Of a DNA stretch of 36,139 nucleotides, positions 1 through 36,139 are shown one piece after another. The notes under the pieces are model-generated. The model was not told where the DNA came from, did no database searches, and was given only the letters and a program-made list of their open reading frames with translations. The position numbers and the translations under genes were made by a program. Position 1 is the stretch's first letter, and the number at the start of each line of letters is the position of its first letter. Origin of the DNA: a virus (Duplodnaviria > Caudoviricetes); IMG/VR virus record IMGVR_UViG_3300012347_000089, positions 1-36,139 of that record; one strand, written 5' to 3'.

Positions 1-55
1 CATAAGCATCAGTTTCCTCAATTGCACGATTTAAAACGTCTGATTCATTTTCTAA
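1..55. repeat. Terminal 55-bp overlap identical to 36085-36139 (circular contig / assembler k-mer overlap)
   Basis: cataagcatc...ttttctaa is identical at both ends; it lies inside the tape-measure ORF, which reads through in frame. Confidence 0.95.
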
Positions 56-1435
56 GCCACGATTAAACGCTTCTTGGAAAGCAGTTTGCACTTCTAAGCT
101 ACGTGCTAGATCTAAATTAGCTTGTGCTAGTTTTCTGTTAGATGTAGTAATTTTATCGTTGTTATCTAGCTTATCTTGTAATACTTGTATGTTTGAGCGT
201 TCGCCATCTGTCAACTCACGGATGCTAGTTAATAACTCACGATTAGCTTTTTCAACTTCTTTAGCTGCTTCTGCTGCCTGTTTAGCTTTACGTGCTGCTT
301 CCTCTTGTTGCTTATGTAGTTTTTCAGTATCAACAACAGCGACAGTTGCACTAAAATTAGGCATAGGGGCTGATTGTGGCGTTACTGATCTCATGCCACC
401 AATACGATTACCGAATGATGTGCCGATTTTTTCCTCAAGCGCAGCCACTCGTTTTAGTCTTTCTTCCTCTCTTACGCCTAACGCACCTTTTTTGCGTAAA
501 TATTCTAGATTCTTTTCATCTAATGCTGCTTGTTGCTCTGCATTACGGATAGGCTCTTTATGAACTAATTCTCTGGCTTTAGCCATTGCAGAAGTTAAGC
601 CATTTAAAGATGAAGTAAGCAAATCTGTAAGCATACTTTGCTCACCAAAACCAGCAATAACTAACTTAATCTGTTCCCAAAAGTTTGTCCATGATCCAGA
701 TATAGTGTTAATTTTCCCTGCTTGATCTCTAAGTTTGTTATTTAATGCTTCATCACCAAAGGCTTTAAGCAATTGATCTGCTGTAATCTTACCTTCGGCA
801 GCTAAAGCACGTAATTCACCTACAGGAACTTTCATAGATGCTGCCAATGCCCTCATCAAGTTAGGTGCATTTTCAGCCATAGAGTTAAACTCATCGCCGC
901 GTAATGTGCCAGAAGCAAAGGCTTGAGATAATTGAAGCATTGCGGATGCAGTTTCGCCAGCACCAGCCCCAGATGCTTTTAATGCCAATGCAACGTTTTC
1001 TGTAATTAATCCGATTTGCCTTTGGTTAGATCCGCTATCTTTTAACGCATTACTGAAACGTGCGTAAACCATTGCAACAGAAGCAATGCTAGTCTGTGCA
1101 ATTTTGGCAATATCTTGAGATTTAGTTAAGGCTAGATTAAATTCATCCGTTGAGGATGTAGCCATTTTAAGTTGAGCGATGTATTTAGTTTGCTCATCAG
1201 CAATGCCAGCAAAGGCTTTAATGCCTTCGATAGATAGGTATGCTTTTGCTAGTGTGCTAACTGATCCAGCAAGATTAACAGATTGCTTACTTGCTTTTTC
1301 TGCTTCTGATCCCATTCCACCTAATGATGATCCAGCTTTCTTAGCGGATGTGCCTAGTGTGTCTAAATCTTTTGAAGCGGTTTTAACATCGGCTGTATCT
1401 ACCTTAAAACCTAAATTTAAAATATCTACTGCCAT
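1..1435 (-). CDS. Tail tape measure protein, N-terminal part (continues across the origin to 35282; ~745 aa in total)
   Basis: ATG at 1435, MAVDILNLGFKVDT...; tape-measure motif MLQLSQAFASGTLRGDEFNSMAENAPNL; lies between the tail chaperones and tail tip M; frame joins ORF 35282..35944. Confidence 0.92.
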   Translation of the reverse strand, partial: MAVDILNLGFKVDTADVKTASKDLDTLGTSAKKAGSSLGGMGSEAEKASKQSVNLAGSVSTLAKAYLSIEGIKAFAGIADEQTKYIAQLKMATSSTDEFNLALTKSQDIAKIAQTSIASVAMVYARFSNALKDSGSNQRQIGLITENVALALKASGAGAGETASAMLQLSQAFASGTLRGDEFNSMAENAPNLMRALAASMKVPVGELRALAAEGKITADQLLKAFGDEALNNKLRDQAGKINTISGSWTNFWEQIKLVIAGFGEQSMLTDLLTSSLNGLTSAMAKARELVHKEPIRNAEQQAALDEKNLEYLRKKGALGVREEERLKRVAALEEKIGTSFGNRIGGMRSVTPQSAPMPNFSATVAVVDTEKLHKQQEEAARKAKQAAEAAKEVEKANRELLTSIRELTDGERSNIQVLQDKLDNNDKITTSNRKLAQANLDLARSLEVQTAFQEAFNRGLENESDVLNRAIEETDAY

Positions 1436-1436
1436 G

Positions 1437-1781
1437 TTATTTATCCTTTTGCAATTCTTTCATAGCTACTCTGTCAAGTTCACAGATTAAATCTACTTCC
1501 CATTCAAGCATTATAACTTTATATAGCTGACAAAAGGCTAGAATCTCTTGAAAGCTAATAGGATTTATTACCATTCCGATAGATCTAGAATTGTGTAGTT
1601 TAATAAACCACACCCACAAATAGGCTAATGATTGTGGCATATCTGGAATCCCCCACATATCGCGAGGAACTCCAGCAGATTCATAATGCTCACGGATAGA
1701 ATGTTTTCCATCCGTACTAAGTTTACTTAATGCAAATTCTGCCTTGCAATACTCTAGCAGTTCGTTTACAAGGCTTTCGTG
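1437..1781 (-). CDS. Tail assembly chaperone, gpT-like C-terminal part reached by -1 frameshift
   Basis: The -1 frame is open from the slippery site (HESLVNELLEYCKAEF...) into track ORF 1437..1658; sits just before the tape measure gene. Confidence 0.8.
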   Translation of the reverse strand, partial: HESLVNELLEYCKAEFALSKLSTDGKHSIREHYESAGVPRDMWGIPDMPQSLAYLWVWFIKLHNSRSIGMVINPISFQEILAFCQLYKVIMLEWEVDLICELDRVAMKELQKDK

Positions 1782-2170
1782 AAATTTGCTGCGTTATCAC
1801 TTTCCTCAATGATTGCATCTACCCAGTGTGGATTGTTTTCTAAAACTTGTTTTAATAATTCTGGTGTGAACTTTTGCTCTACGTTTTTCCATCCAGTAAC
1901 ACGAATAACAGCACCTTCGATATTCTGTGCGCGTAATTCATCAATAGATTTAGGCGGTAAATCTCTGCCTTTGCGTTTAGCTAAATCTTGCTCACGTTGA
2001 TATTCTGTAAATATCTTTTTTGACCACTTTTGTACTGGTTCTGAATATCTACCAATCACGGTAAAAATAACGCCAGTATTGCTACCGTCTGTAGCTTTCA
2101 TCTCAACGTCAAAACCTGCCTCTGATTCTTTAATCGCATCAAACGCAGTAATATCTACTAATTTACTCAT
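1766..2170 (-). CDS. Tail assembly chaperone (gpG-like)
   Basis: 134 aa between tail tube and tape measure genes; slippery A AAT TTC near the 3' end. Confidence 0.85.
   Translation of the reverse strand: MSKLVDITAFDAIKESEAGFDVEMKATDGSNTGVIFTVIGRYSEPVQKWSKKIFTEYQREQDLAKRKGRDLPPKSIDELRAQNIEGAVIRVTGWKNVEQKFTPELLKQVLENNPHWVDAIIEESDNAANFTKAL
1781..1787 (-). promoter_or_regulatory. -1 ribosomal frameshift slippery heptamer A-AAT-TTC
   Basis: X XXY YYZ in the correct phase, three sense codons before the gpG-like stop; -1 frame open to 1437. Confidence 0.8.
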
Positions 2171-2202
2171 GTTATGCCCTTTGTAAAAATGCCCATTTAA
2201 GA

Positions 2203-2254
2203 AGCTATGACAGAGTAGAGGGCGGCTACCTTTTCGCTTGCGCTAGTCATAGCT
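2203..2254 (-). ncRNA. Three-way-junction RNA element (c4-antisense-like), copy A
   Basis: AGCUAUGAC-UA-GC(GCAA)GC-GAAAA-GGUAG(CCGCCCU)CUACU-CU-GUCAUAGCU; loop GCCCU is complementary to GGGC/AGGGC sites at 2191-2194 and 2176-2180. Confidence 0.65.
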
Positions 2255-2260
2255 AAACTG

Positions 2261-3451
2261 TTAAGCCAATGTAGTATCTTGTACTTGGATAGTTGTTTTT
2301 TGAACGCCTACGCCAGAACCAACATACTCTAAAGCTACGCCACTGAATGACAAGATAATGACGTTTTCACCATCGTTAGTGCTTGCGCTGCCAATCTTAA
2401 CGCGTGGCAAGTGGATAGAGAAAGCCTCTGTGTTATCAGCACTATTTAATACATAAGTAATACTGATTTCAGATTCATCATCAAAGTAATTTAGAACTGT
2501 CTTATCTTGGAAAATTGCAGATCCATCAATAGTAACAGCCACTTTACCGCGTGATTTAGCACCGATTGAGTTAGAACCGATTACTGGCGTTTGTTGAATG
2601 TTATTAGATAGAGTAATGTTCAAGCCAGTTACTACGCCGCTTGCTACGCCATTAATAAACAACTTGCCATCTGGTGCAGAGTAAATGCCTTCACCGCTAA
2701 TAGCTGTAGGTGATGTGAAATACGCTGTATCTGTAGCTGGTTCTGCATCTTTACCTAAGAATCCGAAATCGATAGTAGCCATCGCATTAGGCTGTAATGC
2801 AACAGTCATTGTATCAACTTGCTCACCTAAGAAAGTACGGCTAACGCCAGTATCTTGATAGTATTCCTCGAAAGTAAAGCTATCATCTGTGTGGTTAGTT
2901 AATGGTGTGTAAGTTTTCTTACCTTTTTCCAATACTGTTACTGTATCGCCAGCAGCTTCGATTGTACGTGTTTGACCTGCTAAAGCAGATACAGTTAAAG
3001 CTGTAGTTGTCATAGAAGTAATTACAAATAAACCGTTATTACCAGCATCAGTAAAGCCGCTTACGCTGATTACAGAGCCTACAGTGAAGCCATCAGCAAC
3101 GAATGAACCTGTAGAACGCGCAATTGTAGTTGCTGTAGATGATAATACGATCAATGCGCCAGTAGTTGCACCAGTATCAAAATCTTTACGTACAGCAGCT
3201 TGGATAAATTCCTCATAAGCATTACCAGATAACTCACCAGATAATGATCCAGTTGAGCGGCGTGTGCCATGACGCATATCGCGCATTTGTTGAGATGGTA
3301 AAATCTCGTTAGAGTTGTAAGTATCTTTTTCTAACTGGAATGATCCAGTTACACGGCGATAATAATTTGCACCAGAAGCAGATGCTTTAGTACCCCATGT
3401 AGATTCTTTCTTAGCAATTAATAGCTTATTAATACCTTGAGCAGATGCCAT
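2261..3451 (-). CDS. Major tail (tube) protein
   Basis: 396 aa Ser/Thr/Gly-rich beta protein after the tail terminator and before the chaperones; strong RBS (GAAAGGA). Confidence 0.85.
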   Translation of the reverse strand: MASAQGINKLLIAKKESTWGTKASASGANYYRRVTGSFQLEKDTYNSNEILPSQQMRDMRHGTRRSTGSLSGELSGNAYEEFIQAAVRKDFDTGATTGALIVLSSTATTIARSTGSFVADGFTVGSVISVSGFTDAGNNGLFVITSMTTTALTVSALAGQTRTIEAAGDTVTVLEKGKKTYTPLTNHTDDSFTFEEYYQDTGVSRTFLGEQVDTMTVALQPNAMATIDFGFLGKDAEPATDTAYFTSPTAISGEGIYSAPDGKLFINGVASGVVTGLNITLSNNIQQTPVIGSNSIGAKSRGKVAVTIDGSAIFQDKTVLNYFDDESEISITYVLNSADNTEAFSIHLPRVKIGSASTNDGENVIILSFSGVALEYVGSGVGVQKTTIQVQDTTLA

Positions 3452-3470
3452 TTTAGTTTCCTTTCATGTT

Positions 3471-3507
3471 AAGCCCGTAAAGGGCGGTAAATTGCCTTTT
3501 ACGGCTT
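3471..3507 (-). promoter_or_regulatory. Stem-loop in the 5' leader of the major tail gene
   Basis: AAGCCGUAAAAGGC...GCCCUUUACGGGCUU imperfect inverted repeat just upstream of the RBS. Confidence 0.5.
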
Positions 3508-3508
3508 A

Positions 3509-3916
3509 TTACGATTGTACTTCTGCGTAATAACTTATTGTAATTGGAACGACATACCTATCATCCAATTGTACAGCACTTGCGATAGAAGGTGTGCGAT
3601 CAACTACAACAGTTAATCCATCCTCTACCATAGCCAAACCGCGTTTAAAAAGAGCCTTAATGGCTTCTGCTTTTACTTGTGCAGCGTTTCGACCAATATC
3701 TAACGGATAAAACAAAATCACTTCAAACAATCCAACTTCACGATAGTAGCTATCACCGATAGTAGGATTGTCTGGCTGTGCAGGTAGTATTCTTACACGT
3801 TGGTAAGCCGTACCAGTAACAGGCGTAAATTGTACGTTCTCATAAGCAGTAGGAAAGTTAGTTTCCAAAGTATTTAACTTTTTCTCGAACGCTGCGCTAA
3901 TTTTAACAATACTCAT
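3509..3916 (-). CDS. Tail terminator-like protein
   Basis: 135 aa; AYENVQFTP and GLFEVILFYP patterns; synteny before the tail tube gene. Confidence 0.75.
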   Translation of the reverse strand: MSIVKISAAFEKKLNTLETNFPTAYENVQFTPVTGTAYQRVRILPAQPDNPTIGDSYYREVGLFEVILFYPLDIGRNAAQVKAEAIKALFKRGLAMVEDGLTVVVDRTPSIASAVQLDDRYVVPITISYYAEVQS

Positions 3917-4359
3917 TTAATCGCCTTTTTACCTATGCTATCAAAAGCACCTTGCACTTCTTTAAATGTAATACGGATAAATCCATGTGGTGCTTGCATC
4001 GAATAGCCGTTAATCGTTTTAGCACCGTTTCCATATAATCCGAACTCTAGCTTTTGCACATACGGCAAGTTATTAGTAATCCAGATAGTATCACCTAATT
4101 TAAACTTAGATAACGATGCAATAGCCCTAGAATTGCTGCTGCTGCCACCTTTATCGGCAGGATGATTAGCAGTATCAATAGAGTTAATGCCAACGTTCCA
4201 ATTACCGCGCAATCTGCCTGTATCTACAGGGCTTTTTAATACTACGCGTGTTTCAAGTTCTAATGCGATTGCTCTGGCTACTTGTGATGCGTTATCTTTT
4301 GCTTTGTCCAGTATTTTTGACAAATCAAAGTTAAGAGTTGCAACATCCGCCGTAATCAT
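3913..4359 (-). CDS. HK97 gp10-like tail completion/neck protein
   Basis: SPVDTGRLRGNW, NNLPYVQKLEFG and SMQAPHG motifs. Confidence 0.85.
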   Translation of the reverse strand: MITADVATLNFDLSKILDKAKDNASQVARAIALELETRVVLKSPVDTGRLRGNWNVGINSIDTANHPADKGGSSSNSRAIASLSKFKLGDTIWITNNLPYVQKLEFGLYGNGAKTINGYSMQAPHGFIRITFKEVQGAFDSIGKKAIK

Positions 4360-4709
4360 TTTCTTACTTGTAATTCATAAAGCACATTGATTGCAGCAGG
4401 TTCTAATGCCTTCACAGCTACAATATTGTAGATAGCATTGTTGATAGTAATCTTATCAGTGGCTTTAGGTTCGATGCTGATCTGAATAAATACTTGTTGA
4501 TCGCCTTGTTGAATCACGCTATCAGCAACAGATGAACTGCCATCGCCATAAGGCAAGATAACACCATAATCAGTATATGTTTGAGTTGAATTGGTAACTG
4601 CGCCAGTAGTAGGATCGTACACGCCAGATACATTGCGCGTAATAGTCATTAATTGACCGAATCCCTTTAATAAACGTCTGGCTGTAGCCTTTAGTGGATT
4701 GTAATCCAT
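4356..4709 (-). CDS. Head closure / head-tail joining protein
   Basis: 117 aa, YDPTTG motif and terminal YELQVRK; synteny. Confidence 0.7.
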   Translation of the reverse strand: MDYNPLKATARRLLKGFGQLMTITRNVSGVYDPTTGAVTNSTQTYTDYGVILPYGDGSSSVADSVIQQGDQQVFIQISIEPKATDKITINNAIYNIVAVKALEPAAINVLYELQVRK

Positions 4710-5230
4710 TATGTACGCACCACTTGGCGTGATACCCCAGATGTGCTGCTTAAAAACACAGCGATCATATTATCAATCGCACGGTATTTAGTGTAAGGCA
4801 CTTGTGTATTATCGTATTCAACTTCTAAAACGCCGACTTTCTCGCGTTTAGTTACACGGGTAATATCTGGTGCTAATTCTGTAGTGCTTGCTTTGTATGC
4901 TAATTCAGCACAAGCATTTTTAATCTCTCTTGGCACTTCATCATTAGGATAAAAGCTAAATTGATTAAGAAAGGTAAAATCTGCTCTTGGCACTTCATCA
5001 CGCGGAAAGCTAAGTGCTTGATCCTCTTTGTGACGATAACCTAAGAAGCGTAGGCGATATACTTGCTCAATGTAATCAGTAGCCTTGCGTAACGCTATCT
5101 CTTTATTAGATTGTGTTAGTGCAGCCCATGACGTATAGCCGCGATTGCTACAATAAGTATCAGTATCAGCAACGCTGATATAACTTTCAGCATTAACTAA
5201 TCCTGTGCCATCCTCAACTATTAGAGCCAT
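4709..5230 (-). CDS. Head-tail adaptor protein
   Basis: MALIVEDGTG..AESYISVAD..QALSFPR..REKVGVLEVEY; directly after the coat gene. Confidence 0.8.
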   Translation of the reverse strand: MALIVEDGTGLVNAESYISVADTDTYCSNRGYTSWAALTQSNKEIALRKATDYIEQVYRLRFLGYRHKEDQALSFPRDEVPRADFTFLNQFSFYPNDEVPREIKNACAELAYKASTTELAPDITRVTKREKVGVLEVEYDNTQVPYTKYRAIDNMIAVFLSSTSGVSRQVVRT

Positions 5231-5263
5231 ATATTTATCCTTTGTATTTCAGTACCACCAGCA

Positions 5264-5286
5264 GAAAGCCCTACTAGAAGGCTTTC
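5264..5286 (-). terminator. Hairpin after the coat gene (weak terminator or mRNA stabiliser)
   Basis: GAAAGCCUUCUAGUAGGGCUUUC; poor U-tract. Confidence 0.45.
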
Positions 5287-5308
5287 CACTTGTGTCACTA
5301 GCTTATGA

Positions 5309-6451
5309 CTAGCCTAACAATACAGCAGCGAACTCTGGTTTCCAAAGTTTAGTACCCCATGCTACAGATACGTTAAACATTGCTTTTTGGAAGCCTTTGT
5401 ATGCGCGAACTTCAAATACCAAGCCGCTATATGGATCTTGGATTGTCATTGCATCAACAGCAGCATCACCACCGTTAGGCATTGCAGGTGCGCGTACAGC
5501 TAATTCCAACGCATTGCGATGGAATACAACGTTACGAGTAGATGCGCCTACTACAGTGATAGCAGCATTATCAGCAACAGCTTTACGCAAGCCAGTAGCA
5601 GCCAATGTAACAACGTTTGCAGCAAGAGCAGAAGCTACTACGTACTTGTTAGTATCGCCAGCGAAAGTGATAATATCACCAGCCAAGATAGTACCAGTAC
5701 CGCCATCTACAGTAATTGCAGTAGCACCAATGCCATAACCGCCAGAGTTGTTTACTAGGTAAGATGCACCTGTACCAACAGCAGGAGTTTGAATACCAGC
5801 AGATTCTTTCAACATAATGCCTTGCAAATCAAGCAATACGCCGTTACGTAGCAACTCTGTAGAGCCGTTTTCGTTAGCTTTTTGCAATTGAGCAAGGTTA
5901 CGTAATTTAGCACCAGCAGCAGTATCTAACACCATTGAAACATCATTCATAGGTGCGCCGTTATCTACTAAGATTTTACGGAGTTCTGCGATTTCAGCAA
6001 AAGATGAACCGAATGGAGTTGTACCAGCAGTACCGTAAGCACGTGAAGCACCTAAGTATGCAGAAGTAGCTAAATCCACTTCAATTTCGTTAGTTAAAGT
6101 ACGCATAGCTTGGCGGATTTGATCACCGTAAATAGTTTCAAAACCAGCACCGTTATTAACGTGGCGAATATCCTCACCAGTCCACGGAATTTGTACGCCG
6201 CGTGATTTAGTGATTGATAGTGTTTTGCTATCTACTGTTTGATCATTACCTTCTGGGATAGTCATAGAAGGTGCATTATCTACAGCAGTAGCAGCACGTG
6301 TGAAGTGTGAACGAACTACGTCATTTAACGCAACACGCTCAGAAGCATCACCGTTAATAGTTGAAGCTGAAATAACACCAGTAAGTTCACGACCTACTAC
6401 GTCGGCTGCTTTATATAGATCAGCAGCTAAATCGGTTAATACGTTAGCCAT
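5309..6451 (-). CDS. Major capsid protein (P22 gp5-like coat)
   Basis: 380 aa after the scaffold gene; NVVFHRNALELAVR and WGTKLWKPEFA endings typical of P22-like coats; strong RBS. Confidence 0.9.
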   Translation of the reverse strand: MANVLTDLAADLYKAADVVGRELTGVISASTINGDASERVALNDVVRSHFTRAATAVDNAPSMTIPEGNDQTVDSKTLSITKSRGVQIPWTGEDIRHVNNGAGFETIYGDQIRQAMRTLTNEIEVDLATSAYLGASRAYGTAGTTPFGSSFAEIAELRKILVDNGAPMNDVSMVLDTAAGAKLRNLAQLQKANENGSTELLRNGVLLDLQGIMLKESAGIQTPAVGTGASYLVNNSGGYGIGATAITVDGGTGTILAGDIITFAGDTNKYVVASALAANVVTLAATGLRKAVADNAAITVVGASTRNVVFHRNALELAVRAPAMPNGGDAAVDAMTIQDPYSGLVFEVRAYKGFQKAMFNVSVAWGTKLWKPEFAAVLLG

Positions 6452-6468
6452 TTTATTTTCCTTTAAAG

Positions 6469-7089
6469 TTAATCAACTACTTTAAAGCCTTCTTTTGCTA
6501 GATTTGCACGTTCAACGTGTGATTTAGCTTCAAAATCGGCTCTAGTAATAGTTTTGTTTTGAGAATTACTATTCCCACCTTGTGCGCCGCCGCCAGAATT
6601 ATTATCAGCAGCTACAAAATGCTTTCCAGCATCACTTGTAGCCCACTCTTTAATAAACTCGCCTAACGCTTTATCACCAATCACGGCTTGATACTGTCCA
6701 TTCTCGGCTTTAATTGTGGCTTGCATTTTCAGCAATGCCTTAGCAGCATCCATGAGTTCTGGTTTAACTTTAGATTTAGCCAGTGAATCTGTAAGATTAG
6801 CTTCAAGTAAGTATGTAGTGAGCGCATTATCTTTTTCTTTTGTGAGATTAGATAAACGTTCGATCTCTTTCTTACTATGCTTGCCTTCATTCTCTAACTT
6901 ACTAGATAGATCTGCGACTTGTTGCTGCAAATTAGCGTACTCATCTGGATCAATTTCAGCACCTTTAGCTTTAGCTTTCGCTTTAAATAAATCTGCCTTT
7001 AATCCTTTATTACTTTCCTCTAGTGCATCAAACTTGCCTAACAGTTCATCTAGTTTATCTTGCGTTAATTCCTCTAACTTGATACTCAT
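6469..7089 (-). CDS. Capsid scaffolding protein
   Basis: Charged coiled-coil protein with SGGGAQG linker and short C-terminal helix, directly before the coat gene. Confidence 0.85.
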   Translation of the reverse strand: MSIKLEELTQDKLDELLGKFDALEESNKGLKADLFKAKAKAKGAEIDPDEYANLQQQVADLSSKLENEGKHSKKEIERLSNLTKEKDNALTTYLLEANLTDSLAKSKVKPELMDAAKALLKMQATIKAENGQYQAVIGDKALGEFIKEWATSDAGKHFVAADNNSGGGAQGGNSNSQNKTITRADFEAKSHVERANLAKEGFKVVD

Positions 7090-7101
7090 TTTATACCCCT
7101 T

Positions 7102-7187
7102 CCAGCACTGCTGGTAATTTGAGCCACAGGCTCACTTCCGCGTAGCACAGCTACAAAACAAAACTCACAAGCACTGCTCATAAGTTT
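7102..7187 (-). promoter_or_regulatory. Four tandem C-(A/U)GU-G triloop hairpins in the scaffold 5' UTR
   Basis: 7161-7187, 7142-7154, 7120-7134 and 7102-7114; different stems, same loop; the last abuts the RBS AAGGGG. Confidence 0.65.
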
Positions 7188-7190
7188 CAA

Positions 7191-7400
7191 CTACAGCAAA
7201 ACGCTAGTATCGGTAGATTCTTTTTCGTAAAGTTCTACGCCAGTTTTTACAGCGTTTAAAATCATATCTATATCTGGATCTGGCAAACATTCAAAGTTAG
7301 GCTCATATCCAAACATATCAAAATATTGTTTTACAGCATTATTATATGCTATTTGTGCTTCCGTTGTATCTGTCTTGATACCTAAATTTATATTATTCAC
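7191..7400 (-). CDS. Small acidic hypothetical protein (possible MuF partner/immunity)
   Basis: 69 aa overlapping the MuF stop codon. Confidence 0.55.
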   Translation of the reverse strand: MNNINLGIKTDTTEAQIAYNNAVKQYFDMFGYEPNFECLPDPDIDMILNAVKTGVELYEKESTDTSVLL

Positions 7401-9363
7401 TTAGTATGCTCTTATAAAGTTTGCCCGTATCTGGGTAGAATGTATCTACTACTGTATGCCAGAATGTATTATCAGATCCGTATAGTGCAGTAAGATTCGC
7501 AAACACTTCCGTATTAGCGTTCTCTGGTGCTGATCTATAGTAAGAGTTCTTATGCCCACCATTACCGTAAGATCCGAATCCTAATAATTTATTCCGTGAA
7601 GCAGATCCAACTAAATCAGAAAACTTACCTACATTACCTTTTCTAAATATCTGGTGATTTGTCCACCCATCGCCATTGATTGCCACCATAAACTTAGCAG
7701 CATCTTTAGTTTTAAGCGCATCAAGCAATAATGCTTTTCTATATTTAGTATCTAACTCTGTAGCGATGTAAGTGGTTTCATCATTAAAGAACTTATCCAC
7801 AGAATTAAGATCAATGCCAATATCTTTAGCTTTGCTTGCTACTAGCTTATCTGCCTCAATTGCATCTAACTTAATAAACTGCTCTCTAAAATCATCCATG
7901 CTTTGCTTACGTGCTGCGTTAAACGCTGTCTGTTTAGCACTCTTTCTAGCAAATCCAGCATTGGATAAAACAATTTCAGTTTCAGCCTTTAATACATCGT
8001 CAAAATCTTTAGCACTACTTCTAAATCCAAAAGGCGTGTTACTTAGAATATTATCTAAGAAGTGACCATATTCATGCCGCCACGTTCCCTGTGTTTTTAG
8101 ATCAATTGTATCTGGGTTCTTAATGAACTTATTGCGAGCATTGTAATGTGCGCCGCCGCTACTGATCTGCACTTCTTTAAGCTGATCATCATATTTAATA
8201 ATAGCATTTTTAATATAGTTCGGCGATGCACCGAAACTATCATCATGCAACTTAGCCCATTTAGTATTAGGATTCCACGTTTTAGTAGGTGCTGCCACTG
8301 CTGGTGTTGATTCAGCTAATAGCTTGCCATTCCTCTGCTCTAATTCTTTTAGCGTGTAAACGTGACCAGATGGCGATACAAATTTGTCTAATGTTAGCTT
8401 ACCTTTGTTAAACAGTAGGGCTTTCTCTTTACCGAGAACCGTAATCTGTCTTTCTAGGCTCTGCTTAGATAGCCACTCTTGATAATTCATCTTAGCTGGA
8501 ACTTGACCATCTAAACTAGCACGGGTGCTTTCTGGCAGTTCAACATCTAGCCCCATCTCTTTAAATGATTTAAGCACAGGCACGTAACGACTTCTGCATC
8601 TAAAATGCGCTGGAATCGCTGGTTTTTTATCGCCAATTTTATAAAAGTTACCATCACGACTAGCGCAAAGTTCTGTAGTGCGTGTATCTAGCGTTGCTGT
8701 ATATCGGTAGCCCTTAATAATATCGCTATTGGCTTCATATACTTTTTGCTGCGCCATGTTTGCTGTATGTGCCACAGCAGTAATCACGACAGATTCAGCA
8801 TTAGATCGTGTGATGTTTAAAATACCGTCATTGTATTTAAGTGCAGCAGTACCGCGTATCTTTTTGATTATCTCGTTAGTTGTCTGGCTTTCGATTACGC
8901 CCATACGCACAGCATCACGGATTAACGTGGCTTTACCTTCCTCTAGTCCAGTTAGGAACTCTTTCAGCAGCTTGCCTTGAAACGGCGTATCCATTGCTGC
9001 TGCGTAAACGGTTTCTGGTGCGATTGGTAATACTGGTGCAGGTTGAACGCTCTTAATTAGCTTCTGCTGATAATCTACCTCGCTTGCGGAAAAGCCTTTT
9101 AACTCTTGATCTAAAGTTTTTGATACTTCCGCATAGGCTTGAGAATTAATCTTTCTCACAGATTGCAGCAATTGATCTATCCGTGAGATTTTGAACGCGT
9201 TAGGATTGATACGATCAAGTTCTCTGGATAGTTGAGAAAATAGATTTACATCCGACTTATTAAGTATAGCGATAATCTTTTTTGTTACGTCATTGCTATA
9301 ACCTAATGTATCGATGGCGTGTGCCACCTCTTTATTTAGAAGTTTATCGTTAGCCGTAGGCAT
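7393..9363 (-). CDS. Minor head protein (SPP1 gp7/MuF family) with C-terminal zinc-metallopeptidase-like extension
   Basis: MuF motifs ATLDTRTTELC and IPAHFRCRS; ~310-aa extension with HEYGHFLD (8062-8076) and distal NTEVFAN. Confidence 0.85.
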   Translation of the reverse strand: MPTANDKLLNKEVAHAIDTLGYSNDVTKKIIAILNKSDVNLFSQLSRELDRINPNAFKISRIDQLLQSVRKINSQAYAEVSKTLDQELKGFSASEVDYQQKLIKSVQPAPVLPIAPETVYAAAMDTPFQGKLLKEFLTGLEEGKATLIRDAVRMGVIESQTTNEIIKKIRGTAALKYNDGILNITRSNAESVVITAVAHTANMAQQKVYEANSDIIKGYRYTATLDTRTTELCASRDGNFYKIGDKKPAIPAHFRCRSRYVPVLKSFKEMGLDVELPESTRASLDGQVPAKMNYQEWLSKQSLERQITVLGKEKALLFNKGKLTLDKFVSPSGHVYTLKELEQRNGKLLAESTPAVAAPTKTWNPNTKWAKLHDDSFGASPNYIKNAIIKYDDQLKEVQISSGGAHYNARNKFIKNPDTIDLKTQGTWRHEYGHFLDNILSNTPFGFRSSAKDFDDVLKAETEIVLSNAGFARKSAKQTAFNAARKQSMDDFREQFIKLDAIEADKLVASKAKDIGIDLNSVDKFFNDETTYIATELDTKYRKALLLDALKTKDAAKFMVAINGDGWTNHQIFRKGNVGKFSDLVGSASRNKLLGFGSYGNGGHKNSYYRSAPENANTEVFANLTALYGSDNTFWHTVVDTFYPDTGKLYKSILSE

Positions 9364-9364
9364 T

Positions 9365-9730
9365 TTAGGTTAGTGATCCAGATGTAGTAACGTAAGTATT
9401 AGTGCCATTGTCATAGTAGCTGATCAAATAAGTGCCAGCAGCCGATATAGTAGATAGGAACGTAGCATTACATTTAGTGCTAGATGCTTTGCTAATTGCG
9501 TATCCGCCACTATTGACTAAAAGCACGTAACCAGATTGTCCAGATACGTGGTTAGTAAATGTTAGTGTGCCAGCACCAGTAGGCGTACATTCAAAGTTGT
9601 TAGTAGCCGATAGATCAAAAGATAAATCGTTATCAGCAGTAACACCGCCTTGTACAGCAGCAATCTTATCGCCAGCCTGTAACTCTTGCACAGATGTGCC
9701 ATTTAAAACTAATGGATAGCGATTAGCCAT
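9365..9730 (-). CDS. Small fibre-like virion protein, paralogous to the C-terminus of 28814..29371
   Basis: Shared SFD..TNNF.CTPTG..TLTFTN...GQSGYVLLVNSGGYAIS...STIS.AGTYL.SY block. Confidence 0.7.
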   Translation of the reverse strand: MANRYPLVLNGTSVQELQAGDKIAAVQGGVTADNDLSFDLSATNNFECTPTGAGTLTFTNHVSGQSGYVLLVNSGGYAISKASSTKCNATFLSTISAAGTYLISYYDNGTNTYVTTSGSLT

Positions 9731-9740
9731 TTCTTATTCC

Positions 9741-10013
9741 TTAAACAATCGATACATTGATAGTTGAACCGCCACGATTCAGAACTGCCAAGTATCCTAA
9801 TGCGAGTGAAACAGATGATACAGTTCCAGCGCGTACTGTGATTGGCAATGTTTTCTGCACATATCCAATCTCTACGACTTCTGGTGTGCCTTGATCTTTA
9901 ACTGTAAACAGTTTTCCGTCATAAGTATTAAGCGCGATTTCGCCCACACCCACATCGGATGTAGTAGGAACTCTGCCTGTAACGTTAGTACGTTTAAATT
10001 TAACACTTGGCAT
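9741..10013 (-). CDS. Small virion protein with Mtd-N/hyaluronidase-N-like fibre domain
   Basis: VKFKR...P......GEIALNTYDGKLF. Confidence 0.6.
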   Translation of the reverse strand: MPSVKFKRTNVTGRVPTTSDVGVGEIALNTYDGKLFTVKDQGTPEVVEIGYVQKTLPITVRAGTVSSVSLALGYLAVLNRGGSTINVSIV

Positions 10014-10468
10014 TAGAACGTACCGAGATCAACATCGCCTACAGCTAAAGTAACATATCCGTTACCAGCATCTTTTGTCCACGCCATGCTTGCGTTCATT
10101 CTGATTACGCCATTCGTGCCATCTGTACCCCAGATATAACCAGCAGTACCACCAGATACAACGGCTACTTTTTCATCCGTATCGCTTTCTGGGATGTTTA
10201 ACGCTGTCTTAAAGTTAGCAAAAGTAATTTTCTTTTCTTTTTGACCAGATGCTTCACTAGCATCGTGCATCAAAATCAAATCATCAGCACCGCTAACGCT
10301 TGCTAACGTTTGCAAATCATCAATTGCTGGAACTACTGGCAGCTTAGTAGTTGCATCCGTAGCTACGTGCAGCGTACCGCGATCAGTAGTAACGAACGCT
10401 TCACCAGCAAGCATACCGCTAGTAGGTAAGTTAGCTTTTAAGCCGCGTTTAAGTTGTATTCTAGCCAT
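10013..10468 (-). CDS. Virion protein with Mtd-N-like fibre domain
   Basis: IQLKRG..ANLP....AGEAFVTTDRGTLHV; ends in DLGTF. Confidence 0.6.
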   Translation of the reverse strand: MARIQLKRGLKANLPTSGMLAGEAFVTTDRGTLHVATDATTKLPVVPAIDDLQTLASVSGADDLILMHDASEASGQKEKKITFANFKTALNIPESDTDEKVAVVSGGTAGYIWGTDGTNGVIRMNASMAWTKDAGNGYVTLAVGDVDLGTF

Positions 10469-10478
10469 ATCTCAATCC

Positions 10479-11771
10479 TTAATTAAAAGTACCACCATCA
10501 ACAGAATAGATGGCAGCTTGTTGCGTTTTGTTAATCCATTGTATGCCATCATAAACTAATAAATCGTCACTTGCTAATTCTGTGAAATCTACATCTGTTA
10601 ATGCAGCAAGTGTGCTAGATCCGCTACCACCTGTGTTGTTTTTCCATAACCCTGTAGCTGCATCATATACAAGCGTTTGTCCATTAGTAGGCGATGTAAT
10701 AGATACGTTATGTAATTCCTCTAACTCGTATCCGTTTTGAATGTTTACTTCGATTGCGCCTTGATTTTGATGGCTGCGAGTAACAATACCAACATATACA
10801 AGATGTGCAGGGGCTAATTGTTTAGAACTTGTAAATGCACCAGCAATAGTAGAACTTAAATATAACTGTACGCCTTCTGCAAACGCGCTAGTATTTAGTC
10901 CAGTAATTGATCCGAATACTGTTACATAACCATTTTGGTTAGTAAGAATATCATTGGTGATCATGCCTAGTGTTTGTGCAGATGTAGCATCACCAGTTGC
11001 AATAGCTTTTGTGACAGTGGCTTTATTGCCAGATGCGCCGTTGATATATACAACAGTGCCTTTTAGTAAAGTTGATCCAGTTTGATTGCGAACCTGTTTT
11101 ACAATGTTTGATGCTGGTGATTCTTGAGATACTGTTAAATCTACACTGCTTCCAGATTGCTCTACAATAATACTTGAATCACTAGAAGTAATAGAACTTA
11201 GTCCACCGCCTACAACTCTTAAATTAATTGTCTGACCATCTTGTGATACCAATACACTTGAATCATCAGATATAATTTGTTGAATACCAGATGCGCCACC
11301 TAAAAAATGACTACCTAAACCAGCGCGACCTTCTAAATCTACGTACTTACCCCATTTACCATTAGGCAACTCGAAGCGTAGGCTTGTGCCTTTCCATTCA
11401 TGTTTAGGTATATCACCAGTATCGCCTTTATCGCCCTTGATAGATAAGCCATCTACGCCATTGCGACCATCTTTACCATTAACGCCGTCTTTACCATCAA
11501 TACCGTTAATGCCATCTTTACCATTTTTACCGTCTTTACCATCAATGCCATCTGCGCCGCGTTCACCTTTATCGCCTTTATCGCCTTTAGCACCGTCTTT
11601 ACCGTCTATGCCGTCTTTACCGTCTTTTCCATCCTTACCATCTTTTCCAGCAGCACCACTCTCGCCCTTGTCCCCTTTATCGCCTTTGATGGCTTCTGGA
11701 ATAACAATTGCATCGACTTTATCTTTAAGTTTCGCTAATGCTTCCGCTAATAGCGCGACTAATTCACTCAT
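10479..11771 (-). CDS. Collagen triple-helix fibre protein
   Basis: Long Gly-X-Y run (GKD/GDK, ~11410-11685), then beta domains, fibre spacer motifs (NGQTLVYDAATGLWKN) and terminal DGGTFN. Confidence 0.8.
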   Translation of the reverse strand: MSELVALLAEALAKLKDKVDAIVIPEAIKGDKGDKGESGAAGKDGKDGKDGKDGIDGKDGAKGDKGDKGERGADGIDGKDGKNGKDGINGIDGKDGVNGKDGRNGVDGLSIKGDKGDTGDIPKHEWKGTSLRFELPNGKWGKYVDLEGRAGLGSHFLGGASGIQQIISDDSSVLVSQDGQTINLRVVGGGLSSITSSDSSIIVEQSGSSVDLTVSQESPASNIVKQVRNQTGSTLLKGTVVYINGASGNKATVTKAIATGDATSAQTLGMITNDILTNQNGYVTVFGSITGLNTSAFAEGVQLYLSSTIAGAFTSSKQLAPAHLVYVGIVTRSHQNQGAIEVNIQNGYELEELHNVSITSPTNGQTLVYDAATGLWKNNTGGSGSSTLAALTDVDFTELASDDLLVYDGIQWINKTQQAAIYSVDGGTFN

Positions 11772-13246
11772 AAGCCTAATCTTGTCCTAAGTTGAGATAA
11801 CACGCCAGAATCATTATTAGATTGATCTGGTGCAGCAGATGTATCCATGCCATTCATGGAATCAATGTTATCGCCTTCTAAGTTAAGTTTGTAATCGTCA
11901 AAAGTAGTAGATTCGCGGATAATCTCGCCGCGTTTCAATGCGTGGAATAATTCCTCTTGTGGAATACCACCTGCTTGCCATGCCTTCATCAAGCTATCCA
12001 ACTCTTGCGGTGTCATTGCCACAGGGATGAAATCAGTATTTAGATCTAATTCTAGCTGCTCATCTGGAACGTTTACGCCGTACCATGCAGCCATAAAGCG
12101 TAGGATTGCTTCAAAGTTCTCACCAGCAAGATTAACCAGTGCAGCAAGTACGCTAGTTTCGCCTGTGATTTTCATCTCTAACGTAGCAGCAGATTCAACA
12201 CCTGCTTTTTCTGGTGCAAGCATACGCGCACCGATAGCAGCCATCTGCCCTTCCTTGAGTTTAAGGTTTTCTACTAATGCGCCTAATCCTTGACCTGTGA
12301 ACTCTAAGAAGCCCCATTTAGCACTTGGATCGCTTGATACCATTGCTGTAGATGAACCGATAGCAACTTTCTCATTCTCATCAAACACAAATCCAGCCAA
12401 TACAGGCGTAGGCAAACCAGCAAAGTGGCAGCCGCGCTCATAATCAGCACTAACGCGATAATGCGCTAGGTTTAGATCAGCTAGATCTAGAATAGGCGGA
12501 TCTTGTAACTCTAAGCTATTAGTCTTAGCACCAAAAGCCCAGAAAGGAATAAACGGAATAGGATTGCCATTCATTAGCGGAATAATATCTGCGCCTTCTT
12601 GATACCAATCGCCTTTATCGTTCTTACGGTAGATTTGCTGGATGTATCCTATGCCTTCGACAAGCAATAAAGCACGAATCTGTTCTTTAGTGACAAACTC
12701 GAAAGGATTCTTTTTAATTGTGTAGGTTTCAGCAAGTTTAATCATCACTGGCTGCACTACGTTGTTTACGCGCTCTAAACTCCAGTCCAATATTGATTCT
12801 GCTGGATAGTATGTAGTGTAAGGGCGTAGATTACGCGCTGCTGCTTGCGCTGCGCTTTCTGGTGCTGTAGTTACGCTAGGATATTCAACTAAGATACCAG
12901 CGCGACCAACTTGGATAAGATCATAGATAGTACGCATTGCAACTATCTCTAGTGAGTTACCAGATAGATCAATATCGTGGATGATTGGCTTCATTGCATC
13001 TGGATAGATGGCTTTAGGCTCTTTACGGAATACCATGCCTACTAAACCTTCTAAGGTTCTGCCACAAGCATTAAAGTAAGTGGCGCGTAGTTTGTAGTTG
13101 TTGTAATCGTTATCTGTTTGCTCTGATAAACGTGGTAAGAATTTTTCACCTGCTTTATGTACTGCTGATTGACCTTCACACGCAGATCTAGTTTTTAACC
13201 ATTTTTCAGCAAAGTTAGCATACGCACTATGTTTTGAATCATTCAT
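11768..13246 (-). CDS. Portal protein (DUF4055-type)
   Basis: ~492 aa directly after TerL; YKLRATYFN, PPILDLADLNLAHY and LEFTG motifs; ATG 13246 preferred over 13258. Confidence 0.9.
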   Translation of the reverse strand: MNDSKHSAYANFAEKWLKTRSACEGQSAVHKAGEKFLPRLSEQTDNDYNNYKLRATYFNACGRTLEGLVGMVFRKEPKAIYPDAMKPIIHDIDLSGNSLEIVAMRTIYDLIQVGRAGILVEYPSVTTAPESAAQAAARNLRPYTTYYPAESILDWSLERVNNVVQPVMIKLAETYTIKKNPFEFVTKEQIRALLLVEGIGYIQQIYRKNDKGDWYQEGADIIPLMNGNPIPFIPFWAFGAKTNSLELQDPPILDLADLNLAHYRVSADYERGCHFAGLPTPVLAGFVFDENEKVAIGSSTAMVSSDPSAKWGFLEFTGQGLGALVENLKLKEGQMAAIGARMLAPEKAGVESAATLEMKITGETSVLAALVNLAGENFEAILRFMAAWYGVNVPDEQLELDLNTDFIPVAMTPQELDSLMKAWQAGGIPQEELFHALKRGEIIRESTTFDDYKLNLEGDNIDSMNGMDTSAAPDQSNNDSGVLSQLRTRLGL

Positions 13247-13247
13247 A

Positions 13248-14471
13248 TTAAATACCACTCATTCTAATGTGTTGAATTGTCCTAGCACGTATCGGGTATC
13301 GATACGCTATACAGTAACCCGTAGCATCTAACACGTGATCGAAACCAGCAGATTTATCTGGATCGCCATTTTTGTCGTATGCTTGCCTCTCTAAAGATTC
13401 TACCAGTTCTGGGCAAGTATCTGGGTTTACTCGATACTTACGCTCACCGATCAATTTATTCATAGCTAAAATCCTGTCTTTCACGGCAGGATTAGCAGGA
13501 TTAACCATTATATTAAATCCAGCCTGTTTTAGTAACGCTATATCGCTCTCACTGGCGTTTTGTGATTTACGATTGTTACCGCTTGCATCTGGATAAATAA
13601 AAATCTTGTGACTATTATATCTGCTTTTGATCGCTTGTATCATAGAAGGCGTATCAAAAATACCAGTTAATTCATTAACAGCGTGAGGATTATCATTCCG
13701 CAGCACATGAATAACCGCAGCCATTTTAGTAACGTTGAAGTCTAAACCAATATGTAGAGCCTCTCCATCAATGATTACTTGATCAGAAGCGTTAAGTACG
13801 CGATCAAATTCAGCATACACGCTACCAGCAGTAAGATTGACAAACTCGCCATCTAGATAGGCAGATAGCAGCGCAGTAGGGTAACTATTCTGTAGGTTCT
13901 CTATATAGCCACTTGGCAAGTTATGAGAGTTATCTAGTGTTTTGGCTTTGAATAGTTTATATCCAGCAGCAGGATTCTTTACCCATCGATCATAAACAAA
14001 TCTAAATCCCTCTGGCGTTGTTACTACGCCTACAGTGTTAGGCATACTGCACTTTTGGCGATTACGTGCGATAACTTTATTCCACACGTCACGCGCTTTA
14101 TCTATCTTGAGGGTATCTAATTCATCTAATAAGCTATGCGCTACTTCGTAACCGACAATGCGCTCTGGATTTTCCATAGTGCGGAATATAATCCTGCCAG
14201 CGTTCTCAAACTCGATAGATGAACTTTTCTTATTAATCTTGTATGCCCAGCCTTTGCGTTCGCATAGTTCTGGAAAACGTCTAAAGGCAATATCCTCCAC
14301 AAGAGGGTAAGTAGGTAAGTAGTACGCAACATCACACTGCTTAAATGCTGCCTTTAATGCCATGATCCTAGCAATACCTGCTGCGGTCTTACCGCTACCA
14401 AATCCACCTACAAAAGCTGGGAACGGTTCTCTAGAAGTTGCAAAGGCTCTCTGTACTTCACTTAATGGCAT
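13248..14471 (-). CDS. terL: Terminase large subunit
   Basis: Walker A GGFGSGKT, Walker B LLDE, nuclease motifs IGLDFN and DHVLDA. Confidence 0.95.
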   Translation of the reverse strand: MPLSEVQRAFATSREPFPAFVGGFGSGKTAAGIARIMALKAAFKQCDVAYYLPTYPLVEDIAFRRFPELCERKGWAYKINKKSSSIEFENAGRIIFRTMENPERIVGYEVAHSLLDELDTLKIDKARDVWNKVIARNRQKCSMPNTVGVVTTPEGFRFVYDRWVKNPAAGYKLFKAKTLDNSHNLPSGYIENLQNSYPTALLSAYLDGEFVNLTAGSVYAEFDRVLNASDQVIIDGEALHIGLDFNVTKMAAVIHVLRNDNPHAVNELTGIFDTPSMIQAIKSRYNSHKIFIYPDASGNNRKSQNASESDIALLKQAGFNIMVNPANPAVKDRILAMNKLIGERKYRVNPDTCPELVESLERQAYDKNGDPDKSAGFDHVLDATGYCIAYRYPIRARTIQHIRMSGI

Positions 14472-14845
14472 TAAACAAACTCATCAGATGATACGTTAGG
14501 TATCTCTCTTGTATTAACGTCTGCTTGAATTTCTTGCTTATCTGAATAGCCATGCTTAGTAAGAATTAATTTAGCAATTGTAGGATTTAGAAGGCTTGCA
14601 AGTGATCCATTGATCAATCGATTCTCTTGTAGAGATAGAATCCCCTCTAAAATGTCCGAAAATTCCTCATTTTTACTAGCGTAGTCATAGATTGTGCTGC
14701 GCCTTTTGCCAGTGTAGCAAGCTAATCCAGCCACACTAGGAATCACATCACCGACAATTTGCCATTCGCCTAATAGATACTGTTTAGCCTTTTCAAGCGT
14801 ATCGATCAGTTCATTCGGTCTGCCTACAGGATTCTTTTCACTCAT
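14471..14845 (-). CDS. terS: Terminase small subunit (P22 gp3-like)
   Basis: GRP N-terminus, PSVAGLACY..STIYDY, IAKLILTKHGYSDK; coupled to terL. Confidence 0.85.
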   Translation of the reverse strand: MSEKNPVGRPNELIDTLEKAKQYLLGEWQIVGDVIPSVAGLACYTGKRRSTIYDYASKNEEFSDILEGILSLQENRLINGSLASLLNPTIAKLILTKHGYSDKQEIQADVNTREIPNVSSDEFV

Positions 14846-14988
14846 TATTTTTTCTTAGCTTTCTTTTTTGCTTCTGCTGCAATAGATAAAGCAATTGCTA
14901 CAGATTGCGCTGGTGATTTACCAGCTTCGATTTCGGTCTTAATGTTTTTATGGATTGTTTTAGGGCTGTAGCCTTTTTTGAGTGGCAT
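14845..14988 (-). CDS. 47-aa basic protein (not in the ORF track)
   Basis: MPLKKGYSPKTIHKNIKTEIEAGKSPAQSVAIALSIAAEAKKKAKKK; RBS GAAGGA; TAATG coupling to terS. Confidence 0.8.
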   Translation of the reverse strand: MPLKKGYSPKTIHKNIKTEIEAGKSPAQSVAIALSIAAEAKKKAKKK

Positions 14989-15134
14989 ATTACATCCTTC
15001 ATAGAATTTAGGTGCTTTGCATAGCTATCAGTAGCACGGACTGTAAGCGATCCACGTCTGGGGCTTATAAACAGGCGTTACCCATTTACGCTATTCCATT
15101 AATCATTCCGCTAAGATTGATTAATGAATGGTTT

Positions 15135-15163
15135 AACTTAACATATTTATACAAATTACACAA
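15135..15163 (-). promoter_or_regulatory. Candidate sigma70 promoter for the packaging/late operon
   Basis: TTGTGT-N17-TAAGTT with TGn extended -10. Confidence 0.4.
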
Positions 15164-15587
15164 TATCAAATTTAAACGTTTTAATCTTTCCGCCGCTATA
15201 ACAATCGCGTTTGATTGCTTGCTTGATTGCATCTACAGCAGTGTAACCTAAATCCATTGCTGCTAAAGCAAAGTTACTACCAGATCCGATAGAGTAATGG
15301 CGTTCTGGGTTTAGCTTCTGCTTCCAGAATCCGTCATTAATACATACAGAAATCAAGTACAGATTACCAGAATCATATACAAAAGCTGCCGAATCATTCG
15401 TTTTAGTTGGTTCTGCGCCAAAATAACAATCCATTAGATTATCAAATTCGCAAATAGATCCACTTAGAAAAAAGAATACATTGCTGCGCTTGTACTTCTT
15501 ATCAAAATCATCATCTGTAATTAAACCGCCAGAAGTGCTTAAAGAATCATAAGCTATAACACCATCTTTATACGCTATTGTTGTCAT
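15156..15587 (-). CDS. Proteasome-beta/HslV-like N-terminal threonine (Ntn) peptidase
   Basis: MTTIAY.DGVIAYDS, SIGSGS.FALAAM and RDCYSGG motifs. Confidence 0.8.
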   Translation of the reverse strand: MTTIAYKDGVIAYDSLSTSGGLITDDDFDKKYKRSNVFFFLSGSICEFDNLMDCYFGAEPTKTNDSAAFVYDSGNLYLISVCINDGFWKQKLNPERHYSIGSGSNFALAAMDLGYTAVDAIKQAIKRDCYSGGKIKTFKFDIV

Positions 15588-15870
15588 TTAATAAATCCAG
15601 TGTCATTTTTAAAAGTTCTACCTCAGTATAACCTATTGCAGCTTCAAACGCTTTTTTACCAGCGTGTACTGCAACTCCGTAAGTTCCACCCCTATGATGA
15701 GGATAGCACAAAGGTATGACTAAACTGTAATGGCTTTTTTTGCCCATCGCAGCATTACCAGATTTAATATGATGAATCTCTGCTGGACTGTATCCGTAAC
15801 CAGTAAGATTACAAGCTATGCAGCCTAATCTAGCTACACGATCATAATGAATACGTTCATCTTTACTCAT
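15568..15870 (-). CDS. Ref-like HNH nuclease (recombination enhancement family)
   Basis: CIAC...AEIHHI...VIPLCYPHHR; ATGA overlap places the start at 15870. Confidence 0.7.
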   Translation of the reverse strand: MSKDERIHYDRVARLGCIACNLTGYGYSPAEIHHIKSGNAAMGKKSHYSLVIPLCYPHHRGGTYGVAVHAGKKAFEAAIGYTEVELLKMTLDLLNDNNSV

Positions 15871-16064
15871 TGCCATATTGTAGCCCGCCATTGATCGAAC
15901 TCTGTCCATACGGGTGATAGTTCGTTATATGTTTTTTTTGCAATGCCGTAAGGTGCTGTGACAGTAGCCCATACTTTGCTATCTCTAATCAAATACTGTG
16001 CGCCAATCTCAATAAGCGGTTTATTGCGTAATGGATGCTCATAGGGTAAATCAGCTAATAGCAT
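15867..16064 (-). CDS. Hypothetical protein
   Basis: 65 aa overlapping both neighbours in the operon. Confidence 0.6.
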   Translation of the reverse strand: MLLADLPYEHPLRNKPLIEIGAQYLIRDSKVWATVTAPYGIAKKTYNELSPVWTEFDQWRATIWQ

Positions 16065-16431
16065 TCTTTTCCTTTAATGCTTGTTCAATAGCACGGGCAA
16101 ATTCTAATTCACTTTCATCTGCAAACCCATCAAGATTTAATTTTTCTATCTCATCATCCGTTAATCCTTGCCATGCTGGTTGTTTTAGTGCTTTATTATT
16201 TGCACGAATAACTTGTTGCGCCCTAGTTAAAGGTTCTTGCGCTGGTTTTTCTAGTGCTTCTTTGCAAGCGTTGATTGCTGGTACTAATTTTGTAGATTTA
16301 TCTATTTTTAATAATCTTTCAGGAACTCCTAATTTTACAAGTCCTTCAAAAAATTCATTGATAGATTTGTCAGCATTTGTCATTGCTTCAATCGCCATCT
16401 TTAATGCTTCTTGTGTTTGCTTATTCATCAT
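16051..16431 (-). CDS. Hypothetical phage accessory protein
   Basis: QEALKMAIEAM...WQGLTDDEI...FARAIEQALKEKN, a common modular phage protein pattern. Confidence 0.7.
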   Translation of the reverse strand: MMNKQTQEALKMAIEAMTNADKSINEFFEGLVKLGVPERLLKIDKSTKLVPAINACKEALEKPAQEPLTRAQQVIRANNKALKQPAWQGLTDDEIEKLNLDGFADESELEFARAIEQALKEKNAIS

Positions 16432-16660
16432 CCACCTTAATTCTTTTAGCATCAACAACAGCATCAATAACTTCTATTGATAGTTTTTGTGCGGTATCTC
16501 TAGCAGTATTAATTAGCGCATCACCTAATACAATTAAAACCTGTTTGCACTGCTCTTGATTTAAATTTAAAGTAACTTCGCCAGCTTCACCAATAAATTC
16601 AGCGTTTCCACTAAATTCACCTGTGTACCTTCTAAACATACTTAATCTATTTAAATTCAT
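16421..16660 (-). CDS. Hypothetical protein
   Basis: 79 aa with RBS AGAGGA. Confidence 0.65.
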   Translation of the reverse strand: MNLNRLSMFRRYTGEFSGNAEFIGEAGEVTLNLNQEQCKQVLIVLGDALINTARDTAQKLSIEVIDAVVDAKRIKVDDE

Positions 16661-16676
16661 AATGTTTCCTCTTTAC

Positions 16677-16826
16677 TCATAGCAACGCCTCGCCAAATTT
16701 ATCAAGCATTTCGTCAAAAGTTAATTTTGGTTCTGTAATCTCAACTGTATTTTGCGCTGGATAATCAAAAAATCTGATTGCATTGCCTTCATCATCAAGT
16801 AACGCATAACGTTTTTTATAAGTCAT
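16677..16826 (-). CDS. 49-aa hypothetical protein (not in the ORF track)
   Basis: MTYKKRYALLDDEGNAIRFFDYPAQNTVEITEPKLTFDEMLDKFGEALL; fills the operon gap, RBS GGAG. Confidence 0.65.
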   Translation of the reverse strand: MTYKKRYALLDDEGNAIRFFDYPAQNTVEITEPKLTFDEMLDKFGEALL

Positions 16827-17193
16827 TTTCAAAACTCCATCCTAATTCGGTAGCCGCCCAAGCCTCTATCTTAGTTTGATACTCTGCCATTCGCTCTGTA
16901 TTTAGTTTTGTTGTTGATTCAAACGTAATTACCTGTTCGCCGTTTATCTCTTTTACAGTCTTTAAGAATTTATTACGCATATATTCGTGAATAGAATCTT
17001 GATCCTCACCTATCCAGTTACCTATGCTGGTATATAAAGCCCATAGTCTAGCGTTCTGCTCAAGTGATCTGGTGCTTTTTTGCTCTGATACTTTTACGAT
17101 CCAATTAATATCAAAATCTAATTCATTTAGTTTAGCTACTAGATACGGTAGATTTTGTTTTGACAAGTTCCAAGTGATATTTTTTTGCTTCAT
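16816..17193 (-). CDS. ninB: NinB/Orf-like recombination accessory protein
   Basis: RSLEQNARLWALY...STTKLNTERMAEYQTKIEAW. Confidence 0.75.
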   Translation of the reverse strand: MKQKNITWNLSKQNLPYLVAKLNELDFDINWIVKVSEQKSTRSLEQNARLWALYTSIGNWIGEDQDSIHEYMRNKFLKTVKEINGEQVITFESTTKLNTERMAEYQTKIEAWAATELGWSFENDL

Positions 17194-17335
17194 TTACATT
17201 ACCGAACTTTCCTAAATGTGTACTGGGTAATTCCCATAACTCATATATCCACACATCACGTACTAATGCTTTAGATATTGAGTAGCCATTAGTTTTAATG
17301 GCGTATTTACCCCACTTTTCCCAATTAACCTGCAA
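17132..17335 (-). CDS. Hypothetical protein
   Basis: 67 aa, TTG start overlapping the upstream HTH gene. Confidence 0.5.
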   Translation of the reverse strand: MQVNWEKWGKYAIKTNGYSISKALVRDVWIYELWELPSTHLGKFGNVNEAKKYHLELVKTKSTVSSS

Positions 17336-17489
17336 ACGTTCTTACCAGTTCTGCAATTGCATCTGGTATTTTATGTTTGCCAGATTCGTATTTTGCGATC
17401 ATGTCACGTGTACGATTTAAGCGTATAGCTAATTGAGTTTGAGTAAGTTCCAGCTTATGACGTAATTCTTTAAATTCGATATGATTCAT
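17325..17489 (-). CDS. 54-aa XRE/Cro-type helix-turn-helix regulator (not in the ORF track)
   Basis: MNHIEFKELRHKLELTQTQLAIRLNRTRDMIAKYESGKHKIPDAIAELVRTFAG. Confidence 0.8.
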   Translation of the reverse strand: MNHIEFKELRHKLELTQTQLAIRLNRTRDMIAKYESGKHKIPDAIAELVRTFAG

Positions 17490-17517
17490 ATTGATTGAAA
17501 GCCCCTTAGATAGTTAA

Positions 17518-17853
17518 TTATACACCAGAACTACGGATATTTAGTTCTGCAAGCATCTTATTTAGCCTAGATCTATTACGTTCTTTTTCCTCTGGGCTAA
17601 ACTTTCTGCCAATCATTACAGGAATCTTACGATCCTGCTGCGCTCTGCAAATCTCAATAATATCTGCTGGAACTGGCATACGTTTATTTGAATCAGTCCA
17701 TTTATCAAAAGCGTAACTCACTTCTGTAATTTCATATTTAATTAGCTTATGAAACCAGATCCGCAAGATTTCTTTATCTAATTCTGGCTTGTTAAACAAA
17801 ACGCATAAAGCCTTCATCATTCTGCTAAATTGTAATTTATCGTTCTCTATCAA
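17518..17853 (-). CDS. Putative helicase loader/inhibitor
   Basis: 111 aa coupled (ATGA) to the replication initiator; W..L...AFD.W....MPVPADI pattern. Confidence 0.55.
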   Translation of the reverse strand: MIENDKLQFSRMMKALCVLFNKPELDKEILRIWFHKLIKYEITEVSYAFDKWTDSNKRMPVPADIIEICRAQQDRKIPVMIGRKFSPEEKERNRSRLNKMLAELNIRSSGV

Positions 17854-18446
17854 AATATCACCTCTAATGGTTGCTCATCTTGCCACCTGCCTTGATTTAG
17901 ATAAGTAGCTGGATTAGGTATAAATTGCCCGTTGCTCTTATTCCACTGATCTGATTCTATTTGCCAACTTAAAGCAGTTAATACTTCGCGTAGATCTGGA
18001 TTTAATTTATTCCATGATTTAAGTGCATCTGTCTTACCTACTTTTTTTGGATATGCTTTCCAGAAGTATTCAAACGAATCACTACTCTTACTTTTCTCTA
18101 CTCTTACTATTGCTCTACTCTCCTCTGACGTAGCAATTTGATAGCTATCTGCTATCACATCGCTAGCAACTATAAAGTAACCTTTATCAATCAAAGGTTT
18201 AATAGCAGATGTAATATCTTTTTCACTCATTCTAAACCTAAAAGCTAACTTTTCTGGAGTTGCATCAAATTCGCCATTTTCCTCACATGATGCAAGCAGC
18301 CATAAGCATGGTGCTATCGCTCTGCTAGCAACTGGCAAGCACCACCAATCATAGTCATCTAATATATCTCTATGAAGTTTAATCCACGGGGGGCTTCGAT
18401 GTTTATAGTGCTGGAATCGTTCCCAGTGTTTAGGTATTAATTTCAT
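17850..18446 (-). CDS. Replication initiator (replisome organiser)
   Basis: N-terminal WERFQHYK.R.PPWIKLHR; C-terminal FEYFWKAYPKKVGK and FIPNPATYLNQGRWQDE. Confidence 0.8.
   Translation of the reverse strand: MKLIPKHWERFQHYKHRSPPWIKLHRDILDDYDWWCLPVASRAIAPCLWLLASCEENGEFDATPEKLAFRFRMSEKDITSAIKPLIDKGYFIVASDVIADSYQIATSEESRAIVRVEKSKSSDSFEYFWKAYPKKVGKTDALKSWNKLNPDLREVLTALSWQIESDQWNKSNGQFIPNPATYLNQGRWQDEQPLEVIF
18081..18170. repeat. Candidate replication origin inside the initiator gene
   Basis: Clustered GCTATC/GCTAGCAA repeats (also 18311-18332) next to three CTACTCT repeats in the inter-domain linker, as in lambdoid O-type origins. Confidence 0.45.
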
Positions 18447-18482
18447 TAATAAACTCCGTTCTGTTTAACCGTTATTAAGAAT

Positions 18483-18533
18483 TAGGCAGGGTGATAACGG
18501 TAATCACCTTTTCGGTCTGCATAACCTAGCCTA
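18483..18533 (-). ncRNA. Three-way-junction RNA element (c4-antisense-like), copy B
   Basis: UAGGC-UA-GGUU(AUGCA)GACC-GAAAA-GGUGAU(UACCGUU)AUCACC-CU-GCCUA; loop complementary to AUAACGGU (18468-18475) and AACGG (18456-18460, overlapping the SD). Confidence 0.7.
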
Positions 18534-18538
18534 GATGT

Positions 18539-18567
18539 ATAATAATAGATAATTATACATCTCGCAA
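18539..18567 (-). promoter_or_regulatory. Sigma70 promoter for the replication operon
   Basis: TTGCGA-N17-TATTAT; predicted +1 falls at the 5' end of RNA copy B; overlapped by an 11-bp inverted repeat (18533-18562). Confidence 0.65.
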
Positions 18568-18906
18568 GTATTTCATTATTTCGGCAGCCGCTTGATCAAA
18601 TCCATAACAAACGATTGCTTTATATCCTAGCAAATTGGCTTGCTCTATAAAGTATGCTTGCTGATCAGATACTTTGCCTTTTGCGCTTTTCATCTCAATA
18701 AATAACCCGTGATACTTACCTATAGGCTGCATCAAAAATAAGTCTGCTACGCCAGCTAATACGCCTTCTGCCTGTAATTTCATTGCAGTAACAATATTTC
18801 TCTGCCCACCGTTAGGAATAGCAAACATAATCAGCTTTGGATATTGCATACGAAACCACTGGATTAGAGCCTTTTGCTCTTGATGTTCATTCTGCTGCAT
18901 AGCCAT
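18553..18906 (-). CDS. VRR-NUC domain nuclease (putative resolvase)
   Basis: EHQEQ..FAIPNGG.R...EGVLAGVADL...LFIEMK...GKVSDQQ. Confidence 0.88.
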   Translation of the reverse strand: MAMQQNEHQEQKALIQWFRMQYPKLIMFAIPNGGQRNIVTAMKLQAEGVLAGVADLFLMQPIGKYHGLFIEMKSAKGKVSDQQAYFIEQANLLGYKAIVCYGFDQAAAEIMKYLRDV

Positions 18907-18942
18907 ACCTTAAAATAATTTAAAAATAAATGTATAAAATGC

Positions 18943-18971
18943 TTGCTTTCGATTATACATTAGTTTAATCT
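18943..18971 (+). promoter_or_regulatory. Sigma70 promoter for the plus-strand early operon
   Basis: TTGCTT-N17-TAATCT in the AT-rich divergent gap. Confidence 0.6.
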
Positions 18972-19012
18972 TAACTCATGCGCGATTTGCGCTATTTAAT
19001 AAGGATACGAAA

Positions 19013-19234
19013 ATGAGTTTAGAAAGTCTTAATGTGAATGGCATCAATATGGATGTTTATTACACTTGTCACGTAGAGCGAGATCCGTTAGGAACTGGCG
19101 ATAGCCCAACTGAATACTATATCGATATTACCGAGATTGAAATTGGTGCAGATACACAAAATGTATATGAAATTCTGCCAGAGTATATTAAAGAGCAGAT
19201 CATCGATCAATTAATTCAAATTGAAAGTAACTAA
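19013..19234 (+). CDS. Acidic hypothetical early protein
   Basis: 73 aa, RBS AAGGA. Confidence 0.75.
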   Translation: MSLESLNVNGINMDVYYTCHVERDPLGTGDSPTEYYIDITEIEIGADTQNVYEILPEYIKEQIIDQLIQIESN

Positions 19235-19236
19235 TC

Positions 19237-19332
19237 ATGGAAAATCTAATTATCACTGTATTAGGCTTAATCATTGTTTTGGTAATACTTGGTATTGGTG
19301 AAATATTAGCAAAAATATTTGATTGGAAATAA
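19237..19332 (+). CDS. 31-aa single-pass membrane peptide (not in the ORF track)
   Basis: MENLIITVLGLIIVLVILGIGEILAKIFDWK; fills the operon gap. Confidence 0.6.
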   Translation: MENLIITVLGLIIVLVILGIGEILAKIFDWK

Positions 19333-19397
19333 TCATGTCACAGCAAGAATTTTACGAAACCGTGCAACGAGAGCAAGAATATTTAGAGGATACGAAA

Positions 19398-19988
19398 ATG
19401 AAAAATATAGCGACAGCATTAGTAAAAGCACAAAAAGATTTTGCACCAGCATTAAAAAGCAATAACAATCCATTCTTTAAAAGCAAATATGCAGATCTAT
19501 CTGTATGTATCGAATCAGTAATTGATTCATTGCACAATAACGGAATAGCATTAATTCAAAAAAATCACGATTGTGAAAACGGTATCAAAGTTGAAACAAT
19601 CCTACTTCACGAATCTGGTGAGCAATTTAGCGGCGGTATCTTGCACGTTCCAGCAATTAAAAACGATCCACAGGCTTACGGCAGCGCACTTACTTACGCA
19701 CGTAGATACAGTTTAATGGCTACTTGTGGTATTGCCCCAGAGGATGATGATGGCAATGCAGCAAGCAAGCCAAAAGAAGCCGCAGCACCTAAACAAGTTG
19801 AAACGCCTAAACCAATATCTTTAATCACAATGGATCAAGTTACTGAAATTCAAGACTTAGCTAACGATGCTGGTGTTGAATTATCTGCAATTTGCGCTGC
19901 TTGCAAAGTTGATTCATTAAATAAAATTCCATCTACGATGTTTGCAAGTGTAATCAAAAAACTTAATGCTAAATTTATTAAGGAATAA
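19398..19988 (+). CDS. erf: ERF-family single-strand annealing recombinase
   Basis: NPFFKSKYADL and QAYGSALTYARRYSLMATCGIAPEDDDG; start 19398 has RBS GAGGA (19335 also in frame). Confidence 0.92.
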   Translation: MKNIATALVKAQKDFAPALKSNNNPFFKSKYADLSVCIESVIDSLHNNGIALIQKNHDCENGIKVETILLHESGEQFSGGILHVPAIKNDPQAYGSALTYARRYSLMATCGIAPEDDDGNAASKPKEAAAPKQVETPKPISLITMDQVTEIQDLANDAGVELSAICAACKVDSLNKIPSTMFASVIKKLNAKFIKE

Positions 19989-19990
19989 TC

Positions 19991-20206
19991 ATGCAAAAAC
20001 AAACTGATCGCTTAATGGCTTATTTAGATAAAAATAAAACAATTACGCCAATGCAAGGATGGAATGATTTAGGTATCTATCGATTATCAGATACCGTTTA
20101 TAAATTACGCAAATCTGGCGTTGCAATATCTACTAGAGTGGCAACGGTTAAGAACCGTTTTAATGAATCTTGTCGAGTGGCTAAATATGTATTGGAGTGC
20201 AAATAA
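19991..20206 (+). CDS. Winged helix-turn-helix protein
   Basis: Q..RL..YL....ITP.Q....LGIYRLS..VY.LR.SG..I. Confidence 0.75.
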   Translation: MQKQTDRLMAYLDKNKTITPMQGWNDLGIYRLSDTVYKLRKSGVAISTRVATVKNRFNESCRVAKYVLECK

Positions 20207-20358
20207 TGGATGCTGTAATTTTTGTTAAAAACTTCTACGGTATGAAAGTAGCGCAAAGTAAACGTACTAAAGATTATTACAATGCACAGCGCGAAAAGTG
20301 TATCGAAACTCTAGGTAATAAATATTGTTTAGCTAACCCAGTAAAAAGGATTAAGTAA
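20206..20358 (+). CDS. 50-aa hypothetical protein (not in the ORF track)
   Basis: MDAVIFVKNF...LANPVKRIK; TAATG-coupled at both ends. Confidence 0.7.
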   Translation: MDAVIFVKNFYGMKVAQSKRTKDYYNAQREKCIETLGNKYCLANPVKRIK

Positions 20359-20474
20359 TGGATGCAATAACACAATTTTTAAAATGGATATTTGCGTTAT
20401 TAACAATTTTTGTTTTAGGCGTTATTAGCAAATTGTTAGCATCTATTTTTATGTTCGGCTGGAACTTATTTTAG
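20358..20474 (+). CDS. 38-aa membrane peptide (not in the ORF track)
   Basis: MDAITQFLKWIFALLTIFVLGVISKLLASIFMFGWNLF; TAATG coupling, RBS AAGGA. Confidence 0.65.
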   Translation: MDAITQFLKWIFALLTIFVLGVISKLLASIFMFGWNLF

Positions 20475-20483
20475 GATACGAAA

Positions 20484-20981
20484 ATGACCTCATTATATGA
20501 ATTAAGCAGTGAGTACAAATCAGTACAAACTAAATTACTGGAATCTGATTTTGATGAGCAAACTATCGCTGATACGTTAGAAAGTTTATCTGGTGATCTA
20601 GAATCTAAAGCAGTAAATGTAGCAATGTTTATTCGCAATGTTGAATCTACAGCAGAAGCAATTAAACAAGCTGAAAAAGATATGGCAGAACGCCGCAAGG
20701 TATTGGAAAAGAAAGCAGATAGCATACGCCAGTACCTAAAAGAGAATATGCAGCGATGTGGCATCACAAAAATTGAATCGCCATACTTTGCATTAACTCT
20801 TAAAAAGAATCCGCCAGCAGTGATTATTGACAATGCAGGGCAGATACCAGCAAGTTTATATGTTTACCCAGAAGCACCAGAGCCGTTCCCAGATAAAAAA
20901 GCAATTGCTGAAAAACTTAAATCTGGCGAGGAAGTATTAGGCGCACATTTAGAGCAGGCTGAACGTTTAGATATTAAATAA
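20484..20981 (+). CDS. Siphovirus Gp157-family protein
   Basis: [45 protein letters not shown]. Confidence 0.88.
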
Positions 20982-20991
20982 GGAAAATAAA

Positions 20992-21420
20992 ATGGCATCA
21001 GTAAATAAAGTAATCATTATCGGTAATGTAGGAAAAGATCCAGAAGTTAGATATATGCCTAATGGCGATGCAGTAGCAAACTTTAGTGTAGCTACTACTG
21101 ATATGTGGAAAGATAAGCAAGGCGAAAAGCAAGAGCGTACAGAGTGGCATCGCATTGTTTGTTACCGCAAACTTGCTGAAATTGCAGAATCATACGTAAA
21201 AAAAGGAACGCCTATTTATATTGAAGGGCATATCGCATCTAACGAATGGACTGATAAAGAAGGCATCAAACGCTTAACAACTAATATTGTGACAGAGCAG
21301 CTTAGATTGTTAGGCAGCAAAGGTGATAACAGTACGAATAATAGTGCTAAAGATAGTACGAATAATAGTGCTGCACCTTCTGGTGATTTTGATTCATTCG
21401 AGGATGATATTCCGTTTTAG
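20992..21420 (+). CDS. ssb: Single-stranded DNA-binding protein
   Basis: [21 protein letters not shown]...ERTEWHR...DDIPF. Confidence 0.97.
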
Positions 21421-21425
21421 TTTAC

Positions 21426-21471
21426 GGGCGAAAGCGTTTACGGGGGTAGCCGTGAGTAGCCCACTTTTTTT
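21426..21471 (+). terminator. Intrinsic terminator-like structure after ssb
   Basis: GGGC-GAAAGCG-[UUUACGG/CCGUGAG]-UA-GCCC followed by a U7 tract. Confidence 0.55.
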
Positions 21472-21482
21472 GAGAGTTAATT

Positions 21483-21953
21483 ATGAATTGCGAAAGATTA
21501 TTAGAATTTGAAGCGCGTAAAGTTAAAGTATTTAACTTGCTAAAAGATAGATTTCTATCCGTTGCTGAAATTGCATTAGAAGCTGGAATCGAAAGAAGTA
21601 AAGCGCAGCACATAGTTACATCGTTAATGGCTAATCATCATTTACATAAAGCAAAACGTCAAGCAAGTGATCGAAAAACTGTTATCTGTTACAAGGCTAC
21701 CGATTATGAATACGTGGCTAAAGATGCAGAGCAGATCAAAAAATACATTAGTAACAGAGTTAAAAAAATGTCTGCTCTGGCACATTCTGTAGATGATGAT
21801 GTAACACCTAATTACATTGAAAAAGTAAACGATACTACTACTGTGTACAGATTACTAAGCAGAAAGCGTACAGAAGTAGAGCAAACAAAACCAAAACGAA
21901 AAACAGCATACAAAGGAATAGGATCATCTTTTGCGTTGTTTGATGGAGTTTAA
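21483..21953 (+). CDS. Hypothetical protein with probable N-terminal HTH
   Basis: LSVAEIALEAGIERSKAQHIVTSL. Confidence 0.6.
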   Translation: MNCERLLEFEARKVKVFNLLKDRFLSVAEIALEAGIERSKAQHIVTSLMANHHLHKAKRQASDRKTVICYKATDYEYVAKDAEQIKKYISNRVKKMSALAHSVDDDVTPNYIEKVNDTTTVYRLLSRKRTEVEQTKPKRKTAYKGIGSSFALFDGV

Positions 21954-21955
21954 CT

Positions 21956-22327
21956 ATGCTTAAATGGCTAGATTGTGAAGTACCTAATATTATTAAAGAA
22001 AGGTTAAAAATGACAGATCCAATTATTACAGAAACGTTTGCACCGTTAGAGCAATTAGGATTAGATAGCACACTTAATGAACGTGGCAATAGATACGGTA
22101 ATTTTGTAGGTCACGCACAAATTACACAGGAATTAAAAACTATTATCTCGTGGCATTTAAAAAATAGAGAAAAGATTTTACAGCCAGATCAACAAGAAGC
22201 ATTAGATATGATTTGCCATAAAATTGGCAGAATTATTAATGGTGATCCAGATTATGCTGATTCATGGCACGATATAGCTGGTTATGCTTCACTTGTAGAT
22301 AAACGATTAAATGGTGAGATTAAATAA
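21956..22327 (+). CDS. DUF6378-like phage protein
   Basis: LNERGNRYGNF...EALDMICHKIGRIINGDPDYADSWHDIAGYASLV; true start may be 22010. Confidence 0.75.
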   Translation: MLKWLDCEVPNIIKERLKMTDPIITETFAPLEQLGLDSTLNERGNRYGNFVGHAQITQELKTIISWHLKNREKILQPDQQEALDMICHKIGRIINGDPDYADSWHDIAGYASLVDKRLNGEIK

Positions 22328-22497
22328 TGGCAGCTACTAATGATATTACTGGCGATGCAATCCAATCACGTGGCTTATTAAGTAAAGAAGGTGAAGCTGC
22401 TTTTGATAGGATTTTTGGCGTTAAGGAACGTAAACAATACATTCCGCCACCACTTGAAATAAAAGATAAAGAATCAGAAAAGAAAGATAACGACTAG
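22327..22497 (+). CDS. 56-aa hypothetical protein (not in the ORF track)
   Basis: MAATNDITGDAIQSRGLLSKEGEAAFDRIFG...; TAATG coupling. Confidence 0.7.
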   Translation: MAATNDITGDAIQSRGLLSKEGEAAFDRIFGVKERKQYIPPPLEIKDKESEKKDND

Positions 22498-22499
22498 GC

Positions 22500-22550
22500 A
22501 AAAAAATCCCTACAGCTTTCCTCAATGTTAGCAGTTAAGAGGCTGTAGGG
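22500..22550 (-). terminator. Intrinsic terminator downstream of pqqA
   Basis: CCCUACAGC/GCUGUAGGG stem followed by AUUUUUUU. Confidence 0.65.
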
Positions 22551-22558
22551 TAAAAATT

Positions 22559-22590
22559 TGCTTACTGGAGATAAGTAAGCAGTTTTATAT
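22559..22590 (+). terminator. Intrinsic terminator ending the plus-strand operon
   Basis: UGCUUACU-GGAGAUA-AGUAAGCA followed by GUUUUAUAU. Confidence 0.55.
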
Positions 22591-22595
22591 TATCA

Positions 22596-22667
22596 CTACT
22601 TATTCATTACGTACATTGTTACTTCAAATCCAAAACGCATTTCAGTAGCAGCAGGTTTTGTCCACAT
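22596..22667 (-). CDS. pqqA: Pyrroloquinoline quinone precursor peptide PqqA (not in the ORF track)
   Basis: MWTKPAATEMRFGFEVTMYVMNK: W-x-K-P, R-x-G-F-E and the E-x-x-x-Y core; RBS GAAAGG; tandem stops TAG TGA. Confidence 0.97.
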   Translation of the reverse strand: MWTKPAATEMRFGFEVTMYVMNK

Positions 22668-22689
22668 GATGTAGCCTTTCATCAATACT

Positions 22690-22754
22690 AAGCAAGATTG
22701 CTTGTATATAATAATCTGCCTTTTATGCTACACAAACCATACGGATAATCATTA
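22690..22754 (-). promoter_or_regulatory. Candidate pqqA promoter region
   Basis: TTGTGT-N16-TATTAT (22735-22708); palindrome AAGCAA-GA-TTGCTT (22690-22703); box TACGGATAATCATTA just upstream of -35. Confidence 0.5.
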
Positions 22755-22760
22755 AATTAC

Positions 22761-22795
22761 AAAAGAAAAGCCCTATCACTGCAATGATAGGGCTT
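22761..22795 (-). terminator. Intrinsic terminator ending the late/lysis operon
   Basis: AAGCCCUAUCA/UGAUAGGGCUU 11-bp stem followed by UUCUUUU. Confidence 0.85.
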
Positions 22796-22931
22796 AGATA
22801 CGACTAAAGTCTTTTTGCGTATAAGGCAATTAAATAATAGCATTTATTGTCAAGTTTATACAATAGTATTGTAAAGTTTACTTTTTGCCTGTTTTGTAAA
22901 CTATAAGTAAATATACAGGCAAAAAATTAAA

Positions 22932-24092
22932 CTATTTGAGCATATCTGAATTGATTGTTAATCTGCTTACTTCGCCAAAATCTTTACTATATGTAATAAC
23001 TTTAGCATCACGCCCAGTAAGCCATCCGCCACGTGCAGCGTAAGCATCAGCAGGTGCTAACGTTCTATGCTGCTCTACTATCATTAAGTTGTTTTCTTTA
23101 ACATCTACGTGATGTAAATGCCCAGTATGTGCGTATGCGTATTTAGTTCTGCCAAACATCTCGCGGAATTGACCAGCAAACACTTCACTAACGTTAGCTA
23201 TTCTGCGCTTGTGACCATGATGGAAAAATAATGCAGTCTTACCAAACTCATAAGCATTATATGGATTAGGGCTTCTATCTACAGTGATTCTAGGTTCATT
23301 CTCAAACATGACAGCAAACCATTCGCGCAGCCAGATCTGTGATACTGGATCGTGATTAGCATCTGCCATAATTAAATGAACGTTTTGATGCTTTTGCAGC
23401 AGCATATTAATAATAGTGCGTAACACGCGTATAGCGCAGCGAACTACTTTAGCAAATCGTGTATCTACATCTAGTAAGTGTTTTGATGCTGGTGTTACTG
23501 CATCCATGCCATCAAAGTGCAGAAAGTCTGATAATTGTGCGAATACTGCTGTATTTGCATCTGGTGATTGGTGGATCGCTTGCTCAAACCATTTAATGAT
23601 AAGTTCCTCACCTATTTTTAAATCCCAATTATCGCCAGTTTCCTCATCCCATGAAAGCATACCAAGATGATAATCTGTAACCACATAACAATTTAGTAGA
23701 TTATCTTTACCTAAAGGTGGTGCTGCGGTTAAAGATACACGGGGTATTTCGTCTTTAAATCCTTCGATGGCATCCAACATCATCGCTTGAAATTTATTAT
23801 CGTCTAAGCGCGTTTTTAGCCATTGTAATCTAGGCTTACCATCTGCATCGTATAAAGTTGAAGTACCGCGAACTACAAAAGGATCTGGAACGATATTTAT
23901 CATATCGTGTTCTGGTGAAAAGCCCTGTGTTGCAGCTTTACGTTTTACGTTCTTGATTGCATCTTGAATAGTAGATTTATTGAGATTGAGCATTGCTGCT
24001 GCTGCTCTGATACCGCCATGTTCATTAACCGCATCTATTAATTCAGCTTGTCTAGCGGTAGCAAACTCTTTAAGCCCTATATCTATGATCAT
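22932..24092 (-). CDS. Calcineurin-like metallophosphoesterase with N-terminal HTH
   Basis: TDYHLG, SDFLH, ANHD, HHGH and GHLH motifs; GGIRAAAAMLNLNKSTIQDAI HTH. Confidence 0.8.
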   Translation of the reverse strand: MIIDIGLKEFATARQAELIDAVNEHGGIRAAAAMLNLNKSTIQDAIKNVKRKAATQGFSPEHDMINIVPDPFVVRGTSTLYDADGKPRLQWLKTRLDDNKFQAMMLDAIEGFKDEIPRVSLTAAPPLGKDNLLNCYVVTDYHLGMLSWDEETGDNWDLKIGEELIIKWFEQAIHQSPDANTAVFAQLSDFLHFDGMDAVTPASKHLLDVDTRFAKVVRCAIRVLRTIINMLLQKHQNVHLIMADANHDPVSQIWLREWFAVMFENEPRITVDRSPNPYNAYEFGKTALFFHHGHKRRIANVSEVFAGQFREMFGRTKYAYAHTGHLHHVDVKENNLMIVEQHRTLAPADAYAARGGWLTGRDAKVITYSKDFGEVSRLTINSDMLK

Positions 24093-24280
24093 TGCTGGTT
24101 TTCCAATGCTTGTATGTAAGTGCCTAGTTTAACAGCATTTTCTTTATCCAAGCAAATACCGCCATCAATCTGGCTATTAACCACTAATTTCGGTTTAGGG
24201 GGTTTTGTCTTTATTTGATTCGTCTGGCAAGCCGTCAAAATGATTAGCAAACCAATCAGCAGGATTAGCTTCGAGTGCAT
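24089..24280 (-). CDS. Outer-membrane lipoprotein spanin (Rz1-like)
   Basis: MHSKLILLIGLLIILTAC lipobox, Pro-rich; overlaps the preceding ORF in another frame. Confidence 0.7.
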   Translation of the reverse strand: MHSKLILLIGLLIILTACQTNQIKTKPPKPKLVVNSQIDGGICLDKENAVKLGTYIQALENQQ

Positions 24281-24374
24281 CGAGTTCCCTTTGAGCCTTA
24301 CGCTGCTTGAGTACGGCAGCATAAGACTGTACGAGTGTTAATAATTTATCTAATAAAGATAAAAAAGAGATCAT
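24195..24374 (-). CDS. Inner-membrane spanin candidate (Rz-like, 59 aa; not in the ORF track)
   Basis: MISFLSLLDKLLTLVQSYAAVLKQRKAQRELDALEANP...; ATGA-coupled to the holin, overlaps the o-spanin. Confidence 0.6.
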   Translation of the reverse strand: MISFLSLLDKLLTLVQSYAAVLKQRKAQRELDALEANPADWFANHFDGLPDESNKDKTP

Positions 24375-24541
24375 TTTTTATCGGCTGTAAATACGCCAAT
24401 GATACCAATAACAGCTAAACCTAATGCTACGATAGCATCAGCTTGTGCTGGTGAAATTGCAACGCCACAAGCTGTAGCAATAGCTACTAAGCCGCGCCAT
24501 GTTGAAGCCTCTTTACCACGTGCTAGGATCAATTCTTTCAT
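24371..24541 (-). CDS. Holin (56 aa, two hydrophobic segments; not in the ORF track)
   Basis: MKELILARGKEASTWRGLVAIATACGVAISPAQADAIVALGLAVIGIIGVFTADKK; ATGA-coupled to the endolysin. Confidence 0.8.
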   Translation of the reverse strand: MKELILARGKEASTWRGLVAIATACGVAISPAQADAIVALGLAVIGIIGVFTADKK

Positions 24542-24966
24542 ATTGTTTTACCTTTCTGAAAATCTTGCAAAGTTAAACCGCCAGTATATTGGCAATGCGC
24601 CAATTCTTTAAATTTTTTCCAACGCCCTGCCCATTCTAAGCCGCACTGTTCTGCAATAACACCGCATACATTAAACAACGCAACATCATTCCAAACTGCT
24701 TTACCATTCACAATAGGCACAAAATCAAAAGCTACTTTGTAGTTATGGAACGATTGACCAGCTTTTGCATTGGTAACAATCTTACCTGCTGCCGTTCTGC
24801 CTTGTGCATATAGCGCATTTTGTGATTCAAAATCACGATATGTGCTAGTAATCAAAATATCAATGCCAGCAGCTTTACAGGTATCTATAAACTTTTTGCA
24901 CAATATTGATACTTTTGGATTTAAATCAGAGATATTACGAGAGTTAATCATTGGTTTTAGGTTCAA
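24538..24966 (-). CDS. Endolysin, peptidase M15 (L-Ala-D-Glu endopeptidase type)
   Basis: TYRDFESQNALYAQGRT..VTNAKAGQSFHNY.VAFD...LEWAGRW..FKELAHCQ; start may be 24951. Confidence 0.92.
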   Translation of the reverse strand: MNLKPMINSRNISDLNPKVSILCKKFIDTCKAAGIDILITSTYRDFESQNALYAQGRTAAGKIVTNAKAGQSFHNYKVAFDFVPIVNGKAVWNDVALFNVCGVIAEQCGLEWAGRWKKFKELAHCQYTGGLTLQDFQKGKTI

Positions 24967-25147
24967 AGTTGATCTGCATGGTTAATCCAGTTTCCTTTTC
25001 GTAAACGCATACTTCTGAATTGTCATCTAATACTATGACTAATTCACCGTTAAATACGCCTACTTGTATGATCTCTTTACCGATCATGTGTTCAAAGTAA
25101 TCTTGTATTGTGCCTCTAAGTTTGTGTACTGTCATTTTGAGTACCAA
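24944..25147 (-). CDS. Hypothetical protein
   Basis: 63-67 aa overlapping its neighbours. Confidence 0.6.
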   Translation of the reverse strand: MVLKMTVHKLRGTIQDYFEHMIGKEIIQVGVFNGELVIVLDDNSEVCVYEKETGLTMQINFEPKTND

Positions 25148-25289
25148 TCACTTCATCTATTAACTTATGATTAATTTCAAATTCAGCTAGGCATGAATCG
25201 CAAGTATCCTCGTTACCTTGCTCATTCATAATAAAAGCATGACGGCAATGTTTACAAAGGATAATTTTATTAATGAATGATTGCTTCAT
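25116..25289 (-). CDS. 57-aa zinc-ribbon protein (not in the ORF track)
   Basis: CKHC...CDSC; ATGA overlap with the upstream gene. Confidence 0.65.
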   Translation of the reverse strand: MKQSFINKIILCKHCRHAFIMNEQGNEDTCDSCLAEFEINHKLIDEVIGTQNDSTQT

Positions 25290-25492
25290 TTATGAAAGAA
25301 AACACTTGCCAAAAAACCAACGAAACCGCTTACGCCACTTGTGATAGCCATACCCATCCAAAAACCGCCCTTTGATTTGTTAGCTAATTCTAGTAAGGCT
25401 TTAATATCTTGATCCATCGATGTAATGCGTTCACCCATTATATCGACTTTAGAAATTAGCTTACCGTACTCGACTGGATCAATCTCACTCAT
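25286..25492 (-). CDS. Coiled-coil protein with C-terminal TM helix (lysis-associated)
   Basis: IDPVEYGKL...LLELANKSKGGFW followed by a hydrophobic tail. Confidence 0.65.
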   Translation of the reverse strand: MSEIDPVEYGKLISKVDIMGERITSMDQDIKALLELANKSKGGFWMGMAITSGVSGFVGFLASVFFHK

Positions 25493-25507
25493 GGCGCGTT
25501 CCCGTTA

Positions 25508-26020
25508 TTAGTTTTTTGGTGTGACCAATGGTTCTACCACTGGCGGAATAAAGTTAGGATCATTATGCCATGCAATAGGAAAAATCGCAGCAATTACATC
25601 TACATCGGTAGCAGCATTTACGGCAACAACAGCATCGCTTGATTGTGCGCGAATAGAATCACGCCATAGCATCCAATCAACTTTGTAATTAGGATCACGT
25701 AAATTACGTGCCTCTACATAATCAGTAGGCTGCAATACTGTGAAAGCAGTTTGCTTGATCTCTGTAACAGCGTTAGCTTTTACTTGATCCAATTCTTTAG
25801 GATTATTGATATAGGTTAATACGCCGTCTTTAAGAACGTTAGATACCCAGTAATATTTACCATCTTTAGGTTCGCCAACAGTTTTAACCTCAACTAAACC
25901 TAGTGCTTTCTTTTGCTCTGGTGTTGATTGGTTTAACCATGATGATGGATAAGTAACGTTATCAATATCAAATTGCATACCTTCGTTAATGTAAGTATCA
26001 GATTTTTTGTGCCAAAACAT
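25508..26020 (-). CDS. Tail fibre assembly/chaperone-like protein
   Basis: Follows the receptor-binding gene; YPSSWL..ST.EQKKALGL, LQPTDY, WRDSIR pattern. Confidence 0.6.
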   Translation of the reverse strand: MFWHKKSDTYINEGMQFDIDNVTYPSSWLNQSTPEQKKALGLVEVKTVGEPKDGKYYWVSNVLKDGVLTYINNPKELDQVKANAVTEIKQTAFTVLQPTDYVEARNLRDPNYKVDWMLWRDSIRAQSSDAVVAVNAATDVDVIAAIFPIAWHNDPNFIPPVVEPLVTPKN

Positions 26021-26031
26021 AATATATTTTC

Positions 26032-28389
26032 CTATTGTGCGTTAGAGTTAGCGAATGGATTTTCTGCAAAAGCCATGTAAATAAATGTACCACCAGAAGC
26101 ATTACTATCTGCACCTGTACTTCTTAATTTAAATCCATTCGATAAAATATCACTAGGATGGCTACTATCCTCTGCATTTGCAAGGTTAGGATATAAAGCT
26201 GCTGCTGGTTGATTATAAGTTGATCTAGTAGTATCGTAAACAATCCAGTTACCAGTAGTATCAATTCGTTTATACATAATGTATTTTGGTTTAAATCCAG
26301 TATAAACAAAACTTCCATCCGCACTGCCATTACCTATGTAAGAACCAAATTTACTAAATCCTGCAATTTCAGCAAAAGCATAAGCTACATAAGTGCCAGA
26401 ACTTGCATTAGTATTTCCATCTGTACCAAGATTAATTACAGAACTTGTAGGAATTGCACTATTCCACATACTTGATAAAGTTGCTTTTCCAGCAGTAGTA
26501 TTTAATACTAAATATTCAGTACCAGATAATCCAATATGCCATGCTGACCATGCTTGAATTGTGCTTAATTTTTTTACAAAAATCATTTTAGGTGCAACAC
26601 CTAAACCATGACCAACAGTAGCATTAGCACCTGTACCAGTATAAGTAACAATGCTAAATCCAGCAGTTGAATTTACTTGTACATTAGATGTAATAGATCC
26701 ATTAGTATTAGATACAGTAGTGCCACCATTAACTTTCCATTGCCATCCTACATAAGTTCTAGTGCTTTGATTATAAGAACCATTAGCACCTAAACTAAAT
26801 CCGTTAGAATTAAATGATGTTATGCCATCTGTGACAGTTTGTTCTGCATCATTGCCATTAGGAATTAATAATTTTGTAACTCCTCTAGATGAATCATGTA
26901 ACAGATTATTATAATTAATGCTTCTTGCTTTCATCCAAACAATATCTGGTTTAAAACCAGCAGCATTTACCACTGTTTGCGTAGATGAATTGCCACTATA
27001 CAAAGTAGCATCCATATATTGATTGCCCTTCTTAATCGTAGCAGCAGGAAGGTTAGCTGTGCATAGTGCTTTGAAGCCTGTAGGTGGAGTGTAAGCGAAT
27101 GAGCGTTGACCGAAGTTCCAATATGATGTTGCTTGCGCACCAGAATCCGCATCACCGCCAGCAGGATAATATATCCCATTTGTTAAGCCACTAAATGCCG
27201 TTCCTTGTGATACATTATTTTTGTAAAATACAAGTGTGCCAGCATCGGCATCAAAAGCAATTCCGATTACATCATTAACGCCATATGTTGAGCCATAAGT
27301 AGCTTGAGTAGCATTATTATATGTCTTTCCATTCCATCCATAGTATGCCCAGCCAAAAGCGTTCTGTCCGACAAAACTATTTAGATTTACGCCATCTTTA
27401 CAGATTCCAATCATATTCTGTAAGCCATTAGTACCAGCAGTCATTTCCCAGTACCATTTTCCAGAACTTACTCCGATTGTACCTACCACAGTAGATTCAC
27501 CAGATGCAGATACTACTGTTAAATTACCGCCATTTACAGAAAGTGCAGATGTTTTATTGAGTGGATTCATTACACAATAATTACTATTCGGTTGAGTACC
27601 ACTTATAACAGAACCATTGCCACTAGGCACATCAAGCATCCAACAATCATTTATCCCAGCACTACGAGTAAAGTTATTAAGTGTCCAGTTATTACTGTTA
27701 CCACTTGAATCGTAGCCTAGTGTTGTAGTGCTTGTGCCGTTAGAGAATGGTAAATAGAAGCCATTAGTGCCGTATGTACCTGTATATTTTTTAGCTACCC
27801 ATTGACCAGTAAGTAAGTCTGTTTCACCAAAAGCAGCAGGTGTTAATGCTTGACCGTCAATTAAATAAACATCAGTCATATAACCATCTAAATAACCGCC
27901 TCCCGTTCCGTTTTGTCCAATCCAATGTAATTGATTATTATTAATAAAAAAATCAGTATTTTGTGTTGGATAAGTTCCAGTAAGGGCTTGTAGGATTCCG
28001 TTTACATAAACTTTAAATCTATTTGTATTTGTTGCTTGAGTTGTATCTACTGAAAATACTATGTGATACCAAGCGGCAGGGTCTCGAAAAACTGCTGATG
28101 AAGTTAAGTCACCATTAACAACAGCACCAATATAATTAAATAAATTTAATTGGTTTGATGAATTAAAACAAAAATTTGTCTGATTTGTTGCTGAGCCAAC
28201 TTGGATTAATTTTATATCTGAGCCAAAATTTCCTCGCTTAAGCCAAAAACTGTAAGTAAATGTTTTACGATTACCTGCACTTGCAGGTGTTCTGCTCAAA
28301 TATTGACTACTTGCACTTTGAAAGCGCAGCGAATTAGAGATTGGATAACCGCCCTCTGAAATAGCATTACTATTTTGAAGTAAACTCAA
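26032..28389 (-). CDS. Tail fibre/receptor-binding protein with LamG (ConA-like) and SPRY domains
   Basis: SLRF..QYLSRTP, FRDPAAWYHIV, SSGKWYWE, DVIGIAFDADAGTLVFYKN, GFKPDIVWMKAR repeats; probable TTG start at 28389 (MSLLQNSN) with RBS AAAGGG. Confidence 0.85.
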   Translation of the reverse strand: MSLLQNSNAISEGGYPISNSLRFQSASSQYLSRTPASAGNRKTFTYSFWLKRGNFGSDIKLIQVGSATNQTNFCFNSSNQLNLFNYIGAVVNGDLTSSAVFRDPAAWYHIVFSVDTTQATNTNRFKVYVNGILQALTGTYPTQNTDFFINNNQLHWIGQNGTGGGYLDGYMTDVYLIDGQALTPAAFGETDLLTGQWVAKKYTGTYGTNGFYLPFSNGTSTTTLGYDSSGNSNNWTLNNFTRSAGINDCWMLDVPSGNGSVISGTQPNSNYCVMNPLNKTSALSVNGGNLTVVSASGESTVVGTIGVSSGKWYWEMTAGTNGLQNMIGICKDGVNLNSFVGQNAFGWAYYGWNGKTYNNATQATYGSTYGVNDVIGIAFDADAGTLVFYKNNVSQGTAFSGLTNGIYYPAGGDADSGAQATSYWNFGQRSFAYTPPTGFKALCTANLPAATIKKGNQYMDATLYSGNSSTQTVVNAAGFKPDIVWMKARSINYNNLLHDSSRGVTKLLIPNGNDAEQTVTDGITSFNSNGFSLGANGSYNQSTRTYVGWQWKVNGGTTVSNTNGSITSNVQVNSTAGFSIVTYTGTGANATVGHGLGVAPKMIFVKKLSTIQAWSAWHIGLSGTEYLVLNTTAGKATLSSMWNSAIPTSSVINLGTDGNTNASSGTYVAYAFAEIAGFSKFGSYIGNGSADGSFVYTGFKPKYIMYKRIDTTGNWIVYDTTRSTYNQPAAALYPNLANAEDSSHPSDILSNGFKLRSTGADSNASGGTFIYMAFAENPFANSNAQ

Positions 28390-28814
28390 GATAAAGCCCT
28401 TTCTAAATCCCACCCTCTAAATAATCTCATTTTTAATACAGAATAAGATACATTTAATTCTTTAGCCCAATCTGTTAAGCACATTGATTTTCCATTAAAT
28501 TCAATAATATTATTACGAGATGTATTTCTCATCTGTTCTTTATATGTAGCCCATCTGCAATTATCTTTTGAATAGTCTTTATTTGTATCTATTCTATCCA
28601 AAGTCATTCCTTCTGGCTTACTTCCCATATCATTATAAAATTTTTCAAAATCATGCCATTCATCGGAAACTTTAATACCTTTAGCCCCATAATCTTTGAA
28701 TGATTTATGTTTTTCATAATAACAGCGTTGTTTCATTCCGCACCATAAAGAATATTCTGGCAGGTGTGATAATCCATGCGTTGTATTACGTTCTGTTAAA
28801 TCTTGTCTTTTCAT
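28386..28814 (-). mobile_element. Free-standing HNH homing endonuclease gene
   Basis: THG....EY..W.GMKQRC...YGAKGIKV..EW..F..FY.DMG.KP...TLDRID.NKDYSKDNCRWAT..EQ.RN. Confidence 0.88.
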
Positions 28815-29371
28815 TATGATAAATTACCGCTAGATGTAACATATACAGAAGTACCATCACTCATGTAGCTAAGTAGATAAGTACCAGCAGTAGAGATAGT
28901 TGATAGTAATGATGCACCTACTTTTGTAGTAGATGCTGCACTGATCGCATAACCGCCACTATTAACAAGCAATACATAGCCAGATTGACCAGCAGTAATA
29001 TTGGTAAATGTTAGTGTAAATGTGCCTGTAGGTGTGCATTTAAAGTTGTTGGTTACATTCATATCGAATGAACCATCATTATCAGTAGTAACAGTTCCGC
29101 GCTGTGATGCGGTAAATGTTTGCAATACAGCTAAAGCAGCAAATCCCCAGTTTACATCGGCGATATTACCTTTATTGATCCATCCATCATTCGCAGCGTT
29201 ACGTTGCTTTAGAATCCCAGTAGCGGTATCTGCCCACCACATATAAGAATAAGTAGTAGCAGGTGCAGTTGCACCAGAACTAAGACTAGCTAACGCTTGC
29301 AGAGATTCGTTAGTTTCCTGTCTGAATAATGAACGCGATACGTTCGCTATGTTAAAGTCTGCTTGTGACAT
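28814..29371 (-). CDS. Tail fibre proximal/adaptor protein
   Basis: MSQADFNIAN...ALAS.SSGATAP.TTY.YMWWADT..GILKQRNAAND.W, directly after J. Confidence 0.75.
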   Translation of the reverse strand: MSQADFNIANVSRSLFRQETNESLQALASLSSGATAPATTYSYMWWADTATGILKQRNAANDGWINKGNIADVNWGFAALAVLQTFTASQRGTVTTDNDGSFDMNVTNNFKCTPTGTFTLTFTNITAGQSGYVLLVNSGGYAISAASTTKVGASLLSTISTAGTYLLSYMSDGTSVYVTSSGNLS

Positions 29372-32300
29372 TTAGAAGCCTTTCGCTATGTAATCAAACG
29401 TTTTATTTATTTGTACATTGCTTGCATTATAAAACGATATTGTAAACCCATTCACTGATTTGCTGGTAATAGAATAATAATCGCCAGTATTCATATTTTG
29501 TACAGATACGCCCACCGCAGGGTTAAAGATAAACGGTTTAGTATAAGTAATCACTTTTGCACTTGTGCCAGAGATAACGTCATCACCAGATTCAATACGA
29601 TCTGGCACATCTACGGTAGCTTCTGCTGCCTCAACTACAATACTATGATAGATATTATCACTTGTTAATCGTAATTCAAACTGATAAGCACGTGCAGTAA
29701 CATCGGCAAGCGTTGAATTTTGCCAATCACCAAAAGTAGTACCATCTGTACTAGCGCGATACCAGATAGATGCGCTCACATCGCTAATATATGCAGAATC
29801 TACTAACTCTGTACTATCCATTAAATCATCACTATCCCATAAAGATGTTAGATCTAATGCGCGAGCCTGTACTAATGATGCTAATCGCAATGTTTGAACG
29901 CTTAATAGATCAATTTCACCTAGATAATATGTACCGCTTGATGCAACGCCACCACCAAAATCTACTAAATCATCACCATCAATTAAACTATCGCTATCCC
30001 ATAGTTCTGATGAACTTAATACTAAACCGCCAAACTCGCTGCTGTATTGTGTATTTACCTTAGTTCCAGCCCATGTAGGCTGCCCTACAACGCTTTCTAC
30101 AAAGTTTAATGCCATTACATTAGCAGCATCAGTAATAATGCTTGTGGCGTTAGTAGATAAGTTACCGCTTGAATCTTTAAATTTAGCAAAATAAATACCT
30201 GCTTGCAGTGGCATTGTTATTGCCGTTGCATTACCAGCAGCTTCGCTTACTAGATCCTGTGCCGTATCCCATGTAGCAGATGTATTAGGTGAGAATCTAA
30301 AATAAACCTTACCGCCTACGCTTACATCTAGATCGGTAGCCGCATCCCATGTAAACAATCCAATAGTGCCTAATGGTGCAACGTTAAAATTAGTTACATC
30401 AAGCGGCGCAATGGTTTTACCTAAAATATCTACTGTAGATACTGCTGCTGTAGATTTTCTACCTAAGTTATCTACTGCTACTACTTTAAATATGTATCTG
30501 CCTTCTACTAATGGATAAGCCTCAATAGAATTTCGATCTGTAGTTAATATTGTTTCAGAGTTATTGCCTGTTTGATAGCTTACAGAATAGCTAGTAGCTT
30601 GTGGCACTGTATTCCAGCTAATAGTAGCTTTAACGCCTACAACGCCAATACCAGCAAGGTATAAAGATTCTACTACAGTAAGATTTTCTGGCGTTACTGG
30701 TTTATTGCCACTAACAACGCTTAACGGTAATGGCTGCAAGATCAAATCTTGCTCAACAGCGTTAAATTTATCAGAGCGATATGCAAGCGCAGTAATCTCT
30801 ACTTCGTTCTTACCAGATTCAGAAATAGATACAACGCGCCACTGCTCTGGCACTAAATCACTAATTGAAATAATCCACATTGCATAAGATTCTGGCGCAG
30901 CACTAAAAGCACTTGCTACAGTCATTACGTTGCTAGATCCTGCTGCATTAGTGATAACTCTGCTTTCGACAGTGCCATCCGCTAACCTGCAAGATATTTC
31001 GTAGGTTTTACCAGATTCAATAGTGATATTGCTATCTAATGTGATTGCAGTAGTTGTAGCTGATTCAACGCGACCACCTAAACGCTTACCAGAGCGATTT
31101 GCATCATTCGTTTCAATAATATCGCCAGCTTGAATGAAAACAGAATCTAAACCTGCTTTAAAGGTAATAGTTTCAGTTTCATTTTGCTCACTGTAAATTA
31201 ACCATCTACCAATACGGTTAGCTTGACCGCGTGATGTGCAGCCGATAGCCACAATATCAGTTTGTACAATGCCATAACGATTGATTGCATCATTATCAGC
31301 AACATATTCAATCTTAGGGCGATAAGAATCTAATGGATCGTTCCATGTAACAAGTGCAACCGTGTGACGTACTTTGCCGCTTGATCCAGAGTAGCTAAAC
31401 ATTCCATCAATGACGTTAGCAGCACTAAAGATTTGCGTTACGTCTTTTGGTGCATCTTGTGATACAAAAATGCTGCCACTTGACCAGTAAACCATTGCTC
31501 TAAATATAGATGCAATGTTTGATACCACTTGATAGGCTTGCTCTCTAGTTTGCAAATAGATGTTACAAGTAAATCTAGGCTCTAATCCACCATATCCATT
31601 ATCAACTAATACATCGCAGTATTGAGCAATAGTATATAAGCCCCATTTATCGATCATTGCACTATCGATTAGTTCACCTAATCCATATCGATCATTGGTA
31701 ACAATATCGTAGAAAACCCATGCAGGGTTATCTGTCCATGCGGTAGTAAATGTGCCATCCCATGAACCTGTATATACGCGAGTAAGCGGATTGTAATTTG
31801 ACGGTATTTTTACTTTAATACCTTTAATTTCATATCCGCGCACAGGAATACGGTTAAATTGCTCTGCATCAATTTGAACGCCAATTACAGCAGAGTTAGG
31901 ATAAGATAACTTAGCATCAATAATTTCTGTATAGCTGTCCCAAAATGTTTTATTCTGCAATGCAGAACTTGTGCTATCTGCCGTTAATCTTTTTAATTTA
32001 ATATCCCATGTATTACCAGCAGGTAAATTAATCAGATACGAACGCTGATATTTAGATGTAGTTTTGCCACTGATAATATCAATAGCATCTGGAAAGTATC
32101 CTTCGCCATAAGTGATAGCAACGCTGCCATCGCCGCTAGTTTTTAATACTCTAAATTCGTATTGATCAGATGGCAATTCAACATTAAATGTTCTTGTTTG
32201 AGATGATGGTGAATTATAAATTACACCTCCACCATAACCCCAATACCAATTTGATCCAGCCCAATTATTGCTGCTTTCTCTTTGAGCATAAGAAGTAAAT

Positions 32301-32995
32301 GGATTGCCGCTAAATGCAGTAGCTTCGTAATCTAGCCAAGTGCTATCGCCAACTAAACGATATTGGAATTTGTAGTAAATAGTTTGTGGGCGATAATCGC
32401 TTGTAGGTGTCCATGTGACTACAATATTAAATTTATCAGCATCAACAGTATTTTTAGATGGATTACCTATAGCAAAGTATTCTGTTTTCCAAATTTTACG
32501 CAATGGATAAGATACAAAACCACCGCCATCGGTTTGTATATCAAGTGCCATCTGCAATTCAGAACCATTAATATCGCCATTAGTTGTATTCTGTGATGTT
32601 AGCTGCGGAATTGATACAGTAACTCGTACAGATGTAGTATTAGGATTGGTGATAGTTCTGGTAACAGGTGCATCATATTGAACCTCTACGCCTACTGGCG
32701 ATTCTGATTCTGCACCAGCAAAACCACTAATAGGCGTTTGACTCTGTGTGCCAGTGCGACCTTCAACGGTAACGCCGCTAAAGTTATAAGAGTTATCAGA
32801 GTTTTGAAGTGGCGTATCGTCAAAATATACAGATTTCAGTCCATCGACTAAACCTTCGATTTCGCCTTCACTAATAAGATCTAGTACGTTTGCATATTGG
32901 CGTGAACGTAAACTATCTGGTGCTTCAACAGCAACACGCGAACTTCCGCCTTTGCCTTTTCCGCCACCGCCGCCAGAACCACGAATATCGCTCAT
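29372..32995 (-). CDS. J: Central tail fibre / tip attachment protein J
   Basis: DLISEGEIEGL, YPNSA, WTDNPAW.FYD..TN.RYGLG, EPRFTCN, GCTSRGQANRIGRW. Confidence 0.93.
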   Translation of the reverse strand: MSDIRGSGGGGGKGKGGSSRVAVEAPDSLRSRQYANVLDLISEGEIEGLVDGLKSVYFDDTPLQNSDNSYNFSGVTVEGRTGTQSQTPISGFAGAESESPVGVEVQYDAPVTRTITNPNTTSVRVTVSIPQLTSQNTTNGDINGSELQMALDIQTDGGGFVSYPLRKIWKTEYFAIGNPSKNTVDADKFNIVVTWTPTSDYRPQTIYYKFQYRLVGDSTWLDYEATAFSGNPFTSYAQRESSNNWAGSNWYWGYGGGVIYNSPSSQTRTFNVELPSDQYEFRVLKTSGDGSVAITYGEGYFPDAIDIISGKTTSKYQRSYLINLPAGNTWDIKLKRLTADSTSSALQNKTFWDSYTEIIDAKLSYPNSAVIGVQIDAEQFNRIPVRGYEIKGIKVKIPSNYNPLTRVYTGSWDGTFTTAWTDNPAWVFYDIVTNDRYGLGELIDSAMIDKWGLYTIAQYCDVLVDNGYGGLEPRFTCNIYLQTREQAYQVVSNIASIFRAMVYWSSGSIFVSQDAPKDVTQIFSAANVIDGMFSYSGSSGKVRHTVALVTWNDPLDSYRPKIEYVADNDAINRYGIVQTDIVAIGCTSRGQANRIGRWLIYSEQNETETITFKAGLDSVFIQAGDIIETNDANRSGKRLGGRVESATTTAITLDSNITIESGKTYEISCRLADGTVESRVITNAAGSSNVMTVASAFSAAPESYAMWIISISDLVPEQWRVVSISESGKNEVEITALAYRSDKFNAVEQDLILQPLPLSVVSGNKPVTPENLTVVESLYLAGIGVVGVKATISWNTVPQATSYSVSYQTGNNSETILTTDRNSIEAYPLVEGRYIFKVVAVDNLGRKSTAAVSTVDILGKTIAPLDVTNFNVAPLGTIGLFTWDAATDLDVSVGGKVYFRFSPNTSATWDTAQDLVSEAAGNATAITMPLQAGIYFAKFKDSSGNLSTNATSIITDAANVMALNFVESVVGQPTWAGTKVNTQYSSEFGGLVLSSSELWDSDSLIDGDDLVDFGGGVASSGTYYLGEIDLLSVQTLRLASLVQARALDLTSLWDSDDLMDSTELVDSAYISDVSASIWYRASTDGTTFGDWQNSTLADVTARAYQFELRLTSDNIYHSIVVEAAEATVDVPDRIESGDDVISGTSAKVITYTKPFIFNPAVGVSVQNMNTGDYYSITSKSVNGFTISFYNASNVQINKTFDYIAKGF

Positions 32996-33567
32996 AATTG
33001 CGCCACACTTAAACCAGTTGAGATTACTTGACTACCAACGCGCAAACGCCCATAACATAACGGCACTGGATTGCCTTGCCCAGTAGTATTGATTGCGCCA
33101 GAGAAAGCATAAGAAGGCAAGTTCTCTGGTCTTTCGCCCATATTCATTTTAGTTTTTGGCGGTGCGAATAGCATCTGTGAAATACCACCTAAGACTAAAG
33201 AGAATCCAATAGATCCAGCCATAGATGATAAAGACATAGTGCCGATTAACGGCGTAACAGGTAAGTAAATAGATGCAACGATCAGCGCAGCACCTAAGAT
33301 AACTTTACCTAAACCACTTTTACCGCCAACGATAGGAATAATTTTAATTGTTTTTGATGTGCCAACATGAAGCGAATCCTTATCTGATCGATTCTCTCTA
33401 CCAGCGACTACTTTGTAAAAAGCCTGTCCATCTTGGATAATTTGCTCTTTAAAATCGCTAAAGTTAGCACAGAACGCACGAATAACTTCTGCTGGTGTCT
33501 TAGCATCAACTCTATGAGTTTTACCGTATTTTTCAGCTAAAAAGCCGTACAGAGTAACAGTTAGCAT
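32992..33567 (-). CDS. I: Tail assembly protein I
   Basis: LYGFLAEKYG, SLVLGGISQML, NTTGQGNPVPLCYGRLRVGSQVIS. Confidence 0.92.
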   Translation of the reverse strand: MLTVTLYGFLAEKYGKTHRVDAKTPAEVIRAFCANFSDFKEQIIQDGQAFYKVVAGRENRSDKDSLHVGTSKTIKIIPIVGGKSGLGKVILGAALIVASIYLPVTPLIGTMSLSSMAGSIGFSLVLGGISQMLFAPPKTKMNMGERPENLPSYAFSGAINTTGQGNPVPLCYGRLRVGSQVISTGLSVAQL

Positions 33568-34265
33568 AAAGATTTGTGCCTTACAATTAATGAAGTAATT
33601 TTTCGCCAGTATCCGCCATATACATCACGGCTTGAAGCCTTGCCCATCACATGATGCAAGATAATATTGTCACCTAAATATATGGCGCAATGATTAACCA
33701 CTGCACTAGCAACTTGCATAAGGATTATATCGTGTTTTTGCAGATTATCCACCTTAATGAATCCTGCATCCTCATAATTTTCTAAATAAAGATTATCGCC
33801 ACGCATCCACCATTCCTGCTGCCGCTTGTAATCTTTGATATCTAAATTAAGTTCGCGCTTGTAATAATCTACAAGCATGGCGTAACAATCAGTAACGCCG
33901 TGTACAAATTCTCTACCTATCAATGGTGCTTCGTATCCGCTAGGTTCTGTCCAAGTCCAAGTATTTAGCGGATAGTTTACGATCAAAAAAGGTAGATTAT
34001 GTTTTTCTATTGCAATTAGATCTGCTTGGCTTGGCTTTGGATTGGTATTAACGTGAGAATGAACTACAGCAAGTATTTCGTACTTGTCTGCAATATTCGC
34101 ATATTCCTCTGCATCGATAACGAACTCATTTTCGCCTTGAGATACGTTAGTACATGGAACGTACATATTTTTACGTCTGTGACTAACAATAAAGCCGCAT
34201 ATCTCGCGTTTAGGCGAACTATTAACGTGAGCCTTTACCGCTTCTAATATTTCGTCACTAACCAT
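33561..34265 (-). CDS. K: Tail assembly protein K (JAB/MPN + NlpC/P60)
   Basis: REICG, VVHSH...PSQAD, GREFVHGVTDCY, NHCAIYLG..ILHH. Confidence 0.93.
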   Translation of the reverse strand: MVSDEILEAVKAHVNSSPKREICGFIVSHRRKNMYVPCTNVSQGENEFVIDAEEYANIADKYEILAVVHSHVNTNPKPSQADLIAIEKHNLPFLIVNYPLNTWTWTEPSGYEAPLIGREFVHGVTDCYAMLVDYYKRELNLDIKDYKRQQEWWMRGDNLYLENYEDAGFIKVDNLQKHDIILMQVASAVVNHCAIYLGDNIILHHVMGKASSRDVYGGYWRKITSLIVRHKSLC

Positions 34266-34960
34266 TATCTAATCAAATTAATCGCTGGAAAACCGCCAAA
34301 AGGTAAAGTGCCTTCGCCAAATCTTAACTTGCATGAATCTAATCGCTTGCCACAATCATCTACAGCCGTGTTAGATGTAGGCTGATCATTTTTATCTGCT
34401 ACTGCGCCACCAGTGTAGCTGCACTCCGCGCTTCGATACTTCCAGATACATACGTTTTGAATACATTGGCGTTTAGGCAAATACTGTCCATCTAGATCTA
34501 GTGCGCTTGCTAGTTCCCACTCAATAAATACTTTATTCTCACTGGCTTTTCTATCGATGTACCAGATTTCATCATCTAACGCAGCATTAGGATCAGCAGA
34601 TGGATTAACACCGCCATCAAAATTAACCGCATCTAAATATTTTAAGAATGTACGGCGGCGGATGAATTTAACTTTTACTAAATCATCATTAGCGCGAGCA
34701 GCAGCACCTAATAATCCATCAATGTTAGCCACGCGTAATGTTGGTCTAGCTTGCTTTGCACTACCGCTACGCTCAAATCCTTCTGCCTCTACTGGATAGC
34801 GTGTGTATGTAATGCCATTGAATACAACATTAGCACCCAGTTCATTTACGCCATTATGAAAATAATAGTGTTCATCAATGCCAATAGTGTTTAGATCTAA
34901 TTCAAATAGTTCTACGATGCTACCAGCAGCAGCTTTTTGAATATCGCTAGTGATCGACAT
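34265..34960 (-). CDS. L: Minor tail protein L
   Basis: VELFELDL, RPTLRVAN, RRRTFLKYLD, CIWKYRSAECSY, DDCGKRLDSCKLRF, PFGGFP. Confidence 0.93.
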   Translation of the reverse strand: MSITSDIQKAAAGSIVELFELDLNTIGIDEHYYFHNGVNELGANVVFNGITYTRYPVEAEGFERSGSAKQARPTLRVANIDGLLGAAARANDDLVKVKFIRRRTFLKYLDAVNFDGGVNPSADPNAALDDEIWYIDRKASENKVFIEWELASALDLDGQYLPKRQCIQNVCIWKYRSAECSYTGGAVADKNDQPTSNTAVDDCGKRLDSCKLRFGEGTLPFGGFPAINLIR

Positions 34961-35289
34961 TACTCAAATACCTCTGTGAATTGTACTGTTAATGAATCAA
35001 ACGCATCATTAATCGTATTATTCCACTCACGGCATACCCATAAACCAGCAGCACCGCTAGGCGGTGTCCAGTTAAATGATGTAATTCCGCCTTCGTTTTC
35101 TAAGAAGGCAATCACAGCAGCCATATCTGTAGTGGTTTTAGTAAATGTTAGATTCCATACTCTACGCACTGTATTGATACCGTCTGCGATACGTTGCTCA
35201 TATCCATCACCGAATGATGCAGTTAATACACGCGGTTTAGTTTGAAGCTGTGCGCCATATACAGGGGTATAAGTAAAAGTATTAGGCAT
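34960..35289 (-). CDS. M: Minor tail protein M
   Basis: FGDGYEQR..DGIN, GG.TSFNWTPP, FTEVFE; start MPNTF at 35289. Confidence 0.9.
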   Translation of the reverse strand: MPNTFTYTPVYGAQLQTKPRVLTASFGDGYEQRIADGINTVRRVWNLTFTKTTTDMAAVIAFLENEGGITSFNWTPPSGAAGLWVCREWNNTINDAFDSLTVQFTEVFE

Positions 35290-36139
35290 ATACGCCCCCT
35301 TGTCGTTTTTGATCAATCAGAACTTTAACTACTGCTGCTTCTAACTGTTTAGCAAGTTTAGTAGAATCGCCTTGCTCTGTTTTAGATCCAGATTCAGTAA
35401 TGCTGATTGATACGTTATTAACTTGTGTACTGCCGCCAATATTGCCAGAAGGCACAATAGTACCAGCAGTTTTAGGAACGAATAATTCCTTACCTTTCTC
35501 ACCTACGATATAAGGCGAATTAGCCATTACATCGCCGCCAACAGCGCGAGCAGGTAAAATGCCAGATAGCCATCCCATAAATCCAGATCCAGTTCCACCA
35601 GCAGCCATAGGCGCACTGCCTAGTAAGCCACCGATTCCACCTGCGCCACCTAATGCACCGCTAACAGAATTAACAATCGGATCCATGATGCTGCGCTGAA
35701 TAACTAAACGCGCCAATTCTTTAAGCATACTTGTAATCATATTGCTAAACGTCATTTCAGCACCAAAAGCAAAATCTACCAGTGCGCGACTAGCATCCCT
35801 AGAAAAGCCCTCGATAGCGTTTTTAAGTTCCATAAAGCCATCTTGTGTTTTTCCTAGCAACTCTATACGCTTTTGATAGTTTTCATCCTCACGGCGCAGC
35901 GCATCATCTTGAGCAGCACCAATCTCAACGGTATTTTGAATCACTGCAATTTTGCGCTGGTGTTCTAACTCTAACTGTTTAAGTCCACGTTCTTTATCGT
36001 TGATAATTAATTTAGCGTTTAGATCCTCGTTCTCTTTTTCTAAATCTTGATAGATATTAGTGTAAGCATCGGATTGTGCTTTAGCATAAGCATCAGTTTC
36101 CTCAATTGCACGATTTAAAACGTCTGATTCATTTTCTAA
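35282..36139 (-). CDS. Tail tape measure protein, C-terminal part
   Basis: In frame with 1..1435 across the join; RAVGGDV...YIVGEKGKELFVP..GTIVP and terminal QKRQGGV typical of lambda H-like ends. Confidence 0.92.
   Translation of the reverse strand, partial: LENESDVLNRAIEETDAYAKAQSDAYTNIYQDLEKENEDLNAKLIINDKERGLKQLELEHQRKIAVIQNTVEIGAAQDDALRREDENYQKRIELLGKTQDGFMELKNAIEGFSRDASRALVDFAFGAEMTFSNMITSMLKELARLVIQRSIMDPIVNSVSGALGGAGGIGGLLGSAPMAAGGTGSGFMGWLSGILPARAVGGDVMANSPYIVGEKGKELFVPKTAGTIVPSGNIGGSTQVNNVSISITESGSKTEQGDSTKLAKQLEAAVVKVLIDQKRQGGVYA

Follow-up and report, generated by a model that had tools for sequence, protein, structure and literature searches.

A PQQ precursor gene in a tailed-phage genome and the host-type palindrome upstream of it

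The pqqA locus and the phage genome around it

The window analysed here, 36,139 nucleotides long, is a whole viral record with a 55-bp direct terminal repeat and constitutes a circular tailed-phage genome of 36 kb; despite the direct terminal repeats, CheckV estimated its completeness at 75%. The genome encodes a terminase, a portal, a P22-type coat protein, a tape measure, a lambda-like tail tip, an endolysin and ERF/SSB recombination genes (the Pfam scan of the window covered 39 ORFs). On the minus strand, 7393-9363 and 10013-11771 comprise a Mu F-like head protein, much of whose C-terminal region is unassigned, as well as collagen-repeat and Mtd_N proteins between the portal and head genes. 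A 143-aa ORF starting with MTT (15156-15587, minus strand), directly ahead of the terminase genes, gave a weak match, below the cut-off, to the proteasome-subunit family PF00227. The pqqA gene is located where the plus-strand recombination genes (19013-22497) meet the minus-strand tail and lysis genes, as an earlier note had described it in placing the gene at the convergence of the early and late operons. The following features were found at and near the locus:

22327..22497, plus strand: 56-aa ORF, last of the plus-strand operon and convergent downstream neighbour of pqqA; no family match
22558..22582, detected on both strands: bidirectional terminator-like hairpin at the boundary between pqqA and the convergent plus-strand operon
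22596..22667, minus strand: pqqA, 23-aa PQQ precursor peptide with E15-x3-Y19 (ORF and profile matches)
22675..22679, minus strand: ribosome-binding site AAAGG, read from the sequence
22685..22707, minus strand: predicted 5' leader hairpin, placed where transcription is expected to begin (z -2.3 against shuffles)
22713..22718, minus strand: putative -10 element, a weak hexamer (CAGATT) placed by its spacing of 29 nt to the box centre
22739..22755: 17-bp palindromic box common to host PQQ-supply promoters, reading TTAATGATTATCCGTAT on the minus strand (host-trained matrix)
22768..22795, minus strand: terminator-like hairpin between the cassette and the late operon (12-bp stem and T tract)
22875..22933, minus strand: long inverted repeat directly after the phosphoesterase gene (fold -18.3 kcal/mol)
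22932..24092, minus strand: HTH-fused phosphoesterase (phrog_704), the upstream neighbour, which served to recruit relatives independently of pqqA
26032..28413, minus strand: SPRY/lectin tail protein, an independent hint at the host

In PQQ synthesis, PqqE together with PqqD cross-links the Glu and Tyr of PqqA, PqqB and PqqC complete the cofactor, and one PqqA peptide is spent per PQQ made. The 23-aa ORF that the earlier note had taken for this precursor is an uninterrupted minus-strand frame of 23 codons with an ATG start and a TAG stop, its coordinates exact. The profile check exceeded both PqqA family cut-offs about twofold (PF08042, 42.4 bits against 21.1, E 6e-11; TIGR02107, 40.4 bits against 20). 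The ribosome-binding site claimed along with it is also there, 8-12 nt before the ATG, and SD-like stretches, judged by eye, precede other pqqA copies as well. The frame falls within the 22-25 aa taken as typical and contains both the W-x-x-P leader and the E-x3-Y core. The peptide equals that of 128 host copies, from which the gene differs by synonymous nucleotides only; given this identity, phage PqqA would likely be converted to PQQ. PHROGs gave no match for the peptide.

A search of the window and 166 further viral loci found no pqqB, pqqC, pqqD or pqqE. A complete viral pqq operon was rejected on this basis, and the gene stands alone in the window, as had been noted. The tyrosine integrase (PF00589) and resolvase (PF00239) families were not found in the record, and the idea of pqqA as a phage attachment site was discarded accordingly. 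No tRNA was found in the window, and the single Rfam match is unrelated: an int-alpA RNA at 18469-18536 (minus strand, 39.6 bits against a cut-off of 35.8), between the VRR-NUC and replication genes. Terminator-like sites numbered 3, compared with 0.4 in shuffles.

Metagenome runs holding the sequence were mostly labelled freshwater or aquatic. Contigs bridging pqqA and its phage flanks were recovered from three DNA runs of three studies (X1 record 5, 22495-22988; X2 record 18, 21984-22892; X7 record 25, 21400-22758), the best of which may be the source sample of the window. These contigs connect the gene to phage DNA without the chimeric join that the earlier note had considered, and an assembly chimera was therefore rejected. 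In relatives from runs X7 and X19, positions 22759-22896 (138 nt, including the upstream terminator) are swapped for 31 other letters; the replacement stops three bases from the box, the contigs still include the box position, and the long inverted repeat lies only partly inside the replaced segment. No RNA run was among the listed holders of the sequence, and run X19, labelled RNA-Seq, is probably DNA.

Spread of viral pqqA and the probable host

Of 50,697 phage records searched with tblastn, 12 matched. Nine are cultured Methylophilaceae phage records of unrelated phage types (P19250A, Venkman, MEP301, MEP401, MEP402 and four Melnitz); the remaining ones are a spring-water phage with an identical peptide and two weak Acinetobacter records. 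Six of the 12 loci were opened. Their pqqA neighbourhoods all differ, and four lack annotation at pqqA; in the other two a hypothetical gene is called on the complementary strand, as GenBank shows over the pqqA of MW202481 (L001:2119-2187) and of Melnitz (L006:3001-3066). The Melnitz pqqA adjoins a tRNA-Leu gene.

An estimated ~1,400 IMG/VR stretches match a degenerate pqqA pattern. In all 120 fetched matches and in the six GenBank phage loci the frame is open and of the usual length; core conservation is built into the IMG/VR set, since the core residues were part of the search pattern. A set of 80 loci free of this bias was recruited through the phosphoesterase, without regard to pqqA. The gene was present in 19 of them, and both Glu and Tyr were kept in 18/18 complete copies. 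Across 16 distinct alleles pN/pS was 0.17 (uncorrected); change among relatives is dominated by synonymous substitutions, in line with the variation foreseen in the earlier note. These alleles indicate that viral pqqA is under purifying selection. A divergent viral PqqA (L314:7273-7338) has changes beside E and Y and a near-zero box score, its frame being intact. Judged by sequence, the gene of the window is a candidate auxiliary metabolic gene: it is located between viral genes within a bona fide viral genome, is host-derived and belongs to a set under purifying selection.

In whole records, pqqA occurred in 21 of 50 phosphoesterase relatives (50 of the 80 being covered) and in 8 of the 15 near-complete ones. 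Among capsid relatives it was found in 1/31 of the longer ones (of 80); four other close relatives are fragments of 12-18 kb, and near-complete distant ones had pqqA in 0/4. Because its presence is so uneven among phosphoesterase and capsid relatives, pqqA is an accessory gene that probably follows the host and not the virion lineage.

The window-type peptide pattern was found in 79 listed GTDB loci (of 127 fetched), of which 66 are named Methylophilaceae. The others comprise nine proteobacteria without a name, three loci from one Acidovorax-labelled MAG and one short Flavobacteriaceae-labelled contig. A 3.5-kb contig (L202) of a Flavobacteriaceae-labelled MAG carries a Methylophilaceae-type pqqA together with a phage phosphoesterase 75-90% like viral ones, and is probably a misbinned phage piece. 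For the SPRY tail protein, the best two of 55 phage records were the OM43 phage MEP301 and the pqqA-bearing MW202481. The peptide is thus of the Methylophilaceae type that the earlier note had named, and the methylotroph host proposed there is likely on both lines of evidence. Searches with the terminase and the phosphoesterase gave no Methylophilaceae phage among the matches listed. Because the capsid protein was not found in 301 family genomes and these thus yielded no prophage relative, we infer a Methylophilaceae host for the window phage and do not regard it as shown. The pqqBCDE genes that the phage lacks are present in Methylophilaceae genomes, that is, in the family of its presumed host. 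In small genomes, tandem pqqA pairs lie ~200 nt apart (L137, L138, G054:C7, G075:C1:359569-359823), the second copy apparently having no box of its own.

The upstream palindrome in phages and hosts

The palindrome was first spotted by side-by-side reading of upstream regions. A 17-bp matrix was then trained on host pqqA upstream regions only and applied with a threshold score of 8. The box at 22739-22755, centred 80 nt 5' of the pqqA ATG, was the best of all positions in the 36 kb, with a score of 12.3 compared with 8.6 for the next. Scores above 8 were reached in 121/130 host regions (the training set), 68/110 IMG/VR pqqA regions, 7/15 phosphoesterase-recruited regions, 5/6 GenBank phage loci and ~1% of dinucleotide shuffles; as these counts include related sequences, they overstate independence. 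The other 42 of the 110 viral copies, and MEP402, stayed below the threshold. At the same loci a box preceded 6 of 517 other viral genes. Behind the phosphoesterase, a box scoring above 5 was found in 12/13 loci with pqqA versus 1/57 without it, and one scoring above 8 in 9/13 versus 0/57. In carrying this palindrome upstream, phage pqqA shares the sequence feature by which the host PQQ-supply regulon is defined here.

In hosts, a -10-like hexamer begins 52-54 nt past the box centre in 111/122 cases, a weak second site lies 23 nt downstream of the first, and there is no -35 consensus. Viral boxes showed the hexamer at +52..54 in 27/75 and at +29..31 in 31/75, with 8/75 fitting both spacings, 25/75 fitting neither and a background of 0.14 per spacing interval. 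The short viral spacing equals the position of the weak near site of the host, and was found in 8/10 window-type cassettes (background 0.12). The window phage accordingly has one site, at the promoter-proximal position of the host; the host arrangement of two sites 23 bp apart, the far one 53 nt before the -10, is absent. A generic sigma-70 scan, which returned 2 sites versus 3.5 expected, missed the window promoter. A leader hairpin with z < -1.5 is predicted in 11/14 syntenic cassettes and 30/45 IMG/VR leaders, with differing sequences.

Five single-contig genomes of the family (G072, G075, G081, G083 and G094; 1.3-1.8 Mb), which may overlap the training set, were scanned for the box. A pattern match was located 100-170 nt upstream of 17/19 pqqA copies, and 8 of the 10 exact sites were at pqqA. 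Boxes also stood 5' of detached pqqB operons (3 genomes), of PqqU-like TonB receptors (2 genomes; the loci are truncated, and PqqU is the best family, below the cut-off), of XoxJ-like proteins (2 genomes) and of TIGR04557 and TIGR03866-like accessory genes, all of these in intergenic DNA, and one site overlaps the start of a TIGR04559 gene. Many sites with a single mismatch fall inside coding DNA or 5' of unrelated genes. Only 1 of 30 methanol dehydrogenase genes had a box, and the box was rejected as an element of a methanol-dehydrogenase regulon. In G072 an exact box precedes a 261-aa gene without known function (L385:1501 / L528:4997), followed by genes which we take to resemble those for rhodopsin and carotenoid synthesis. 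Neither near pqqA nor in ten 20-kb host regions was a regulator gene convincingly and consistently found beside the boxes. Within 5 kb of pqqA, a NarL-type regulator cluster occurred in 9 of 80 host loci and an OxyR-like one in 10; at L135:4011-4916 an OxyR-like LysR gene is convergent with pqqA.

Proposed function of the cassette and comparison with known systems

We consider the locus to be a cassette that supplies precursor under host regulation, its output raised by the number of phage genome copies, and give this reading a probability of roughly two in three. A host activator signalling PQQ need would bind the predicted box (sites at about -65 and -42, no -35 consensus) and fire the phage promoter, from which host RNA polymerase would transcribe pqqA. 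Hosts would use a strong far and a weak near site 23 bp apart and the window-type phage a single strengthened near site, which might, speculatively, lower the firing threshold. The 5' hairpin and the terminators would yield a short, stable mRNA. Phage replication would multiply the gene, and host PqqBCDE would convert the extra peptide. As PqqA is consumed and appears dosage-limited, Methylophilaceae having 3-12 pqqA copies versus one pqqBCDE according to the part of PMC4109929 available to us, it would be the cheapest gene to add. The extra PQQ would keep the XoxF-type methanol dehydrogenase loaded, which is taken as the main energy entry of the host (xoxF is the top transcript in an OM43 strain; PMC5120137), and so supply energy for progeny.

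The earlier note had the phage gene act after host transcription declines. This timing was not supported: flanked by terminator-like hairpins, pqqA forms a promoter-like unit of its own with a box of the host type, and this arrangement suggests that it relies on the polymerase and a regulator of the host. An activating rather than repressing role of this putative regulator is suggested by the position of the site. Because cells recycle PQQ and the phage encodes no dehydrogenase, a single infection may call for little new cofactor. A broader reading is more tentative, and we hold it at somewhat less than even odds: unrelated Methylophilaceae phages may repeatedly have captured pqqA together with the host PQQ-supply operator, many of them turning its two sites into one strong site placed for activation, so that a 170-bp plug-in would sense cofactor need and answer from every genome copy.

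Another purpose of the extra PQQ is unlikely, though it draws on the same gene and box evidence as the precursor-supply reading. The cofactor, which has antioxidant action, could protect against oxidative stress, serve other quinoproteins or, released at lysis, favour the next hosts through the PQQ importer. The box indeed marks PqqU-like importer and accessory quinoprotein genes and not the dehydrogenases, and the OxyR-like family near host pqqA fits a stress response; but the OxyR neighbour inspected is convergent, which is a weak link, XoxJ-like genes carry the box, and pqqA is concentrated in phages whose host family makes its living by PQQ-dependent methanol oxidation. Quite unlikely is a regulatory effect in place of supply, in which boxes on replicating phage genomes sequester the host regulator, or PqqD/PqqE are taken up by excess peptide, and the PQQ regulon is shifted. 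It would explain why the box is kept across unrelated phages, often rearranged to one site, and why both leader and core of some phage peptides differ from those of hosts. Against it, the box of the window is single, is found only 5' of pqqA at a fixed distance from a -10-like element, and such boxes disappear where pqqA is absent; the cross-linked residues are invariant in the complete copies found without selecting for them.

Very improbable in our view is the timing of the earlier note, with pqqA expressed late as the last gene of the late operon to make up for host precursor once host transcription falls, and the box a remnant of capture. The gene is on the late-gene strand. In many relatives the phosphoesterase stop codon and the box directly adjoin, with no terminator between them, and the X7/X19 relatives lack that of the window, so that read-through is possible in such relatives. 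In the window, however, two hairpins lie between pqqA and the late operon, divergent phages retain the box with a spacing that falls into two distinct classes, and several cultured phages have pqqA opposite to both neighbours. We see still less reason to regard the box as a Fur site through which the cassette tracks host iron status. The window site agrees with the Fur consensus at 14/19 positions (by eye), and one Fur-consensus match scores 11.3 with the box matrix, the two motifs resembling each other; yet in four family genomes the matches to this consensus (<=3 mismatches) fall at feoB and siderophore-type receptors and none at pqqA, and host boxes differ in outer bases and in their tandem layout, which disfavours Fur. 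A neutral passenger, an integration site or an assembly chimera, which a stretch of 35 nt identical to a host locus and the piling up of host pqqA contigs on the gene in metagenomes might suggest, is largely refuted by the missing integrase and resolvase, the junction-bridging contigs, the protein-level purifying selection and the presence of pqqA in cultured phages.

Gene callers miss pqqA, and it is therefore overlooked in surveys of viral metabolic genes. The nine matching records of cultured Methylophilaceae phages all contain it, so that phage-host pairs for a test of the idea are already in culture. The shared palindrome offers a mechanism for when phage pqqA would fire, defines a host PQQ-supply regulon and could serve as DNA bait for the regulator of PQQ synthesis; industrial PQQ is made from methylotrophs. 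Gene and box together can help to assign hosts to uncultured aquatic phages, and the cassette would be a near-diagnostic marker of methylotroph phages if the repeated-capture reading is true.

The doubt about novelty voiced in the earlier note was justified, as viral pqqA has already been published: Coutinho et al. 2020 reported it, in the part of the paper available to us, in the Lake Baikal T4-like virus VP_266, a predicted Methylophilaceae phage (PMC7678222). Both cases have a virus-encoded PQQ precursor and a proposed boost of methanol oxidation, in silico only. VP_266 is T4-like and also carries a methanol dehydrogenase, in contrast to the 36-kb window phage with its lambda-like tail and pqqA alone, and the available account of VP_266 describes no promoter element. 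The same text states that P19250A lacks such genes; this is contradicted by KX815270.1:28085-28153 (L003:3001-3069), an intact, unannotated pqqA of P19250A with a box. Reservoir-sediment viruses have pqqA, pqqD and pqqE among their auxiliary genes (PMC13188868), which the accessible text interprets as phosphate solubilisation, describing neither a methylotroph link nor a regulatory element. Term searches found no viral pqqA in the main texts on Melnitz (where PQQ appears only as a medium supplement), MEP401/402, MEP301 and MG-MTP1/RSA-MFP1 or in that of an ocean AMG catalogue, although their supplements could list it. PQQ regulation is called unclear in the part seen of PMC9851590. No description of the box or of a pqqA regulator was found in mainly open-access literature; a study of the several promoters of pqqA (Ge et al. 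2015) could hold one. Viral pqqA itself is thus known; the shared host box, the regulon that it marks and the one-site rearrangement are new here as far as earlier descriptions were found.

Closest to the phage cassette are the orphan, multi-copy pqqA genes of Methylophilaceae, which encode the identical peptide as a stand-alone unit with a terminator and the same upstream palindrome. They differ in having two sites, a strong far and a weak near one, where window-type viral cassettes have a single site at the near position. The pstS and phoA genes of cyanophages carry pho boxes and are auxiliary genes under host regulators. The likeness is that a captured metabolic gene keeps its host operator and answers to host sensing; the cyanophage products are an enzyme and a transporter, whereas that of the window is a peptide substrate consumed in the pathway, under a host regulator that is putative.
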